A program made the translations under genes and the position numbers. From positions 8,475-72,474 of the IMG/VR virus record IMGVR_UViG_3300028588_000019: a stretch of DNA of 64,000 bases. One strand, given 5' to 3'. Origin of the DNA: a virus. Lineage: Duplodnaviria > Caudoviricetes. Shown here in pieces: positions 1-64,000 of this stretch; position 1 is the stretch's first letter, and every line of letters starts with the position of its first letter. A model generated the notes under the pieces. It worked only from the letters and a program-made list of their open reading frames with translations. It made no database searches and had not been told where the DNA came from.

Positions 1-20
1 GGGTGTGTCCTTATCGATTT

Positions 21-509
21 TCATGGGAATGGGAACGCAGCAGCGTCGTTGACGTCTTTCTTCATTTCCCATTGCGGGTCCATGGTGTCGACGCCGTTGC
101 CGCAGAAGACGTCGAAGTTGCTTGCGAGGACAACGGCCTCTTTCGAGCTTTGACCACACGCCATTGCCGCCATTGCGAAATCGCGACCGCTACCCATTGC
201 CATATACGGTTCCACGATGAAGTCTGGCATCGTTTGAGGACCGTCGCAGTACAAATAAAGCTCACGATCGGTAGTTGCGAACAAAGCGTCCGCATGCTGG
301 TCCAGGTCCGTCGAGCCTGGAGGGAAGTTCGCCAAATCCGCCCCCTTCATGAACCAATCCAGCAAGACCAAAGCGCGCATACGACTACCACTGAATGCCA
401 CCACGCCGCCCGGTACTTTGTGGATTTTAGTCACGGTGCGGGGCATACCATTTGCCACCGCACGTTTATCAGCCGAAAGGGTTTTACCATCCCATGCAAT
501 AACTGTCAT
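21..509 (-). CDS. HslV/proteasome-beta-like Ntn hydrolase
   Basis: N-terminal M-T-V-I-A-W-DG...ADKR, GSG near the C-terminus; typical phage Ntn-protease pattern. Confidence 0.65.
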   Translation of the reverse strand: MTVIAWDGKTLSADKRAVANGMPRTVTKIHKVPGGVVAFSGSRMRALVLLDWFMKGADLANFPPGSTDLDQHADALFATTDRELYLYCDGPQTMPDFIVEPYMAMGSGRDFAMAAMACGQSSKEAVVLASNFDVFCGNGVDTMDPQWEMKKDVNDAAAFPFP

Positions 510-928
510 AATTTTACCTCATTGTAGTTGAAGAGTGCTGCAAACGGACCCTGCGGCCAACGATTGCACACTTCGTTGATGAATTTGTTGGTACGACGCA
601 GGGAACCGGCACCGGGCTCCCTGCCAAAAGTTTCGGCGGTGCCAACTTCTGTGTACACCGTTGGTGGAACAAAGTTTGGATCGGTTGGACCGGGTACGTC
701 TGGACCTTCACCATAAGACCAGACTGCAATGTAGGGCCCGTGACCGTTCTGAGGGCGCACCCAGCCGCTAACGTACAACTTGGACTGCCCGCGAAGTTCC
801 TTCAACCGCGACCGAACGGCTGAACGACCCACGCCAAGTTTTGCAGCCAATTCGTTCAGCGTCCCGGGCATGTGGGCAATTACTTGGTCGTGGGTGAGGC
901 GGTTGATGCCTTTGCGAGCGTTAAGCAT
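506..928 (-). CDS. winged-HTH protein, paralog of 13367-13642
   Basis: HTH-like LNELAAKLGVGRSAV; YVSGW...VWSYGEGPDV motif shared with 13367. Confidence 0.6.
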   Translation of the reverse strand: MLNARKGINRLTHDQVIAHMPGTLNELAAKLGVGRSAVRSRLKELRGQSKLYVSGWVRPQNGHGPYIAVWSYGEGPDVPGPTDPNFVPPTVYTEVGTAETFGREPGAGSLRRTNKFINEVCNRWPQGPFAALFNYNEVKL

Positions 929-1152
929 TAGAAGCTCCAGTCCTTGGTACAGATGTCCAGCGCTTCTGCTGGCGTGAACCCTTGCGCAATAGCTGCATCG
1001 TAACGGGCTTTGCAGATGCGCGCCTTATACCCAATTACTTCAACTTGCATGTCGAAGCCGTCGTTTAAGCTTTTGAGCGCATGCGCCTGCGTTGCACCAA
1101 CCTTATTGACGCTGGTCAGCGCGTTGTTTGGAGTTTTCGGTTCGTTGTTCAT
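928..1152 (-). CDS. hypothetical protein
   Basis: ORF abutting neighbours in a minus-strand operon. Confidence 0.65.
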   Translation of the reverse strand: MNNEPKTPNNALTSVNKVGATQAHALKSLNDGFDMQVEVIGYKARICKARYDAAIAQGFTPAEALDICTKDWSF

Positions 1153-1153
1153 T

Positions 1154-1405
1154 TTATTCTTTCGGGAACGACAGTTTGAGGGATTCGAGCAGTAGGGCTG
1201 AGACGCCTGCGTCGCCGTAGTGCTTGAGGAAACGGTCGAGGTCTACGCTGGCAGACGCGACCTTGTTGTAGTAGTCGGCACCTTGAGCCCGAACGTAGCC
1301 GAGCATATCCACGTAGCTCTGACGAGTGGCTGCAAGTTGCGGACCAAGATCCACCAACGGCTCGCGGCCCGTGGTCTTTTGTGCGTGTTCTTCGATCGGG
1401 GACAT
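1154..1405 (-). CDS. hypothetical protein
   Basis: tightly packed ORF in the operon. Confidence 0.65.
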   Translation of the reverse strand: MSPIEEHAQKTTGREPLVDLGPQLAATRQSYVDMLGYVRAQGADYYNKVASASVDLDRFLKHYGDAGVSALLLESLKLSFPKE

Positions 1406-1614
1406 TACAAACCCTTTCCGCCGCGACGCAGGTGACGCTTGCGCTGCCTGATGTAGATTGGCAGGAACAGCAAAAGGATGAAGGCGTCGAACAGCAGTTC
1501 AAGGATGTCCAGGCGCAGTACGTCAAAGAAGATGTTGAGCAGTGCAAGCACGCAGATGAACAACACGAAATAGCGGTGGCGCACCGCCTTCCAGATGAGT
1601 TTAACGCAGTCCAT
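1405..1614 (-). CDS. small membrane protein
   Basis: two hydrophobic segments; overlaps neighbour by 1 nt. Confidence 0.6.
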   Translation of the reverse strand: MDCVKLIWKAVRHRYFVLFICVLALLNIFFDVLRLDILELLFDAFILLLFLPIYIRQRKRHLRRGGKGL

Positions 1615-1615
1615 T

Positions 1616-1831
1616 TTACTTCCGATCGTAAAGGATTTTAACGCAGCGGTCGATGTTTTTGATCTTTACGATCTTGTCGCCGCCGTTCTTTTCGCAGGTC
1701 AGCTCGTCCTCGATGAAATTGCCGCGCTGGGACATGACAAACCAGACCACAAGCGCAAGAACCAACAGCGACAGGAGGATTTCCGCACCCTGCCCCCATT
1801 CGGATTCAGGACGTTCTTTTTTAATTGACAT
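1616..1831 (-). CDS. small membrane-anchored protein with a Cys pair
   Basis: one TM segment, then C...C. Confidence 0.6.
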   Translation of the reverse strand: MSIKKERPESEWGQGAEILLSLLVLALVVWFVMSQRGNFIEDELTCEKNGGDKIVKIKNIDRCVKILYDRK

Positions 1832-2081
1832 ATTGTTCGATTGGTTGCGTTGAAAAAGACCCGTCGTAGGTGTCGATGTCTACTTCGGGGATATTGCTGT
1901 ACGGGAGGTACTGCACCGGAGCCGTGCCCAGCGGGTAAGCCCAGGCTGCAAAATACTCTCCCGGTTGACCACACCAGCGGCCCAGCACGCTCACGCCACA
2001 AACCGTCAACAGTTGTAGATCGTATTGTTGCTGCGCTTCTGTGGGCGCTTCGAAATTCCAGTTTGTGGTGATCGTGTTCAT
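1821..2081 (-). CDS. hypothetical protein
   Basis: operon packing. Confidence 0.6.
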   Translation of the reverse strand: MNTITTNWNFEAPTEAQQQYDLQLLTVCGVSVLGRWCGQPGEYFAAWAYPLGTAPVQYLPYSNIPEVDIDTYDGSFSTQPIEQYVN

Positions 2082-2092
2082 GGTTCCGCCAA

Positions 2093-2875
2093 TTATTGCA
2101 CTTGGTCCCGTACCCAGCCCGGATATGGGAGGGGTGTGACTTCTTTACCCAAAGCGCGCTCGACATCCGCGCCAGTGGTGGACGTCGGCACAGCAGCGCA
2201 CGGACCGTCGTGACCTTCGGTGCGGGTGCACATCCAGCCCGGTGGCGGCACGTTGCAGGCGGTCGGCATGTGGGTGAAGTCCACCTTTACGCTCGAAGCT
2301 TTCGCTGTCTTGTCTTCGTAGATTTCGCCGACGGCGTCCATACTTGTCATTTTGACGTTGCTGAGATTCAGCGAGCCGTTTTCGCAGATCTGGAAGACAC
2401 CGAAGTCCAGCGGTAATTGCGTATGGTCAACGCTTGCGGGCGCCAGCATGTCGCGTACCTTGAACATATCACCTTGCTGGCAGGCGTCTTTCAGCGCCAG
2501 CAGCTTGTCGTGGTAACCATCTTGCATCGCTTTGCTGATGCGCAGGTCGCATTCCAGGGTACTGATCCGAGCGTAAGCGTGCTTCAGCTCGGTACGCATT
2601 TTGTCGATGCGTCCGTGAAGGCTGTTAATTTCGCCCTGCTTTGCTTCTTCGATCAGTTTAGCAATCGTTTCGTTATCCAGAGTGACCTGGATTGGTACGG
2701 ACAGGGTTTTGACAGCCTTGTTACCCGAACCCTCGCCGAGCTTCTTGTTAGCACGTTGCAGCGCGTCGATGCTGTTACGGTGGATGCTAATCACCGAGTT
2801 TTTGATGGCGGATACGAAACCGCCGCCGACGAGTGCGCCACCAACGACGCACAGGGTTGCTTGAATCAGTTCCAT
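2093..2875 (-). CDS. membrane-anchored coiled-coil protein
   Basis: N-terminal hydrophobic segment, heptad-like middle, C-terminal C..C.R..GH.GPC motif. Confidence 0.65.
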   Translation of the reverse strand: MELIQATLCVVGGALVGGGFVSAIKNSVISIHRNSIDALQRANKKLGEGSGNKAVKTLSVPIQVTLDNETIAKLIEEAKQGEINSLHGRIDKMRTELKHAYARISTLECDLRISKAMQDGYHDKLLALKDACQQGDMFKVRDMLAPASVDHTQLPLDFGVFQICENGSLNLSNVKMTSMDAVGEIYEDKTAKASSVKVDFTHMPTACNVPPPGWMCTRTEGHDGPCAAVPTSTTGADVERALGKEVTPLPYPGWVRDQVQ

Positions 2876-2878
2876 TTA

Positions 2879-3217
2879 TTAATCCTCGAAGATGTTACAA
2901 CGAACAGCAGGGGAACCGTCCTTGCCGGAACGGAACTGGAAGAACTTCAAACCCATTGCGGCAACATGGGTGCGGCAGACGCCGACCAGCGCAGCATCCG
3001 CGGCCTGCGTTTGGACGTGGTCAGTGGCTTTATGCCAGGTGTTTGGAATACCGATGCAGCGTGCGATCAGTTCCAGCGCCAGGCGGGTAGTAGTACCGAC
3101 ACCGCGCGTATCGCTGCACATCGGGTAGAGACGATTCTTGCGTTGCTTGTCTTTGGGCTTGTCGGCAGCGCGATCGAACGGCTGGCTCCAGTGGGTAAGC
3201 TTTTTGTGGTCGGTCAT
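2879..3217 (-). CDS. hypothetical protein, paralog of 3822-4136
   Basis: ATG overlaps the upstream stop (ATGA); shares R.xGxT...LIA...PN...DH...FF pattern with 3822. Confidence 0.6.
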   Translation of the reverse strand: MTDHKKLTHWSQPFDRAADKPKDKQRKNRLYPMCSDTRGVGTTTRLALELIARCIGIPNTWHKATDHVQTQAADAALVGVCRTHVAAMGLKFFQFRSGKDGSPAVRCNIFED

Positions 3218-3612
3218 AATTTCACCAGATACTCGAAGGTCCATTCGGACGGGTTACCGAGCAAACCAGCCCGGCTTGGATGTGGGTCGAACACGATTTC
3301 GCCGTCTTTGCCGACAACGGAGTGGAACAAACCTGCACCGCGAGGCGACGGGCCACCGATCAGATGGTAGCCTTCCATGTCGACCGCATAGGTTGGATCG
3401 TGACCGTCGGTGCGGAAGATCATACCAAGGCTGCGTGCGTCCAGGAAATTGAACACAGCATCCCAAAACTCTTCATTCTTGGTGTCCAGCTTTGCAAGGA
3501 AGTGCGGCACGTCCGCAATCGGCAGGTCCAGAACCGAAGCGATGGTTGCACGCATGCAGTCACCGTTTTGCACGCCCGGGATGTTGACGAACTCTTGGTC
3601 TTGGGGTGTCAT
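3214..3612 (-). CDS. putative Cys-His (papain/C39-like) peptidase-fold protein
   Basis: GDCMRATIASVLDLP N-terminus; HSVV...FDPHP C-terminus. Confidence 0.45.
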   Translation of the reverse strand: MTPQDQEFVNIPGVQNGDCMRATIASVLDLPIADVPHFLAKLDTKNEEFWDAVFNFLDARSLGMIFRTDGHDPTYAVDMEGYHLIGGPSPRGAGLFHSVVGKDGEIVFDPHPSRAGLLGNPSEWTFEYLVKL

Positions 3613-3818
3613 GGTTCGAACCTGATGAAGTGGATCTTGGTTTTGCCGTTTGCACCGACACGGAACTGTGGGCAGCAGATATCGTCCAGGACATCGATAG
3701 CCTTGGCCCAGATTGCTTCACCCTTCGGCGTGCGTTCCGCTTCGCAGTCCTTGCCCGGGTTGCGCAGTGCCGTCGCAATATATTCGAACACTGCTGCGTC
3801 GCTTGGTTGGAAGTGCAT
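3609..3818 (-). CDS. hypothetical protein
   Basis: operon packing. Confidence 0.55.
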   Translation of the reverse strand: MHFQPSDAAVFEYIATALRNPGKDCEAERTPKGEAIWAKAIDVLDDICCPQFRVGANGKTKIHFIRFEP

Positions 3819-3821
3819 GGC

Positions 3822-4136
3822 TTATTCCGTGTACAGGTTGAAGCGGAGCCAGAGGTTACCAGCAGCTTCTTGACCACACTCAAAGAACTGCATCTCGGTC
3901 TGCGCGATGATCTGCATGATGCGGTCGCGGAGCATGCGGTTCACGATTGGTGCTTTACCGACACCTTCCATCGTCGCATGGTCGATGATCATCAGCTTCT
4001 TGTTGGGTTGCTGCATTGCTTTAGCGATCATCATAAACGCTTGGGCTTGCGTCTTGCCGGTGAGGCGGTCGCTCGCAACGTTGCGCATGTCGTAGTTCGC
4101 GCCGAGCAGTTGGAACAGTTGGTTCTGTTTGGTCAT
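3822..4136 (-). CDS. hypothetical protein, first gene of the leftward operon
   Basis: ATG at 4136 (MTKQNQ); paralog of 2879-3217. Confidence 0.6.
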   Translation of the reverse strand: MTKQNQLFQLLGANYDMRNVASDRLTGKTQAQAFMMIAKAMQQPNKKLMIIDHATMEGVGKAPIVNRMLRDRIMQIIAQTEMQFFECGQEAAGNLWLRFNLYTE

Positions 4137-4467
4137 GGGATCATGTATCCAGAGGGTTAAGGGGTGCAACAGGGACAACTGTACAGGGGAAATGCGGTTA
4201 TGCAAAGGAATATTTTACGGGGTGGAATTTGGACTGATCGTGGTGTAACTATCGGGTCCGAGATACGGAATTTTCGGTGGGGTATTTTTTCCGCAAATGG
4301 GTAATGTTGAGGTGAAAAAGGGAAGGGGGTGGGTCTAGTGGAACAGATAGAGGATGGGATTGGAGGGCAGTGATGGTTCTAGATAGGGAACTTTGGATTT
4401 TTTACCTAAAATATCACCCCATAGCCTAATATATAGGCATCCGCCCCGATTTACTTACGGCCACTAT

Positions 4468-4564
4468 GTTCCACGCGTTCCACGCACCCTACAGCGCACG
4501 CGCGCACAGCACCCTCCTGCCCCACGCGCAAATTGTTCCACGCGCGCCTACCCCTGTTCCACGC
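4468..4564 (+). repeat. four GTTCCACGC direct repeats (iteron-like)
   Basis: copies at 4468, 4477, 4535, 4556; inverted GTGGAA(C) at 4222 and 4338 across a G-rich/C-rich skew switch at ~4400. Confidence 0.8.
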
Positions 4565-4743
4565 GGTTTAAACCGCATACCTGCTGCCAGGGTGCGCCAG
4601 GGTGCACCAGGCACCCCAGCCGCAGCCCCATAGGTTTTAGCTATGTGTTCCAGTTTGCCCGATAGTTATATACAATCTGCCAAGGTGCACAACCGTGTAT
4701 AGTTACACCTATGCGCTGCACACAACGCTGCACGCAGTACCCC

Positions 4744-4772
4744 GCAAGGGGTGCGCTGTACCCTTGCTTTTT
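4744..4772 (+). terminator. intrinsic terminator-like hairpin
   Basis: GCAAGGG..GTAC/CCTTGC stem followed by TTTTT. Confidence 0.4.
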
Positions 4773-4856
4773 AACAACATAGCAGCTTACTACTAAGCAA
4801 CATTACTATATAGCAATAATGCTGTATAGCAACATACTTTACTATAGGTAAACATT

Positions 4857-5312
4857 ATGCAAAACGCTAAATTCGGTAATACCAAAAACGCAATCGCACG
4901 TATGCAAGCACGCATTGCAGCTGTACAAGCACTGCGCAGCAGCAAGCACGCTGCTCGGGTTGCAGCACGCAACCAACAAGCGTTTACCCTGCAAATGCAG
5001 CAGCTAGCAGCACAGTACAACGTTGCACCCGAGCAGCTTAAAGCAATGCTTGGTGCTACCGACCGTGCAGCACGCGCTAACAGTGCAACTGCTAACCCTA
5101 GCACCGAACTGGTAACGGTTAACGGTGTTAGTTACAAACCATGCGCAGCAGTGCACGCACTGTGCGATTGGTTGGTTAGCACCGAACCAAACGCAACCCG
5201 TAAGCAAATGTTGGAGTTGTGCAAGGATAATGGCATTAACGCAAGTACTGCTGCAACGCAGGTCGGTTTGTACCGTGCACGCGCTAAAGCAGCAGCAGAC
5301 GCAGCACAGTAA
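4857..5312 (+). CDS. Ala/Gln-rich protein with the C-terminal domain shared by four paralogs; encoded almost without GA/TC
   Basis: VHALCD...GINASTAATQVGLYR; all 8 GA dinucleotides come from Asp/Glu codons and there are only 4 TC. Confidence 0.8.
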   Translation: MQNAKFGNTKNAIARMQARIAAVQALRSSKHAARVAARNQQAFTLQMQQLAAQYNVAPEQLKAMLGATDRAARANSATANPSTELVTVNGVSYKPCAAVHALCDWLVSTEPNATRKQMLELCKDNGINASTAATQVGLYRARAKAAADAAQ

Positions 5313-5487
5313 TGCAGCAGCACCCCGAACAGGGGTGCGCTTGCTAGTGTACCTTGGCAACAGGGTGCACCACCAAGCAACAACGTAGCAGATACAAGGT
5401 ACGCAAGGCGCCCTACCCCTCGCTGGGTAGCATCGCTGACCAGCACACCAATGGGTGTGAACAATTAGTAAGCTCTTTAACAATCTA

Positions 5488-5736
5488 TAAGCTCTGCTCC
5501 CACGTTTACACCTTCACGAATAGGGTGTGGGATGACAGGCAACCCCCATGAGTAACCGCGTGCGTGTATGAGCCCGGGACCAAGGATTAAAAGCCGCATG
5601 GGGGAAAATATATTCAGTGGTCCGACCTAACCTGAGTAACAGCTAGTACCTTATCACGAGAAGGTTAGTCAGCATGGTCGGGGTGTGCCCGCGTGACAGG
5701 CGGCATACTTATGTTCACTACCAAGTGCACATAAGT
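5488..5736 (+). ncRNA. cluster of stem-loops upstream of the early array (unassigned structured leader)
   Basis: CCCCCATG/CATGGGGG, CGACC/GGTCG, GTGTGCC/GGCATAC and CTTATGT/ACATAAG stems; no good ORF. Confidence 0.45.
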
Positions 5737-5765
5737 TGATAACCACACTAACAGGGGAATTAATC

Positions 5766-6005
5766 ATGGCATACAACGCTAATATCGAGCAACTTGCAGT
5801 CGACATCAAAAGCTTGACCGATACCGACCTGCAATACCTCGTCAGCTTGCTCAGCAGCGACAGTGACATGGAGGACGACGTCCGCGAGTCAAGCTGCATG
5901 GGTGCAATGGCTTACGCATACCGTACCAGCCGTGCAGTCATCGCTCAGCGCGACTTCAACCTGCGCGAGCAGGCAGCGATGGATGACGCGAACTACAAAT
6001 GGTAG
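5766..6005 (+). CDS. small acidic early protein
   Basis: SD AGGGG then ATG 5766; D/E-rich. Confidence 0.8.
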   Translation: MAYNANIEQLAVDIKSLTDTDLQYLVSLLSSDSDMEDDVRESSCMGAMAYAYRTSRAVIAQRDFNLREQAAMDDANYKW

Positions 6006-6053
6006 AGTAATTTACTAGCTTGCCGTGGCAGGCTAGTGAGTGCACTCTGCACT
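6003..6053 (+). ncRNA. stop-anchored pseudoknot motif, copy R1
   Basis: AGAGT (6004-6008) pairs with loop ACTCT (6044-6048); 11-bp P1; P2 AGTGC/GCACT. Confidence 0.8.
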
Positions 6054-6076
6054 AAACCAACTAACAGGAGTAATTC

Positions 6077-6226
6077 ATGGCAAAGTATAAGATTTCTTAC
6101 ACCCTCAACGGTGCACCACGGAGCAAGGCTGTTTCAGCTGAAAGCGACGGAGAAGCTTGGGAGCTAGCTGAAGAAATAGCTGACCAGTTTGACGACTGTG
6201 AAATCATAAGCGTTGTCGAACAGTAA
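6077..6226 (+). CDS. 49-aa acidic early protein
   Basis: SD AGGAG; MAKYKISYTL...VVEQ, not in the ORF track because it is under 60 aa. Confidence 0.75.
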   Translation: MAKYKISYTLNGAPRSKAVSAESDGEAWELAEEIADQFDDCEIISVVEQ

Positions 6227-6278
6227 GAGTAATTTAGTAGCCTATTCACGAGTAGGTTACTGAGTGCGCTCTTGCACT
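6224..6278 (+). ncRNA. stop-anchored pseudoknot motif, copy R2
   Basis: AAGAGT/GCTCTT pseudoknot; P1 6236-6261; P2 AGTGC/GCACT. Confidence 0.8.
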
Positions 6279-6303
6279 AAAACAACAACATAGGGAGTAA
6301 CTC

Positions 6304-6501
6304 ATGAAAATGATTAAATTCGGTCTTATCCTCACCTTCACGCTTAACACCGTACTGCTTGGCGCTTTTGACCGCTGGGCTAAGTCCGGTGATGGTTTGG
6401 AGTGGTACGGTTTGCTGATGGAAGTTGCAGTGAGTCTTGCAATGTTGGCAAACTTGCTGTCCGCTTCCATGGTGGCAATTTTGCATGCGGAGGGCAAGTG
6501 A
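6304..6501 (+). CDS. small membrane protein
   Basis: SD GGGAG; two hydrophobic helices. Confidence 0.75.
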   Translation: MKMIKFGLILTFTLNTVLLGAFDRWAKSGDGLEWYGLLMEVAVSLAMLANLLSASMVAILHAEGK

Positions 6502-6584
6502 CCCTCTACATCACTCTGCTCGGGTACGTTGTACCTGCAATCGCAATCACGTACTTCGTCAAAACCATCATTAACGACCTGTGA
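6498..6584 (+). CDS. 28-aa membrane peptide
   Basis: GTG start overlaps the upstream stop (GTGA); hydrophobic; its stop anchors R3. Confidence 0.55.
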   Translation: MTLYITLLGYVVPAIAITYFVKTIINDL

Positions 6585-6636
6585 AAGTAATTTGTAAGCC
6601 TGGCGCGCTAGGCTTGCGAGTGCACTTTCCCGCACT
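6582..6636 (+). ncRNA. stop-anchored pseudoknot motif, copy R3
   Basis: GAAAGT/ACTTTC pseudoknot (covaried); P1 6594-6617; P2 AGTGC/GCACT. Confidence 0.8.
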
Positions 6637-6658
6637 ATCACAACATAAAGGTAATACT

Positions 6659-7009
6659 ATGAACACCATCACCACCCACGCAGCATACATCGCTCACCTC
6701 GTTTCTAACGGTCGTCACGCAGGCCTTGCCAAAGCAATGGTCACCGAGTTCTTCTGGTCAAGCATTAACGGACCAGAAAACGACCTGTTGTATTCGGGTA
6801 GCGACGAGGAAACGCCATGCAGCCTCGAGCCAGCGCAAGCACTTGCCGAATTCGATGCAATTGTTCATGATTACAACGCTGCTGTAACCGAGGATGGCAT
6901 CATGTTCGACGGTGAACTTATGTTCGACCTCGACGGTGAGTATGCCACAAGCGGCTCAGGCAACGCATCGATCGTTCGTGGCTACGAGAACGGCGGTAAC
7001 TTCAACTAA
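6659..7009 (+). CDS. acidic early protein
   Basis: SD AAGG then ATG 6659; D/E-rich. Confidence 0.8.
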   Translation: MNTITTHAAYIAHLVSNGRHAGLAKAMVTEFFWSSINGPENDLLYSGSDEETPCSLEPAQALAEFDAIVHDYNAAVTEDGIMFDGELMFDLDGEYATSGSGNASIVRGYENGGNFN

Positions 7010-7059
7010 GAGCAATTTACTACCTCAGCGTGCTGGGGTAGTGAGTGCGCTCTTGCACT
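7007..7059 (+). ncRNA. stop-anchored pseudoknot motif, copy R4
   Basis: AAGAGC/GCTCTT perfect 6 bp; P1 7019-7042; P2 AGTGC/GCACT. Confidence 0.8.
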
Positions 7060-7079
7060 ATCACAACATAAGGATTCAC

Positions 7080-7208
7080 ATGTACACAATTATCGCCTTG
7101 ATTGAAGTTTGCCATGAAGTAGTCTTCACCCGCGACGGGTTGTACCTCGTCACCACCATCGTGGACCACTTCAACAAGCGCACCATCCAAATTGCAGAGG
7201 AGATCTAA
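7080..7208 (+). CDS. 42-aa early protein
   Basis: SD AAGGA then ATG 7080. Confidence 0.65.
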   Translation: MYTIIALIEVCHEVVFTRDGLYLVTTIVDHFNKRTIQIAEEI

Positions 7209-7210
7209 TC

Positions 7211-7429
7211 ATGCGTCATCCAATCGACTTTCAAGCTTCGCATGCTCAGATTAAAGAAGACCCTGAGTACGCAATCGAAGTGCTTGTTCACTATGTGCCG
7301 TTCAACCTGCACATGATGATTAACGAATTCATGGACGAGTTCGTACAAAAGCATTCATTCCAGGTGTACACGGCCAGCCCACTCGTTGGTCAGTTCTTCA
7401 TGTGGTTGAAGGACACCCACAAAGATTAA
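7211..7429 (+). CDS. small early protein
   Basis: SD GAGGAG; its stop anchors R5. Confidence 0.75.
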   Translation: MRHPIDFQASHAQIKEDPEYAIEVLVHYVPFNLHMMINEFMDEFVQKHSFQVYTASPLVGQFFMWLKDTHKD

Positions 7430-7478
7430 AGCTCTAGCTAAGTGGTCTTCACGGGCCACTTGACGAGCGCTTTGCTCG
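7427..7478 (+). ncRNA. stop-anchored pseudoknot motif, copy R5
   Basis: AAAGC/GCTTT; P1 7439-7462; P2 covaried to CGAGC/GCTCG. Confidence 0.75.
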
Positions 7479-7495
7479 CTAACAAAGGAACTAAA

Positions 7496-7786
7496 ATGAC
7501 TAAGATTGAATTAACGCAGTTCAAACAGACCAACCTGCGCGATGTTCTTGAACGTGCACAGGAACTCTTGGTGAGTCTTGCAACCATCTGCAACGACAAC
7601 AAGAGCCGAATCCAAATCGCTGAAAAGATGCTGAAGCAAGTTGACCCAGGCGATGACTGGGAGCGGGTTGCTTGGTCGCTGGTCAACATCGAGTTGGTTG
7701 AGCGGATTATTCGTGAAGAGGACGCAAGCCTTCTGAAGTATCCTGAAGACTGGGATGGCGGCATCAACGTTGGGACGAAGGAGTAA
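7496..7786 (+). CDS. small early protein
   Basis: SD AAGGA then ATG 7496. Confidence 0.75.
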   Translation: MTKIELTQFKQTNLRDVLERAQELLVSLATICNDNKSRIQIAEKMLKQVDPGDDWERVAWSLVNIELVERIIREEDASLLKYPEDWDGGINVGTKE

Positions 7787-7789
7787 TTC

Positions 7790-7978
7790 ATGATTAAGCT
7801 GATCCCGCTCCCAAAGACGCCGAAGGTTCGCGTCAACCTGCACCTCGAGGAAGGTGTGGTCGCCCACTTCAAGCATGTCGCTGAGCTTGAAGAACGCCCA
7901 TACCAGCCACTCATTAACAAGGTGCTTCGCGAGTATATCGAGTCGCTGCCGCCTGAGCAACGTTATCACAATCGCTGA
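7790..7978 (+). CDS. BrnA-antitoxin-like ribbon-helix-helix protein (orphan)
   Basis: KVRVNLHLEEGVVAHFK...PYQPLINKVLREY matches the BrnA/CopG RHH pattern. Confidence 0.6.
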   Translation: MIKLIPLPKTPKVRVNLHLEEGVVAHFKHVAELEERPYQPLINKVLREYIESLPPEQRYHNR

Positions 7979-7987
7979 GGTGCTGAT

Positions 7988-8083
7988 GTGTTTTGGGACT
8001 ACGTTCTAGCAGTCATTGCACTGTGTTTGATCCCACCCGCCGTCGTATTCCTGATTCTTTGGTGGTTTGGCGACGACTTTTAA
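7988..8083 (+). CDS. 31-aa membrane peptide
   Basis: SD GAGGTG, GTG start, hydrophobic. Confidence 0.5.
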   Translation: MFWDYVLAVIALCLIPPAVVFLILWWFGDDF

Positions 8084-8096
8084 TTAGGAGAGCGAA

Positions 8097-8315
8097 ATGA
8101 GTAAACCCCTCACGATTGAACAAGAAATCCACGCTCGCATCAAACGGACCGAGCTTTTCGCAGCAATGAGGTCTTCAGGTAATTACGAAGACGATCTTGC
8201 AATTATCGACATCATTCTCGAAATGCGCGAGCGTGCCCGCAACGGGGGTGACCCCGAAGAACTCTTATACGAAGAGGGCTTTGAACCCGACTACGTATTT
8301 GACCTTATTGACTAA
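8097..8315 (+). CDS. small acidic early protein
   Basis: SD AGGAG; acidic C-terminus. Confidence 0.75.
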   Translation: MSKPLTIEQEIHARIKRTELFAAMRSSGNYEDDLAIIDIILEMRERARNGGDPEELLYEEGFEPDYVFDLID

Positions 8316-8371
8316 AGCTCTAGCTCATGACCACACTACCACGGTGCGGTCATGGTCGAGCGCTTTGCTCG
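8313..8371 (+). ncRNA. stop-anchored pseudoknot motif, copy R6
   Basis: AAAGC/GCTTT; P1 TCATGACC/GGTCATGG; P2 CGAGC/GCTCG. Confidence 0.75.
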
Positions 8372-8389
8372 TAATAGAAAGGACATTGT

Positions 8390-8554
8390 ATGCTGCAATA
8401 CAGAAAGGCGCTGATTGATTTCAGCCACGAGTACTTCCATCAGTACATCGATGAATTCCTTGCGGGATACAGCATCCCAGCAGGTATGACCTATCCTCAA
8501 CTTGTCCACCAGTTCGCTGAGTGGTGCGAGTCTTGCGGCTTTTGGGAGGTTTAA
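8390..8554 (+). CDS. 54-aa early protein
   Basis: SD AAGGA; MLQYRKALID...GFWEV. Confidence 0.65.
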   Translation: MLQYRKALIDFSHEYFHQYIDEFLAGYSIPAGMTYPQLVHQFAEWCESCGFWEV

Positions 8555-8556
8555 CC

Positions 8557-8763
8557 ATGAAGTTCGAATTCAAAAGCTCGAACGGCCAACTCATGATGAG
8601 TATTGAGTCCCCGAACACTAAGTTCGCCAAGCTGGTCAAGCAAATGTTCATTAACGAAATGAAAGACATTCACGGACCAGGCTTCAACATGTCCGTCTCC
8701 ACTCCTATCGAGGGTGGGACGTTCGAGCAATACAGCCACGGTATCGAGTGCCGGGTATCATAA
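8557..8763 (+). CDS. small early protein
   Basis: SD GGAGG then ATG 8557. Confidence 0.75.
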   Translation: MKFEFKSSNGQLMMSIESPNTKFAKLVKQMFINEMKDIHGPGFNMSVSTPIEGGTFEQYSHGIECRVS

Positions 8764-8805
8764 AGTAATCTCCTAGCTCGTTCTGCGGGCTAGTGGATGC
8801 ACTTT
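8761..8805 (+). ncRNA. stop-anchored pseudoknot motif, copy R7 (truncated)
   Basis: AAAGT/ACTTT and P1 CTAGCTCG/CGGGCTAG are present; the 3' strand of P2 is missing. Confidence 0.6.
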
Positions 8806-8835
8806 AAATATGTGTATGCACTTTTGCTTTTGCCA

Positions 8836-8844
8836 TGGTATAAT
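8836..8844 (+). promoter_or_regulatory. extended -10 promoter for the HNH gene
   Basis: TGG-TATAAT upstream of 8880. Confidence 0.55.
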
Positions 8845-8879
8845 AACCGTGTTGTTCAATTTCACGACAAGGATAAACC

Positions 8880-9347
8880 ATGAGCAAGCGTCACGACATA
8901 AGCGGTCAAAAGTTTAATCAACTCACTGTAACGAGTTTCTCGCACACAAGCCCAACAAGGCGTGCGATGTGGAATTGTGTCTGTGATTGTGGAGGCACAA
9001 CAGTTGTGTCACTGCAAAACCTGCGCAATGAAAAGGTCAAAACTTGCGGGTGCATATTCACGTACCTCTGCCAAGATGAGATCTATGGTGTTTGGAGGGG
9101 TATGATTCAACGCTGTACCAATCCAAACTCTGAAGGTTGGAAGCATTATGGTGGTCGAGGGATTACTGTCTGCGAACGATGGAAGTTGTTTAAGAACTTT
9201 CATGAAGATATGAGCCCGCGCCCTAGTCCCGAGTACCAGTTGGACCGCAAGAACAATGACGAAGGGTACTCAAAAGACAATTGTCATTGGATTACAGGCC
9301 TTGAGAACATTCAAAAGGCACACGCAATTAAACGAAGTAAATCTTAA
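8880..9347 (+). CDS. HNH-type homing endonuclease
   Basis: WNCVCDCG, WRGMIQRC, YGGRGITVCERW, LDRKNNDEGYSKDNC(H)W motifs. Confidence 0.85.
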   Translation: MSKRHDISGQKFNQLTVTSFSHTSPTRRAMWNCVCDCGGTTVVSLQNLRNEKVKTCGCIFTYLCQDEIYGVWRGMIQRCTNPNSEGWKHYGGRGITVCERWKLFKNFHEDMSPRPSPEYQLDRKNNDEGYSKDNCHWITGLENIQKAHAIKRSKS

Positions 9348-9369
9348 CAACGTAAAGGACAGACTAATC

Positions 9370-9648
9370 ATGAATAATCAGAACGCCCCGCAAACCGGTC
9401 AAGTATTCACCGGCGCAGGCATCGACTACTACCGCTTGACCACACTCAAGCATGCTCTGAAACTGGAGTCCAAAGGCTTGAAGTCACGCGGAGGAGCACT
9501 TCGTCCGCAGTGGCATGCGCAACTTGGCCTTCGTTCACGTGACTCTTACCTCGTTTTCGTGAACAGGATCATTGACTTGCAGAACGAGTATCTCAAAGCT
9601 AATGGAACACCAGCTGAAAAGCTCATTCCACATCTGGAGTCATTATAA
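9370..9648 (+). CDS. hypothetical early protein
   Basis: SD AAGGA then ATG 9370. Confidence 0.7.
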   Translation: MNNQNAPQTGQVFTGAGIDYYRLTTLKHALKLESKGLKSRGGALRPQWHAQLGLRSRDSYLVFVNRIIDLQNEYLKANGTPAEKLIPHLESL

Positions 9649-9947
9649 GACGCAGAGTCGACGCCAAAATAAATTGTAACAGTTCCGTCCAATTGCGCGC
9701 AAACAAGCCCACAGCACCGAAAATCGGTTAAACTGGGCGTGTTGGTGCAGTAATTAGCGGGGTTTTGGGGGGTTTTTGGGTGCGGGTGCGCCCTACCCCC
9801 TAACCTAGTGCGCAAAACAGCGCCTAGGGTGCTTGCCGTGCGCGGCAGCTACCTTGCGGGTTACATGGTAAGTCCCCACGTTGCAGCTGCAAGGGGGTTT
9901 ACCGGGTAATCTTGCCCAAGTTCTTTCACAATCTAAGGAGAAACACC

Positions 9948-10724
9948 ATGGCACAAGCTCAAACCTCCGCAGCTCCTGGCAAAACCAAAGCTGCGCCACG
10001 CGCATCCCGCGCAAAGAAACCGCAAGCTGAGCAAGTCGTGCAGACGACTGGCAATGCAACGGGCCCTGGCGGCAAGAACATGCCAGAAGTCACCGCGCAG
10101 AACCAGAACCCGCCTGAAATCACGCAAGAGCAGCGTCAAGGTGAACGTCGTCAGCAACAGCAGAGCGCAATCGCGCGCTTTGCCAACCAGTCGATGGACA
10201 CCCCGGCAGCTCACAACGTGCCTGAAGTCACGGACGAACAGCGTAAGCTGATCGCCTTCCAGGAGCAGATGCGCATCACCGCTGAGCAGTTCGGTGTGCA
10301 GCTTCCGCCAAACCTCGAAGACGTGCTCAACGGCAAGGTTGAACAGCCGCAAGCTCAAGGCGCGCAGGGTGCACAACGTGCTCCGCGCAACGCTGACAGC
10401 CAGAACGGTGTCACGCGCCCTGCCAAGGGTACGAAGACCGGTCAGGTGTGGGACGCAGCCGACGCAATCTCGACCAGCAAGAACGGCCAACCGGCCACGA
10501 TTGCTGAAGTCAAAGAGAAGTTGGCTGGTAGCGTCAACGACGCCACGACCCGCACGCAGTATTCGCGGTGGCGTAACTACCACGGCATCAAAGGCCGGCT
10601 CGATGCTCAACCTCAGCAGCAACAAGCTGCCAGTCCTGAAGGACGTGACGAGGGTATCGAGAAAGCCTTCGGTCGTCGCAAGGACGATGTCGACCGTCGC
10701 CAAGCTGAACCAGCTGCACAGTAA
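9948..10724 (+). CDS. Q/A-rich putative DNA-binding protein with the shared C-terminal domain
   Basis: SQNGVTRPAKGTKTGQVWDAAD...NDATTRTQYSRWR; SD AAGGAG. Confidence 0.8.
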   Translation: MAQAQTSAAPGKTKAAPRASRAKKPQAEQVVQTTGNATGPGGKNMPEVTAQNQNPPEITQEQRQGERRQQQQSAIARFANQSMDTPAAHNVPEVTDEQRKLIAFQEQMRITAEQFGVQLPPNLEDVLNGKVEQPQAQGAQGAQRAPRNADSQNGVTRPAKGTKTGQVWDAADAISTSKNGQPATIAEVKEKLAGSVNDATTRTQYSRWRNYHGIKGRLDAQPQQQQAASPEGRDEGIEKAFGRRKDDVDRRQAEPAAQ

Positions 10725-10733
10725 TACAATTTC

Positions 10734-10762
10734 AACCCCGCCCTGAACCAGCGGGGTTTTTT
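10734..10762 (+). terminator. intrinsic terminator
   Basis: AACCCCGC/GCGGGGTT stem followed by a T-run. Confidence 0.8.
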
Positions 10763-10787
10763 ATTGGCAAAACTTTAGGAGTTAATC

Positions 10788-10961
10788 ATGATGAGTGGTG
10801 AAAAGCTTTACGCACTCTACGAAGAGGGGAACTCCACGTTGAACAATTGTATCGTCGACACTTGGGAGCAGTTATCAACTGACGACAAAGCTGTTTGGGA
10901 GCGCATGGCAGAAGATATCAACGACCATACGCAACGTGCCATTACCGACGTATTCACCTAA
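10788..10961 (+). CDS. 57-aa acidic protein
   Basis: SD AGGAG; its stop TAA abuts hammerhead 1. Confidence 0.7.
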   Translation: MMSGEKLYALYEEGNSTLNNCIVDTWEQLSTDDKAVWERMAEDINDHTQRAITDVFT

Positions 10962-11010
10962 CCACACTGACGAGACCTCAATGGTCGAAACCGCTTCGGC
11001 GGTCTGTGGT
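10961..11010 (+). ncRNA. hammerhead ribozyme, type I (HH1)
   Basis: ACCACA-CUGACGA-GACC(UCAAU)GGUC-GAAA-CCGC(UUCG)GCGG-UC-UGUGGU; predicted cut after C11004. Confidence 0.93.
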
Positions 11011-11040
11011 ATGTGCCACGAGTAACAGAAAGGAAGTAAG

Positions 11041-11322
11041 ATGGCAAAGATGTTTATGACAATCAAAACGGTCTATCATATTCGAGGTAAGTCTCCGAAA
11101 GTTAACCGTTCATACAACGCAAACAGAGCAGTCATGCAATGCGTCGCTCACATGCAAATCAACCACTACGGAGCACACGTTGCTGAAGTGTACGATGATG
11201 GCACAGGTGAACTGCATGCACAGGTCAAGCGCAAAGCAGACGGTTCGTTGCACATTCACTTCCAACGTGACCCGCAGAACTTCGAAACCAAGTACGCCAT
11301 GTCCCATCTTTTAGGCCTTTAA
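11041..11322 (+). CDS. hypothetical protein
   Basis: SD AAGGA; directly downstream of HH1. Confidence 0.8.
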   Translation: MAKMFMTIKTVYHIRGKSPKVNRSYNANRAVMQCVAHMQINHYGAHVAEVYDDGTGELHAQVKRKADGSLHIHFQRDPQNFETKYAMSHLLGL

Positions 11323-11332
11323 GGAGTTAGCC

Positions 11333-11572
11333 ATGAATAGTCAGATCCCGAGCAACTATACCTGCATGATTGACGAGTACCAGCGCAAGCTGATGCACGA
11401 CGTGTTCCAGGCTGTGCTCCTGCGCGACGATATGCGTGCACACTTAACCACACTAGAAGGATCCTTCGCGGACAACGCTCTGGAGGAACTGGAGATACTG
11501 CGTGACATGCTTAAGGATCTTCCCGAGCAAGAACAAAAGAGCCCAGGCGTAACTCACGGGCTGTGCCTGTAG
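11333..11572 (+). CDS. hypothetical protein
   Basis: SD AAGGAG. Confidence 0.75.
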   Translation: MNSQIPSNYTCMIDEYQRKLMHDVFQAVLLRDDMRAHLTTLEGSFADNALEELEILRDMLKDLPEQEQKSPGVTHGLCL

Positions 11573-11580
11573 TAATCACG

Positions 11581-11607
11581 AAGGGCTGAGTAGAGCCCTT
11601 TTATTTT
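11581..11607 (+). terminator. intrinsic terminator
   Basis: AAGGGCT/AGCCCTT stem followed by TTATTTT. Confidence 0.6.
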
Positions 11608-11622
11608 AATGAGGAGGTAATC

Positions 11623-11796
11623 GTGAATAGTCTTGATCGGAGAATCGTACGTAGTCGTAATAAGCGAGAGGGTTGCTACTACGACCGACCTATTTGGTGG
11701 AAATACAAAAATGGTCCAAACCGTAAGAAACGGAACGAGTTAAAGCTGGTGCAACGCGGGAAGAAGTTTAGTACCACTCGGACCAAGAAAGTTTAA
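11623..11796 (+). CDS. 57-aa very basic protein
   Basis: SD GAGGAGG, GTG start; K/R-rich; its stop abuts HH2. Confidence 0.65.
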   Translation: MNSLDRRIVRSRNKREGCYYDRPIWWKYKNGPNRKKRNELKLVQRGKKFSTTRTKKV

Positions 11797-11857
11797 CCAC
11801 ACTGACGAGCGCTAGTGCGCGAAACCGTGGCACGGAATATTGTGCGCGGTCTGTGGT
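11796..11857 (+). ncRNA. hammerhead ribozyme, type I (HH2)
   Basis: ACCACA-CUGACGA-GCGC(UAGU)GCGC-GAAA-CCGU...GCGG-UC-UGUGGU; predicted cut after C11851. Confidence 0.92.
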
Positions 11858-12176
11858 AGAAGTGAACAGTTTGCTGTTATTTGGGTTAGTATATGACAAA
11901 TAATGGGTGCTTACCCTATGTAAACGTACTATAAATTAAGTAAAAAAGAAGATTATATATAGTATAGGTAGGAACACCCACCCTCCCGGGATGGTTTCGC
12001 AGCCCCAACACCACCCACAAATAACGCTAAAGCATAACTTGCTCGTTATTATGGCAATTAACTGTATATACTACCCTACCCCCGGCTGTTGTTTATTGCG
12101 TTAGCCCTGTTTCAGCACTATACAGGGGAGGGGTAGGGTGTTATATTAGTGGTTTCCCCACCACGCAAGGATCACC

Positions 12177-12842
12177 ATGCCCCCGATTCAACTACTTAAC
12201 CATGTCAATCTTGAAACAGCTTACCTGCTGCCTGATTTCCCATACAGCTTCGGGACCAAAACGAAAGCTCGCTATTGGATTGAAACCCGCCAAGCATACG
12301 GGCAGCGGCTGTACACACAGTTCTGCGCACCTCGTTCGGAAAGCTGGTACAAGCCGAAGCCAAGCCTGTACAGCGACATCATTGTGATGACGGTGGACAC
12401 CAATGGCTATGACGCTGGCTTAGTTGTCCCGCACTTTATCGACGTGCAATCATTAAACGCAGAGCAGCTCAAGCAGTTTGCGGAATATTTCGTCCTAACC
12501 CCTTTCCAAAAGGATCGTGTGATGAAGGGTCTTGCCCGGAACAATGTCCACTATGCCCCAAAGTGGCGCAACAGTGAGGGGCTTAACCTGCGCTTGCATA
12601 TGATGGCTGAAACTAAACCAACTGCGTTGGAGCAAGTCACTAGAGGGGTAAACAGTGTGGGTATCACAACACAGTCTGCGGAGGATGCGCTCAAGGAACA
12701 ACGTCGCCGCGAACGGGAAGCTAAGACCATTATCAACACGCCCACCCCGGTCGCAAGGATGCCTAATGCAGACGCTGACGATACGACGGGCATGACCCCA
12801 GAGCAAATCGCTGTTTACAACGACCTGATGGGGAAGAGCTGA
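12177..12842 (+). CDS. hypothetical protein
   Basis: long ORF with SD AAGGA; RYWIET...W.KPK motif. Confidence 0.8.
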   Translation: MPPIQLLNHVNLETAYLLPDFPYSFGTKTKARYWIETRQAYGQRLYTQFCAPRSESWYKPKPSLYSDIIVMTVDTNGYDAGLVVPHFIDVQSLNAEQLKQFAEYFVLTPFQKDRVMKGLARNNVHYAPKWRNSEGLNLRLHMMAETKPTALEQVTRGVNSVGITTQSAEDALKEQRRREREAKTIINTPTPVARMPNADADDTTGMTPEQIAVYNDLMGKS

Positions 12843-13258
12843 TGACCTTCGACTTTATGAGCCTACCGCGCTCCGTCCAATCGGACGTCAAACCAATTGC
12901 TGAGCTCCAAGTGTACCATGTGGATGCACAGCTGGACGATGACCACACTTGGCCGGTTCTGTACCGCGCTCACTCACGCGTGGAATTCGCAGACTACTAC
13001 GTCAGCGCTTCAGTCTGGTTTGCAGCTTACCGCATCCTGGACTACACGCCGTGTGGCGTTTGGATTTCGCAAGGTGTGCAGAAGCGCAAGTTCGTCAATC
13101 TCAAAGCTGTTAAGCAATGGGCTTACCTTACTAAGGAAGAAGCCCTGCACAGCCTGAACCGGCGTAAGCAAATGCACGTTCGCCATCTTACACACGAACT
13201 TGCAGCGGCCGAGGCCCTTGCAGACTACGTTCAGCGCACGATGGAGCATAACAAATGA
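12842..13258 (+). CDS. hypothetical protein
   Basis: overlaps the upstream stop (TGATG). Confidence 0.75.
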   Translation: MTFDFMSLPRSVQSDVKPIAELQVYHVDAQLDDDHTWPVLYRAHSRVEFADYYVSASVWFAAYRILDYTPCGVWISQGVQKRKFVNLKAVKQWAYLTKEEALHSLNRRKQMHVRHLTHELAAAEALADYVQRTMEHNK

Positions 13259-13366
13259 CACAGCAATACGATAAGCCCGTCACCCGGCATTTGTCGGTAA
13301 CGGGTATTTCGAAGAAGATGTATTCAACCAGATGTACGAAGATTTAGCTCCCGAGAAAGGAAGATA

Positions 13367-13642
13367 ATGGACTATAAATACCTCACATTCAAAACCGAGC
13401 GTTCTAGGATCCGCATAGCTAGGATTCTGAAGCTACTGGAAACTCCCATGACCCGCGACAAGCTGGAGGAATGTGGTTATATGAGCAAGACAACAGCGAT
13501 TTACTGTCTACGTCATTTGCGAGAATGTACGCCGCCGAAAATCTTCATCAGTGGCTACGAAGAACGTTTTCAAAACAGGCCTGCGCCGGTCTATTCATTA
13601 GGTGCGGGTCCGGACGTTCAACCGCCACGGAAGGTTGCATGA
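13367..13642 (+). CDS. winged-HTH protein, paralog of 506-928
   Basis: IFISGY...PVYSLGAGPDV. Confidence 0.65.
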   Translation: MDYKYLTFKTERSRIRIARILKLLETPMTRDKLEECGYMSKTTAIYCLRHLRECTPPKIFISGYEERFQNRPAPVYSLGAGPDVQPPRKVA

Positions 13643-13731
13643 ACAAATGGCGCTGCCGCTATTGCGGTGTATGGAACCGACCAACCGCTGTCATTTGCTG
13701 GTGCAGGAGGAAAATTAATGAGCGAACCTAA
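13639..13731 (+). CDS. 30-aa Zn-finger-like peptide
   Basis: WRCRYCGVWN...ICWC; ATGA overlap. Confidence 0.5.
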   Translation: MNKWRCRYCGVWNRPTAVICWCRRKINERT

Positions 13732-13942
13732 AGCGTACGACTACGTGATTGCCGCTGCTAAACTGGCTGCTCGCGATATGAAGCGTCTGAAAGCAAAGCC
13801 GCACATTGTCCAGATTCGTGATTTGGGTGGTACAGTTTTTTATGCGGTTTATAGGAACCGAAATGCTGTTCGTTTGATAGGTTACGTCAACAGCTTGGAC
13901 CAGCTAACGCAAAATTGGGCCTACATAACGCGGATGCCCTAA
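13718..13942 (+). CDS. hypothetical protein
   Basis: SD AGGAGG then ATG 13718. Confidence 0.7.
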   Translation: MSEPKAYDYVIAAAKLAARDMKRLKAKPHIVQIRDLGGTVFYAVYRNRNAVRLIGYVNSLDQLTQNWAYITRMP

Positions 13943-13970
13943 TAGCTGGAAATAAATTAAATTTCAGCCA

Positions 13971-14000
13971 ATGCACTGTGGTATAATACTTACAGTGCAT
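13971..14000 (+). promoter_or_regulatory. extended -10 promoter inside an inverted repeat
   Basis: ATGCACTGT-G-GTATAAT-ACTT-ACAGTGCAT. Confidence 0.65.
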
Positions 14001-14033
14001 TTACGGAAGTTTATCAAAATACTAGAGGGTTAC

Positions 14034-14219
14034 ATGTTCAACAGTCCAGAACGACTCAAGCGTCTCGATGAGACTTGCATGCTCTGCGCCCAAAGGTTCG
14101 GAGATCATAGCGTCCACAACGAGTGCCCTACGATGAAGGAACGTAAGATCGTTCGGCACCATTTTGAAACCACCTTGTTCCGCGGAACGGGTCATTACAG
14201 GGAGCGACTGAAAGAATGA
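14034..14219 (+). CDS. small Cys/His protein
   Basis: CxxC...H...C; SD GAGG. Confidence 0.6.
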   Translation: MFNSPERLKRLDETCMLCAQRFGDHSVHNECPTMKERKIVRHHFETTLFRGTGHYRERLKE

Positions 14220-14542
14220 CGTACAAGACAGTAATCTGTGAAAACTTAGACTGCCGAAAGCAGTTTAAAGCACGCCTTGCGGACATTGCGCGGGGCTGGG
14301 GTCGTTTCTGCTGCAAAAGCTGTAAAGCTGCTGTACAGTCCCGTAACGGGGGTAAGCTACCAGCACTGCCCAAGCGGGGTAAACGCGCAGCACAACCCCG
14401 TAGGTTGCAACCAAAGGACCGTCCGCGCTACGCTACAACGCAACCTAAGCGCCCCGTAAACCATTGGGAAGTTGAGCATCAGCGGGCAAAAGACAATTTT
14501 GATGAGTACGATCGTATTTGCGCTGAGGAGGACCAGCAATGA
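14216..14542 (+). CDS. Zn-finger protein
   Basis: CENLDCRKQF...GRFCCKSC. Confidence 0.7.
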   Translation: MTYKTVICENLDCRKQFKARLADIARGWGRFCCKSCKAAVQSRNGGKLPALPKRGKRAAQPRRLQPKDRPRYATTQPKRPVNHWEVEHQRAKDNFDEYDRICAEEDQQ

Positions 14543-14712
14543 AGCCTTCCGGTGCACTTATCTTCGTCCGTACGACAAAGACCTACAACGTTGAAATGCC
14601 CTTGTACAGGCTGTACACCAAGTCTGGTTCAGCTGCTGGCGTTTACGCAAGTCACAGCGACGCTGCACGCTTCGCAGCTAAAAGCAATCTCGTGCATGTA
14701 GGTCCACAATGA
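14539..14712 (+). CDS. 57-aa hypothetical protein
   Basis: SD GAGGAGG, ATGA overlap. Confidence 0.55.
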   Translation: MKPSGALIFVRTTKTYNVEMPLYRLYTKSGSAAGVYASHSDAARFAAKSNLVHVGPQ

Positions 14713-14834
14713 ACCGTATCTGCAAAGTTTGCGGTCAACCCAAGGGCCTACCCATTCACACCGCTTGCAGTAGACAACTCAAAGCGGTCAAACGCTTAGC
14801 AGCTATTGCTAAGAAACAATCAGGTCTTAAATAG
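14709..14834 (+). CDS. 41-aa CxxC peptide
   Basis: CKVCG...H..C; ATGA overlap. Confidence 0.5.
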   Translation: MNRICKVCGQPKGLPIHTACSRQLKAVKRLAAIAKKQSGLK

Positions 14835-14842
14835 GAGGTATA

Positions 14843-15034
14843 ATGAAGTACAAAGCATTTTACAAATGTCGCTGGTGTCAGGGGGTTTTTAGCTATAGTG
14901 TGCCTGAAAACCACCGTAACAATCCGGTCGGTCTCACCATGCAACATTCGATGGTGACAACGCATAAGTGCGACGACATCCGAACAGGAATCGCTGACCT
15001 CATAGGCGTTAAGACGGAGAACTTAAATGATTAA
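14843..15034 (+). CDS. Zn-ribbon protein
   Basis: YKCRWC...HKC; SD GGAGG. Confidence 0.65.
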   Translation: MKYKAFYKCRWCQGVFSYSVPENHRNNPVGLTMQHSMVTTHKCDDIRTGIADLIGVKTENLND

Positions 15035-15314
15035 CGCAACCAACTTCAAAACCCTCGACCTCAAGAAAGTAATTGAGCGCGCCAACGAAATCCTGTGCTG
15101 TCTGCCACTGCTTGATCCGCATGTGGCCTACGGTCTTGAGATTGCTGAAGGTCGTTTGACCGGGCAAGACATTGTATCTCGTCACGAACCGCTGGACCTG
15201 TGGGAGAAGCTGGCGTGGCAAATGGTTTACGCAGAGCTTCGAGAGCAATGCATTCGTGACGGTGACCCGAGCGTTGAAAAGCGCCCAGTCAATTGGAATG
15301 GTGGTTTGACCTAA
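15027..15314 (+). CDS. hypothetical protein
   Basis: SD GGAG; its stop anchors R8. Confidence 0.7.
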   Translation: MINATNFKTLDLKKVIERANEILCCLPLLDPHVAYGLEIAEGRLTGQDIVSRHEPLDLWEKLAWQMVYAELREQCIRDGDPSVEKRPVNWNGGLT

Positions 15315-15363
15315 GTACCAGCCACAGCGTCGTGACAGGGCGCTGTAACGGGTGCTTTACCCG
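15312..15363 (+). ncRNA. stop-anchored pseudoknot motif, copy R8
   Basis: AAGT/GCTT; P1 ACAGCGTC/GGCGCTGT; P2 covaried to CGGGT/ACCCG with loop GCTTT. Confidence 0.7.
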
Positions 15364-15381
15364 ACAACAGAGGAGAATGAG

Positions 15382-15585
15382 ATGGTAAACGTTTTAATCA
15401 CCACGACGATGATGGATGTTTTTGACGGTGTAAGCTGTTCGGTCCACACCGTCGTGGTCCCTTGCAATTCGATGGAGGAGGCGCGCAGGGTTGCAGAGAA
15501 GGTCAATGACGCGCAGAACACACGAGGTGAATTGAAATTGGGTGGTGCCGCAAAATACCTCCAAACTGCAATGGTGCTCGCATGA
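15382..15585 (+). CDS. hypothetical protein
   Basis: SD GAGGAG. Confidence 0.65.
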   Translation: MVNVLITTTMMDVFDGVSCSVHTVVVPCNSMEEARRVAEKVNDAQNTRGELKLGGAAKYLQTAMVLA

Positions 15586-15785
15586 ACATCGACCAACTTC
15601 GCGCCTGGCACATGGCTCGTGCTGCAACATACCGCCAGTCGGCGGACAACACTGCCAAGTTACCCCACGCAAACGAACCACGCCAGCGCAGTGTAATCAA
15701 ACGCGCCCACGAGAACGCTAACTTTCACGTTAAATGTGTGGCGGCAATCGACGAGGTTCTTGAAGAACTGGAACCTGTGGCATGA
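15582..15785 (+). CDS. hypothetical protein
   Basis: ATGA overlap. Confidence 0.65.
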   Translation: MNIDQLRAWHMARAATYRQSADNTAKLPHANEPRQRSVIKRAHENANFHVKCVAAIDEVLEELEPVA

Positions 15786-16051
15786 ACCGCCGTTTTGAAA
15801 CCATCGAAGCAGCTGTCTTACACATGCAGGCCGCTTATGCAAAGTTGAGTCCAAGTGTGGTCACCTGGCACGTGCTTGAGCCCGAAGATAAACCTCAAGC
15901 ACTATTGTTCATCTCTCAGCATTTCGTAAAGCTTGCAGATTGTGAAGAGATCTACACCGCATGGGTGACTTATGCCTTCGCACTCGGGGACATGGAGGTT
16001 GTATTCGAGCAAACACCCTACCACACCGGATCCCCGGATCGACCCCACTAG
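15782..16051 (+). CDS. hypothetical protein
   Basis: ATGA overlap. Confidence 0.65.
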   Translation: MNRRFETIEAAVLHMQAAYAKLSPSVVTWHVLEPEDKPQALLFISQHFVKLADCEEIYTAWVTYAFALGDMEVVFEQTPYHTGSPDRPH

Positions 16052-16058
16052 ACGCCTT

Positions 16059-16094
16059 AACGGGTGTATAATGGGGGTTGCAGTACACCCCGTT
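16059..16094 (+). promoter_or_regulatory. TATAAT promoter inside an inverted repeat, GA/TC-free
   Basis: AACGGGTG-TATAAT...TACACCCCGTT. Confidence 0.55.
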
Positions 16095-16118
16095 ACCTTA
16101 ACAATTTAGGAGTAGTAA

Positions 16119-16325
16119 ATGGATATGCGAGTGCGCGAAAAGACGGACACCGATCGCCAAAACGACATCAACCGTCTTTCGCACCAAGAAATGGCGGAAA
16201 TCATGCATTTCACGCCGAATAACCACACTTACCGCACTGGCCCATACCGCGCCATGTTCGACGCACGATTCAAGCGGCTGGGTGGTATGACCAAAGAACT
16301 GAAAAAAGAACTTGCAGCCTACTGA
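16119..16325 (+). CDS. hypothetical protein
   Basis: SD AGGAG; its stop TGA is part of the HH3 core CUGAUGA. Confidence 0.75.
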   Translation: MDMRVREKTDTDRQNDINRLSHQEMAEIMHFTPNNHTYRTGPYRAMFDARFKRLGGMTKELKKELAAY

Positions 16326-16366
16326 TGAGCTCGTAAGAGCGAAACCGCCGAGAGGCGGTCTAGGCT
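16316..16366 (+). ncRNA. hammerhead ribozyme, type I (HH3)
   Basis: AGCCUA-CUGAUGA-GCUC(GUAA)GAGC-GAAA-CCGCC(GAGA)GGCGG-UC-UAGGCU; predicted cut after C16360. Confidence 0.95.
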
Positions 16367-16398
16367 TAATAACAAGTCTAACTAAACCGGAGGTTATT

Positions 16399-16668
16399 AT
16401 GTTTGGAGGAGCCAATAAGTCGGACAACATGCGCCTGGAAATGGCAATTGCTGCGGCTTTAAAGAAAGAAGCACAGGAAAAGATTGCAGCAGGTATTGAA
16501 CCTGAAGTCCCACGTGAGAAGATCATTTGGAGTGCAACCTTTCCGGCATTACCGAAAATGAAGCCAATCCAGAGCGACGATCCTGTTCTGTTCAAACAGA
16601 CCATTGATAAACTGCGTGCGCAACTTCCTGGAACGACGATTAACATCTACGAAATCCGCGGGCTGTAA
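16399..16668 (+). CDS. hypothetical protein
   Basis: SD GGAGG then ATG 16399. Confidence 0.75.
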   Translation: MFGGANKSDNMRLEMAIAAALKKEAQEKIAAGIEPEVPREKIIWSATFPALPKMKPIQSDDPVLFKQTIDKLRAQLPGTTINIYEIRGL

Positions 16669-16669
16669 T

Positions 16670-17200
16670 ATGTCAAAAGTTATTGCAAGAGAGGTGCAGC
16701 AACGCCTCCATAAATTTGAACGTTGGTTGAAGTCACGTGGTGCCGAAATTCTTATAAACACCAACCAATACGAGTTAATCCGTTTTCGCGGAACCAAAGG
16801 TACGTCCATTGTTTACCGCAAGGACAACCTTGATGCGGCTGCAAGCTTTTTCAACGAAGCTGAAGATGCTTGGTGCAACTATTTGGTGAACGGTCCGTGG
16901 CGTGCTATTTTGCCCACACCAAGGCAAGCCGGTCACCGCAATGGCGTCGAAATGCGCACCATCCGCGCACGCGACGGTAACGATTGCTTCTTTTGCTGTG
17001 AATACGTTACTGAGCACTCTGCAACAATCGAGCATCTTGTTGCTCTTGGTCAGGGTGGACCGCAGCACATCAGCAACAAGTTCCTAGCCCACGGCGAGTG
17101 CAACATGCGCGCAGGTAACATTAGCGCACCGGAAAAGATTAAGATACACACTGACGCGCTTTTGCGCAAGAACGGAAGGAAGGTTTATGAACCAAGCTGA
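16670..17200 (+). CDS. HNH endonuclease with an extra N-terminal domain
   Basis: RDG..CFFC...TIEHLV...GG...N...H..CN...GN. Confidence 0.8.
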   Translation: MSKVIAREVQQRLHKFERWLKSRGAEILINTNQYELIRFRGTKGTSIVYRKDNLDAAASFFNEAEDAWCNYLVNGPWRAILPTPRQAGHRNGVEMRTIRARDGNDCFFCCEYVTEHSATIEHLVALGQGGPQHISNKFLAHGECNMRAGNISAPEKIKIHTDALLRKNGRKVYEPS

Positions 17201-17669
17201 AGGTATCGAGAAGCTCGAAGATGCCACTATTAACCGAGCTCTCGAAATTTTGCACGGACGTATGAAGAAGCGCGGTCCGCTCATGTGCAGTCCGGAGCTT
17301 ATGTATGACTTCATTAAACTTAAGACCGGAAACCTGGAACACGAGGTGTTCGGTGCAATTTTGATGGACACTAGTGGGTGTTATATCACGCACGAAATCC
17401 TGTTCCGTGGTACGTTGCGCGAGACACCTATCCCGGCGCGTGAAGTTATCAAGTTTGCGCTACATCACAACGCGTGCATGATGGTGGTGTTTCACAATCA
17501 TCCTAGCGGAAGTACCAGCCCAAGCCCCGCCGACATTAAGTTCACAGCGGTGCTGGCAAAAATTCTCAAGTACGTAGACGTACAATTGGTTGACCACATT
17601 ATCGTTGCAGGCGACCAGTACGTGTCGTTTGCAGAAACCGGCATTATGCCACAACCGGAGGCAGGTTAA
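17187..17669 (+). CDS. radC: RadC-like JAB-domain protein
   Basis: EHEVF...HNHPSG...PS.AD...LVDHII. Confidence 0.9.
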   Translation: MNQAEGIEKLEDATINRALEILHGRMKKRGPLMCSPELMYDFIKLKTGNLEHEVFGAILMDTSGCYITHEILFRGTLRETPIPAREVIKFALHHNACMMVVFHNHPSGSTSPSPADIKFTAVLAKILKYVDVQLVDHIIVAGDQYVSFAETGIMPQPEAG

Positions 17670-17672
17670 ATA

Positions 17673-17921
17673 ATGCGAGTTATCACCCTGTTACCGCTCA
17701 GCAAACGCGCTAAACAGCTTATTAAGCAACACGGTGAACGTTGGGAAGTCGTGCGCAAGCAGAACCAAGTGCTCTTTAATCTTGCACCCGGACCGTGGCT
17801 GTTAGTTCAGCCGCTCAGCGAAGAACGTGCACCTGCGAACGACATGCGTGCGGCTCGAGTAGAAACCGCTTCGCGTTGGGTGCATGAGTTTAATGACACT
17901 GAATTTAAAGTAGCGCCTTAA
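17673..17921 (+). CDS. hypothetical protein
   Basis: operon packing. Confidence 0.7.
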   Translation: MRVITLLPLSKRAKQLIKQHGERWEVVRKQNQVLFNLAPGPWLLVQPLSEERAPANDMRAARVETASRWVHEFNDTEFKVAP

Positions 17922-17930
17922 CCAGAAAGG

Positions 17931-19016
17931 ATGAGTATGAACAACGACAAATGCGCCCACTGTGGCGCCAAGGCTGGCGAACCAGCATGCGACTGGATTG
18001 AATGCAACGGTCATTCCCCGCAGATAGCGGAGAAGGTGGAGCTGCCGAGCATCGACACGCCTGAATTCCAAGCGCTGGTCGAGGGCTGGCGCAAATACCC
18101 ATACGGCACACGAGAATTCTTGATCGCATGGGCCGCGATCATCGCTCATGTAGACCACGCTATCGCCGCATCCCGCCGTGCCGAGCTAACTTACACCGTC
18201 GATGGTGTCGTCATGTCGCCGTTGGAATATATTGACTACCTGCATGACAAGATCGACACCCCTGCACCTGCCAGCGCAGGGCAAGCCGCCCCGGCCCTGC
18301 CCGAGCAGGACGCCAGGGCTGCATTCAAATCGGCGTTCTTGTCATGGAACGGGCTCCATACCGACGCAGAGCTAGAAAAGGAATGGGCGCGCGGGACGTT
18401 GGCTGGTGAAATGTTCCGTGCTGGTCTCGCCGCCCAGCCTGCCGAGGTCAGCGCAGGGCAAACCGGTCAGGTGGCGATTCCGCGCATTCCAACTGAAGCG
18501 ATGTTGGACGCAGCCCGCGATTGGTCGGTGAATAAGTACAGCCAAGGTATCGGCAACGACGCCGCCATCGGCTGCTGGCAAGCGATGTACGACGCCACCG
18601 AGCGCGCAGCGGCACAGGGCGAGAAAGCACCCGCCACCAGCGCAGGCAATCAGGGCCATACGCCTGGGCCATGGGCGGTCGGCGATAAGGCCATGGACGA
18701 GTACCCGATATTCCGCAAGCATGACGGCAAAATGCACTGCGTGGCCGTCGCCTTCACCGAAGCCGATGCTAGGCTGATCGCCTCCGCACCGTCTCTTTCG
18801 ACCGACAGAGCAGCGGCACCGGCAGATGCACGCGACGCGGCGCGGTATCGCGTTCTGCGCATGCACGTTGCGCCGCGCGATGTGTCGATCAGCATGCAGG
18901 TCCCTCCCGAGGACATTCCGCCGGATCAGGCTGTTGAGGAACGCATCGACATGCTGTGCGATCAGGTGGTGGACCGCGCCACCCATCAGCCCAGCGCACA
19001 GAAAGACAACAAATGA
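17931..19016 (+). CDS. mosaic multi-segment protein (Ead/Ea22-like accessory type)
   Basis: short modules joined by PA..AGQ linkers; HTPGPW...ADARLIASAP module; GC-richer than neighbours. Confidence 0.6.
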   Translation: MSMNNDKCAHCGAKAGEPACDWIECNGHSPQIAEKVELPSIDTPEFQALVEGWRKYPYGTREFLIAWAAIIAHVDHAIAASRRAELTYTVDGVVMSPLEYIDYLHDKIDTPAPASAGQAAPALPEQDARAAFKSAFLSWNGLHTDAELEKEWARGTLAGEMFRAGLAAQPAEVSAGQTGQVAIPRIPTEAMLDAARDWSVNKYSQGIGNDAAIGCWQAMYDATERAAAQGEKAPATSAGNQGHTPGPWAVGDKAMDEYPIFRKHDGKMHCVAVAFTEADARLIASAPSLSTDRAAAPADARDAARYRVLRMHVAPRDVSISMQVPPEDIPPDQAVEERIDMLCDQVVDRATHQPSAQKDNK

Positions 19017-19240
19017 CCACACAACGCCTTAACGGTTGCCATTCACTCCCGCGAGCAAATGAAACAAAGCTGCTCATTGTCCAAGATGGCTTCATGCCTA
19101 TTGTTCACGACGGTTTTGGAAATCCGCAAGTAATTCCGAAGTACAAATACATCCAACACTTCACAAACAATGCTAAATGCATGTATGACCTCAAGAGCTC
19201 GGACGAAGGTTGTAAAGGATGCCCGTCGCAGATGACATAA
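19013..19240 (+). CDS. small Cys protein
   Basis: ATGA overlap; C-terminal C.Y...C.GC. Confidence 0.6.
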   Translation: MTTQRLNGCHSLPRANETKLLIVQDGFMPIVHDGFGNPQVIPKYKYIQHFTNNAKCMYDLKSSDEGCKGCPSQMT

Positions 19241-19246
19241 ATTATT

Positions 19247-19296
19247 TAACGCAAGCGTTAAATATTCCACTTAACGCTTGCGTTATGCGCTATAAT
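19247..19296 (+). promoter_or_regulatory. 15-bp perfect inverted repeat (operator-like) followed by TATAAT
   Basis: TAACGCAAGCGTTAA-N9-TTAACGCTTGCGTTA; TATAAT at 19291. Confidence 0.65.
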
Positions 19297-19324
19297 GCAC
19301 ACCCCGAACACAACATTGCACGCT

Positions 19325-19564
19325 ATGGAAACTGTCACACAAGCGCAAGAGTGTTTCGATAAGAAATACATTGCAGCATCAGAAATCATGGAGCAACTTG
19401 GTGTAACCCGCGCCGCGTTGCTGTACGCACGCCGAACTAACCGTCTGCCACAGGGTATTGTGGTTAGTAAAGGTCTGCTCTTTATTTGGGAACGCGAACA
19501 GGTTGAAGCGCAAATTCGCGAATGGAAAGCTGAACTAGAAATGCGCCGCAAGGGACAGGTATGA
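19325..19564 (+). CDS. AlpA/excisionase-like HTH protein
   Basis: YIAASEIMEQLGVTRAAL...LP...W.REQV; start uncertain (19295 or 19325). Confidence 0.65.
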   Translation: METVTQAQECFDKKYIAASEIMEQLGVTRAALLYARRTNRLPQGIVVSKGLLFIWEREQVEAQIREWKAELEMRRKGQV

Positions 19565-22161
19565 GCATCACCAACTACGACAATATCCCAGAACAGATGC
19601 GCTGGTCCCGTTCTTGGCTCTTAGCTGGTCCGGATGAAAATGGGATCATGAAGGCCCCGCACAGTTTTAACTCACGCGGCATCTTTAAGGTTGACCCACG
19701 TGATACATCTAAATACATGGACCTGGAAACGGTCATTGAAGCCTCCGCACATTACGGCTGCGGCATCGGCTTCGCTTTGTCCGACTTAGACACATTCTCA
19801 TGTGTTGACCTGGACATTAAAAACATCCACAATTACCCGAACAAAATTGATCACAAAGGTAAGGCCGTTGAATGGACCTCGGAAGAGGACATTGCGCGTT
19901 ACCACAAGATCATTAACAAGCTCGACAGCTATACCGAGCGCAGCACCAGCGCACAGGGCTTCCACACATGGGTCCAAGGCGATATTGGCGCAGGCTGCAA
20001 GCGTGACGGTGTTGAGGTGTATTCGCGTGAACGCTTTATCGTGTGCACAGGCAACGTCTATCTTAATAAGGATATTGAGGACCGACAGGAACTTCTGAAT
20101 ATCCTTGTTGGTGAAATTCGTGCAGCAGCCGAAGCCGACGCACCCAAGGTGGCACTGACGGACTTGGAAGAAACCGAGACTGACGAGGTCATCCTCGAAC
20201 GTGCACGCACCGCTGAAAACTCGGGGAAGTTTGCCGCCCTGTTTGGCGGTGATTGGAACGGTTACCCTTCGCAATCTGAAGCAGACCTTGCGCTGATGTC
20301 CATGTTTACGTTCTACAGCAAGTCGAACGTACAATGTCGTCGCTTGTTCCGCATGTCTGGGCTCGGTCAACGCGACAAAGCTCAGAAGAACGACCGCCAT
20401 CTGAACCTTATGTTGAGCATGATTCGTGGCCGCGAAGCTAAAGAAGAAGAACGCGATAACTTGGCTGTCGAAGCTGGTAAGCGATTGGTTGCGCAGCTTT
20501 TAGGGAGCGTTAGCAACCCCGCACCAGTGCAAGCGCAGCAGTACGCTCCAGCACCGTACCAGTACACCCCGCCACCAGCGCTACCACCCCTGCCGCCTGT
20601 GCAGATGTATAATCCTGTAATCCCACCAAGTGACCAGACTGTGATTGCAGCCGGTCAGGAATGGAGCATGGCTGTAGCTGAGCCAGAAGACGACTTCGAA
20701 TACCTGCCGCCTGGCGTGGGTCCACAAATTAAGTTCGACTTTGACCCTGTGTTGGCCGGTCTTGAGCCACGTAAGGACGAGGTTGAGCTTCCGGGTATCA
20801 GCTGGCCTCCAGGCGTGGCGGGTGCACTCGCACAGTACATCTTTGACGGTGCACCACGTCCAGTTAAAGAGGTCGCAATTGTGGCAGCGATTGGCTTGCT
20901 GGCGGGTGTATGTGGTAAATCGTTCACCATTCCACAATCGGGCTTGAACGTGTACATGGTTCTGGTTGCTAAGTCAGCTGTTGGTAAAGAAGCAATGCAC
21001 AGTGGTATTGCCAACATGATGAGTTACATCCGTGATAGCGTACCAAATGTCACCAATTTTGTCGACTTTACCGACTATGCTTCGGGGCCTGCGCTATCTA
21101 AGGCTGTTGCAACTAATCCAAGCTTTGTAAACGTGTCCGGTGAGTGGGGTCGTAAGCTGCGCCGCTTGGGCATGGAAGATGGCAGGGACGGTCCTATGCA
21201 ACAGCTTCGCACCGTAATGACGAACCTCTACCAGAAGTCCGGTCCTAAATCGGTTGTTGGTGGTATTGGCTATTCAGATAAAGAAAAGAACATTGCGTCT
21301 GTGTCGGGTGTTGCGTACAGCATGATTGGTGAAACGACTCCAAGCACATTCTACGATTCGCTTACCGAAACAATGATGGAAGACGGGTTCTTGTCGCGTT
21401 TTACCGTGCTGGAATATACGGGCAATCGTCCCAAGTACAACGTGGACGCAGTCAAAGCGCCAAACACGATGCTACTTGAGACCATGTGTTCGCTGGTACA
21501 GCGCGCAATTGATCTTAACGACCGCTTTACGACACAAGAAGTGCTCTCTGATCCTGAGGCGCACAAGATTTTGTCCAACTTTAACTTTGAGTGCGACGAC
21601 CACATTAACAGCAGCGAGGATGAAGGTTTCCGTCAGATGTGGAACCGTGCACACTTGAAGGCGTATCGTATGGCAGCACTGCTTGCAGTAGCGGATAACC
21701 ACACATTCCCGGTAATCCAAAAAGAGCACGCTGAATGGGCGCTGCTGCTGATTCGCAAGGACATTGGTGTGATGAGTCGTCGTATTAACTCGGGTGACGT
21801 TGGCGTTGGCGACAGTCCGCGTGAACGCAAAGTGTTGTCGCTCATTGAAAAGTTCCTCAAAGAAGGTGCACCGCCTAGCTATGGTGTCCCTGAAAAGATG
21901 CGCGAAGCTGCCGTTATTCCTCGAAAGTACCTGCAAATCTGCACGCAGAAATCCGGGTCGTTTACTTCGCATCGTTTGGGGCAAAGCGCTGCCCTGGACC
22001 TCACCTTGAAGTCTCTTGCAGATAGCGGCTATATTAGTCTGCTCGATAAAGCAAAAGCTGCCACGGATTTCCAATTCCACGGCATATGCTACCGCGTCAT
22101 TACTCTTCCTCGCAGCTCGCAGGAAGAGCGCGATGCCAAGATTGCGAAGCAGCACCAATAA
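19561..22161 (+). CDS. primase-polymerase (AEP) fused to a helicase-like domain
   Basis: VDLD, ERSTS..GFHTW, EVYSRERF, YPSQSEAD; C-terminal DUF3987-like region. Confidence 0.85.
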   Translation: MSITNYDNIPEQMRWSRSWLLAGPDENGIMKAPHSFNSRGIFKVDPRDTSKYMDLETVIEASAHYGCGIGFALSDLDTFSCVDLDIKNIHNYPNKIDHKGKAVEWTSEEDIARYHKIINKLDSYTERSTSAQGFHTWVQGDIGAGCKRDGVEVYSRERFIVCTGNVYLNKDIEDRQELLNILVGEIRAAAEADAPKVALTDLEETETDEVILERARTAENSGKFAALFGGDWNGYPSQSEADLALMSMFTFYSKSNVQCRRLFRMSGLGQRDKAQKNDRHLNLMLSMIRGREAKEEERDNLAVEAGKRLVAQLLGSVSNPAPVQAQQYAPAPYQYTPPPALPPLPPVQMYNPVIPPSDQTVIAAGQEWSMAVAEPEDDFEYLPPGVGPQIKFDFDPVLAGLEPRKDEVELPGISWPPGVAGALAQYIFDGAPRPVKEVAIVAAIGLLAGVCGKSFTIPQSGLNVYMVLVAKSAVGKEAMHSGIANMMSYIRDSVPNVTNFVDFTDYASGPALSKAVATNPSFVNVSGEWGRKLRRLGMEDGRDGPMQQLRTVMTNLYQKSGPKSVVGGIGYSDKEKNIASVSGVAYSMIGETTPSTFYDSLTETMMEDGFLSRFTVLEYTGNRPKYNVDAVKAPNTMLLETMCSLVQRAIDLNDRFTTQEVLSDPEAHKILSNFNFECDDHINSSEDEGFRQMWNRAHLKAYRMAALLAVADNHTFPVIQKEHAEWALLLIRKDIGVMSRRINSGDVGVGDSPRERKVLSLIEKFLKEGAPPSYGVPEKMREAAVIPRKYLQICTQKSGSFTSHRLGQSAALDLTLKSLADSGYISLLDKAKAATDFQFHGICYRVITLPRSSQEERDAKIAKQHQ

Positions 22162-22247
22162 TCACGTCCACTAAAACAGCTTTACCCCTTCGGGGGTAGG
22201 CTGTAAAATGGTTACGCTGTACTAATAAACCCTAACTGGAGTAATAC

Positions 22248-22847
22248 ATGAAACTGACCGTTGCTGAAACCAAAGCGCTGCCGCGCGCCATGCAGTACGA
22301 AGAAATGATCCGCGACCTGTTCACCAAAGACCTGGGCGGCATCGACGGGCAGCGCATGCACGCTGCAATCGGCATCAGTGGCGAAAGCGCTGAGCTGATG
22401 AAAGCATTTATGCTGCGCGATGAACGGAACCTCGTCGAAGAAGGCGGCGATGCGTACTTCTACGTCCAGGCGCTGCTGAACCAGAATAACTGGACCGTCG
22501 AAGATGTGCTGAACGCACGTACCGACTGCGAGCAAGACCTCGTGGGCATGGAGGGTGCGCAGACCATCATCTACGCCGGTGACATCCTGGACATCGCAAA
22601 GAAGTCGTGGGTGTACGGCAAGACCATTGACCTCGCTGCGCTCAAGACCGCAGTTGGCAACTGGCTGCACGCGTTCATGTCACTCATGGACGCCGAAGGT
22701 GGCGACTTCTTCGAAGCCCTAACCCTGGAAGACCTGAAAGCGCACAACCAGTACAAACTCGTTACCGGCCCGAACGCCCGCTTCGCAACGGGCAAGTACA
22801 CCGACGCAGCCGCAATCGCACGCGCAGACAAACCAGCCGGCGAATAA
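22248..22847 (+). CDS. tandem MazG-like NTP pyrophosphohydrolase
   Basis: HAAIGISGESAEL...EEGGD; second degenerate repeat GDILDIAKK. Confidence 0.75.
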   Translation: MKLTVAETKALPRAMQYEEMIRDLFTKDLGGIDGQRMHAAIGISGESAELMKAFMLRDERNLVEEGGDAYFYVQALLNQNNWTVEDVLNARTDCEQDLVGMEGAQTIIYAGDILDIAKKSWVYGKTIDLAALKTAVGNWLHAFMSLMDAEGGDFFEALTLEDLKAHNQYKLVTGPNARFATGKYTDAAAIARADKPAGE

Positions 22848-22890
22848 CCACACAACACGCCCGGTTCGCCGGGCCTCCTGAAAGGCACAA

Positions 22891-23328
22891 GTGGAACAAG
22901 TGAACCAAAACGTCGCAGCCGACGACATGGACCAACCGGCAACTCAAGACACCCTCAATGAGTGGTTCCTTGCACAGGAAGAACTGGCTAAGATCAAGGA
23001 CCGTGAAATGGCGCTGCGCAAGCGCATTGCACGCACGTACTTCCCGAACCCGGTCGAAGGTACTAACACGGCGCCACTGTCCGAAGGCTGGGTAATGAAG
23101 TTGACGCACAAGATCGACCGCAAGCTGGACATTCCAGTCCTTACCAACCTTGCCGACGAATTCCTCAAGGCAGAGCTGCCGCTGGGTATGCTCGTCAAAA
23201 ACAAACCCGAGCTGGACCTGAAGGCCTACCGTGCACTACCGGACGAAAAGCGCGCTATGTTCGAGCGTGCAATGACCATCAAGCCCGGTTCGCCCTCCCT
23301 CGAAATCGTCAAACCGAAGCGAGCATAA
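22891..23328 (+). CDS. hypothetical replication-region protein
   Basis: coiled N-terminus, EGTNT motif. Confidence 0.75.
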   Translation: MEQVNQNVAADDMDQPATQDTLNEWFLAQEELAKIKDREMALRKRIARTYFPNPVEGTNTAPLSEGWVMKLTHKIDRKLDIPVLTNLADEFLKAELPLGMLVKNKPELDLKAYRALPDEKRAMFERAMTIKPGSPSLEIVKPKRA

Positions 23329-23329
23329 A

Positions 23330-23509
23330 ATGCAAGTTGTCAAAAATTACGACAAGGTCACCTTGACCCCACAGGACATTCAAGAAGCGATCCGTGAATT
23401 TGTCCTGCAAAAGACCGGCCGCGTCATGCGGGGTGAGGCCAGCGTGAACGGTAATGGTCAGGTCAACGGCGGCTACTGCCTGATTGAAGATCAAGTAAAG
23501 GCGAACTAA
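23330..23509 (+). CDS. 59-aa hypothetical protein
   Basis: fills the gap between neighbours exactly. Confidence 0.55.
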
Positions 23510-23510
23510 C

Positions 23511-24344
23511 ATGAAACAATACCACGACCTTCTGATTCACGTGCTGGAAAACGGCACGCTGAAAACCGACCGTACTGGTACGGGCACCCTGTCCGTGTTC
23601 GGCTATCAGATGCGCTTCAACCTCCAGGAAAGCTTCCCGCTGGTAACGACCAAGGCCCTGCACCTGAAGTCCATCGTTCACGAACTGCTGTGGTTCCTCG
23701 CCGGCGACACGAACGTCAAGTACCTGCAAGAAAATGGCGTCAAGATCTGGGATGACTGGGCGCGCGAAGACGGTAGCCTTGGTCCGGTGTACGGCGCACA
23801 GTGGCGCAGCTGGCCGAACCCGACGATCGAACCTCACCCATCTGACGCCGCGTTGTCGTTCGTTAAGCGCGAAACTATCGACCAGATCAGTGAAGCGCTG
23901 GAGCAGCTGAAGCACAGCCCGGACTCCCGTCGCATTATCGTGTCGGCCTGGAACGTTGCGGACATTCCGAACATGAAGCTGCCACCGTGCCACTGCCTGT
24001 TCCAGTTCTACGTGGCCGACGGCAAGTTGTCCTGCCAGCTCTACCAGCGCAGCGCCGACATCTTCCTGGGCGTACCGTTCAACATCGCTTCCTATGCCTT
24101 GCTTACCCACATGGTGGCGCAGCAAGTCGGCCTGGAAGTCGGCGAGTTCATTTGGACTGGTGGCGATACGCACCTGTACCTGAACCATCGAGACCAAGCG
24201 CGCCTGCAACTCGAGCGCGGATTCCGCCCGGCGCCGCAACTGGTACTGAACAAGGCGCCGTCGCTGTTCGACTACAAGTTCGACGACGTGCAAATCGTGG
24301 GCTACGACCCGCACCCATCCATCAAAGCGAAAGTGGCGGTGTAA
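23511..24344 (+). CDS. thyA: thymidylate synthase
   Basis: [29 protein letters not shown]. Confidence 0.97.
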
Positions 24345-24345
24345 C

Positions 24346-24651
24346 GTGACGCAAGGTCAACCATTACCAATCGAGCAGGCGCAGTTCATCACTGACCTGG
24401 ACGAGCAACTTGCAGAAATGCGTGCGCTGTTGATCAGCAAGAACCGCAAGTACGGTGACGCTGCGCTCAACCCGAAGCAAGTGTTCAGCACCTGCGATGC
24501 GGAAGAGCTTATCGACGTCCGCATCGACGACAAGCTGTCGCGCATCCGCAATCGTCAGAACGACGAGGACGAGGATGTCGTAGGTGACCTGCTGGGTTAC
24601 CTACTGCTCAAGAAGATCGCGCGTGCGCGTAAAATGCGGTCGCCGAAATGA
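24346..24651 (+). CDS. DUF1599/nucleotide-modification-associated all-alpha domain protein
   Basis: KNRKYGD...RIDDKLSRI.N...D...DL.GY. Confidence 0.7.
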   Translation: MTQGQPLPIEQAQFITDLDEQLAEMRALLISKNRKYGDAALNPKQVFSTCDAEELIDVRIDDKLSRIRNRQNDEDEDVVGDLLGYLLLKKIARARKMRSPK

Positions 24652-25181
24652 AGAACCTACTCTGGAAGCTGGTGGCGAAAGCCGTGTCGCATCCTAGTGT
24701 GGTTAAATGGCTCATTGCTCGCGCCAAGAAGACGCCGTATTCCCACATCTACAAGGACGGCGACGTCTATATGGAACGGTACTGGCTGTTCAACCCGTAC
24801 CCGGTCAACGAGGTGGAGCGTGAGCGCTGGCGCAGCAAGTGGCCGTCGGTCCGCCTGCACAAGATCATGCGCCCGGACCGCGACCGTCACATGCACGATC
24901 ATCCGTGGGACGCACGCACGATCATCCTGCAAGGCTGGTATCGTGAAGAACGTCTGGAACGTCGTTACCATTTCTTAGGATACCAATCCAAGATCGTCAG
25001 GGCGTATCGCTACGCTGGTGAAACTGCTACCCTGAAGTTCGGTGAGTACCATAAAATCACCGACGTTCCGGACGAAGGTGTTTGGACGATGTTCATCACC
25101 TGGAAGTATATGGGGACGTGGGGCTTCATGGTCGATGGTCAGAAAGTACAATGGAGGAAGTATCTTGGTCTCGACAAGTAA
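24648..25181 (+). CDS. cupin-like protein
   Basis: LHKI.RPD.DR.MHDHPW...YHKI. Confidence 0.55.
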   Translation: MKNLLWKLVAKAVSHPSVVKWLIARAKKTPYSHIYKDGDVYMERYWLFNPYPVNEVERERWRSKWPSVRLHKIMRPDRDRHMHDHPWDARTIILQGWYREERLERRYHFLGYQSKIVRAYRYAGETATLKFGEYHKITDVPDEGVWTMFITWKYMGTWGFMVDGQKVQWRKYLGLDK

Positions 25182-26139
25182 TCCAATCATTAAGCCCATG
25201 AGGGCGGAAAACGCTGACCTGAAAAAGATCAAACGTTGGCCTGTATGGGTGTTCCCGAAGGTGGATGGCGTGCGGGGTTATAACCCGCAAGGCACGCTCC
25301 TGTCCCGGCCGTTGAAGCGTCACCGCAATGCGTACACGACGAATTACTTCAGTCGTGAGGAATACGCAGGCTTTGACGGTGAGCTTGCGGCGGAGCACGA
25401 ATGCCACCCGCGTCTGTGCCACCTGACCCAAAGCGCTGTCAGCACCGCAGAAGGCACGCCGTTTGTGCTGTGGCATCTGTTCGACTATGTAACGCCGGAG
25501 TCCCGCACGCTACCATACAGCGAGCGCTATAAAATGCTCACAAAGCAGGTGTATGACCTCAAGCTGATGGGTCTTGCTGATCGTTTGCGCGTGTTAAGCT
25601 ATGTAATCTGTGATAACGTCGAGCAAGTGCTCGCAGCGCACACCAAGAACATGGAGCTCGGCTACGAGGGTTCGTGCTACTACGATCCAACCGTGACGCA
25701 CAAGGAGGGCAAGAGCTCCCCGACCCATGGTGGCGTACTGCGCATTAAGGACTTCATCGACTTCGAGGCTGAAGTGCTGGAGGTGCAAGAAGGTCGCACC
25801 AACCTGAACGAAGCACAGGTCAATGAGTTGGGTCGTCAGTTCCGCTCTTCGCACCAAGAAAATATGGTTCCCAACGGCATGGTTGGCACGCTGGTCTGTA
25901 AAGCGCTCAAAGATGTCGTCGACCCGTATGACAAGAAGAAGATTCTGATTGCAAAGGACCAGATCTTTAATTGCTCGCCTGGTAAAATGACGGACGATGA
26001 AGCGGTGATGTTCCTGAAACACCCGGAGTTGATTGTGGGCAAGCCCAGTACCGTCAAATTCTTCCCGAAGGGGATGAAAGACGCACCGCGCTTTCCACAA
26101 TGGCAGTGTATCCGCGCAACAGGCGATCACGAAGGTTAA
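25165..26139 (+). CDS. lig: ATP-dependent DNA ligase
   Basis: KVDGVR motif I, FDGE, GYEG, RFP; TTG start after GGAGG (start uncertain). Confidence 0.9.
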   Translation: MVSTSNPIIKPMRAENADLKKIKRWPVWVFPKVDGVRGYNPQGTLLSRPLKRHRNAYTTNYFSREEYAGFDGELAAEHECHPRLCHLTQSAVSTAEGTPFVLWHLFDYVTPESRTLPYSERYKMLTKQVYDLKLMGLADRLRVLSYVICDNVEQVLAAHTKNMELGYEGSCYYDPTVTHKEGKSSPTHGGVLRIKDFIDFEAEVLEVQEGRTNLNEAQVNELGRQFRSSHQENMVPNGMVGTLVCKALKDVVDPYDKKKILIAKDQIFNCSPGKMTDDEAVMFLKHPELIVGKPSTVKFFPKGMKDAPRFPQWQCIRATGDHEG

Positions 26140-26161
26140 TGCGGATCACGTAAAATTCTGC

Positions 26162-26190
26162 TTGCATATACGTAACAACGCGCGCATAAT
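26162..26190 (+). promoter_or_regulatory. sigma70-type promoter
   Basis: TTGCAT-N17-CATAAT. Confidence 0.7.
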
Positions 26191-26256
26191 AGCGGTTCCT
26201 GTTCAAGCAGGTAAGTCCCCGGTTCACGCCGGGGAATTCTAACAAACGGAGAGTAA

Positions 26257-27099
26257 ATGTCCATCCTCGGAGCAGTTACCCACACTTCCCAAGGCATCCA
26301 GCCCGGTATCCGCGCAGTCATCGCGGGTGTCGAAAAAATGGGTAAGACCACCCTGACGACCAATGCACCGCGTGCGCTGCTGGTCCCACTCGAAATCGGT
26401 TACAGCGGCGTGCAGGTCAATATGACCCCGATGCTGACCGAGTTCCAGCATGTGTTGATGCTGCTGGACGAACTTATCGCTTCGCGCATGGCTGGTACGC
26501 TGCCGTATCTGAGTGTTGTGATCGACAGCGCTACCGCACTCGAGCGTCTGATCCATAACGACGTGCTCAAGCGTGACCCGCAATATGCGCCGGGTAACAA
26601 GAAAACCGTCACCATGGACTCGGCGCTCGGCGGTTACGGTAAGGCCTACGCCTTCTCGAACGAGCTATTCGAGAACTTCCTGAAAAAGTGCGACCAACTG
26701 TCGCAGATGGGGATTAATATCATCCTCACCTGCCACGTTTTCGCAGCGGAAGTCGTTGACCCGACCGCAGGCACGTTCAATACGTGGGATCTGCTGCTGC
26801 ATTCGCCGAAAAACCAGAAGACCTACGGCAAGCGTGAAATGATGACGCAGTGGGCTGACCTTATCGGTTTCCTGCACGAACCCATCTTCGTCACCGAAGG
26901 TAAAACGATGAACCAAGCTGTGAGCCAAAACAAAGGCCGCGTCCTGGGCATCGCTCGTCAACCCGGTTATGTGGCGGGTAACCGTTACAACATGACCGAC
27001 GAAATCCAGATTCCGTCGCAAAACGGCTGGAACAGCCTCGCTGCACAGATCTGGCAGTGCAGTGGTAAGAACTACTACAATCAGGACGTTGCACAATGA
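26257..27099 (+). CDS. AAA_24/Sak4-like ATPase
   Basis: GVEKMGKTT Walker A, VIDS Walker B, GYGK. Confidence 0.85.
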   Translation: MSILGAVTHTSQGIQPGIRAVIAGVEKMGKTTLTTNAPRALLVPLEIGYSGVQVNMTPMLTEFQHVLMLLDELIASRMAGTLPYLSVVIDSATALERLIHNDVLKRDPQYAPGNKKTVTMDSALGGYGKAYAFSNELFENFLKKCDQLSQMGINIILTCHVFAAEVVDPTAGTFNTWDLLLHSPKNQKTYGKREMMTQWADLIGFLHEPIFVTEGKTMNQAVSQNKGRVLGIARQPGYVAGNRYNMTDEIQIPSQNGWNSLAAQIWQCSGKNYYNQDVAQ

Positions 27100-27269
27100 C
27101 CACACATCTGCATCCAGCGCTGCGCGGCGCTGCAAACATCCAAAAGCGCATCCACTTCAGCCGTCTGCGTGCACACGCGCACGCCAATGGCAATCTGCGC
27201 CCAACGCGCATTGCTGAAGCTGTGAACGTGATGTTCCAGGGCGGCGTGCCTTTCAGCTGGGGTAAGTAA
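27096..27269 (+). CDS. 57-aa basic protein
   Basis: ATGA overlap. Confidence 0.5.
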   Translation: MTTHLHPALRGAANIQKRIHFSRLRAHAHANGNLRPTRIAEAVNVMFQGGVPFSWGK

Positions 27270-27270
27270 C

Positions 27271-27519
27271 GTGAACCACCAGCGCATCAAACCCGCAGAG
27301 TCACCTATCGACGAGTTGTTGAACCGCGTGCAGGAAATTCTGAATATCCGCACCCGGACAGCTACGATCAAAAAGATTGGTTCAACTCCGGCAACTGTTA
27401 GCCGCATCCGCAAAGGTGAGCTAACCCCGTCTGCGGATTTGGTGTTGCGGGTGCACGACTTAACCGGCTTGTCTGTTGCTGAAATTCGTAAGCTCGGCGA
27501 CATTGCTATAACGATTTAA
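27271..27519 (+). CDS. XRE-type HTH protein
   Basis: PATVSRIRKGEL.PSA. Confidence 0.75.
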   Translation: MNHQRIKPAESPIDELLNRVQEILNIRTRTATIKKIGSTPATVSRIRKGELTPSADLVLRVHDLTGLSVAEIRKLGDIAITI

Positions 27520-27570
27520 CCCGCAAGCTGTCTGGCGTTTAACAGACAGCATTCTTCCTAGGAAAAAGAA

Positions 27571-28476
27571 ATGACCGCTTTTAATTTTAACGCAAATTCC
27601 GTCGCACCTGACTCCGGACGTGTTGGCGCGCTGCCTGCCGGCTGGTATGCTTCGATGCTGACCAAGACCGAAATCAAGCCCACCAACGGTGGCGGCGGCG
27701 CATATATCGCCGTGCAGGGTCAGGTTTCGGAAGGTCCGCACAAGGGCGCCAGCTGGTTCACCAACTTCAACATCCAGAACGCCAACGAAAAGGCTGTCGA
27801 AATTGGCATGGCGCAACTGTCGTCGCTGTGCCACGCAACCGGCGTCATGCAGTTCAGCGATACCGACCAGCTGAAAAACAAACCGTTTTACGTCCGCCTC
27901 AAGCTGGTGCCTGCCGAACTGAACGAACCGGGCAACCCGGCCTCCGGCGTGAAATACGAAGAAAAGAACGAAGTGATGGCTTACCGCGCGATCACCGACC
28001 AGGCCGCAATGGAAGCAGCGAAGAACCAAGCTGTCGCCAAGACGCCAGCCGGCGCGCAGGTTCCGCCGCAACAACCGCCGGCATTCGTTCCGCCGCAACA
28101 GCAGATGCAGCAGCAAGCGGCACCCGTCCAGCAACAGCAGCAGTGGAACCAACAGCCGCAACAACAGCAGGCACCACAGCAACAGCAATGGAGCCAGCAA
28201 CCACAGCCGCAAGCCCCGCAACAGCAAGCTCCGCAACAGCAGCCGCCAGCATCGTGGCAGGGTCAGCAACAGCAGCAACAGCAGCAACAGGCGCCAGTTC
28301 AACAACAGCAAGCTCCTGCCGCTGAAGCACAACCAGCCTGGGCACAAGCTGGCGCCGCTCAACCGTGGGCACAGCAGCAAGCCCCGCAACAGCAGCAACA
28401 GCAGCAAGCTCCAGCCGGCCCGGCGGTAGATCCCGCAATGCCGGCCTGGATGCAGGGTCAGCCGCAACCACAGTAA
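27571..28476 (+). CDS. DUF669-type ssDNA-binding protein with a long Gln/Pro-rich tail
   Basis: LPAGWY...FNIQN..AVEIG..L; poly-Q tail ending in PAWMQ. Confidence 0.8.
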   Translation: MTAFNFNANSVAPDSGRVGALPAGWYASMLTKTEIKPTNGGGGAYIAVQGQVSEGPHKGASWFTNFNIQNANEKAVEIGMAQLSSLCHATGVMQFSDTDQLKNKPFYVRLKLVPAELNEPGNPASGVKYEEKNEVMAYRAITDQAAMEAAKNQAVAKTPAGAQVPPQQPPAFVPPQQQMQQQAAPVQQQQQWNQQPQQQQAPQQQQWSQQPQPQAPQQQAPQQQPPASWQGQQQQQQQQQAPVQQQQAPAAEAQPAWAQAGAAQPWAQQQAPQQQQQQQAPAGPAVDPAMPAWMQGQPQPQ

Positions 28477-28480
28477 TGCG

Positions 28481-28508
28481 AAATGCCTTCCTTCGGGAGG
28501 GCATTTTT
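28481..28508 (+). terminator. intrinsic terminator
   Basis: AAATGCCTTCC-TTCG-GGAGGGCATTT followed by TT. Confidence 0.8.
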
Positions 28509-28586
28509 AGATGGTGAGACACATACGTGTGGGCTTTATCTGCTGGCAAAGAACAGCTACCATCTAAAAATTCACAGAGGAGCATT

Positions 28587-29483
28587 ATGGCTGTCAGACT
28601 TGCAACAAAAACGCTCGCAGCAATTGACCACACTATGATGGAAGATCAGGGTGCGGCTTTCCGCGTTTGGTCGGGTAAAGTGCTGCCTGCAATGAAGGAC
28701 GCGTATCGGGGTGAAGAGGACGGTTTCCGTTCGCACCTTGGCGCATCAATGATTGGTCGCGCATGCGCTCGCGAAATTTGGTACGGCTTCCGCTGGAGCA
28801 AGAAGCCTAGGCACCAGGCGCGGACACTTCGTCTTTTCAATAGGGGGCATCTTGAAGAAGCTCGATTTATCGCAGCCTTGCTGTCGATCGGTGTGCAGGT
28901 TGTGCAGCAAGATGCTAACGGCAATCAGTTCCGCATTAGTGACGCTGGTGGCCATTTTGGGGGCAGTGGTGACGGTGTTGCTTTGGGCATCCCTGACGTT
29001 CCTGCTGGGACTTGGTGTCTCTTAGAATTCAAAACGCACGGTGACAAGTCCTTCCAGAAGCTGAAAAAAGAAGGCGTCAAGATTGCCAAGCCCGAGCATT
29101 ATACGCAGATGCAAGTCTACATGCGCAAGATGCAATTGACCGTTGCGCTGTACGGTGCTGTCAATAAGAACGACGACGAGTACCACTTCGAAATTATCGT
29201 CATTGACCCGTTGCACGCCGACCAGTTCCTGGACCGCGGGCGACAAATCGTGCGTCTGCACAAAGCACCAGAGCGCATTAACGAGTCGCCAGGCTGGTAC
29301 GAATGCAAGTTCTGCGACTACAAGCCGATCTGCCACGGTGGTGAACCGCCTGAGCGCAACTGCCGTACTTGCCACCATGTGCGCTGTGACGACACGAACG
29401 GCTCGTGGGTGTGTGGTCAAACAGGTGAAGTCCGCGATAAGGAAGCTCAACTCGCTGGCTGCGACGACTATTTGGTGAACTAA
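28587..29483 (+). CDS. Cas4-like PD-(D/E)xK exonuclease
   Basis: HLGAS.IG..C, DG, LEFKT, QMQVYM, Cys cluster. Confidence 0.85.
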   Translation: MAVRLATKTLAAIDHTMMEDQGAAFRVWSGKVLPAMKDAYRGEEDGFRSHLGASMIGRACAREIWYGFRWSKKPRHQARTLRLFNRGHLEEARFIAALLSIGVQVVQQDANGNQFRISDAGGHFGGSGDGVALGIPDVPAGTWCLLEFKTHGDKSFQKLKKEGVKIAKPEHYTQMQVYMRKMQLTVALYGAVNKNDDEYHFEIIVIDPLHADQFLDRGRQIVRLHKAPERINESPGWYECKFCDYKPICHGGEPPERNCRTCHHVRCDDTNGSWVCGQTGEVRDKEAQLAGCDDYLVN

Positions 29484-31228
29484 TGTCTGTTCGCCTCATA
29501 CCCCGCGACTATCAGCTGGAAACAGTTAATAGCATCTTTCGTTACTTTCAGGCAAACCGCACTGGCAATCCGGTTGCGGGGTTGCCCACGGGTACGGGCA
29601 AGGCTTTCTGCATTGCCTACTTCCTGTTCAAAGCTCTGGAGATGTATTCCAAGCAAAAGATTCTCGTTGCGACACACGTTAAAGAGCTTGTTGACCAGAA
29701 CTATAAAGAGTTCATTGAAATCTGGCCGCAAGCTCCGGCAGGTGTCTACAGTGCCGGTTTGAAGCGCAAAGATACGCATCAGTCTGTTATCTTCTGCGGT
29801 ATTGCGTCGATTGCTAAGAATATCGAAGCTTTCGGTCGGGTGGACTTAGTGATTGTGGACGAGTGCCACCTCATCAGCCTCAAAGAAGACTCGATGTACC
29901 GTGCGGTATTTGACGCGCTCAAGGTTATTAATCCGAACCTTCGCATCATTGGTTTCACCGCCACCCCATGGCGCGCTGGTCAAGGTCGTCTTACCGAAGG
30001 CGATGGTATCTTTACCGATATGTGTATCGACCTTACCGACATGGCGTCCTTTAACCGCTTTGTGCGGGAGGGGTACTTAGTCCCACTGGTGTCCAAGCCT
30101 ACAAAGCTCTTGCTTGACGTTACAGGGGTTAAAATCACAGCAGGTGAGTATAACGAGAAATCGCTGGACTTGGCTGTAAATAAAGACCATATCACTTTTG
30201 CTGCACTTCAGGAGGCGCAGCAGTATGCGTACGAAACAGGGCGCCGTAGTTGGATCATTTTTGCAACAAGCCTAGCGCATGCCGACAAGATTAAAGAAAT
30301 GCTGGAATATCTCGGTGTGACTTGTCGTGTCGTGCACAGTAAAATGTCTTCGACCGAGCGTGACAACAACGTTGCTGACTGGAAAGCAATGAAGTTTACC
30401 GCCATCATTAACATGGGCGTCCTAACAACTGGTGTGAACCATCCTGCGCTAGACTTAATTGTCATGCTGCGTCCAACAATGTCGTCTGTCCTTTGGGTAC
30501 AGATGCTCGGTCGCGGGACTCGTCCGTTATTTGTTCGTGAAGGTTACGACTTAACAACCATCCAAGGGCGACTCGATTCTATTGCTGCTAGTGCAAAACA
30601 GTATTGTCTAGTAATGGACTTTGCGGGTAACATCAAGCGCTTGGGACCCGTCAACGACCCGGTCATCCCCCGCAAGAAGGGTGCATCAAAAGGCGAAGTC
30701 CCGATTAAAGAATGCGACGCTTGCGGGATGTATAACCACATCAGTGCGAAGTGGTGCGGTGGCACCCCATTCAAAACGAATGAAGGTTGCGGCGCGGAGT
30801 TTGTATTCCGTGTACAGCTGAAGCAGGAAGCAAGCACCGAGGCTGTCGTTCGTGAGGACGACTTACCTGTTATTGAAACCTTCCCTGTGATGCAAACGAC
30901 CGCCTCAGTGCATCGAAAAGAGGGTAAGCCTGACAGCTTGAAGGTGACGTACTATTGCTTCACCAAAAAGTTCACAAAGTACATTCTAATTGAGCATCCC
31001 GGATTTGGCCGTCGCAAAGCTGAAATGTGGTGGAGTGAGCGAACGAACTTGACTTTACCCATCACAACGGCTGAGGCAATGGAAATATTCACGGAGCTTA
31101 GCGTACCGACTCACATCCAAGTGTGGACAAACGCTCCGTATCCTGAAATTATGAAGGAGTGCTTCATGGGCGAATTTGCAAATAGCGTCCCCGGTAACGA
31201 ACTTGCAAAGAATGATATTCCGTTCTAA
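29483..31228 (+). CDS. SF2 helicase (RadD/YejH-like)
   Basis: PTGTGK, DECH, TAT, QMLGRGTR, Zn ribbon. Confidence 0.92.
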   Translation: MSVRLIPRDYQLETVNSIFRYFQANRTGNPVAGLPTGTGKAFCIAYFLFKALEMYSKQKILVATHVKELVDQNYKEFIEIWPQAPAGVYSAGLKRKDTHQSVIFCGIASIAKNIEAFGRVDLVIVDECHLISLKEDSMYRAVFDALKVINPNLRIIGFTATPWRAGQGRLTEGDGIFTDMCIDLTDMASFNRFVREGYLVPLVSKPTKLLLDVTGVKITAGEYNEKSLDLAVNKDHITFAALQEAQQYAYETGRRSWIIFATSLAHADKIKEMLEYLGVTCRVVHSKMSSTERDNNVADWKAMKFTAIINMGVLTTGVNHPALDLIVMLRPTMSSVLWVQMLGRGTRPLFVREGYDLTTIQGRLDSIAASAKQYCLVMDFAGNIKRLGPVNDPVIPRKKGASKGEVPIKECDACGMYNHISAKWCGGTPFKTNEGCGAEFVFRVQLKQEASTEAVVREDDLPVIETFPVMQTTASVHRKEGKPDSLKVTYYCFTKKFTKYILIEHPGFGRRKAEMWWSERTNLTLPITTAEAMEIFTELSVPTHIQVWTNAPYPEIMKECFMGEFANSVPGNELAKNDIPF

Positions 31229-31307
31229 AAATAAATGTGTTTGCGCTGCCGCATGTGCTGTACAATGTGTGCTTGTGGTAGCGCAAACCTTAAAGGAGAT
31301 GTGACTT

Positions 31308-32060
31308 ATGTATGTTGTCATAGACCGCGAATACTTGTGTGTCAAGTACAAGCACCCAAACCAATCCGCCATTAACAATCTGGCGTGCATTGAAATCCCG
31401 TACCAGCCAATCGTCGTTGTTAGCGCGACTGATAAAGATAGCTTCGAGTCTTTTACGGACTACGAACTGAAGGTTATGTACGAAAACCTGTGCGGACTGC
31501 TGTACTCGGGCTTTCGTCGTCCGGACCTCGTCACAAGCGTAATCCGTTTGATTGGTATGTTGTCTGAAACCGACTTGGTCCCTCGTGAAGTTGACCAACA
31601 ACTGGACACCATCAAGGACCCGGACGATGGCCCGTTCCAATACGTGCGCGGTTCAGCTGTACCGAAAAAGCAGAACGAGCTCTGGCTACCACCTACGATG
31701 GTCACTCGCGACGGCGTCATCCCAAACGGAAAAAAGTACCATGTACCAGACCCCGTTAAACGCGTGCAACCTCTGTACAGCCCCGTATATACCAACCCCG
31801 CACTGTTTGCAGCGCCTAGCACCCCTGCCGCGCGTGCAAACAGCACCGGGGAACCCAGCGCACCAGCGGCACCGCCCAAAGCGGGTAGCACAACAGGTCG
31901 GGTATGGGCAATTGCGGACGACTGCTACCAGAAGCACTCGGTTCTCGACAAGACCCTGCGCAAGATGGTTGCTGACGAATGCGAAGCGCAGGGTATCAAT
32001 TCCTCCACCATGAGCGTGCAGTTCAGCAAATGGAAGGGACACAAATTGGCACAGTCCTAA
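31308..32060 (+). CDS. protein with the shared C-terminal domain
   Basis: GSTTGRVWAIADD...GINSSTMSVQFSKWK. Confidence 0.8.
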   Translation: MYVVIDREYLCVKYKHPNQSAINNLACIEIPYQPIVVVSATDKDSFESFTDYELKVMYENLCGLLYSGFRRPDLVTSVIRLIGMLSETDLVPREVDQQLDTIKDPDDGPFQYVRGSAVPKKQNELWLPPTMVTRDGVIPNGKKYHVPDPVKRVQPLYSPVYTNPALFAAPSTPAARANSTGEPSAPAAPPKAGSTTGRVWAIADDCYQKHSVLDKTLRKMVADECEAQGINSSTMSVQFSKWKGHKLAQS

Positions 32061-32120
32061 GTGTCAAGGCAAGCACTTTTTCGTGATCCAAAAATATTTG
32101 CTTGTATCCGAAAAAAGTGC

Positions 32121-32149
32121 TTGCAGTTAGTAAATAAGCCGGTTATAGT
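32121..32149 (+). promoter_or_regulatory. sigma70-type promoter; the -35 overlaps an inverted repeat (32071-32122)
   Basis: TTGCAG-N17-TATAGT; AAGCACTTTTTCG...CGAAAAAAGTGCTT. Confidence 0.7.
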
Positions 32150-32221
32150 TAAGCCTCACTCGCCGCAAACAGTGTAACGTAGTTAATCCAGTTTACATCA
32201 AATCATTATTAGGAGTTTCAA

Positions 32222-32818
32222 ATGTCCGAGCAAAAATCCCAAGAGCAAATCGCAGCAGAAGCTGCTGAAACCAAAGCCAAAGCCGACGCCGCCAAAGCGG
32301 AAGCGAAAGCTGCCAAAGACAAGGCCGCCGCTGAAGCCAAGGAAAAGAAACAAGCCGCCGCTGCCGAAGCCAAGCGCCTGAAGGACGAAGCCAAGGCCGC
32401 CGAGAAAGCCGAAAAAGAAGCCAAAGCTGCCGCTGCTGCCAAAGAAAAAGCCGACAAAGCCGCTGCCGCTGCTGCCGAAAAAGCCGCTACTGCCGCTGCC
32501 AAGGTCAAGGTCGTCATGCCATCGCAAAACGGTATCACCCGTCCGAAGACCGGCACCAAGACCGGCGACGTCTGGGCCCTGGCCGACAAGCTGTCCACCG
32601 AAAAGAATGCGCCGATCGCTATCGCTGAACTGCTGCCAGCCGGCGCCGCCGCAGGCCTGAACGACGCGACCATCCGCACGCAATACGCACGCTGGAAAAC
32701 CTTCAACGGCATCTTCGGTTCGGTCAAAGCTGCACCGAAAGCCCCTGAAACCCCGGCACCGACCGCGCAGACCGAACAGACCGCCGGCGCCGAAGCAACC
32801 GAACCGGCCGCCGCCTAA
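32222..32818 (+). CDS. Ala/Lys-rich (H1-like) protein with the shared C-terminal domain
   Basis: AEK repeats; SQNGITRPKTGTKTGDVWALAD...NDATIRTQYARWK. Confidence 0.85.
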   Translation: MSEQKSQEQIAAEAAETKAKADAAKAEAKAAKDKAAAEAKEKKQAAAAEAKRLKDEAKAAEKAEKEAKAAAAAKEKADKAAAAAAEKAATAAAKVKVVMPSQNGITRPKTGTKTGDVWALADKLSTEKNAPIAIAELLPAGAAAGLNDATIRTQYARWKTFNGIFGSVKAAPKAPETPAPTAQTEQTAGAEATEPAAA

Positions 32819-32840
32819 TTCGGCCTGGTCGAGCAGTTAA

Positions 32841-32920
32841 GAGGTGCTAATCGCGGGTACGGGTTTCCAAAATCACGTATCGCAGGATTACGGTCCCGTT
32901 TAAGCCGGGCCACCTCACCA
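32841..32920 (+). ncRNA. tRNA-like RNA with encoded CCA (degenerate; CCA anticodon-like loop)
   Basis: GAGGTG/CACCTC acceptor, discriminator A then CCA, T-like loop TTTAAGC in a CCCG/CGGG stem, TTCCAAA loop; no normal D-arm. Confidence 0.5.
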
Positions 32921-32924
32921 AATC

Positions 32925-33078
32925 GCGCCACTTACCAGATAGGTCTGGGCGCAACCGAGCGGACCCTGTCGTGTAGTTAAGCCCAAGGCGCGAAAGCGTT
33001 GACTTGGTGACTCAGGGGTGAGAAAAACACGATGACAGCTGGCAAAGACCGCCCCGAAAGGGTTCCCATTTACCCGTA
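32925..33078 (+). ncRNA. unassigned structured RNA upstream of queE
   Basis: CTGTC/GACAG and GTGT/ACAC outer stems, CCAAG/CTTGG with a GAAA-capped hairpin, CCC-GAAA-GGG hairpin. Confidence 0.45.
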
Positions 33079-33110
33079 CACAGACAAGGTCTGTTCCTCT
33101 GAGGTGTCAA

Positions 33111-33839
33111 TTGCAAGTCATCCCAATCAATAAGCAACCGATCGAAAAGCGCAACAACGAGGCGCGTTCGCTCGAAGTCCATTCCATTTTCCTCACCATT
33201 CAAGGTGAGGGTCCATTCACCGGATACCCAGCAGTATTCATCCGCCTCGCGGGCTGCAACCTGCAATGCCCTTCGTGCGACACCGACTACACCAACGGTC
33301 GCAAGGGTATGTCCGTCGAAGCAATTGTGTCGGAAGTGAAAAGCGTGCACTCGGAATGCAATGCGCGGCCCATTGTGGTCATCACCGGTGGCGAACCCTT
33401 CCGTCAAAACATCGAACAACTGGTTGAACTGCTGTTGCGCCAGGACTTTACCGTCCAGGTCGAGACCAACGGTACGCTTGCACCACTCAACGTCCAAGCA
33501 CCAGTGTGGTTCAATCGCAAGTTTCACATCGTATGCAGCCCGAAGGCTGGCAAGGTACACAACTGGATTGCCAATCGCGCCGACTGCTTCAAGTACGTCC
33601 TGAGCGCCGACAGTGTCGACCCGGAAGACGGCCTGCCAATCCTTGCGCTTAACCACACTGCCTCGCCGCGCGTTGCTCGTCCATTCTTCAGCACGAAGAA
33701 CAAGCCCATCTATCTGCAACCGATGGACGCGAAAGACCAAGCTAAGAACGATGCTAACGTCTGCGCAGTCCTGCAAAGCTGCATCAAACACGGCTATATC
33801 TTCCAACTGCAAACGCACAAATACATCGGGGTCGAATGA
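33111..33839 (+). CDS. queE: 7-carboxy-7-deazaguanine synthase (radical SAM)
   Basis: SIFLTIQGEG...RLAGCNLQCPSCDT, TGGEP, ETNGT, LQTHK; TTG start after GAGG. Confidence 0.95.
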   Translation: MQVIPINKQPIEKRNNEARSLEVHSIFLTIQGEGPFTGYPAVFIRLAGCNLQCPSCDTDYTNGRKGMSVEAIVSEVKSVHSECNARPIVVITGGEPFRQNIEQLVELLLRQDFTVQVETNGTLAPLNVQAPVWFNRKFHIVCSPKAGKVHNWIANRADCFKYVLSADSVDPEDGLPILALNHTASPRVARPFFSTKNKPIYLQPMDAKDQAKNDANVCAVLQSCIKHGYIFQLQTHKYIGVE

Positions 33840-34039
33840 TGGCAATTAACGTTAAACGCATTGTCGAGGTTTCGGTTGACATGACCCTCGACGAGCAACA
33901 GGCTGGCGAGCTTCTGGATTTTTTGCGGACCGCTGTCACTGTCACTGCACCGCGCCCCATGACTCCAGGTTCCCGACCAACTAACATCGTGCGCGAGCTG
34001 GCAGACGCACTCATCGCTCAAGGGGTTGTTTCAAAATGA
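33836..34039 (+). CDS. hypothetical protein
   Basis: ATGA overlap. Confidence 0.6.
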   Translation: MMAINVKRIVEVSVDMTLDEQQAGELLDFLRTAVTVTAPRPMTPGSRPTNIVRELADALIAQGVVSK

Positions 34040-34323
34040 GGCTCGAAGACTGGAGTGTGGTCGCTTCACCATTGTCAGGTTACCGTGACCCGGAGCAATG
34101 GTCCCCTAAGCTGTACGGCACGGTGTACGGTAATCCAAAGTTCGCGGACGGTTCGCTTATTTTTACGAGCCGCATTGTTACGGTGGACAAAAAGGCTGGC
34201 ACTGCAACCACCAAGTCCGGCAGCGTCTATGTGCTGGGTGAAGTGTCCGCAGAATACGAAAACATTCATCCAAACGCGCGTGAGCGCTTCTTCAATCAAG
34301 GGGTTAGCAATGTTCAAAATTAA
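34036..34323 (+). CDS. hypothetical protein
   Basis: L.G.VYG.P.F.DG..I.TS...T.SG..Y.LG pattern. Confidence 0.7.
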   Translation: MRLEDWSVVASPLSGYRDPEQWSPKLYGTVYGNPKFADGSLIFTSRIVTVDKKAGTATTKSGSVYVLGEVSAEYENIHPNARERFFNQGVSNVQN

Positions 34324-35107
34324 AGCACTGGTCGTCCTGTCCGGCGGCCAAGATTCGACCACCTGCGCATTCTGGGCCAAGCAGCAGGGTTACGAGATCC
34401 ACGCGGTGACTTTCGATTACGGTCAGAAGCACGTCATCGAAATCGAAGCGGCCAAGAAGATCGCGGAACTCGTCGGCGCCGTGTCGCACGAGATCATCAA
34501 GCTGGGCGACGGCGTCCTGGCCGGTACGTCCCCGCTCACCAACAAAGCGGAAGTCCTGGAACAATACGCCGACCACCAATCGCTGCCAGGCGGTCTGGAA
34601 AAGACCTTCGTACCGCTGCGCAATCAGCTGTTCTTGACCGTTGCTGCGAACCGCGCCTACGTCATGGGCTGTACCGTGCTGGTCACCGGCGTCTGTCAAG
34701 AAGACAGCGGAGGCTATCCGGACTGCCGCGCCACCTTCATCAGCGCCGTACAGGACGCAACCAACTATGGTACGTTTACCGGCGAACCCGGTACGCTGCC
34801 ACCCCTGCGCATCCTGACCCCGCTGATGTACCTGACCAAGGCCGACAGCGTGCGCCTGGCGCGTGCCATCCCGGGCTGCTACGATGCGCTGGCGTATTCC
34901 CACACCAGCTACGACGGCGCTTACCCGCCCGTAGGTAAAGACCATGCAACCCTCCTGCGCGCAAAAGGCTTCGAAGAAGCAGGCTTGCCTGACCCGCTGG
35001 TCGTGCGTGCATGGAAAGAGGGTCTGATGGACCTTCCAGATACGAAGGTTTACAACGACTTCGAAGACCAAATGGACGCTGCTCGCGAAGCTGCTGAGGG
35101 CGACTAA
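34310..35107 (+). CDS. queC: 7-cyano-7-deazaguanine (preQ0) synthase; variant lacking the Zn-binding cysteines
   Basis: SGGQDST, FDYGQKH, FVPLRN, GYPDCR; ATG 34310. Confidence 0.93.
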   Translation: MFKIKALVVLSGGQDSTTCAFWAKQQGYEIHAVTFDYGQKHVIEIEAAKKIAELVGAVSHEIIKLGDGVLAGTSPLTNKAEVLEQYADHQSLPGGLEKTFVPLRNQLFLTVAANRAYVMGCTVLVTGVCQEDSGGYPDCRATFISAVQDATNYGTFTGEPGTLPPLRILTPLMYLTKADSVRLARAIPGCYDALAYSHTSYDGAYPPVGKDHATLLRAKGFEEAGLPDPLVVRAWKEGLMDLPDTKVYNDFEDQMDAAREAAEGD

Positions 35108-35108
35108 C

Positions 35109-35303
35109 ATGGCAATCGGCGGCGGTATTCGTAAAGGCAATGGCTGCGTTACCGCCGCCAAGCCCGAGTCCATTTACGAGGCGCATCGTAAGCTCGAGAA
35201 GAAGTACACTGAAAAGTGCCAGCAACTTGAGCGTGCAGAGAAGAAAATCTTAATTCTGAACGAGCGCATTAAAAAACTTTCTGCAAAGAAGAATCCAAAA
35301 TGA
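35109..35303 (+). CDS. small coiled-coil protein
   Basis: heptad C-terminus. Confidence 0.6.
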   Translation: MAIGGGIRKGNGCVTAAKPESIYEAHRKLEKKYTEKCQQLERAEKKILILNERIKKLSAKKNPK

Positions 35304-35824
35304 GCAAATATCGCAGTACCAAGACCTACGGTCACGAGCTCGGACTGTCGGCGTGCTTCCGCCAGCATCGTGCAACGCATTCGCACTGCTCGATGCTGCA
35401 CGGTTACGCGCTCGCGTTCACTTTCACGTTCGAAGCAGACACGCTGGACGACCGCAATTGGGTCCAGGACTTCGGAGGCCTGAAAGAACTGAAGCAAAAG
35501 CTTCAACGGACGTTCGACCACAAGCTGGTCGTCGCGGAAGACGATCCGAAGGTGCACGAGATTTGCCGTTTGGACGGCTACGTCGCGGACGTACTTGTGC
35601 TGCCTGCGGTCGGCTGCGAAGCGTTCGCGAAACAGGCTTACGACATGGCCTGTGAAGTTATTCGTGACGCAAACAAGGCTGAGGTTGCTCGTCTCCAGTC
35701 TGAGCACAAGCCTGGCACCCAATGGCCAACCGCTGGTCGTCAGCGCGTCCGCGTCGTGTCGGTCGAGTGCCGCGAGCACGGCGCCAACAGCGCAATTTAC
35801 ATCGGTGGCGAGGATGAAGCATAA
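35300..35824 (+). CDS. queD: 6-carboxy-tetrahydropterin synthase
   Basis: HCSMLHGY...DFG.LK...FDH...CE..A...E. Confidence 0.92.
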   Translation: MSKYRSTKTYGHELGLSACFRQHRATHSHCSMLHGYALAFTFTFEADTLDDRNWVQDFGGLKELKQKLQRTFDHKLVVAEDDPKVHEICRLDGYVADVLVLPAVGCEAFAKQAYDMACEVIRDANKAEVARLQSEHKPGTQWPTAGRQRVRVVSVECREHGANSAIYIGGEDEA

Positions 35825-36053
35825 ACTCATCTATGACAGGCGAGCAGGCGGTTACTCAGCAATCTGTTCGCTTTATAACCAACTCGGGGTGGCGGAATTC
35901 GTCATCACTATGGACCATAACGAAGGATTTACGCATAGCGTGCTTCGTGTTCCAGACGAGAAGGTTATTGTCACCTGGCGCAAACTTGGCAAGGACATGC
36001 ACAACTGTCCTGTCGAACCTAATAAATTTATTGTTACGAAATCACTAGCATGA
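35814..36053 (+). CDS. hypothetical protein
   Basis: SD GGCGAGG, ATG 35814. Confidence 0.6.
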   Translation: MKHKLIYDRRAGGYSAICSLYNQLGVAEFVITMDHNEGFTHSVLRVPDEKVIVTWRKLGKDMHNCPVEPNKFIVTKSLA

Positions 36054-36673
36054 ACATTAAAGAAAACGAGCAAGGTCAAAAGCACTACATCCGCGTGAAA
36101 GCTGTCGAACAACTGCTACGCACGATCCCGGGCACACTAGCACCTGCACCAGCAGAATTCGGACAGCTGACCGGCGCACTGCGCGAAGGCGTCCAGGACA
36201 CGCCGAATCGCGTTGCCAAGGCTTGGGCGGAATGGACCAGCGGTTATAGCATTGACATCGCAGAACTGCTGAAGGTGTTCGAAGACGGCGCCGAGGGCTA
36301 CGATGAGATGGTTGTGGTCAAAGACATCCCCATCTACAGCAAGTGCGAGCATCACCTCGCAGACATCTTCGGCACGGCAACCATCGCGTATATCCCGGAC
36401 GGCAAGGTTGTCGGCCTGTCCAAGCTGTCCCGCCTGGCAGATGCGTTCGCAAAGCGTCTGCAAGTGCAGGAGCGCCTGACGGTGCAGATCGCTGACGCGC
36501 TGATGGAACATCTGCAACCGAAAGGCTGTGGCGTTATCGTCCGTGCCAGACATATGTGCATGGAATCGCGGGGCATCTGCCAGCAAGGTCACCACACTGT
36601 GACTTCCGCATTGCGCGGTGTGTTCAAGGATCAACCTGAAACCCGCGCCGAATTCCTGGCGCACGGAAAATAA
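36050..36673 (+). CDS. folE: GTP cyclohydrolase I
   Basis: TPNRVAK, SKCEHH, GLSKL, RLQVQERLT, HMCMESRG. Confidence 0.97.
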   Translation: MNIKENEQGQKHYIRVKAVEQLLRTIPGTLAPAPAEFGQLTGALREGVQDTPNRVAKAWAEWTSGYSIDIAELLKVFEDGAEGYDEMVVVKDIPIYSKCEHHLADIFGTATIAYIPDGKVVGLSKLSRLADAFAKRLQVQERLTVQIADALMEHLQPKGCGVIVRARHMCMESRGICQQGHHTVTSALRGVFKDQPETRAEFLAHGK

Positions 36674-36682
36674 GGAGTCACC

Positions 36683-37048
36683 ATGTTGTTCCGTAAAAAG
36701 CCAGTCGTTATCGATGCGACGCAGTGGTTTAAGAATGGGGACCATCCGCAGGACTACGCCAAAGACGTAGAGGGATTCAAAAACGGCCAACACCATGTCT
36801 ATGACAAATGTGTTGCGTCCACGAACGGTTGGGAAGGTCAGGTTGTCCGCCACTACCGCCACCCGGAAGTGGCGGGTGACACCCCGTGCAAGCATTGCGG
36901 TCAAACCATGCACGACCACGGTTTGGTCGAAACGTTGGAAGGCGGTCACATCGTCTGTCCTGGAGACTGGATTATTACGGGTGTGAAGGGTGAACACTAT
37001 CCGTGCAAACCTGACATTTTTGATGTAACGTACGAACAAGTTAAATAA
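36683..37048 (+). CDS. conserved-type phage protein (PGDWII...YPCKPDIF family)
   Basis: TLEG...PGDWII.GVKGE.YPCKPDIF..TYE. Confidence 0.75.
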   Translation: MLFRKKPVVIDATQWFKNGDHPQDYAKDVEGFKNGQHHVYDKCVASTNGWEGQVVRHYRHPEVAGDTPCKHCGQTMHDHGLVETLEGGHIVCPGDWIITGVKGEHYPCKPDIFDVTYEQVK

Positions 37049-37050
37049 GT

Positions 37051-37180
37051 CTGCCAGGGTGACCCAGAGCCACTGCAATGGTTAGGTGACACCTTTTTGA
37101 CTGAAGCTGGTAGGTGGCAGCATCTAGCGAACAGCAGACCGGAGCCGAAAGGTAGTCTGATCCGGTCACCTTCTAACCTA
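37051..37180 (+). ncRNA. unassigned structured intergenic RNA
   Basis: CTGCCA/TGGCAG, GGTTAG-GTGAC/GTCAC..CTAACC and CAGAC/GTCTG with a GAAA hairpin. Confidence 0.4.
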
Positions 37181-37193
37181 CTGAGGAAATAAC

Positions 37194-37757
37194 ATGAATC
37201 AAAAATATAACTTCTCGCTGTCCAAGAATGCGCTGTTCGGTATCGGTGCAGTGATCCTGCTGGCACTGGCAATCATGGTTGCCGTCTGGCCATCCAAGCC
37301 GACGCAAAGCTACCGTGAAGGTGCGGGCACCACGCGCGAGGGTACGGGCATCTATCGCGAAGGCATCGGCGGCGCTGCACCAGTTGCCCACAACTACCAA
37401 CCGGAGCAGTACGCGCATCCCGCACCAGTACAAGCGCAACCCGCTCCGGTTGTGGTGCAACAAGCTGCATCGTCGCGCGGCACGGACATGCTGACCGGTG
37501 CCGCTATCGGTGCGCTCGCAACCCATGCGCTGACGTCCAAACCGGCTGCACCCGCGCCGGAACGCATCGTCGAACGTCGTACTGTGGTCAAGTACGTGCA
37601 GACCCCTCGCCCGAGCGTGCGTCCGCAGAAACCATACGTGCCTGCATACAAGTCCGATCGCTACGTGTCGACGTATAAAGCACCGACCAGCTACAGGCCA
37701 GCGAGCTATTCCAGCGGGTCGTCATATCGCTCGACAGCAAGCTTCAGCAAGCGTTAA
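37194..37757 (+). CDS. membrane-anchored low-complexity protein
   Basis: N-terminal TM, second hydrophobic patch, S/Y/R-rich tail. Confidence 0.75.
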   Translation: MNQKYNFSLSKNALFGIGAVILLALAIMVAVWPSKPTQSYREGAGTTREGTGIYREGIGGAAPVAHNYQPEQYAHPAPVQAQPAPVVVQQAASSRGTDMLTGAAIGALATHALTSKPAAPAPERIVERRTVVKYVQTPRPSVRPQKPYVPAYKSDRYVSTYKAPTSYRPASYSSGSSYRSTASFSKR

Positions 37758-37783
37758 AACGCGCTACAAGCGCGTGCAATCCG

Positions 37784-37815
37784 GGGGTGCAGTGTGCTAT
37801 GCTGTACCCCTTTTT
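37784..37815 (+). terminator. intrinsic terminator
   Basis: GGGGTGCAG/CTGTACCCC followed by TTTTT. Confidence 0.7.
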
Positions 37816-37872
37816 AACGCGCTGCGCACCCTTGCCGCAAGCGCAAACCGCATTCCAGGGCCAGTACAAGCT

Positions 37873-38799
37873 ATGAAACTTTTCCTCGCTGCTGTCTACA
37901 CCAATCATTACATGGAGACGCAGAACCGCTACGAGAAGCTGAACGAAGCTGAGCAGCACATTATGTCGGATGTCCCGAACATCCTTGAATCATATCACTA
38001 CGTTAAGAACCAGTCCTTTGTAGATACAATGAGGTCGCGCGGTGCAAAGGTCTTTCTTGACTCGGGCGCATTCTCCGCGCACTCGCTGAACGCCCATATT
38101 GATATCAACCAGTATTGCGACTACATCATCCGCAACAGGGATATCCTGCGCGTCGAAGATGGCGCAGTAATGGCTTCGGTGCTTGACGGTATCGGTGACC
38201 CGCTCAAGACCTACCAGCACCAGCTTCACATGGAAAAGATGGGTGCAAAGCCTCTCCCCTGCTTCCACTACGGCGAAGACATCCGTTACCTCGAGTTCTA
38301 CGTCAAGAACTATGACTACATTACGATCGGTGGTCTGGTGCGGCGCACGTCCGAAGCACAGAAGGTGTGGTTAGACCGCATTTGGCCGTACATGCTGGAC
38401 GGTAGCGGTCGTCCAAAGTTGAAAGTCCATGCCTTCGGTATGACGGCACCGTGGCTGATGGAACGATATCCATGGTACAGTGTCGACTCCTCGTCTTGGA
38501 TTCAGGCAGCGGCGTTCGGTTCCATCTTTACCAGCGAGCACGGACCAATTGCAGTGTCCAGCACTTCGCCTTCCCGGCACGACTACGGCAGGCACATAAC
38601 CACACTACCCGACGTCGAGCGTCAATACATGGAGCAAATGCTCGCTAAAAAAGGTTTTGAAACTGAGCGTCTAGGCACAGTTTACGAATCCCGGGCAGTG
38701 TATAATATGCTGGGGTACATGGAATTAAACGACCTGATCCTCGAGCGGATCAAAGGCAAGCAGACATTCGATTGCAGTAAAATTCAGGAGCTATTCTAA
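37873..38799 (+). CDS. dpdA: DNA 7-deazaguanine transglycosylase (TGT-like)
   Basis: FLDSGAFS, HYGE, HAFG, SVDSSSW; next to the que genes; no clear SD, so start uncertain. Confidence 0.85.
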   Translation: MKLFLAAVYTNHYMETQNRYEKLNEAEQHIMSDVPNILESYHYVKNQSFVDTMRSRGAKVFLDSGAFSAHSLNAHIDINQYCDYIIRNRDILRVEDGAVMASVLDGIGDPLKTYQHQLHMEKMGAKPLPCFHYGEDIRYLEFYVKNYDYITIGGLVRRTSEAQKVWLDRIWPYMLDGSGRPKLKVHAFGMTAPWLMERYPWYSVDSSSWIQAAAFGSIFTSEHGPIAVSSTSPSRHDYGRHITTLPDVERQYMEQMLAKKGFETERLGTVYESRAVYNMLGYMELNDLILERIKGKQTFDCSKIQELF

Positions 38800-39218
38800 T
38801 GTGTGTAATTGACAGCTTTAACGGGGAGTTCCGCTTCCTGTCCAACTTTGCTTATTCTGAATTCACTTTGTACGGTACGCGCTACCCGACCGTTGAGCAC
38901 GCCTACCAAGCATTGAAGTGTGTCAGCCAGCGCGACCACGACGGGATTGCGACTGCGCGAACTCCAGGCGTTGCCAAGAAGCTCGGTCGTGTAGTTCAGC
39001 TGCGCGAAGATTGGGAACAGTCAAAAGATGCGGTTATGATAGCATGTGTGTACGCCAAGTTCAAACAGAACCCGCATCTAGCCGAGCAACTGCGCAACAC
39101 TCGCGGATGCACGCTAATCGAAGGGAATACGTGGGGTGACCATTATTGGGGCGTCTGTAAGGGGACCGGGCAGAACATGCTTGGACAAATTCTAATGCGA
39201 GTAAGGGACATGGTTTAA
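38799..39218 (+). CDS. NADAR/YbiA family protein
   Basis: FLSNF...YPTVEHAYQA.K...AKKLGR...KF.QN..L...L.EGN.W.D..WG. Confidence 0.92.
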   Translation: MCVIDSFNGEFRFLSNFAYSEFTLYGTRYPTVEHAYQALKCVSQRDHDGIATARTPGVAKKLGRVVQLREDWEQSKDAVMIACVYAKFKQNPHLAEQLRNTRGCTLIEGNTWGDHYWGVCKGTGQNMLGQILMRVRDMV

Positions 39219-39430
39219 TGAATAACATCAAGTTCAAATGGTTGCTGTTGCGTAAAGCAATCTTCACCAAGTGGTTGGAGTTCCGCTACCGCAACCAAGA
39301 TGGTGAAACCTGTTGCTGTGGATCGCAGATAGGTAAAGGTGGTGACATTTGCTATCACGGCGGGTGCCGCAGTATGAAGGACTATGTCATTGAACGCGAA
39401 GTCGAAAGGAAGTTTCCAAATGCCACGTAA
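39218..39430 (+). CDS. small Cys protein
   Basis: CCCG...C.HGGC. Confidence 0.6.
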   Translation: MNNIKFKWLLLRKAIFTKWLEFRYRNQDGETCCCGSQIGKGGDICYHGGCRSMKDYVIEREVERKFPNAT

Positions 39431-39650
39431 CGAGCCCCCGAGCCACAGCCCGAAGGACTTCCCCGAAATGGAAGTATGGGTCGATGGAAAGCCGCAGCGT
39501 CGCCCTGTCGAGAGTGTACAGATGCCTAGTGCAATGGGTATGCTGATCGGCTTTGTGCCAACACCCCGTCTTGAACCTATCCTGTTTGAAAACGAACGTG
39601 CAGAACACTTGCTCGACGGTCGCGTTATTATTATCAAGGTGAAGCAATGA
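39420..39650 (+). CDS. hypothetical protein
   Basis: SD AAGGA, ATG 39420. Confidence 0.55.
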   Translation: MPRNEPPSHSPKDFPEMEVWVDGKPQRRPVESVQMPSAMGMLIGFVPTPRLEPILFENERAEHLLDGRVIIIKVKQ

Positions 39651-40621
39651 CTACAATGCTCGAAGCGTTGAAGTTTGTACAAGGAAGTATCGCTAAAAAA
39701 GAACTGGTCGATGAGCTCACGCACTTCCAAATTAAGAACGGTCGGGTTAGCGGTTACAACGGCGTGATTGCGCTTAGCAGCCCTATCCCGTTCGATCTCA
39801 ACTGCAACCCCAAAGCAGCAGAGCTCATCAAAGCTATCTCAAACTGCGACGAAAATGACACCATCCAGTTGTCGTTGACCCCAGGCGGCAAGCTGACCGT
39901 CAAGAGCGCAGGGTTCCGCGTCAACATCCAGTCTTTCAATGAGCCTGTGCACAGTTACGAGCCTGAAGGTGAAGTTGTAGAGTTCGACGGCGAAGCGTTC
40001 TTGCAGGGTGTGAAGGCTGTGTCCCCATTCATTGGACAGGATGCTTCGCGTAAATGGTCGCAGGGTGTGCTAATTAAAGACAGCTCGTTCTTTGCGACCA
40101 ATAATGTCACGTTGGTCCAATACTGGCTGGGCGCAGTATTTCCGTTCGAGATTAACATCCCGATGCCTACGGTTAAAGAAATTCTGCGCATCAAGGAAGC
40201 ACCCCTCTCGATGCAGGTTGCGGAGAACTGCTTTACCCTGCACTACAGCGGGGACCGCTGGCTCCGGTCGCAGTATTACAGTATCAAAGAGTGGCCTGAC
40301 CTTGGGAAGATCCTGGACCGCCCGTTTAACCCCGGACCACTTGATCCAGCAGTCTTTGTTGGTCTTGAAAAGATGAAAAGCTTCGTCGACCCGCTGGGGA
40401 GCATTTACTTCCAGGGCGGTCTGATGACCACACATCCTGACGTTGCTGAAGCTAACGCCACGTTCGCGGTCCCGAGCATCCAAACCGAAGGCCTGTTTAA
40501 CAATCAAATGCTTGCGCTGCTCGAAGGTGTTGCGACGCATATCGACTGGACAACCTACCCTGCACCGTGCCTGTTCTCAGGCGATCGGCTGCGCGGTGCA
40601 ATTGTGGGGATGCGCAAATGA
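39647..40621 (+). CDS. beta-clamp-like DNA polymerase processivity factor
   Basis: three-domain size; N-terminus and terminal motifs resemble DnaN; next to the polymerase. Confidence 0.7.
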   Translation: MTTMLEALKFVQGSIAKKELVDELTHFQIKNGRVSGYNGVIALSSPIPFDLNCNPKAAELIKAISNCDENDTIQLSLTPGGKLTVKSAGFRVNIQSFNEPVHSYEPEGEVVEFDGEAFLQGVKAVSPFIGQDASRKWSQGVLIKDSSFFATNNVTLVQYWLGAVFPFEINIPMPTVKEILRIKEAPLSMQVAENCFTLHYSGDRWLRSQYYSIKEWPDLGKILDRPFNPGPLDPAVFVGLEKMKSFVDPLGSIYFQGGLMTTHPDVAEANATFAVPSIQTEGLFNNQMLALLEGVATHIDWTTYPAPCLFSGDRLRGAIVGMRK

Positions 40622-40974
40622 ACGATACTACCGCGAAGCGAAGGCCTGTAATTGTGGTCATGGGGGCGCCAATGGGCGGCAAAAGCTGGGTGAACGACGC
40701 CCTCCGCAAGTTCGCAGAAGAGGGTCATGCCACCGTGCTTATCGTACCTGAGCTCGGAACCGTTCAAGGTACGCGGTTTGTTGCGTTGGACGAGTACGCT
40801 GACCTAACTTGCTCGAACACCATGACCCCACACACGGCGTTCCCGGAATTCATCGAACCTACCGACACCCGCAAGGAGAAGTTCGCACAGCTGACAGCTG
40901 AACTGTACCGTGCAAAAGCGATGCGCAATAAGCATCTTGTTAAAGAACTTGAAAAGCGCATTAAGCGACTCTAA
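40618..40974 (+). CDS. small protein with a Walker A-like motif
   Basis: VIVVMGAPMGGKS. Confidence 0.5.
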   Translation: MNDTTAKRRPVIVVMGAPMGGKSWVNDALRKFAEEGHATVLIVPELGTVQGTRFVALDEYADLTCSNTMTPHTAFPEFIEPTDTRKEKFAQLTAELYRAKAMRNKHLVKELEKRIKRL

Positions 40975-40976
40975 TC

Positions 40977-43043
40977 ATGCGGGCAGATAGCGTAGGATTA
41001 TTCTGGGAGGACGTTGCTAAAGTCAAGCCTCCCAAGAAAGAAAAAGTAAAGCGCACTCCACCCGAGAAGTTTTGGACGGTGGAAGGTTACATTCCGCCTG
41101 GTGCACTGGAGGAAGCGCAGTCGTACGAGTACAAGTTCTTCAACGATATGGAACTGTACCAGGCAATGTTGCGCGGTGAACGCTTGGTGTATGACTTGGA
41201 GGTCTACCCGAATTATTTCCTAGCAGGCTTTAAAGGCATTGATAGCGGAAAGTATGTGTTCCTCGAAGAGATTCACCACGATCTTGGCGACCTCCCTGAA
41301 CGCACTTACAACCGCGAAAAGCTCAAGTGGATCCTTGAAAAGTTTACGCTGATTAGCTTCAACGGCAAGAAGTACGACGATATCATTTCTGCGCTTGCAG
41401 TGCACCCGCAATTCGGCTGCATTGACTTCTGGAACGCAACCTGCATGCTGATCCAGGAGGGTTTGCGCGACCGTGATATTTATTCGCACTACTCTGTCAA
41501 GAAACTTGAAATTGACAGTATCGACATTAAAGAGCTTACAGCGCAAGGGCCTAGTTTGAAGAAATGCGCAGCACGCTTGCATGCCCCACGATTGCAAGAC
41601 CTGCCGTTCATCCCCGGTACATACCTCACGGACAGGCAAATTGTTGTGTTGCGCCGATACAACATCAACGACTTGGACAACACGCAGATTGTTTACGAGT
41701 CCAAGCTCGACATTATTGCGATTCGTGAGCAGAAGGGTAAAGAATACGGCGTAGACCTGCGGTCTAGTTCCGATGCGCAAATGGCTGAAGCGATTGTTGG
41801 CGCTGAGATTCGGCGTATGACCGGACGCAAGTATATCCAGCGCACCAAGATTGACCCCGGTACAGCTTACAAATACCGCGCGCCAACGTGGGTGAACTTT
41901 AAGACTCCGATGATGCAAGACTTCTTGCGTCGATTGCAGAAGCTGGACTTTGTGGTCAACCATTGGGACGGCGGTTTGCTCATGCCGCCTGAGCTCGATA
42001 AGTACACTATTAAGATTGCAGAGGGTAGCTATGCTGTCGGTATCGGTGGGCTGCACAGCCAGGAGAAGTCGGTTGCATGGTACGCAGACGACGAATACGA
42101 ACTGGTTGACACCGACGCGACGTCCTACTATCCCACACTGATCCTTAACGCGGGTCTGAAACCGCAATCGCTCGGTGACGCGTTCATTCAGATTTATCGT
42201 CGCATCGTTCAAGAGCGTGTTGCAGCAAAGCACGCAGGCGACGACATCACCGCGCAGTGCTTGAAGATTGTCATTAACGGCACGTTCGGTAAACTTGGCA
42301 ATATGTACTCAATCATGTACGCGCCCCACCTCATGTTGCAGGTTACGATTACGGGTCAGCTGTCGCTGCTGATGCTCATTGAGCGCTTTGAGCTTGCAGG
42401 TATTCGCGTCATTAATGCTAACACCGACGGTGTGGTTGCTCGTCCGCACAAGTCCCAGCGCGAAACCTTTAACGCTATCGTCAAGCAGTGGGAACGCGAA
42501 ACGGGCTTCGGTACGGAAGAAACGCTCTACAAAGCGTACATGGCTAAAGACGTGAATAACTACCTTGCACAGTACGTTAAGCCTGAAAAGGGTCAGCACT
42601 TTAAGACAAAGGGTCTGTACGCTAAAACCTCGTCGGCGAAGAATGCCGTCAATGAGGTCTGTATCCTTGCGCTGAAGGAATATCTCATCAACAAGACCTC
42701 CGTCGAAGAAACAATTCGCAACTGCACAAAGCCATCCATGTTTACCACAATGCGCGAGACGCACATGGGCGGTGGAGCGGTCAAAGGGGACCAGTACCTC
42801 GGCAAAGTGGTTCGTTGGTATTACGCGAAAGGTGAGACCGGAGAGATTCAGGTCGTTAAGACGGGTAACAAGGTTGCACGCTCGGACGGTGCAATTCCAC
42901 TGATGGATTTACCAGACGAGCTACCGGAGGATTTAGACTACGACTGGTACATCGCTGAGGCGAATAAGATCCTTGGTAAGATCGGTACAGTGGCGGAAGA
43001 GGGGGAGTCTGACGAAGAAGACGAAGAAACTGAAACCGCTTAA
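40977..43043 (+). CDS. family B DNA polymerase
   Basis: exonuclease DLEVY; DATSYYP, KIVINGTFG, NANTDG. Confidence 0.92.
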   Translation: MRADSVGLFWEDVAKVKPPKKEKVKRTPPEKFWTVEGYIPPGALEEAQSYEYKFFNDMELYQAMLRGERLVYDLEVYPNYFLAGFKGIDSGKYVFLEEIHHDLGDLPERTYNREKLKWILEKFTLISFNGKKYDDIISALAVHPQFGCIDFWNATCMLIQEGLRDRDIYSHYSVKKLEIDSIDIKELTAQGPSLKKCAARLHAPRLQDLPFIPGTYLTDRQIVVLRRYNINDLDNTQIVYESKLDIIAIREQKGKEYGVDLRSSSDAQMAEAIVGAEIRRMTGRKYIQRTKIDPGTAYKYRAPTWVNFKTPMMQDFLRRLQKLDFVVNHWDGGLLMPPELDKYTIKIAEGSYAVGIGGLHSQEKSVAWYADDEYELVDTDATSYYPTLILNAGLKPQSLGDAFIQIYRRIVQERVAAKHAGDDITAQCLKIVINGTFGKLGNMYSIMYAPHLMLQVTITGQLSLLMLIERFELAGIRVINANTDGVVARPHKSQRETFNAIVKQWERETGFGTEETLYKAYMAKDVNNYLAQYVKPEKGQHFKTKGLYAKTSSAKNAVNEVCILALKEYLINKTSVEETIRNCTKPSMFTTMRETHMGGGAVKGDQYLGKVVRWYYAKGETGEIQVVKTGNKVARSDGAIPLMDLPDELPEDLDYDWYIAEANKILGKIGTVAEEGESDEEDEETETA

Positions 43044-43086
43044 AACGCGTTTGCCGCGTTTTGTTTGCGCGGTAGGGGGTAAGTGT

Positions 43087-43120
43087 AGGGGGTACGGGCT
43101 TTGCAGCGTGTACCCCCTTT
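43087..43120. terminator. terminator-like hairpin between convergent operons
   Basis: AGGGGGTAC/GTACCCCCT followed by TT, between the polymerase and spanin stops. Confidence 0.55.
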
Positions 43121-43124
43121 GCCG

Positions 43125-43637
43125 TTACTGCGCTGGTGCGTTGCAGGTGTCCCGCGCAGCGTTGTACAGGTCGATCAGGAGGTTGCGTTCTCGCACAAGT
43201 CTTGCACTGTCTGCTGCGGCGCGGAGAACGTCTTCAGAAGCTTCTGGCACCAGATCGGTTCCTCCTTCTTCGACACCGAATCCGGCAGTGGTGGGATTTG
43301 AGGGCGCTTGGTTTCCAGGAGCCGGACTTGCGGGGCAGCGCAACCCGCTAGTGCCAGCACGAGCCCGAGCAATAGCTTTTTCAATTGCATCTTCATGTTT
43401 AGCTTTCAGGATGGATTCGTTGGTGGTGAGGGTTTGGACTTGAGCTTTCAACGCTGCTTCGCGCTGTTCGGCAAGCTTGTTCAGTTTGACTTGAGCGTCT
43501 TTCGCGATCTTGTCGTCGGATGCAATTTGAGCAAGCAATTCTTGCGCACCGTCGTGACGCCCGTACTGGAATAGACCATAACCCAGCAGCGCAGCAAGCA
43601 GAAGGCCCACGAACCAGTCCAACAGGTCGGACTTCAT
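43125..43637 (-). CDS. i-spanin (Rz-like)
   Basis: N-terminal TM, coiled coil, follows the endolysin. Confidence 0.85.
   Translation of the reverse strand: MKSDLLDWFVGLLLAALLGYGLFQYGRHDGAQELLAQIASDDKIAKDAQVKLNKLAEQREAALKAQVQTLTTNESILKAKHEDAIEKAIARARAGTSGLRCPASPAPGNQAPSNPTTAGFGVEEGGTDLVPEASEDVLRAAADSARLVRERNLLIDLYNAARDTCNAPAQ
43175..43396 (-). CDS. embedded o-spanin lipoprotein (Rz1-like)
   Basis: LVLALAG-C lipobox, Pro-rich, nested in another frame of Rz. Confidence 0.8.
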   Translation of the reverse strand: MKMQLKKLLLGLVLALAGCAAPQVRLLETKRPQIPPLPDSVSKKEEPIWCQKLLKTFSAPQQTVQDLCENATS

Positions 43638-44146
43638 GCCAGCACCCCGCCAGCTTTTACGTAGGCGTTACGCAGAACGACGATATTGTTCATGTGCTGG
43701 TTTGCGTAGTTAGCACCAGGCAAGGACGCCCAGCGGCTCTTGCACTTTTCGACAGCAACGTCGAAACGACCCGCTTCAACATCTTGCAAAGCTTTGCATT
43801 CACGGATCATTTGCACCGCGATTGCATCTTGCGCAGCTGGGGAGAAGTCTTTCAGCTTCAACGACGCCTTGTAGAAGTCGAAGTAGCGCTTGAGCAGCTG
43901 GTAACGGCCAGCAGCGGTGGATGGGATGACCACACCAGACTTCTGCTTCACCTGCACCAGCTTGCGCGGGTGGTCTTTGTAGCCTGTGAACAGATCGGGT
44001 TTGCTTGGCGTACTGCCAACGATCACATTGTAACCGTTGTCGGACTTTTGCAGCAAGACAGCGCCAAGCTCGCTGAATGCAATCATGTCCAGGAAGGCTT
44101 TAAGGTTGCGACTGATTTCCATTACGTACTCCACGGATGTCGCCAA
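43634..44146 (-). CDS. endolysin, lambda-R-like lytic transglycosylase
   Basis: AFLDMIAFSE, GYNVIVG, STAAGRYQ, WASLPG. Confidence 0.93.
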   Translation of the reverse strand: MATSVEYVMEISRNLKAFLDMIAFSELGAVLLQKSDNGYNVIVGSTPSKPDLFTGYKDHPRKLVQVKQKSGVVIPSTAAGRYQLLKRYFDFYKASLKLKDFSPAAQDAIAVQMIRECKALQDVEAGRFDVAVEKCKSRWASLPGANYANQHMNNIVVLRNAYVKAGGVLA

Positions 44147-44504
44147 TCACGTCGGTGATGGTCGAGTTTTGGTTGCGGATGATATAGTTGAACACCCAGC
44201 GAACGAATGCCCAACCCGGAAGCCCGCAGGTGAACACCAGCGCGAGCATGGCAATCAAACCGAACGGGGTGTTGACCCAGGATTGCAGGTCGTAATACTG
44301 GATGACTGCTGCTCCGCCACCAATGGACGAGACGACTGTGCTGATGATGCCCACGGCCCATTCTTTCGGGCTGCGTGGTGTGGTAATACACATGACCACA
44401 ATCGCCGCAAGTGTGGCCATTGCAAGAGCACCCAACCCTGCGGCGCTGTAAAGGGAAATGAATGCCACGGAAGTGTCCAGCGATTTAGGGTTGATGTCGT
44501 TCAT
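44100..44504 (-). CDS. holin
   Basis: about 3 TM segments directly upstream of the endolysin. Confidence 0.75.
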   Translation of the reverse strand: MNDINPKSLDTSVAFISLYSAAGLGALAMATLAAIVVMCITTPRSPKEWAVGIISTVVSSIGGGAAVIQYYDLQSWVNTPFGLIAMLALVFTCGLPGWAFVRWVFNYIIRNQNSTITDVIGDIRGVRNGNQSQP

Positions 44505-44612
44505 GTTGCGCCTTAGTAATTTGAGGTAGGTGATGGACTACAGATACACGGCCAATTGTAGCCATCAACTACCTACAACGCAAATGATATTTGTATCTAG
44601 TTGCTCGTCTCT

Positions 44613-46034
44613 TTAGACCTCTTCAATTGTTAACTCGGTGGAGTAAGCTTCTGCAAACTCCAGTTCGATGTCCGAATCTTCTGCGCGGCGACCAAAAATA
44701 GTCAGGTCGCGTGCTAGTTCAGAATCAGAGTGTCCAGGAAATACCGAAACATAAATTGGATTGATTCTAGATTGCCGCACCATGCGAACAAACTGTTTAC
44801 GGTCCTGGGCCGGCATCATTGACAATTTAATCGGTAAGACCTTATGGATTGTCCCTGCGCGTCCAGTCTGCGTTCCAGCGTTCGTTCGTTTGATCTCACT
44901 GCTGTCAGCAATGCGCGGGGTTACGTCTGAAGGCTGGTATTTAGTCTCCCAATATTTGCCAACAACAGCTTGCGCAATATTGATGGCACCAATTGGGTTT
45001 GCTGGGTCGTCAATCTCAATTATAAGATAGGCACAGAGCATTTCTGGAATCCACATCTCCGCGCAAGTTCCGCCGCCATAAGTGTACGCGCAGGAGCTCT
45101 GTGCCACGGTCCAACCATCCAGCACAATTTGCTCGGCTGGTGCAGCGACCTTCCAACCGCTGTCGAATGAGCTAGTCTGTTGCCAGTTGTCGCTGTAGCC
45201 TAGAGGACGAGTTGAAGTTCCACCTGTATTGTTCGGGTAATACGAAGAGATTGTACCGTATTCGAATTGGGCACCCCACACGTAGAAGCCGTATCCAGCA
45301 ATGCCTGTGTATAGCAGTACGGGCTGTCCGCTGCCGTTGAGCGAACCAGCCACTAGTCGTGGAACGATGTTCCCTGCGGCGGTGGTGGTTCGGGTTGCCC
45401 AGACCCTCCACCAGCCGTTACCAATGTTCTGCATGCCATGCGTCCAGCCACCATCCACGTCCATCGTGACAGTGCCGGCAGCCAGGTCAAAAAATGCTCG
45501 CGAGCCGAACGGTGCAGCCGTGTTCGCAGTGTTGTCGAATTTGATTGCGACAAGGGTTCGTTCTGCGGCCCTCACAAAGAATGAAACGGTAACCTGTTGT
45601 CCGGCAGGAACAGCCCAGACTTGGCTGATATACTTCTCGCTTCCTGTTTGCTCCTTGAATTTTTCGACGCCACCGGCGCCAGATGGTGCCTTCACCCCAG
45701 CGGCATCAGCTTCGGTGGTCCCGATAGTGGAACTCCATTTGGACCAAGCAGCGTTGCTGAAGCTCTCACTGTATTTGGCGTAATTGGTCTTTGTCCCCTC
45801 GCCGTTTGCGCGCACCCGCCACAAAGCGCTAGGCGAAAGGCCACAAATTGGCAGAACAACTGCCGAGATCCTTTCTGCAGTGTTCCACCCAGCTTCGATG
45901 CGCGCGGTAGTCCCGACCGACTGGTAAACTTCAGTCTTGTCGGTGCTAAGAATATTACCCACACTAAGAACGCCTGCTGTGGTCAAAGCGCTTAGTGTGG
46001 CACGTTTGAGGACGTTGTCCGAGATCACTCGCAT
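44613..46034 (-). CDS. distal tail protein with an inserted carbohydrate-binding-like domain
   Basis: position; central W/G-rich beta-sandwich-like insert. Confidence 0.6.
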   Translation of the reverse strand: MRVISDNVLKRATLSALTTAGVLSVGNILSTDKTEVYQSVGTTARIEAGWNTAERISAVVLPICGLSPSALWRVRANGEGTKTNYAKYSESFSNAAWSKWSSTIGTTEADAAGVKAPSGAGGVEKFKEQTGSEKYISQVWAVPAGQQVTVSFFVRAAERTLVAIKFDNTANTAAPFGSRAFFDLAAGTVTMDVDGGWTHGMQNIGNGWWRVWATRTTTAAGNIVPRLVAGSLNGSGQPVLLYTGIAGYGFYVWGAQFEYGTISSYYPNNTGGTSTRPLGYSDNWQQTSSFDSGWKVAAPAEQIVLDGWTVAQSSCAYTYGGGTCAEMWIPEMLCAYLIIEIDDPANPIGAINIAQAVVGKYWETKYQPSDVTPRIADSSEIKRTNAGTQTGRAGTIHKVLPIKLSMMPAQDRKQFVRMVRQSRINPIYVSVFPGHSDSELARDLTIFGRRAEDSDIELEFAEAYSTELTIEEV

Positions 46035-46035
46035 T

Positions 46036-46302
46036 TTATTTCCGTTCGGATGGTGGAGGCGACTGGTAGCGTGCCAGTTCTTTAATATTGGCGTTCACGC
46101 AGTGGTTCGGTCCTTGGAAGGGGTGGAAGATAAAGTCGATGATTACTTTCCAGAACTTGTATGGGTAACGGTGACCCAGGCGGCCGCAACGAGCCGACAA
46201 CGTTTCGTCGGGCCAGCCGAAAAGGATCGTGTTCACTAACTGGTCAACGCCAATGAGAACATTGCTGATGTATTTCAGAATAGCTAAAGCAGTCTTCTTC
46301 AT
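46036..46302 (-). CDS. small conserved-type membrane protein
   Basis: NVLIG.DQL.NT...G.PDETLSAR. Confidence 0.7.
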   Translation of the reverse strand: MKKTALAILKYISNVLIGVDQLVNTILFGWPDETLSARCGRLGHRYPYKFWKVIIDFIFHPFQGPNHCVNANIKELARYQSPPPSERK

Positions 46303-46314
46303 GTTACCCCCTAG

Positions 46315-46929
46315 TTATAGGCCGAGTATCTCACGCAGCCACTTAATGAAATTGTCCCACGAAGCAACTGCTGCGTCAAGCATCTCCAGCGAAGTTGCTG
46401 CACGCATCTCAGCCTGGTGAAGAAAGCGAACGTTGCGCATCTGAAGCTCAGCCCAGCGAAACGCGTCAGCACGCTCAATGATTTGTTGTGCTGCCCACAC
46501 TTCACTTTGCACTTGCCCGGTCGGGTTGTTTAGCGCGTGCCCTGTGATGTACCCGGAAGCAGGGGAGGGTTTCGGGTCAGCTGCAATGTACGCACGCGCT
46601 GCGCTCTCGGCGTTAGCGTACTCCGTTGCACGCAGACCTATTGCGTCTTGATAAACCGAGTCTACATCAGGGTAGGTTTTAGTGACTGCTGCGACCTTCT
46701 CGTCCTCCAGCACCGCACGGTCTTCCCATTCGACGGCACCGTTGCGCAGATAGGCTACTTCGGTATCGCGGCGCCCTTCACGCGTGAACTCGCCGTCAAA
46801 GGCCACGATTGTTTCGCCAGGGCAGGAGGAGAAAACAGGCGTTGTTGGGCCATTGTTCGGATTGTCGATCCAGCCTGACGCAGAGATAACACCGTCTTCG
46901 CGCACAAATAAAATATGTTGTTGGCTCAT
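46315..46929 (-). CDS. tail fibre assembly/associated protein
   Basis: directly downstream of the fibre gene. Confidence 0.55.
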   Translation of the reverse strand: MSQQHILFVREDGVISASGWIDNPNNGPTTPVFSSCPGETIVAFDGEFTREGRRDTEVAYLRNGAVEWEDRAVLEDEKVAAVTKTYPDVDSVYQDAIGLRATEYANAESAARAYIAADPKPSPASGYITGHALNNPTGQVQSEVWAAQQIIERADAFRWAELQMRNVRFLHQAEMRAATSLEMLDAAVASWDNFIKWLREILGL

Positions 46930-46941
46930 TTCGTACCTCGC

Positions 46942-49572
46942 TTAAGCGCCGTTACCATAGCCGACAAGGCACCGAATAGACCGGCTGACCACTGCGCCGC
47001 TACCCTCATCAATAAGTACCAAGCCGATGTTTACCGATACCGTGATGTTCTGCCCACGACAGCGGAATGAGCAGCTAGTGGCCGATGGATCGCTGGTCAT
47101 CATCGCGTCGCCTTCGACTACGGTCAGTGACCATTGGTAACGCAGATTGCCGACTGCACCAGACACCGTGGCGAATGCCGTAAAGTTCTCGTAGTTGAAC
47201 GTGTTTGCCCGATTGCGCTGATTGGTAAAAGACAACGTGGCACTGAGCGATACTTGAATACGCGCGTTGTACAGAATCGTGTTGTCCAGCGTTAGTTGCC
47301 TATTCACCAAAGAGAAGCCGGGGGCTAAAATAGTCCCGTCAGCTCTAGCTTCAAGAAACGCGCCCTGCCCGTCAATGTTGTTCCCTAGCAGGATGCCTTC
47401 AGGTCCGAAGTAAGAGCCTCTTCCACCCGGCGCGGGCCATGCCCATCCATTGAAATCACCTGTAGCGATATAGCCCCTTGCTCGCAGAGAATTACAAAAG
47501 ATGTCGCCATTACGCTGTAGTAGCCAGCCGGACCCGCCCGTACTAGTCTGACCGTTCCAAGCGTTGCTATAAATGTCACCACCGATTTGTGTGTTACCGA
47601 TTGACCCCGGCGCAACATAATTGTTGATCGTGCGCCAGTCGAGAACGTTATCGCTCCACGCAGTTCTTACTTTGCCGCGTTCCAGCTTGACATCGTAAAT
47701 CAACAACTGCGATGCGTTCTTACCTGTGAAGATACGAACCTGACAGTTTTCTAGGCTCGCCTGAGTCCCGGTGCGCCAGTGAAGTTCGTAAGACCCCATG
47801 CCAACCTGAACTGCTACTACTCCTTCCGGTAGATCGTCTGGGAACAGGTCGCAGATAACCTCACGAACGCCTCCAGCACCATCGTTAGTAGCTTTGAAAC
47901 TAAGTGTGTAGTCTGTGTTTTGGTTGAGCGAGAAAGTGCGCGAGCGGAACAAAGCAAAATCCGAATTCGGAAAAACCTTGTGAATGCCGTTACGGGCATA
48001 ATCTGCCGTAACGTTTGTATCAATGTAGGTCCAAGCTGCCCCTTCGTTAATCCACAGGTCGATTCGCTCAAGAATGTTCGGGTTAAGCTGCGTTTGTTCT
48101 GCCAAGGTCGCCCCGGATCGTAGAACCACGCCTCCCTTTCCGTCGTAGAGCGTGGCAGTGCCACCGTCTACCACAAACAACGGCTGGCCGTTAGGAGCTT
48201 CCGTACGGAACGACCTAGACACTACGTACCCATCTTTGCTGACCCTGAAGGGGGCGTTGGCCCACGAATCAGAACCAGACCACATATCACCAACTGGTGA
48301 CACATGCCAGCTGTTGCTTCCAGAACCAATGTGGATCTCGCCACCAGTAATGACGCCCAGATTGGAAATAATGGCTGAGAGCGTACCAACCTTAAGTGAC
48401 GACCAGTAAGGGATTGACCACACTACGGTGTTCGTCGCTGGGTTGTAGATACCGTCGGACTGGTACAGGAACTGGCCTGCCGACAGTGTGGGAACAGTCT
48501 TGGTCCAGGCGCCAACAATCCCGCCACCGTTCGGGCTCGGGACGCTGCTGCGGCCAGACGTGTTTGCCGGTACAGTGGTTGTCGCAGGCGTGACGGACGC
48601 GCAGTAGGCGGTGACATAGCTTGCGCCTTCCGTACCCGTCCCGTTATTACCCGAATAACCCACAGCGCGAATTGATGCGTTTTGCCAGTTGAAATCTGTC
48701 TGTGCGTTCGCAGCGGAGTCGGTAATGAAAACGCGCGCCGCCCATAACGTCATCCCTGGAGACGGAGCGTCACCCGGAGTTAAACCCCAGCCTGTAGGCG
48801 CTGCACCGAACGTTCCGTTAGACCATGTCAGCTGCGCTGGGCCAGTTGGACCCGATGGGATGGTAGCAGCCCATTTAAAGACAACAGCTTCACCCGAATT
48901 GACCCCGCTTGTGCCGTTGTTCCCGTTATTGCCGTTCTGGGCCCATGCGACTACGGTCGACGAAGCGTAGGAAACAGTTGTGCTGACAGCACTAGCTGCC
49001 ACGCTTAAGCCGACAGCGACGCTAAACAGCTGAGTCCCGGGCGTGCCAGGGTTAGTTGGTACAGCTACGCTCCAGCCGTCGCTCCCAGCATACGCGGTGT
49101 TTACGCCCGCCGCCCAGGTGAACGTTGACGAATTGTTTGGGCGTGCAGGGGGTGAACCTGCCGGGGCCCACTTCCACAGATAGGCTGTGCCGGTCTTATT
49201 TGGGCTGACACCCGCATCACCTTTGACACCGTCTGCGATTTTGCTGACGGTTGTAGACTTAGTATAGGTCGTACCGTCATAAGCGATTGTGGCAGTAATG
49301 ACGGCAGTATCGGTCGTCATATTTGCAAACGTCAACGTTGCGCTGTTACCGTTGACCGTAAGCGTTGCGCCGGCTGTAGCTGACCAGTTTACAGTTCCCG
49401 GGATGTTCAACAGCGTTGCTTCGAAGGTGTACGATCCGGGAGTGCTGTCCCCTGATACCACCTTGAAAACGGCGGATGACGGATAAAGGAACATGCCTCT
49501 GTCCGTCGGCGGGGTGAACCGTGGGTTCACCAAACGCATCATTACATCACGGTCGTTCAGGATGGTGGCCAT
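46942..49572 (-). CDS. tail fibre/tip protein
   Basis: G-x-x linkers, repeated W/P-rich modules, position. Confidence 0.75.
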   Translation of the reverse strand: MATILNDRDVMMRLVNPRFTPPTDRGMFLYPSSAVFKVVSGDSTPGSYTFEATLLNIPGTVNWSATAGATLTVNGNSATLTFANMTTDTAVITATIAYDGTTYTKSTTVSKIADGVKGDAGVSPNKTGTAYLWKWAPAGSPPARPNNSSTFTWAAGVNTAYAGSDGWSVAVPTNPGTPGTQLFSVAVGLSVAASAVSTTVSYASSTVVAWAQNGNNGNNGTSGVNSGEAVVFKWAATIPSGPTGPAQLTWSNGTFGAAPTGWGLTPGDAPSPGMTLWAARVFITDSAANAQTDFNWQNASIRAVGYSGNNGTGTEGASYVTAYCASVTPATTTVPANTSGRSSVPSPNGGGIVGAWTKTVPTLSAGQFLYQSDGIYNPATNTVVWSIPYWSSLKVGTLSAIISNLGVITGGEIHIGSGSNSWHVSPVGDMWSGSDSWANAPFRVSKDGYVVSRSFRTEAPNGQPLFVVDGGTATLYDGKGGVVLRSGATLAEQTQLNPNILERIDLWINEGAAWTYIDTNVTADYARNGIHKVFPNSDFALFRSRTFSLNQNTDYTLSFKATNDGAGGVREVICDLFPDDLPEGVVAVQVGMGSYELHWRTGTQASLENCQVRIFTGKNASQLLIYDVKLERGKVRTAWSDNVLDWRTINNYVAPGSIGNTQIGGDIYSNAWNGQTSTGGSGWLLQRNGDIFCNSLRARGYIATGDFNGWAWPAPGGRGSYFGPEGILLGNNIDGQGAFLEARADGTILAPGFSLVNRQLTLDNTILYNARIQVSLSATLSFTNQRNRANTFNYENFTAFATVSGAVGNLRYQWSLTVVEGDAMMTSDPSATSCSFRCRGQNITVSVNIGLVLIDEGSGAVVSRSIRCLVGYGNGA

Positions 49573-51026
49573 TAGATCATCACTTCCACATTTACTTCAA
49601 AACTATTAATGTCAGGGGTTACACCAGTTACAACAGCGAAAGCGCCGTTCTCCAAATCGTACCAATCCGCGAACACTTGTACAGCTTGACCGAGCGTTAG
49701 CATCAGGTGGTTTGCGGTGAGCCGAGCAGTGTATGTCCCGCGTGCAACCTGCTCAACTACGAGTTGACGATTGGCTTCAGTCTGAGCGCTGGTGCCCACA
49801 ATTATACAGGTGTCGCGCTGCGCCGGCTCCTGATTTAACTTATACAGGTCCGCAACAGTTTGATTCTTTGCAACAACCTCCAGCCATTCTTTCTTATAGA
49901 GGTCTTTATGTTCCTCGGGAAGTGTGGTCAGCAGATTGTCCTGCACCGTGTAGTTCTTGCAGTAACCTAACTTGATTGCTGCAACCGGCTCTGTCAGATC
50001 CACCAATGTGAGCGGCGCATCGTCAAACTGATGCGCACGCTTGATAACCGTTGTAGCGCTGGTCGGGAAGTTAATCTGAATCAGCTGCAACAAACCCTCG
50101 CGTGACACAACCATCTGCGCACGGACGCTGGAGGCAAGCTGACGGCATACTTCAATAACGTTCGTACGGTCTTTGATGTAGATGCCAACAGGGTGCGGAT
50201 TGGCAGTCTCGAACGAGTCCAGGTTTGCGGTATCGAGATCTGTATTTGAAAAACGATCCGAGAGCTTACCGAACCCGGTGGCAATGCGGCGAATGATGTT
50301 CGTAATCGTGTTCCGGTAAACACCCCCAAACTTGTCACCCTGTACGCTGCAAGTAATGACACCTGCCGCCTTTTGGTTGAGGGTGAACGTGCCAGTTTCA
50401 TGGTCAGCTGTAAACAAGACAGGCTTGCCGTTGTCTCGTACCTCAAAGATGTTTTCGACAGGGCCGTCGTGAATCTGGTATTTGTTGGGCCCCACCATGA
50501 GCGGGGTCACGTTGTGGCATTCCCCGAAGCAGAGCGGAATAAGGCTATTCTTATTTGTGGTGGTCCCGCCCAGCAGTTTTTCACTGATAGGTGTGTTCAA
50601 TTGCTGGAGCTTGTCCACCATGCTGAGCGCAAGCGTATAACGGTCCTTTGGGGCGCACTTGCCCACAATACCCGTCCAGTAGAGTTTAAAGTCCGCACGG
50701 TCCCAGCGGGTGTCGCCGATGTACATTCGGATCTTACGGTTCTTCCAAACGTCCTTGAACCAGCTTTGTCGCCCTGCGGTAAGATCGATCTCAAGCGCAC
50801 CAATAGATACGCTGGCTTCTGCACTCAGGGAAATCTTAGCAGACACCGCGATGCTACCTGACACAATCGCCGAATACGGCGTTGCAACAGGTGCGTTGAT
50901 GTACTGCTTATCGCTCAAATAACGAGTGATGGGGTTACCGCCACTCGTCACTTCAATCTCGTAAAGCACGACCCGCTGGGCCGTGCTGTCCAAGAGCCAT
51001 GCTTCAAATTGCGCTTGAGTAATCAT
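49572..51026 (-). CDS. tail tip/hub protein
   Basis: follows the TMP; P.CFGEC.NVTP motif. Confidence 0.7.
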   Translation of the reverse strand: MITQAQFEAWLLDSTAQRVVLYEIEVTSGGNPITRYLSDKQYINAPVATPYSAIVSGSIAVSAKISLSAEASVSIGALEIDLTAGRQSWFKDVWKNRKIRMYIGDTRWDRADFKLYWTGIVGKCAPKDRYTLALSMVDKLQQLNTPISEKLLGGTTTNKNSLIPLCFGECHNVTPLMVGPNKYQIHDGPVENIFEVRDNGKPVLFTADHETGTFTLNQKAAGVITCSVQGDKFGGVYRNTITNIIRRIATGFGKLSDRFSNTDLDTANLDSFETANPHPVGIYIKDRTNVIEVCRQLASSVRAQMVVSREGLLQLIQINFPTSATTVIKRAHQFDDAPLTLVDLTEPVAAIKLGYCKNYTVQDNLLTTLPEEHKDLYKKEWLEVVAKNQTVADLYKLNQEPAQRDTCIIVGTSAQTEANRQLVVEQVARGTYTARLTANHLMLTLGQAVQVFADWYDLENGAFAVVTGVTPDINSFEVNVEVMI

Positions 51027-54000
51027 TCCATTGCCATCGAAAGGACGTTGTTTTTATACGACGAGTTAGCTGCCGAGGACATTATACCACTAACAGTAGT
51101 TTGAGCGGCCCCGGCAGTCACCTTAGCATTCGAAGTAATAACGTTTGCAGTGTTGGTGTTCGCCTCAGCACGCATGCCCGAAACTTCTTCGCGCAGTGCT
51201 TTCAGCTCAGCTGCCATCATCGCCTTTTCCGACGCGGTGGTCGGGTTGCCGCTCAAGCTTGGCATTGCTGCCGCCGGACGAGGATCACGGATTGCCCACA
51301 ACACATCGTTCAGGGTGTTGTTCAGGTTGGTGATGCCTGCAACCTGAGCATTCAGTGCATCCAGCGACAGCTGCTCGACGCTTGCCTTCGCAGTAGCCCA
51401 CTGCTCCATCTCTTCCGTAATGCGCAGCACCTTGGCAAAGTCCGAGCTGTACTTCGGATCCGAGGCATTGACCACACGAGACGCTTGCAGGAATGCGTTG
51501 GCGGCTGCACTGATCTGCGACTGCGCTTCCTCGTCCCCGGTCTTAGCTTTCGCCACCGTGTTGTCAAATTGACGCAGAGCTTCAAGGTACTGTTGCTCAG
51601 GGGTCAGTGTGGTTAGATCGCTTAACAGCAAGCCGTCGCGCATTTCACGCATGGACTGCGCAAACGTCTTCAACTTCTCGATCGTCTGCGACAAGCTCTC
51701 TTTGTTTGTGTCCTGCGCCTCTTTTTGCTTCTTGAGCAATTGGAGGTAGTCGAACAGCGAGCGGTTGCTTTCATCAAGCTCCTCGCGCTGCTTTGCAATC
51801 AGCTGCGCAGGGGTCATCACCAGTTCGTCGATCTCGTCCTGGATGCTTTGGCGTTCTTCTGCAATCGCCTTCGTTACATCCAAGATTTCCTTGAACGCTG
51901 GCACCAGCCCCATCAGTGCAGCATATGCCTCTGCACCGTACTGCGTGGTGGTATCCAAGCCTTCGATAAACTTACGGAACATCTCTTCGGAGTTAGGCTG
52001 ACTGGTAGTCAAACCGTACTTAGCGAAGGTCGGGTCCAGCTGTCCTTTTAGGAATTTGGCTTTTTCTTTATCCGTGTAGAACGTATCCAAGAAGGTGCTC
52101 GCTTGGCTTACGAACTCTTCCAGGCCACCGGACAATTCGATCAGACGCGAACGTGCCGCAACAGACGAAAGACCAATCTGACCAAACGTCTTATTGAACG
52201 ATTGGAACACGGTGTCGATAGTTTGGTATTCTGCGGCAATGCGAACCAGCGTTTCAAGCTGACCCTCACCAAGCTTGGCGTAATCGTTCAGACCTGCAAC
52301 CATTAGGCTGGCCATGTCGTCGCCAAGCTTAGAAACGACAGCTTCGATTTCTTTTTGGATCTCTTCTGCGCTAAGATCCTTAAAACTAATCTTACCGAAG
52401 TCGATAATAATAGATTTCAAGCGTTCATTGAACGCAGCACCACCGATGCCCAGTGCTTCACCAGCAGCATTAATGGTTGTAGACAAACCCTTGAAGATGA
52501 GCGCAAATTGGTCGTTTACATCTTTGTCCAAGGCGGTCAGTTGCGTCTTGTACTTATCGCTATGGAAGATGCCGCCGTCTTTCTTTGTATCAAGGTACTG
52601 GCTCATCACAAGCCCGCCGTTTACAATATTGCCAACGGAGGTTTTGTTAGCGGTCAAGCCTGTATCTAAATTCGTGGTCTTACCGCCAAAGATCGAATTA
52701 GTCAAACTTGCGTACTGTTTTCCAAGCCACTCACCGCCAGGCATGGATTTCAAAGGGGAGCCAATGAGCGAGCCCAACGAGCTCATACCGCCATACGTGT
52801 TGGCAGGCATATCTCCGGTTACGCCATTGTTCAGCAGAATACCACTCAAGCCACCGATACCTGCTTGAATGGCGCGTAGAGCTTGCAGCATCCCGCTACC
52901 GATGACAAGATTCTGGTAGGTGTTGTCTTCAATCAGCTCAAGAGACTTAGAAATGGATTCCGACTTAGCGTCTACATTGCCAAACACGGTCCCGGTCCCT
53001 TGAGCTTCTTGACGATCCTTGGCCACATTAACGTCACTGAACTTACCGCTGATGGCCACACCAAGCCCAGCAACGATCGCAGCCATTGCTGCCATACGTG
53101 CGAATGCGGAATACGAATCGCCTTGACCTTGAGTCAAAATTGCAGAGATGCCTTTCGGTACGAGCTCAGCGATGGTCAGAGCAAGCTCTGCCGCGTGGAA
53201 CACCTGCGACATCACCATCAATGCTTTATAGCCCTTCGACTGTTCGTCAAAGAAGCCGGCAGCAGCACCAGCCATGTTCCCGTATTCGTTCATACGGTTA
53301 CGGGCAGAAGCTTGGTTGTATTCGTTCTGCGCTTTAGCATTACGCGCTTCTTCGTCTTGCAAGCCTTCGTTTTCTTTTTTGGACTTGCGCAGCTTGTTGT
53401 CCAGTTGCAACTGTTCTGCCGTACCACGCGAGAATACTTTGAACAGTTCACCGGCAGCTTTGCCACCTTTGCCGAATGCCTGCTCCAGCGCTTTAGCGAT
53501 ATCGTTGCCGGCCTCTTTCCAGGACTTTGCGAGGTCGTCTGCTTTCTTGAAGTCTGCTTGCTCAGCATCCAGTTTAGCACCAATATCCTTCAAGCGATTG
53601 ATGTCGGCTTGTGCTGCGATAAGCTTTTGGAGCGCAGCCAAACGCGCACCGTATGCAGCAATGGCAGCTTTATTTTGCTCGTCCTCAGGCTTAGCTTTTT
53701 CGGTGTCAAGCAGCGCTTCAAGATACAGCGCGTCACGCTTACGCTGCTGGTCAGCTTCGTCAGCCAAAGCGATAGCCACCAGCTGACGCTGAGCAGCGGT
53801 CTTACCGATCTCCTCGTTGTACTTTTTCTGCGCCTCGATCTTCTTATTCAACTCTTCCAACTCACGAGCACCGTCTGTGGTGATATTGCCCACAGTGGTC
53901 TTGAGAGCTTTCTTGTTTGCGCCGACTTCATCACGATCAAGGTTTTCGCCTGCGGCGCCGTTGCTGTCGATTGCTTTATCCAAGGCGGCGCGGATGTCTT

Positions 54001-57000
54001 GCATCTGTTTCGCCACCTTAGCGCGCTCCACCTCAGTCTTGGCGCTGAAGCCTTTAAGCGCCGCCACCTTCTTATCGTAGACTGCTTGCGCCGCGGAAAG
54101 CTCCTGCGCTTCAATTGCACGCAGTTTGTTGTAGTGTTCAGCGACACTCGACTCACCGTCGCGGAACGCGTCTTTCTCTTCCGCAACTTGTGCGTCAATG
54201 GCACGCTTGGCTTTATCGCCTTCGTCCTCAAATTTGGAAAGCTGGGTTTGCAGTTCGATCCAGCGCGGATCGTCTTTGTTGGTGTTACCACCGCCGCCAC
54301 GGTTGTACTTCGCCCGGATGTCCGCAACGGTTTTCTCAACACGCTCAGCGTTAATGATCTTCAGCTCACCGCTTGCGATAGCTGCTTCAACAGCAGCTTG
54401 ATTATTGGCCGCGTCAATGTTGTGCGTTTTTTCCCATTGGTGGATGATGTCACGGTTTGCCATCGTCACACCTTGCAGGTAACGCTGGATGTACGTTTCT
54501 CCGATCTGGTTGCGCGAACGTGCGTGGGTCTCAATGTAATCAACCTCGCGCTGACCGAACACACCCTGTTGCTCAATCTGTTTGTCTTCCGACTTCTTCT
54601 GCGCAGCGAGTTGCTCGTCGTCGAACTTTTTCTGCAGCTGTGCAACGACACCAGCTTGCTTGGCGTACTGAGCAGCGACGGCCATAAAACGGCCTTCGTA
54701 GATATTCTTGGTTTTTGGATTCGCCATACCGGCAGCGAAACCCTCCGACGCTTGCTCCAAAGCTTTCAGTTGCTGCTTGGCAGCGTCCAGGAGTTGACCT
54801 GTACTGTCTTCCTTACCCCACTCCTTCATCGCATGACCGATCTCTTGGATGATCTGCTTGAAGCCGAGGTACGAAGCCATCAGGTAGCCAACATTCTTAT
54901 CCTGCTTTTGCAGACTTTCGCTCATGCGGTCGGCAATTTCAATCATCGCCTCTTGGTTGCGACCTTCCAGCGCAAGCAGACGGATACGCTCATACGACTG
55001 CGCATTCAGGAAGTGATACGTCTCGTTTTGCTTCGCAGCCCACTCGGCAATCTTGTTCTGCATTTCGTTGAAGACTTTGCCGTGCACTGCACCAAGCTGC
55101 TGGAACATGCCCACAACTTGCTCCGTGGACTGTCCGCTCAAACGTTGGAAGTTCAGTGCTGCACCGCCAATAGCTTGCAGCGTGTCGGCAGTAAACTTAC
55201 CAGTCGCGTTCAGTGCGAGCAGCATTTCGGTTGCCGTGCCGATTTGACCGTGCACGTTACCCTTCAGCTCCAGCGCCATTTCGTGCAGCGAGTCTCGGGT
55301 TTGACCCGAGAAGCCGCCGGTCAACTGCATGACGTTATTGAACTTGTAGAGCTCGCTAGCGCCCTTAGCCATTTCCCAAGCGACCGTACCCAGCGTAACA
55401 AGCATGGCGAGCGCAGCGACACCAAAGCCAGTGAACGCCAGCGAGGCCATGTTGGTATACTCAGCCAGCACCATCATGGATGCAGGCATACGGCTAAAGC
55501 GACCCTGCACCATTTCATGCAGCAGAACAATAATCTCTGAACGCGCACGCGACGATTGGAAGCTAATTTTGCTCAGCGCGTCCGCCACCGAAGTGGCAGG
55601 AGCGTGGGCAGACGAATGCGTAGCCTTCAAGGCTTCTTGTGCAGCCTTAAGGTCATTGACGTGTTTGGTGTAGTTGGCAAGGTCAGCTTGAGCTGCCTTC
55701 GAAAACAACGAGTTAAACGTATCACCGCCGATGCCGGTGTTACCCTTGTAAGCCGCGAGCTTTTCCAGCTCAGCAATCTTTTGCTTGGTCGACATCTCTG
55801 CATAGCGGATGTCCATCTGCGCCGCCTTTTCAGCAGCGGCTAGATCCTTTTCGCGTTGTTGCGTCTTGCGCAGGTAAATCTGTTCAGCTGCTTCCATTTG
55901 ACGGAACGCAGCGTATTCAGCGGCGCTGGTGGCCGCAGCAATGCGTGCCAGCTCTTTGCGCTGGTGTTCTTCGGCTGCAAGTTCATCAGCCTTGCGCTGT
56001 GCCTGCTTTTTCAGGAAGACAGCTTCATTCGCTTCCATCTCTTTCAAAGCTGCGTATTCGGCCGCAGCGGTACGCTTGAGGTACAGCTGTTCAGCAGCTT
56101 CCATTTCCTTCAGCGCAGCGTATTCAGCAGCTTCGAGCTTTGCCTTACCGATTGCGATTTCTTTTTCAATGTGGGCAGTAAGAGCAACTTCGTCAGCTTT
56201 CATCTGTGCTTGCCTTTTCAGGAACACAGATTCGTTTGCTTCCATTTCACGGAAAGCAGCGTACTCAGCTGCCGCTGTGCGCTTTAGATACAGCGCTTCA
56301 GCAACTTCCATTTCTTTCAGTGCAGCATACTCGGCGGCCGCAGTCTTGCGATTGCCGATTGCAATTTCTTCTTCGACGTGTTTGACCAGCGCAGCTTCGT
56401 CGGCGGTACGCGCAGCAACGCCTTTCAAGTAGACCGATTCATTAGCCTCCATCTGGCGGAAAGCGGCATACTCTGCGGCGGCGGTGGTTTTCAGGTAGAG
56501 CGCTTCGTGCGCCTCCATGGTACGGAACGCAGCATACTCCAGCTTTGTCATTTCCTTAGTCTGGAGTTCCAAAGCTGCGATCAGTGGCGCAGCAGCTTCC
56601 GCGACGCCCAGCTCAGCTGCTTTCATGCGTTGCAGTTCGGCGGTAGTCTTACCAGCTTGCGCGTTCATGACGGTCAACTGGTCGATGAAGCGTTGACCAG
56701 CCAGGGTCAGCTCTTCCTTGGCGCGTGCAGCGTCGCGCTCTGCTCTAGCAATGTCAGCAGCAGCCTTTTGTTCTTTTTCCCATTCAGCTGTCAATTGCTG
56801 AATTCGGTTCTGGTGCTTCTTTGCTGACTGCTCAAGCCATTCGTTGTTCTTCTGAACGGCAGCACTCATGTCGTTGATGCGACGTGTCTGCACAATCGTG
56901 GCGGTGCCGAACGAGTTCAGTTCAGCTTCCGCCTTAGCTGCATCTGTGGTTACACCAAGATGCAGACTTGCAATATCAGTACCGCCACCACCGCCGGAAT

Positions 57001-57013
57001 TAGGGCTTGACAT
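51023..57013 (-). CDS. tape measure protein (~2000 aa)
   Basis: long A/E/K-rich helical ORF after the chaperone; start taken at MSSPN (57013). Confidence 0.92.
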   Translation of the reverse strand: MSSPNSGGGGGTDIASLHLGVTTDAAKAEAELNSFGTATIVQTRRINDMSAAVQKNNEWLEQSAKKHQNRIQQLTAEWEKEQKAAADIARAERDAARAKEELTLAGQRFIDQLTVMNAQAGKTTAELQRMKAAELGVAEAAAPLIAALELQTKEMTKLEYAAFRTMEAHEALYLKTTAAAEYAAFRQMEANESVYLKGVAARTADEAALVKHVEEEIAIGNRKTAAAEYAALKEMEVAEALYLKRTAAAEYAAFREMEANESVFLKRQAQMKADEVALTAHIEKEIAIGKAKLEAAEYAALKEMEAAEQLYLKRTAAAEYAALKEMEANEAVFLKKQAQRKADELAAEEHQRKELARIAAATSAAEYAAFRQMEAAEQIYLRKTQQREKDLAAAEKAAQMDIRYAEMSTKQKIAELEKLAAYKGNTGIGGDTFNSLFSKAAQADLANYTKHVNDLKAAQEALKATHSSAHAPATSVADALSKISFQSSRARSEIIVLLHEMVQGRFSRMPASMMVLAEYTNMASLAFTGFGVAALAMLVTLGTVAWEMAKGASELYKFNNVMQLTGGFSGQTRDSLHEMALELKGNVHGQIGTATEMLLALNATGKFTADTLQAIGGAALNFQRLSGQSTEQVVGMFQQLGAVHGKVFNEMQNKIAEWAAKQNETYHFLNAQSYERIRLLALEGRNQEAMIEIADRMSESLQKQDKNVGYLMASYLGFKQIIQEIGHAMKEWGKEDSTGQLLDAAKQQLKALEQASEGFAAGMANPKTKNIYEGRFMAVAAQYAKQAGVVAQLQKKFDDEQLAAQKKSEDKQIEQQGVFGQREVDYIETHARSRNQIGETYIQRYLQGVTMANRDIIHQWEKTHNIDAANNQAAVEAAIASGELKIINAERVEKTVADIRAKYNRGGGGNTNKDDPRWIELQTQLSKFEDEGDKAKRAIDAQVAEEKDAFRDGESSVAEHYNKLRAIEAQELSAAQAVYDKKVAALKGFSAKTEVERAKVAKQMQDIRAALDKAIDSNGAAGENLDRDEVGANKKALKTTVGNITTDGARELEELNKKIEAQKKYNEEIGKTAAQRQLVAIALADEADQQRKRDALYLEALLDTEKAKPEDEQNKAAIAAYGARLAALQKLIAAQADINRLKDIGAKLDAEQADFKKADDLAKSWKEAGNDIAKALEQAFGKGGKAAGELFKVFSRGTAEQLQLDNKLRKSKKENEGLQDEEARNAKAQNEYNQASARNRMNEYGNMAGAAAGFFDEQSKGYKALMVMSQVFHAAELALTIAELVPKGISAILTQGQGDSYSAFARMAAMAAIVAGLGVAISGKFSDVNVAKDRQEAQGTGTVFGNVDAKSESISKSLELIEDNTYQNLVIGSGMLQALRAIQAGIGGLSGILLNNGVTGDMPANTYGGMSSLGSLIGSPLKSMPGGEWLGKQYASLTNSIFGGKTTNLDTGLTANKTSVGNIVNGGLVMSQYLDTKKDGGIFHSDKYKTQLTALDKDVNDQFALIFKGLSTTINAAGEALGIGGAAFNERLKSIIIDFGKISFKDLSAEEIQKEIEAVVSKLGDDMASLMVAGLNDYAKLGEGQLETLVRIAAEYQTIDTVFQSFNKTFGQIGLSSVAARSRLIELSGGLEEFVSQASTFLDTFYTDKEKAKFLKGQLDPTFAKYGLTTSQPNSEEMFRKFIEGLDTTTQYGAEAYAALMGLVPAFKEILDVTKAIAEERQSIQDEIDELVMTPAQLIAKQREELDESNRSLFDYLQLLKKQKEAQDTNKESLSQTIEKLKTFAQSMREMRDGLLLSDLTTLTPEQQYLEALRQFDNTVAKAKTGDEEAQSQISAAANAFLQASRVVNASDPKYSSDFAKVLRITEEMEQWATAKASVEQLSLDALNAQVAGITNLNNTLNDVLWAIRDPRPAAAMPSLSGNPTTASEKAMMAAELKALREEVSGMRAEANTNTANVITSNAKVTAGAAQTTVSGIMSSAANSSYKNNVLSMAME

Positions 57014-57404
57014 TTTTCGCTTCCTTCTCGTTACAGAATCGACGGTATTCTTCGTCGATTGCTCGAATACATCTGCGCTCAAAAGGCGTCAGTGTAACAT
57101 CCATCCCCTGCGCCCATGCTGTGATTTCTAGATGGGTTATCGGGCAAAAGCCCATTCCGTTGTTGGTGCGAGTCCCGTCCAGTTCGCAGTAATAGCCCCA
57201 AATGTGGGAAAGCTCATAAGGGCATTGTATCTCCTCCGGAACCTCCTCAAACGTCTTTTCAGTTACAACAAGGGCAGCGAAAGCTGAACTCTTGGCAACG
57301 TCGACGTGTTCCTGTGTCGACGCACCATCCTTCTGCTTGCTGCCCCAGTAAAACTGATTTTTGGCGTAAGCCTTTAGATCGCTTAGGAGGCTTTCGAGAA
57401 ATTT
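57000..57404 (-). CDS. tail assembly chaperone -1 frameshift extension
   Basis: slippery A AAT TTC at 57404-57398; -1 frame is open to 57000 (P..L.HIW...L...R..NGMG..PI...EI.AW). Confidence 0.85.
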   Translation of the reverse strand, partial: KFLESLLSDLKAYAKNQFYWGSKQKDGASTQEHVDVAKSSAFAALVVTEKTFEEVPEEIQCPYELSHIWGYYCELDGTRTNNGMGFCPITHLEITAWAQGMDVTLTPFERRCIRAIDEEYRRFCNEKEAKNVKP

Positions 57405-57847
57405 GCTTCTTCGTCGAGGTCGTTCAAGACCTTAGCTTGCCACTGCGGCATCTTGTTGAACATGGTTTCCAGCAGGTCTTTGCTGAACTCGACGGGCTTG
57501 CCTGCGCGGTCGAAGCCGAAGAAGCCGGTAACCACAGCCATCGCGGTCGAGCGGTCGTTGCGCGCCATCGTTTCGGTCACGACTGCGGCGCCTTCTTCGG
57601 TTGCGGTGTCGATTGCTTTCTTGCGCTTGCCGGCGCGCTGGATGTTCTCGGTCTTGATGGTGGCTTGGTTGGCCTGGTACTCGGCGCTGTTTTTGCCGAC
57701 CATGATGAAGCCCGAGACCGGATCGCCGTTGTCGTCGAAGATGACGCCACACTTGTGGGTCAGCGACGGCATCTGGTCCAGCAGGTCCAGGTCGAAGCCA
57801 GCGTTAGCGATGATTTGTGCAGCGTTCGGATTTTGTGCGGTGTTCAT
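57383..57847 (-). CDS. tail assembly chaperone
   Basis: between tail tube and TMP; slippery site just before the stop. Confidence 0.85.
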   Translation of the reverse strand: MNTAQNPNAAQIIANAGFDLDLLDQMPSLTHKCGVIFDDNGDPVSGFIMVGKNSAEYQANQATIKTENIQRAGKRKKAIDTATEEGAAVVTETMARNDRSTAMAVVTGFFGFDRAGKPVEFSKDLLETMFNKMPQWQAKVLNDLDEEANFSKAS

Positions 57848-57882
57848 TTTATATATTCCAATTATAGTTTGGTTTTACTTCG

Positions 57883-57910
57883 AAAAAGACTCCCGGCTTT
57901 CACCGGGAGT
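57883..57910 (-). terminator. intrinsic terminator after the tail tube gene
   Basis: minus strand ACTCCCGG-TGAAAG-CCGGGAGT followed by CTTTT. Confidence 0.75.
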
Positions 57911-57956
57911 TAAAGCACAAGCCGATGTCCGTCAGCTTGATCGTTACAGTTCGCTG

Positions 57957-59192
57957 TTACACGAACGCGCTGTCTTGAACAGCGAAACTCGTTGGATACG
58001 TGCCGTTGGTGGTGCCACCGTCGACGTTTTCCAGTGCGGTGAACGGCATGGTCATCACCAGGCCGGTATCGCTGTCGTCGCGGTCTGCGCCACCCATCTT
58101 GCAGCGTGGGAAGCTGTAAGCCTTGAAGCCGGCGCCGGGAGTGTTATTGGTGGTGAACACGCAGTAGATGCCGACTTCCGTTTCGTTCAGGAAGTAGTCG
58201 CGCATCGTTGCGTCCGAGAACAGCACGGTGATCTGGCCGTCCACCGTCATCGCGCCAGGGAAGATGTCCGGTTCAACGTTGCTGCCCACAACACCGCCGA
58301 TCGAGGCATGGTTACCCTTGACCGAGAAGTTCATGCCGGTGATGAGTGCGACGGGTACGCCGTTCACGTACAGCAGCCCGTTCGCCGACGCCAGGACCGC
58401 ACCGTTACCAGCCGCAGCCGGCGAGGTGAAGTATTGCGTGTCTTGCGGCGACATGTCCAGACCTTTGATCTGGTAGTCGACGGTCATCATGCCCGAGCCT
58501 GGCAGCTTGACGTCCATCTGCGTGACCACACAGTCCGTGAACACTTCCGAGCTGCCGGTCGGCACGTCGCTCTGGAACTGCTCGATGGTGTAGTAGTCGC
58601 GGGTAAAGTTGGTCGTCGCCATCGCGCTGTGCTTGCCGACTTCGGTCAGGGTCACTGCGCCGGTTTCGGTCTTGGCGGTCATCAGAACACCGTCCAGGCG
58701 AACCACGTTCATGGTCTTGCCGTTCGCTGCGATCGACACGACGAACAAGTTGGCGCCGTTGTTTGCCACACCGGTGGTCGTGAAGCCCGAGGCACGAATC
58801 ACCATGCCGACGCGGAAGCCTTGCGTGATGAAGTTGTTTGCGGTCGTGGTGAGGGTGCCCACGGTTGCGTTGATATCGCCTGCTGCGGCGGTCAGGGTGA
58901 TCGACGGGACGACCAGCGCACGGTTGATCGATTCTTCGAACTGCTGGTAGGTGCCAACCGAGACTTCGCCGCTGATGGTGCCCTCGACCGAGCGCGTACC
59001 GTGACGCATGTCGGACTTCTGTTGCGACGGACGCTTTTCGTTCGACTGGTAGGTAGCCTTTTTCAGACCGATCGTGGAGGTAACGCGGCGCATGTAGCGC
59101 GAAGTACCTGCTGCACCGGCAGAAGCTTTGGCGTTGAGGCCGGTCTGCTTCTTGACGATGAGGAGCTTATTAATACCTGATGCGATAGGCAT
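57957..59192 (-). CDS. major tail (tube) protein
   Basis: S.E.R..Q......G...V.G pattern; highly biased codons; position. Confidence 0.85.
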   Translation of the reverse strand: MPIASGINKLLIVKKQTGLNAKASAGAAGTSRYMRRVTSTIGLKKATYQSNEKRPSQQKSDMRHGTRSVEGTISGEVSVGTYQQFEESINRALVVPSITLTAAAGDINATVGTLTTTANNFITQGFRVGMVIRASGFTTTGVANNGANLFVVSIAANGKTMNVVRLDGVLMTAKTETGAVTLTEVGKHSAMATTNFTRDYYTIEQFQSDVPTGSSEVFTDCVVTQMDVKLPGSGMMTVDYQIKGLDMSPQDTQYFTSPAAAGNGAVLASANGLLYVNGVPVALITGMNFSVKGNHASIGGVVGSNVEPDIFPGAMTVDGQITVLFSDATMRDYFLNETEVGIYCVFTTNNTPGAGFKAYSFPRCKMGGADRDDSDTGLVMTMPFTALENVDGGTTNGTYPTSFAVQDSAFV

Positions 59193-59206
59193 GATTCTTC
59201 CTTCAA

Positions 59207-59611
59207 TTATAGATAGATGTCGGCGTAAAACGGGACTCGCACGATTACGACATAACTTTCATCGTGCGGTACACCAGTCCCGATTTCGGGGGTACGGTCA
59301 ATGACAGTGGTGATACCGTTACTGCTAAACGTCGATCCCCTCGGGAACGTTTTACGAATCAGCTCAGCCCTCAACTTTGCCGATCTTGAACCAGTTAGAA
59401 GCGGGTAGTACAGAGTCAACTGCATGTACCCGCGTTCCCGATAGAAAGTTGCGTCCATCGTTACGTCGTCTGGTTGCACAAACAGAAAGTTCACCTTCTG
59501 CCATGGAACATCCACGACGGGGGTAAAGAGCGTGTTCTCCCAAGCGGTCGGCAATTCCGGCATAGCTGCAAGCGCAAGCTCAAGGGCCGATTGGATCGCG
59601 AGTTGAGACAC
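59207..59611 (-). CDS. tail terminator (DUF4128-like)
   Basis: AWEN..F.P...PW...GY.Q...P...G. Confidence 0.8.
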   Translation of the reverse strand: MSQLAIQSALELALAAMPELPTAWENTLFTPVVDVPWQKVNFLFVQPDDVTMDATFYRERGYMQLTLYYPLLTGSRSAKLRAELIRKTFPRGSTFSSNGITTVIDRTPEIGTGVPHDESYVVIVRVPFYADIYL

Positions 59612-60097
59612 TTACTTCCCCCTGTTAATATATTCCATTTCGCACTGACGCACGATCTGGTTGAACTCCATGCGAGTCCGTTGTACCATCCCGCCCGGTG
59701 GCACCATCGCGGAGTGCAATCCGGTTTCCAGCAAACGGGCGTAAGGCACGTTGTTCACAAAATAATACGTATGACCCATCGGCCACCGCGGAATCGACTT
59801 GCGCATGCGCATCTTGGATGCTGCACCGCTAGGGTCCGAAACCGCAATCCAGCCACCAGGCACAACATCGCATCCAAGCTGCCAGTTATTGATAAACTGA
59901 CCGGGGATGTAACCCTTCGGCCAGTAGGGTGGATGCCAACGCTTCGGGTCACCAATCACCGAATAATAATGGAGTCGTTCGCCAATGCGAATCAGCACCA
60001 TCTTTGTTACGTCTTGCATCGCACCTTTAGCTTTCAAGATAAACTTGAAAACATCATTTACTGCAATGGCGTTAAGCGCGATCGAATCTTTGCTCAT
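59612..60097 (-). CDS. HK97 gp10-like neck protein
   Basis: NNVPYARLLE.G.HS...P.GMV. Confidence 0.8.
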   Translation of the reverse strand: MSKDSIALNAIAVNDVFKFILKAKGAMQDVTKMVLIRIGERLHYYSVIGDPKRWHPPYWPKGYIPGQFINNWQLGCDVVPGGWIAVSDPSGAASKMRMRKSIPRWPMGHTYYFVNNVPYARLLETGLHSAMVPPGGMVQRTRMEFNQIVRQCEMEYINRGK

Positions 60098-60486
60098 GCT
60101 CTCAGCACCACAAGATAAAACACAGGCACACCAGCTGGACCAACAGACTGCACGTCGGCAACGGTATAAGTCACACCCTGCACGATCATTTGGTCTTTCG
60201 GCTGGGGCTCACTACCAGTTGCATCGACATACAGCCAACGCTCGGCGCTATGAACCAGCGTACCGCGTTCGACGTTGTTACCGTACTGTGGGCCAATGCG
60301 CGTACCAGGCTGATCGGTAACGAGCGCTTGGAGTGTTTCGTCCGTGTGCGCTGGGGCGCTTGTTACAACCTCCTGCGTTGCCGGGTTGTACACACCGGCA
60401 CTATACGCCAGCTTACGCAAAATCACATCCTGCCCATACTTGGCAAATGCTTTTTTGACCGTTTTAGCTGTTCGTGTGTAATCCAT
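60094..60486 (-). CDS. head closure protein
   Basis: position; G.YNP.T pattern; start taken at MDYT. Confidence 0.7.
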   Translation of the reverse strand: MDYTRTAKTVKKAFAKYGQDVILRKLAYSAGVYNPATQEVVTSAPAHTDETLQALVTDQPGTRIGPQYGNNVERGTLVHSAERWLYVDATGSEPQPKDQMIVQGVTYTVADVQSVGPAGVPVFYLVVLRA

Positions 60487-60537
60487 AGCGCCCATAGTAG
60501 CATGGACGCATAGGCATTGCAAGTGTTTCTTGCGTTC

Positions 60538-61032
60538 TTATACTCGCGACAACCGGATGTTGCCCCGCCCACTACGCAGATATACGCGAAGCATGTCATC
60601 AACTTCGGTATAGCGCACAGCAGCGCTGGAACCTTCGTCGTACTTTGTGGTAATCGGTCCAACGGTTTCCTGAATCACCAGACGTTCTTGATCTTCTACC
60701 AGTGGCCCGGATGCAGCACGCAGGGCGAGTTCCGCAATGGCGTTTTTGATTTCTTTCGGGATAACCCGGTAGTCGCGCTCAACACCATCGATAACCACAC
60801 CACTGCGTGGCCAGTCCAGTTCCTGCGTGCAGCTCACCCGGCAGCCCTTCCACCGCATGGCGTAGCGACCACTAAAATAGACCATCGCACGGAAGATGGC
60901 CTGCTCCTTGTGGTCATCAACCATACCCATCCAGTCGGGGTTGCCGCGCTTCAGGAAATACGCATCAGCAAAAGCAGTGTCGATATACGACTCTGCGTCA
61001 CGTACTACGGAACCATCCTCAACGATCAACAT
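60538..61032 (-). CDS. head-tail adaptor (DnaT-like family)
   Basis: LIVEDG....AESY...A..YF..RG...Q.LDWPR. Confidence 0.85.
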   Translation of the reverse strand: MLIVEDGSVVRDAESYIDTAFADAYFLKRGNPDWMGMVDDHKEQAIFRAMVYFSGRYAMRWKGCRVSCTQELDWPRSGVVIDGVERDYRVIPKEIKNAIAELALRAASGPLVEDQERLVIQETVGPITTKYDEGSSAAVRYTEVDDMLRVYLRSGRGNIRLSRV

Positions 61033-61034
61033 GA

Positions 61035-61151
61035 TTATTTCCTTTTCTTTGCAAGCGGGTATTTCACAAGCGGAGTGGCCGGCTTTGCAGGTGTGGGCGC
61101 AGGCACTCCGATACGGTAGTTGACGGGCAAGTCTGCGCGCACGGGTTTCAT
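61035..61151 (-). CDS. 38-aa basic Pro-rich peptide
   Basis: fills the gap between neighbours. Confidence 0.4.
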   Translation of the reverse strand: MKPVRADLPVNYRIGVPAPTPAKPATPLVKYPLAKKRK

Positions 61152-61462
61152 TAGTGGTCCACCTTGCGGAAGCAGATGGTGCGGTCGAACTGCTCGCCGT
61201 TCACGCACAAGATGCGGAACGTGCAATAGCTGTCAGCTTCGGTTGCGCCGATACCAGTCAGGAAGCATTTAACCTTGGACCCGTTGAATTCCGGATCCGC
61301 GAGCTTTACCATACCTGTGCCAAGATTAACGTCAACCGACGCAATGCTGGTCCCGGAAATGGACAAGTCTTCAGCGACGTCCGCACCGTACCAATATTTA
61401 TCGTCCGGGTCTTTTTTGAACCAGGCCTTGTCGCCTTCAAACGTTGGTTCCTCGATAGCCAT
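61151..61462 (-). CDS. fibre-attachment adaptor-like virion protein
   Basis: KDPD...WYG.D...L...I.S...F.RT pattern. Confidence 0.6.
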   Translation of the reverse strand: MAIEEPTFEGDKAWFKKDPDDKYWYGADVAEDLSISGTSIASVDVNLGTGMVKLADPEFNGSKVKCFLTGIGATEADSYCTFRILCVNGEQFDRTICFRKVDH

Positions 61463-62196
61463 TATTTAAACTCCACTGTGCGGTTTTGTGATCCAAATTT
61501 TACTTCACGAATTTGCGAAGTTTCAAACTTTGCTTCACGATTTTGTACGTTTTTGAAAACAGCTGTCCTGTCTCTTGCGGGGAAAACAGCAATTCGTTCT
61601 TGTGATGAGAACACTGCCATGCGTTGCGGGGGAACTTCCACGCTTGGAGGGGTATCGCCCAGGATGCGATAAACAACCATCAGATCGCAGCGAACCGCAC
61701 CAGCAATTCTATAACCTGCGCTCAAATCTCGAGACACCGCATTGCGTAAAGCGTAGCCGGCAAGCAGATCTTTATTTACCGATTTGCGTACTGCATAACT
61801 CACGCTCAACGATCTGCCGGTTGCACCCCGGATAGCATAGTCAACGGCGAGCTCGGCAAACGCTACCGATCCCAACACTGAATAGCTGACCGCCAAATTA
61901 CGTCCCACCGAAGACCTGACAGAATAATCCTGGGCAAGGTTGACACCAATAGCAACCCTGACAGCATATTGCACGGAGAGCGTTTTGCCCACACTACTCC
62001 GCACAGCATAACTGGCGCTCAGCGTGAGGCCAACCGCTGCACGCACGGCATAAGTTAGGCTTAGGTCTTTTCCGACCGGAGTTCTGACTGGCGCACTTAC
62101 GCTAACGTCAACATAGCCATAGCCGGGGACAAGATATTGCCCCGATGTGGTTGGCTCGTCAACGTAACCGTATCCGGGAATGAGACGCTGCGCCAT
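61462..62196 (-). CDS. virion fibre-like protein with ~10 x 14-aa repeats
   Basis: Y-A-V-R-x-x-V-G-x-x-L-S period-14 repeats; R.AVF tail repeats. Confidence 0.65.
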   Translation of the reverse strand: MAQRLIPGYGYVDEPTTSGQYLVPGYGYVDVSVSAPVRTPVGKDLSLTYAVRAAVGLTLSASYAVRSSVGKTLSVQYAVRVAIGVNLAQDYSVRSSVGRNLAVSYSVLGSVAFAELAVDYAIRGATGRSLSVSYAVRKSVNKDLLAGYALRNAVSRDLSAGYRIAGAVRCDLMVVYRILGDTPPSVEVPPQRMAVFSSQERIAVFPARDRTAVFKNVQNREAKFETSQIREVKFGSQNRTVEFK

Positions 62197-63527
62197 TATG
62201 CCGCCCGCTTCGGGTCCACGTACATGACGGTGTTAGGCCGTGCCAGCGTAATCTTCCATAGCGCCCCGCCGGCGGTCTGCGGCGTGAATGTCAGGGACAG
62301 TCGCTGGGGGCGAGGTGCAACCATACTCGCAGCAGCCCATGCCGCTGTGCTGGACGCAATCGCCTTTGGCGCCCCAAGTGGTACGACGCGGGATCTATAA
62401 AAAGTGCTCTTCGGCGCGCCGCACTCCTGCACTTCGACCCACACATCCGCATCGGTTAGCGTCACGCCATCTGTGAGCACGTCGATGGTGAAGGTTAGCG
62501 GTGCGCCGGTGGAAGGAATAACGAAGAACTGCTCCTCGGATTCCAGACCGATCATGCCGGGCGTGGGGTTTGCATTCGTTTCCATTCGCCAAGAATAGGA
62601 GACGCCGCTATCAACCGCCCCGTTCTGCTTCAGGACGCCAGTGTCGGACCGAATCGTTCCGCTGAATGCTGCCACGTTCATGCGAATACGAGTTGCACCC
62701 GAATCGCAGTTGTGCATGGTGGCCCGGAATCCCGGATCAATGACGCCCTGTACCAGCTGTCCGGTCCAGTTCGGTGGCAATAGCGAATTCCGGATGGTCG
62801 CGCGCCCGGTGCAGTTGGCACCACTGAAAATGTCCGCACCCGGCGAGATATTGGTGAAATCGACACCATCGATGGAAATGAAAGATCCACGCCCGCTGGA
62901 GCCGCAGCGGAACAGATATGACTGGCTACCGTGCACGCTGGTGTACGAGCCGCCACGCCAGTTCAACTCTTGGTAGATCGCTAACGATTGCAGCGAACCT
63001 GTGAATTTGATATCAACATTGTTAAAGATAAAACGAGAACGTGCGTTGTTGGTTCCTGCGCTCGACCCGACGTTGATTAGCCCTGAACTTGCAGTGGTGT
63101 TGATCTGCAGGACCGAATCGTTATAAACCTGAATCACATCCACGCTGGTACTCGTGCCAAGGCTGAGCGTTGCGGCAGCTGAGCCGGAGCCGACCGCAAC
63201 GGTTAAGCCATGCGCGACAAACGAACCGTACAGCAAAACATTACCGCCGCTACCTGTACTGGTGATCGTGGCTCCATTGGACACAGCACTTGGCGGGGAT
63301 ACTCCATCCGGCACGCTGTACAGCTGCACAGGCGCATTCGGTGTGCCTGGAAAGGTAAAGGTTCGGGCAGTGGCGCTGACCGTGTCGTTGAGCAGGTTCG
63401 ACATGAAGAGACGGTCCCCCGCCACCATTGCGCCAGCCAATGAACCGAGAAGCGTCGCATCGGCACCTGCCCAGGACAAGCCGTCGTTGGCATCCGCACC
63501 AGTTGGACGAATATAGTAATCGCTCAC
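62196..63527 (-). CDS. virion protein, probable beta-helix
   Basis: YYIRPTG.DANDG.SW...ATL N-terminus; G/S/T-rich. Confidence 0.65.
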   Translation of the reverse strand: MSDYYIRPTGADANDGLSWAGADATLLGSLAGAMVAGDRLFMSNLLNDTVSATARTFTFPGTPNAPVQLYSVPDGVSPPSAVSNGATITSTGSGGNVLLYGSFVAHGLTVAVGSGSAAATLSLGTSTSVDVIQVYNDSVLQINTTASSGLINVGSSAGTNNARSRFIFNNVDIKFTGSLQSLAIYQELNWRGGSYTSVHGSQSYLFRCGSSGRGSFISIDGVDFTNISPGADIFSGANCTGRATIRNSLLPPNWTGQLVQGVIDPGFRATMHNCDSGATRIRMNVAAFSGTIRSDTGVLKQNGAVDSGVSYSWRMETNANPTPGMIGLESEEQFFVIPSTGAPLTFTIDVLTDGVTLTDADVWVEVQECGAPKSTFYRSRVVPLGAPKAIASSTAAWAAASMVAPRPQRLSLTFTPQTAGGALWKITLARPNTVMYVDPKRAA

Positions 63528-63964
63528 ATGGCCTCCGAGATTGCTTCAGCGCGTTCGAACGTGATTGCGCCAATGTGCGCAAGGTACATTAGCCCTTCAA
63601 AGGCTAAAGACTTATAAACGCCACCGGAGGCTTTCGCCATCTCAATGAAGTCCATGACGTTGCCATCGGTTTGTTCAAAAGCACGGATAGCCTTGCGTTC
63701 CGCAGACGTGAACATGCTGAAGAACTGGTACTTAGTCCAAGGCACTTCATCACCGACTACAGCCAGCCGTGCAGCTTCCCGAGCCAATAGGGTGGCTGCG
63801 ATCTGCTTAGCGCGCTCCTCCATCACCAGCTGCGGATCGAGTACACCGTCCCACAAATATTCACGGTCAATGACTTGACCATCCGCTGCCGTATGCTGTT
63901 CTTTGATAAATTGGCGACCGTCAACCTGAACCTCGCCATACGTGAGGGTCGAGGTCAGATTCAA
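63524..63964 (-). CDS. hypothetical virion-module protein
   Basis: ATGA overlap with the next gene. Confidence 0.65.
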   Translation of the reverse strand: MNLTSTLTYGEVQVDGRQFIKEQHTAADGQVIDREYLWDGVLDPQLVMEERAKQIAATLLAREAARLAVVGDEVPWTKYQFFSMFTSAERKAIRAFEQTDGNVMDFIEMAKASGGVYKSLAFEGLMYLAHIGAITFERAEAISEAM

Positions 63965-64000
63965 TTGGAATCCCCTTCAACACGCAAGACGAATGGGTCG

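What the first reader, a model, noticed from the sequence alone, without database searches (positions are those of the whole stretch)
10961..16366. Three intact type I hammerhead ribozymes fused to stop codons
Seen in sequence: complete cores (CUGANGA...GAAA...GUC) with all three stems at 10961-11010, 11796-11857 and 16316-16366. HH1 and HH2 share TAACCACACTGACGAG and GGTCTGTGGTA but differ in stems II and III, which suggests local duplication. Their stem I starts on the last A of the upstream TAA. In HH3 the upstream gene's stop is the UGA of the catalytic CUGAUGA. Established: hammerheads are known in some phage genomes, with unclear roles. Inference: they cut the polycistronic early RNA 35-55 nt after the stops (after C11004, C11851, C16360). 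Together with R1-R8 this gives an 11-site segmentation scheme, and ribosomes terminating inside HH3 could gate its folding.
Basis: partly seen in the sequence, partly recalled or inferred. Interest (0 to 1): 0.8.

Follow-up and report, generated by a model that had tools for sequence, protein, structure and literature searches.

The report
Three hammerhead ribozymes between phage genes
Three genuine self-cutting hammerhead RNAs sit between small early genes of an uncultivated 72-kb phage, probably cutting long transcripts into separate messages; this is a known feature of phages, and starting at the upstream stop codon is the norm for such ribozymes.

Summary
Observation confirmed. HH1 (10961-11010), HH2 (11796-11857) and HH3 (16316-16366) are complete type I hammerheads on the + strand, with cleavage after C11004, C11851 and C16360. 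A structural descriptor finds only these three in the 72,474-bp genome, against about 0.017 expected per shuffled genome. Orthologues in related uncultivated phages keep the core invariant while all three stems covary: 10 of 15 pairs change on both sides (0/500 shuffles).

A ribozyme pair (HH-A, HH-B) flanking a block built around a conserved 93-aa gene recurs in four lineages. This is the arrangement Perreault et al. 2011 described for prophages, so it is a new member of a known kind.

Stop-codon fusion is real but not special: 65 of 94 type I hammerheads sampled from IMG/VR abut or overlap an upstream stop.

- Local duplication: not supported.
- An 11-site scheme with R1-R8: no evidence.
- Ribosome gating: untested.

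Two extras:
- HH1 and HH3 are each followed by a near-copy of their stem I 5' strand, which would fold the cut product's 5' end into a hairpin.
- The HH1/HH2 5' junction is a copy of TRACCACAC, the genome's most over-represented word (33 copies, unexplained).

The parts
10788..10961 (+). 57-aa gene upstream of HH1. Its TAA stop (10959-10961) ends on the first base of stem I.
   Evidence: ORF with an AGGAG ribosome-binding site. No Pfam or PHROG match.
10961..11010 (+). HH1, a type I hammerhead. Predicted cleavage is after C11004.
   Evidence: Descriptor hit with 6/4/5 bp stems. Rfam RF00163 gives 26.6 bits, E 0.0049, below gathering. MFE equals the hammerhead fold. Own model R1 gives 69 bits. 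Orthologues in L009, L027, L029, L037 and L038 covary.
11005..11020 (+). Predicted hairpin at the very 5' end of the HH1 3' product (UGUGGU-AUGU-GCCACG). The downstream arm is a near-copy of the stem I 5' strand.
   Evidence: Folds of the product. The AUGUGCCAC word is kept in L009, L027 and L038, and with a 2-nt insertion in L037, while the rest of the spacer diverges. It is absent in L029.
11041..11322 (+). 93-aa gene downstream of HH1. The predicted 5' UTR after cleavage is 36 nt.
   Evidence: 20 homologues in metagenomes. These were used to find the orthologous ribozymes.
11333..11572 (+). 79-aa gene inside the HH1-HH2 block.
   Evidence: ORF with an AGGAG site. No family match.
11580..11601 (+). 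Intrinsic-terminator-like hairpin with a U tract, inside the HH1-HH2 block.
   Evidence: Consensus scan.
11623..11796 (+). 57-aa very basic gene. Its TAA stop (11794-11796) ends on the first base of HH2 stem I.
   Evidence: ORF with a GAGGAGG site.
11796..11857 (+). HH2, a type I hammerhead with a long bulged stem III. Predicted cleavage is after C11851. It is followed by a 319-nt intergenic region (11858-12176).
   Evidence: Descriptor hit. Model R1, not trained on it, gives 49.6 bits, E 1e-12. HH-B equivalents in L027, L029, L038 and L039 sit in the same place, before a long intergenic gap.
16119..16325 (+). 68-aa gene upstream of HH3. Its stop, UGA 16323-16325, is the UGA of the catalytic CUGAUGA.
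16316..16366 (+). HH3, a type I hammerhead with GNRA loops on stems II and III. Predicted cleavage is after C16360.
   Evidence: Descriptor hit with 6/4/6 bp stems. Rfam HH9 model gives 25.8 bits, E 0.006, below gathering. MFE equals the hammerhead fold, z -3.2.
16361..16380 (+). Predicted 7-bp hairpin at the very 5' end of the HH3 3' product (UAGGCUU-AAUAAC-AAGUCUA).
16399..16668 (+). 89-aa gene downstream of HH3. The predicted 5' UTR after cleavage is 38 nt.
   Evidence: GGAGG site. No homologue other than itself among 5.8 billion proteins.

Best explanation
HH1, HH2 and HH3 are functional type I hammerhead self-cleaving ribozymes, embedded in the spacers between small early-region genes of an uncultivated 72-kb tailed phage.

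Proposed mechanism (inferred):
1. As the + strand transcript is made, each ribozyme folds. It cuts itself after C11004, C11851 or C16360.
2. The upstream message ends 35-55 nt past its stop codon. That end is a GC-rich tetraloop hairpin (stem III), followed by two nucleotides and a 2',3'-cyclic phosphate.
3. The downstream message starts with a 5'-hydroxyl and a 36-38 nt leader that carries the ribosome-binding site.
4. For HH1 and HH3, the freed 3' strand of stem I re-pairs with a near-copy of the stem I 5' strand a few bases downstream. This puts a hairpin at the new 5' end and should disfavour re-ligation.
5. HH1 and HH2 together bound a three-gene block built around a conserved 93-aa gene. 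HH2 severs that unit from the long promoter-bearing intergenic region that follows.

The net effect is to uncouple neighbouring cistrons, so that each can have its own stability and translation.

Shown here: the motifs, their conservation and covariation, and the layout.
Inferred: actual cleavage, the end protection and the physiological purpose.
For: - Perfect cores and three stems, found only at these three places in the genome and far above chance.
- Orthologous ribozymes in related phages, found through the neighbouring 93-aa gene. The core is invariant, 99.2% of cells are paired, and 10 of 15 pairs change on both sides. 0 of 500 shuffles reach these values, and slid controls give at most 1 such pair.
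- A model built without HH2 finds it at E 1e-12.
- The HH-A ... HH-B arrangement around the same gene block recurs in the window, L027/L028, L029/L030 and L038-L040. In L027 and L029, as in the window, HH-B is followed by a 320-400 nt intergenic gap; the L038-L040 contigs end before the next gene.
- The layout is the class norm. In 94 unrelated IMG/VR type I hammerheads the upstream stop abuts or overlaps the ribozyme in 65. The cut-to-start distance has a median of 34.5 nt.
- Literature: clustered hammerheads flanking single genes in prophages cleave in vitro and in vivo (PMC3088659). Processing of polycistronic transcripts is the proposed role (PMC6765202).
- The product hairpins are predicted by folding. 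The HH1 hairpin word is conserved in 5 of 6 orthologues while its surroundings diverge.
Against: - No cleavage or RNA-end data exist for this phage.
- Rfam scores are below gathering.
- The ribozymes are dispensable. One complete relative has a single copy and another has none. Several relatives keep the 93-aa gene without any ribozyme.
- A terminator-like hairpin lies inside the HH1-HH2 block, so the block may not be one transcript.
- The 5'-terminal hairpin is not a general property of phage type I hammerheads: 28% at the cut site against 23-27% at random positions. It is missing at HH2 and at the L029 orthologue.
- No clear stem I / loop II tertiary contact was identified for HH2 or HH3.
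Confidence: 0.7

Rival explanations
1. Translation-gated cleavage. The upstream stop codon lies on or inside the ribozyme, so a terminating ribosome unwinds stem I and the core. Cutting would then happen only when the upstream gene is poorly translated, which links message processing or decay to translation.
For: - In all three copies the stop is within the first 10 nt of the ribozyme.
- The same holds for 65 of 94 unrelated phage type I hammerheads, against 8.9% of random positions for a slightly wider stop window.
- The ribozyme is 5'-justified in its spacer: about 0 nt to the stop and about 30 nt to the next start.
Against: - Compaction alone predicts the same layout.
- The position of the stop varies widely, from 3 nt before stem I to inside loop II. 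That argues against a precise mechanism.
- The core UGA stops any ORF that enters in that frame.
- No data link translation to cleavage.
Confidence: 0.2
2. Cleavage followed by ligation. HH1 and HH2 have identical stem I arms. The excised 847-nt RNA (11005-11851) could therefore pair its 5' end with the HH2 5' arm and be ligated into a circle. Alternatively, the block could be spliced out.
For: - Stem I is identical, ACCACA/UGUGGU, in both ribozymes.
- Hammerheads catalyse the reverse reaction.
- Tandem hammerheads make circular RNAs in retrozymes (PMC4918200).
- Perreault et al. raised this idea (PMC3088659).
Against: - In L027 and L029 the two ribozymes of the pair have different stem I sequences. 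L029 is incompatible in either direction.
- Perreault et al. looked for such products and found none.
- A terminator-like hairpin lies inside the block.
- The predicted 5' hairpin of the HH1 product would compete with re-pairing.
Confidence: 0.05
3. The ribozymes ride on a DNA-level element. Their 5' junction is a copy of the dispersed word TRACCACAC. The hammerheads might be passengers of cassettes exchanged at that word, with no role of their own in expression.
For: - TRACCACAC is the most over-represented word in the genome: 33 copies, 26 on the + strand.
- The related word TRACCACACT gives 17 copies in the window against 0.26 expected, and 19, 9 and 4 copies in three complete genomes.
- A copy lies within 120 nt upstream of 9 of 11 ribozymes, against 4.4% of random positions.
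- An HNH endonuclease gene lies just downstream of the HH3 cassette.
Against: - Many of the 11 ribozymes are orthologues, so the association is not 11 independent events.
- Strong purifying selection on the core and compensatory changes in the stems show that the RNA fold itself is selected.
- The 3' arm word is not over-represented.
Confidence: 0.1
4. The motifs are chance look-alikes or dead relics.
For: - Rfam gathering scores are not reached.
- The ribozymes are absent from some relatives.
Against: - Chance expectation is about 0.017 per genome.
- All core positions are intact.
- Covariation across relatives is extensive.
- Rfam also misses five perfect hammerheads in L011, so the low scores reflect the models.
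Confidence: 0.03

Closest known systems
Clustered hammerhead ribozymes flanking single genes or short gene blocks in prophages (Perreault et al. 2011, PMC3088659)
   Same: - Several hammerheads in one orientation within a few kb of a phage genome.
- They sit in intergenic spacers and bound individual genes of varying identity.
- The proposed role is the same: cutting long phage transcripts into gene-length messages.
   Different: - This is a free, uncultivated 72-kb phage genome, not a prophage.
- All three copies are type I.
- No activity data exist here.
- Described here and not found by me in that paper: the stop-codon abutment, the fixed 6-bp stem I, and the product hairpin.
Type I hammerhead, Rfam RF00163 / clan CL00010
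   Same: The same 15 core nucleotides, the same three-helix junction with stem I open, and C17 at the cleavage site.
   Different: - Scores fall below the Rfam gathering threshold.
- Stem III is long and stable (5-6 bp or more with tetraloops). According to PMC13725137, eukaryotic type I copies usually have a short helix III, and phage copies resemble the long-helix-III kind.
RiboJ-type synthetic ribozyme insulators (own knowledge, not checked here)
   Same: A hammerhead cuts off the upstream context. It leaves a short leader that begins with a hairpin ahead of the ribosome-binding site.
   Different: - RiboJ is engineered and sits behind a promoter.
- Here the hairpin reuses the stem I 3' strand, and the element lies between two natural cistrons.
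RNase III processing sites between phage T7 early genes (own knowledge, not checked here)
   Same: Intercistronic cuts convert a polycistronic early transcript into separate messages with structured ends.
   Different: T7 uses a host protein enzyme and long imperfect hairpins. Here the RNA cuts itself and leaves 5'-OH and cyclic-phosphate ends.

Membership tests
Hammerhead ribozyme, type I | Conserved core C3-U4-G5-A6-N7-G8-A9 ... G12-A13-A14 | tested here: met
   CUGACGA, CUGACGA and CUGAUGA, each followed by GAA, with no core mismatch in any of the three.
Hammerhead ribozyme, type I | Three helices around the core, with stems II and III closed by loops and stem I open | tested here: met
   Stems of 6/4/5, 6/4/6 and 6/4/6 bp. 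The MFE and centroid folds are the hammerhead.
Hammerhead ribozyme, type I | A15.1-U16.1 pair, G10.1-C11.1 pair, and a non-G nucleotide (H17) at the cleavage site | tested here: met
   In all three copies stem III opens with A-U, stem II opens with G-C, and H17 is C.
Hammerhead ribozyme, type I | Helices supported by compensatory changes in homologues | tested here: met
   8 sequences: 99.2% of cells paired and 10 of 15 pairs with changes on both sides. 0 of 500 shuffles reach these values, and slid controls give at most 1 such pair.
Hammerhead ribozyme, type I | Score at or above the Rfam gathering threshold | tested here: not met
   HH1 26.6 against 34 bits, HH3 25.8 against 52, HH2 no hit. 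The same models miss five perfect hammerheads in L011, so this reflects the seed alignments, not the motifs.
Hammerhead ribozyme, type I | Tertiary contact between loop II and stem I, needed for fast cleavage at cellular Mg2+ | tested here: inconclusive
   - HH1 fits the class pattern of the IMG/VR sample, shown among the 60 copies with a 6-bp stem I, of which 54 have A before stem I and 51 have A after it; UNAAU-type loop II sequences are the commonest across the sample.
- HH3 instead has a GNRA loop II and a predicted distal extension of stem I with an internal loop.
- No contact could be verified.
Hammerhead ribozyme, type I | Site-specific self-cleavage giving 2',3'-cyclic phosphate and 5'-OH ends | not testable with these tools
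   Needs transcription and cleavage assays or end-specific RNA sequencing.
Clustered phage hammerheads (Perreault 2011) | Two or more hammerheads in the same orientation, flanking single genes or short blocks in a phage genome | tested here: met
   HH1 and HH2 bound three genes (847 nt between the cuts). HH3 lies 4.5 kb further on the same strand. The phage identity rests on primase, helicase, DNA polymerase and tail protein matches. The pair is conserved in relatives.

The most novel reading that the evidence does not exclude
HH1 and HH2 carry identical stem I arms. The 847-nt three-gene RNA they excise could therefore be re-ligated by the reconstituted hammerhead into a circular, exonuclease-resistant messenger. 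That would be a retrozyme-like circular RNA made by a dsDNA phage.
Probability: 0.05. Interest if true: 0.8.

Novelty: new member of a known kind. Interest (0 to 1): 0.35.

Why it matters
The biological role of bacterial and phage hammerheads is still called largely elusive (PMC6765202). This locus adds a clean, conserved test case:
- a ribozyme pair kept around the same gene block in several phage lineages;
- a quantified rule for how phage type I hammerheads sit in their spacers, flush with the upstream stop and leaving a leader of about 35 nt;
- a predicted strand-swap hairpin on the cleaved product.

Each of these can be tested with simple reporter constructs. None changes the current picture of what these elements are.

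Tried and rejected
- Rfam at gathering score over the whole window gave no hit. The permissive scan gave only sub-threshold hits for HH1 and HH3.
- DNA similarity to 50,697 phage records, in both near and distant modes, gave no match for 10500-17000.
- Searches for type II and III hammerheads, and for copies with one core mismatch, found none.
- The HH3 neighbour gene has no homologue, so no HH3 orthologue could be found through gene context.
- The idea that a 5'-terminal hairpin on the 3' product is general was rejected: 28% at the cut site against 23-27% at random positions in 94 hammerheads.
- A conserved extension of HH1 stem I was rejected. The upstream flank differs among orthologues while the downstream flank is constant.
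- A possible decayed HH-B in the relative L009 (about 3310-3400, minus strand) does not align convincingly, and model R1 does not see it.
- Circularisation as a conserved feature was rejected, because stem I differs within the pair in L027 and L029.
- Flanking proteins have no Pfam or PHROG function.


Full report
**1. Observation**

A descriptor was run on the whole 72,474-bp genome; the window is bases 8475-72474 of one contig. It requires CUGANGA, a stem II hairpin, GAA, a stem III hairpin opening with A-U, a non-G nucleotide at the cleavage site, and a stem I.

- The descriptor returns only HH1 (10961-11010), HH2 (11796-11857) and HH3 (16316-16366), all on the + strand, with stems of 6/4/5, 6/4/6 and 6/4/6 bp.
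- No type II or III hammerhead exists in the genome.
- 300 Markov shuffles give 0.017 loose hits per genome and no strict hit.
- Allowing one core mismatch adds nothing.
- Each core folds into the hammerhead as its minimum-free-energy and centroid structure.
- The cleavage sites follow C11004, C11851 and C16360, that is 43, 55 and 35 nt after the upstream stops.

Rfam does not call the motifs at gathering score. A permissive scan gives HH1 26.6 bits against RF00163 (threshold 34) and HH3 25.8 bits against the HH9 model (threshold 52). HH2 is missed. The same models also miss five perfect hammerheads in an IMG/VR contig (L011). The low scores therefore reflect the models.

**2. Context**

The genome is a tailed-phage genome with direct terminal repeats.

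- It carries a primase, a helicase, a family B DNA polymerase and a minor-tail-protein match.
- The polymerase is only about 45% identical to those of Seuratvirus, Nonagvirus and NP1-like phages.
- There is no DNA-level match among 50,697 phage records.
- The ribozymes lie in a run of small + strand genes upstream of the replication genes.
- All flanking ORFs have Shine-Dalgarno sites and none has a Pfam or PHROG function.

Local layout:
- HH1 fills most of the 79-nt spacer between a 57-aa gene and a 93-aa gene.
- HH3 fills the 73-nt spacer between a 68-aa gene and an 89-aa orphan gene. An HNH endonuclease gene follows that gene.
- HH2 follows a 57-aa basic gene and opens a 380-nt intergenic region (11797-12176, 319 nt beyond the ribozyme) that holds promoter-like sites.
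- A terminator-like hairpin (11580-11601) lies inside the HH1-HH2 block.

**3. Relatives**

The 93-aa gene has 20 homologues. Fetching their contigs and one IMG/VR relative gave two sets of orthologous ribozymes.

- HH-A sits next to the gene in L009, L027/L028, L029/L030, L037 and L038-L040.
- HH-B sits at the end of the two- or three-gene block in L027/L028, L029/L030 and L038-L040. In L027 and L029 a 320-400 nt intergenic gap follows, as in the window.

Across 11 sequences the core is invariant, stem I is always exactly 6 bp, and all three stems change by compensatory substitutions. On an 8-sequence alignment:
- 99.2% of cells are paired;
- 10 of 15 pairs change on both sides;
- no shuffle of 500 reaches the observed values;
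- slid controls give at most one such pair.

A covariance model built from those eight finds HH2 and the HH-B copies, which were not in the training set, at E 1e-7 to 1e-12. It finds nothing else in the window.

The elements are dispensable. One complete relative has one copy and another has none. Several relatives keep the gene without a ribozyme.

**4. Is the stop-codon fusion special?**

A pattern scan of IMG/VR, together with earlier loci, gave 94 distinct type I hammerheads. The stop codon of an ORF of at least 40 aa falls as follows:

| Position of the upstream stop | Copies (of 94) |
|---|---|
| Ends 0-3 nt before stem I | 30 |
| Overlaps the stem I 5' strand, as in HH1 and HH2 | 15 |
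| Is the core UGA, as in HH3 | 20 |

- With a slightly wider window, 70 of 94 hammerheads have such a stop, against 8.9% of random positions.
- The distance from the ribozyme end to the next Shine-Dalgarno-preceded start has a median of 29.5 nt. The cleaved leader therefore has a median of 34.5 nt. The window's leaders are 36 and 38 nt.
- The fusion is thus real, non-random and typical of the class.
- The paper that described phage hammerhead clusters does not mention stop codons.
- Whether the fusion means translational control or only tight packing cannot be told from sequence.

**5. Other regularities of the class**

- In the sample, stem I is 6 bp in 60 of 94 copies and never longer than 8 bp.
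- Among the 60 copies with a 6-bp stem I, stem I is flanked by A before it in 54 and by A after it in 51.
- Loop II is commonly UNAAU.
- HH1 fits this pattern (A before, A after, loop UCAAU).
- HH3 differs. It has a GNRA loop II and a predicted distal extension of stem I, ACUUG/CAAGU, across an internal loop.

**6. Product hairpin**

With longer 3' flanks the predicted fold switches. The stem I 3' strand pairs with a near-copy of the stem I 5' strand just downstream. The 3' cleavage product then starts with a hairpin at its first nucleotide.

- For HH1 the hairpin spans 11005-11020, and for HH3 it spans 16361-16380.
- The HH1 word AUGUGCCAC is kept in four orthologues, and with a 2-nt insertion in a fifth. 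Stems II and III and the rest of the spacer diverge over the same sequences.
- It is absent at HH2, which has no gene to protect, and at the L029 orthologue.
- It is not a general property of the class: 28% at the cut site against 23-27% at random positions.
- I read it as a lineage-specific device that releases the product and may shield its 5' end. This is inference.

**7. The shared HH1/HH2 junction**

The identical stem I arms do not point to a recent local duplication.

- The pair is old, and in L027 and L029 its two members differ in stem I.
- TRACCACACT occurs 17 times in the window against 0.26 expected.
- TRACCACAC is the most over-represented word in the genome at k = 7-10, with 33 copies, 26 of them on the + strand.
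- TRACCACACT is also enriched in two complete relatives, at 9 and 4 copies against 0 for the reversed control.
- The word occurs in different reading frames. Its + strand bias persists where genes run on the - strand. Six copies supply the stop codon of real genes.
- A copy lies within 120 nt upstream of 9 of 11 ribozymes, against 4.4% of random positions. Many of those ribozymes are orthologues, so these are not independent events.
- The 3' arm word is not enriched.
- I cannot explain this word. It looks more like a DNA-level signal than an RNA-level one.

**8. R1-R8**

The two-hairpin elements occupy the same slot, from the stop to about 25 nt before the next start. Their second-hairpin word recurs in the relatives. 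They match no Rfam family, and nothing shows that they are cut. The 11-site segmentation scheme is therefore conjecture.

**9. Verdict**

These are genuine hammerheads under selection. They are most likely intercistronic self-cleaving processors, as proposed for prophage clusters (PMC3088659, PMC6765202). This is a new member of a known kind, seen many times in this scan. The circular-RNA reading remains possible only for this genome and is unlikely.

Noticed in passing
Window + strand: 3871, 5740, 8328, 9437, 10959, 11445, 11794, 12940, 16220, 19014, 22845, 27097, 28625, 33650, 38597 and others. Window - strand: 15863, 24705, 49930, 51615.: TRACCACAC(T) is the most over-represented word in the genome.
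- There are 33 copies of the 9-mer, 26 on the + strand. The 10-mer occurs 17 times in the window against 0.26 expected.
- It is also enriched in two complete relatives.
- It lies in varied reading frames. It supplies the stop codon of six genes and forms the 5' junction of HH1 and HH2.
- Its + strand bias persists in regions where genes run on the - strand.
- Function unknown. Candidates are a Chi-like, nick or protein-binding site.
   Followed up: partly
Window 6003-8880 and 15315-15381. Also L009 7413-7430(-), L027 2181-2198, L029 3527-3544, L037 1621-1638, L038 1043-1061.: The two-hairpin intergenic elements (R1-R8) fill the same stop-to-ribosome-binding-site slot as the hammerheads. Their second-hairpin word, GAGTGC...GCACTA, is conserved in related phages. 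They match no Rfam family. The loop GCUCUU resembles a boxA word; that resemblance is from memory and was not tested.
   Followed up: partly
L011 3316-7843, L012 5674-10201: Unrelated IMG/VR contigs carry five perfect type I hammerheads within 4.5 kb. Rfam's permissive scan of L011 reports none of the five as a type I hammerhead (one weak type III match overlaps one copy), so the current type I model under-detects phage copies.
   Followed up: partly
94 IMG/VR type I hammerheads (loci L010-L026, L043-L160): Class-wide pattern:
- stem I capped at 6 bp (60 of 94);
- conserved A 5' of stem I and AA 3' of it;
- loop II often UNAAU;
- H17 is C in 91 of 94.
This suggests a shared tertiary contact at the end of stem I.
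   Followed up: partly
L009 about 3310-3400 (- strand): There is a possible decayed HH-B in the closest complete relative, with CCCACACUAUGGAG ... GGUCUGUGGU at the end of the gene block. The alignment is unconvincing.
   Followed up: partly
Window 16604-17200 (+): An HNH endonuclease gene lies directly after the orphan 89-aa gene that follows HH3. The ribozyme, orphan gene and endonuclease might form one inserted cassette.
   Followed up: no
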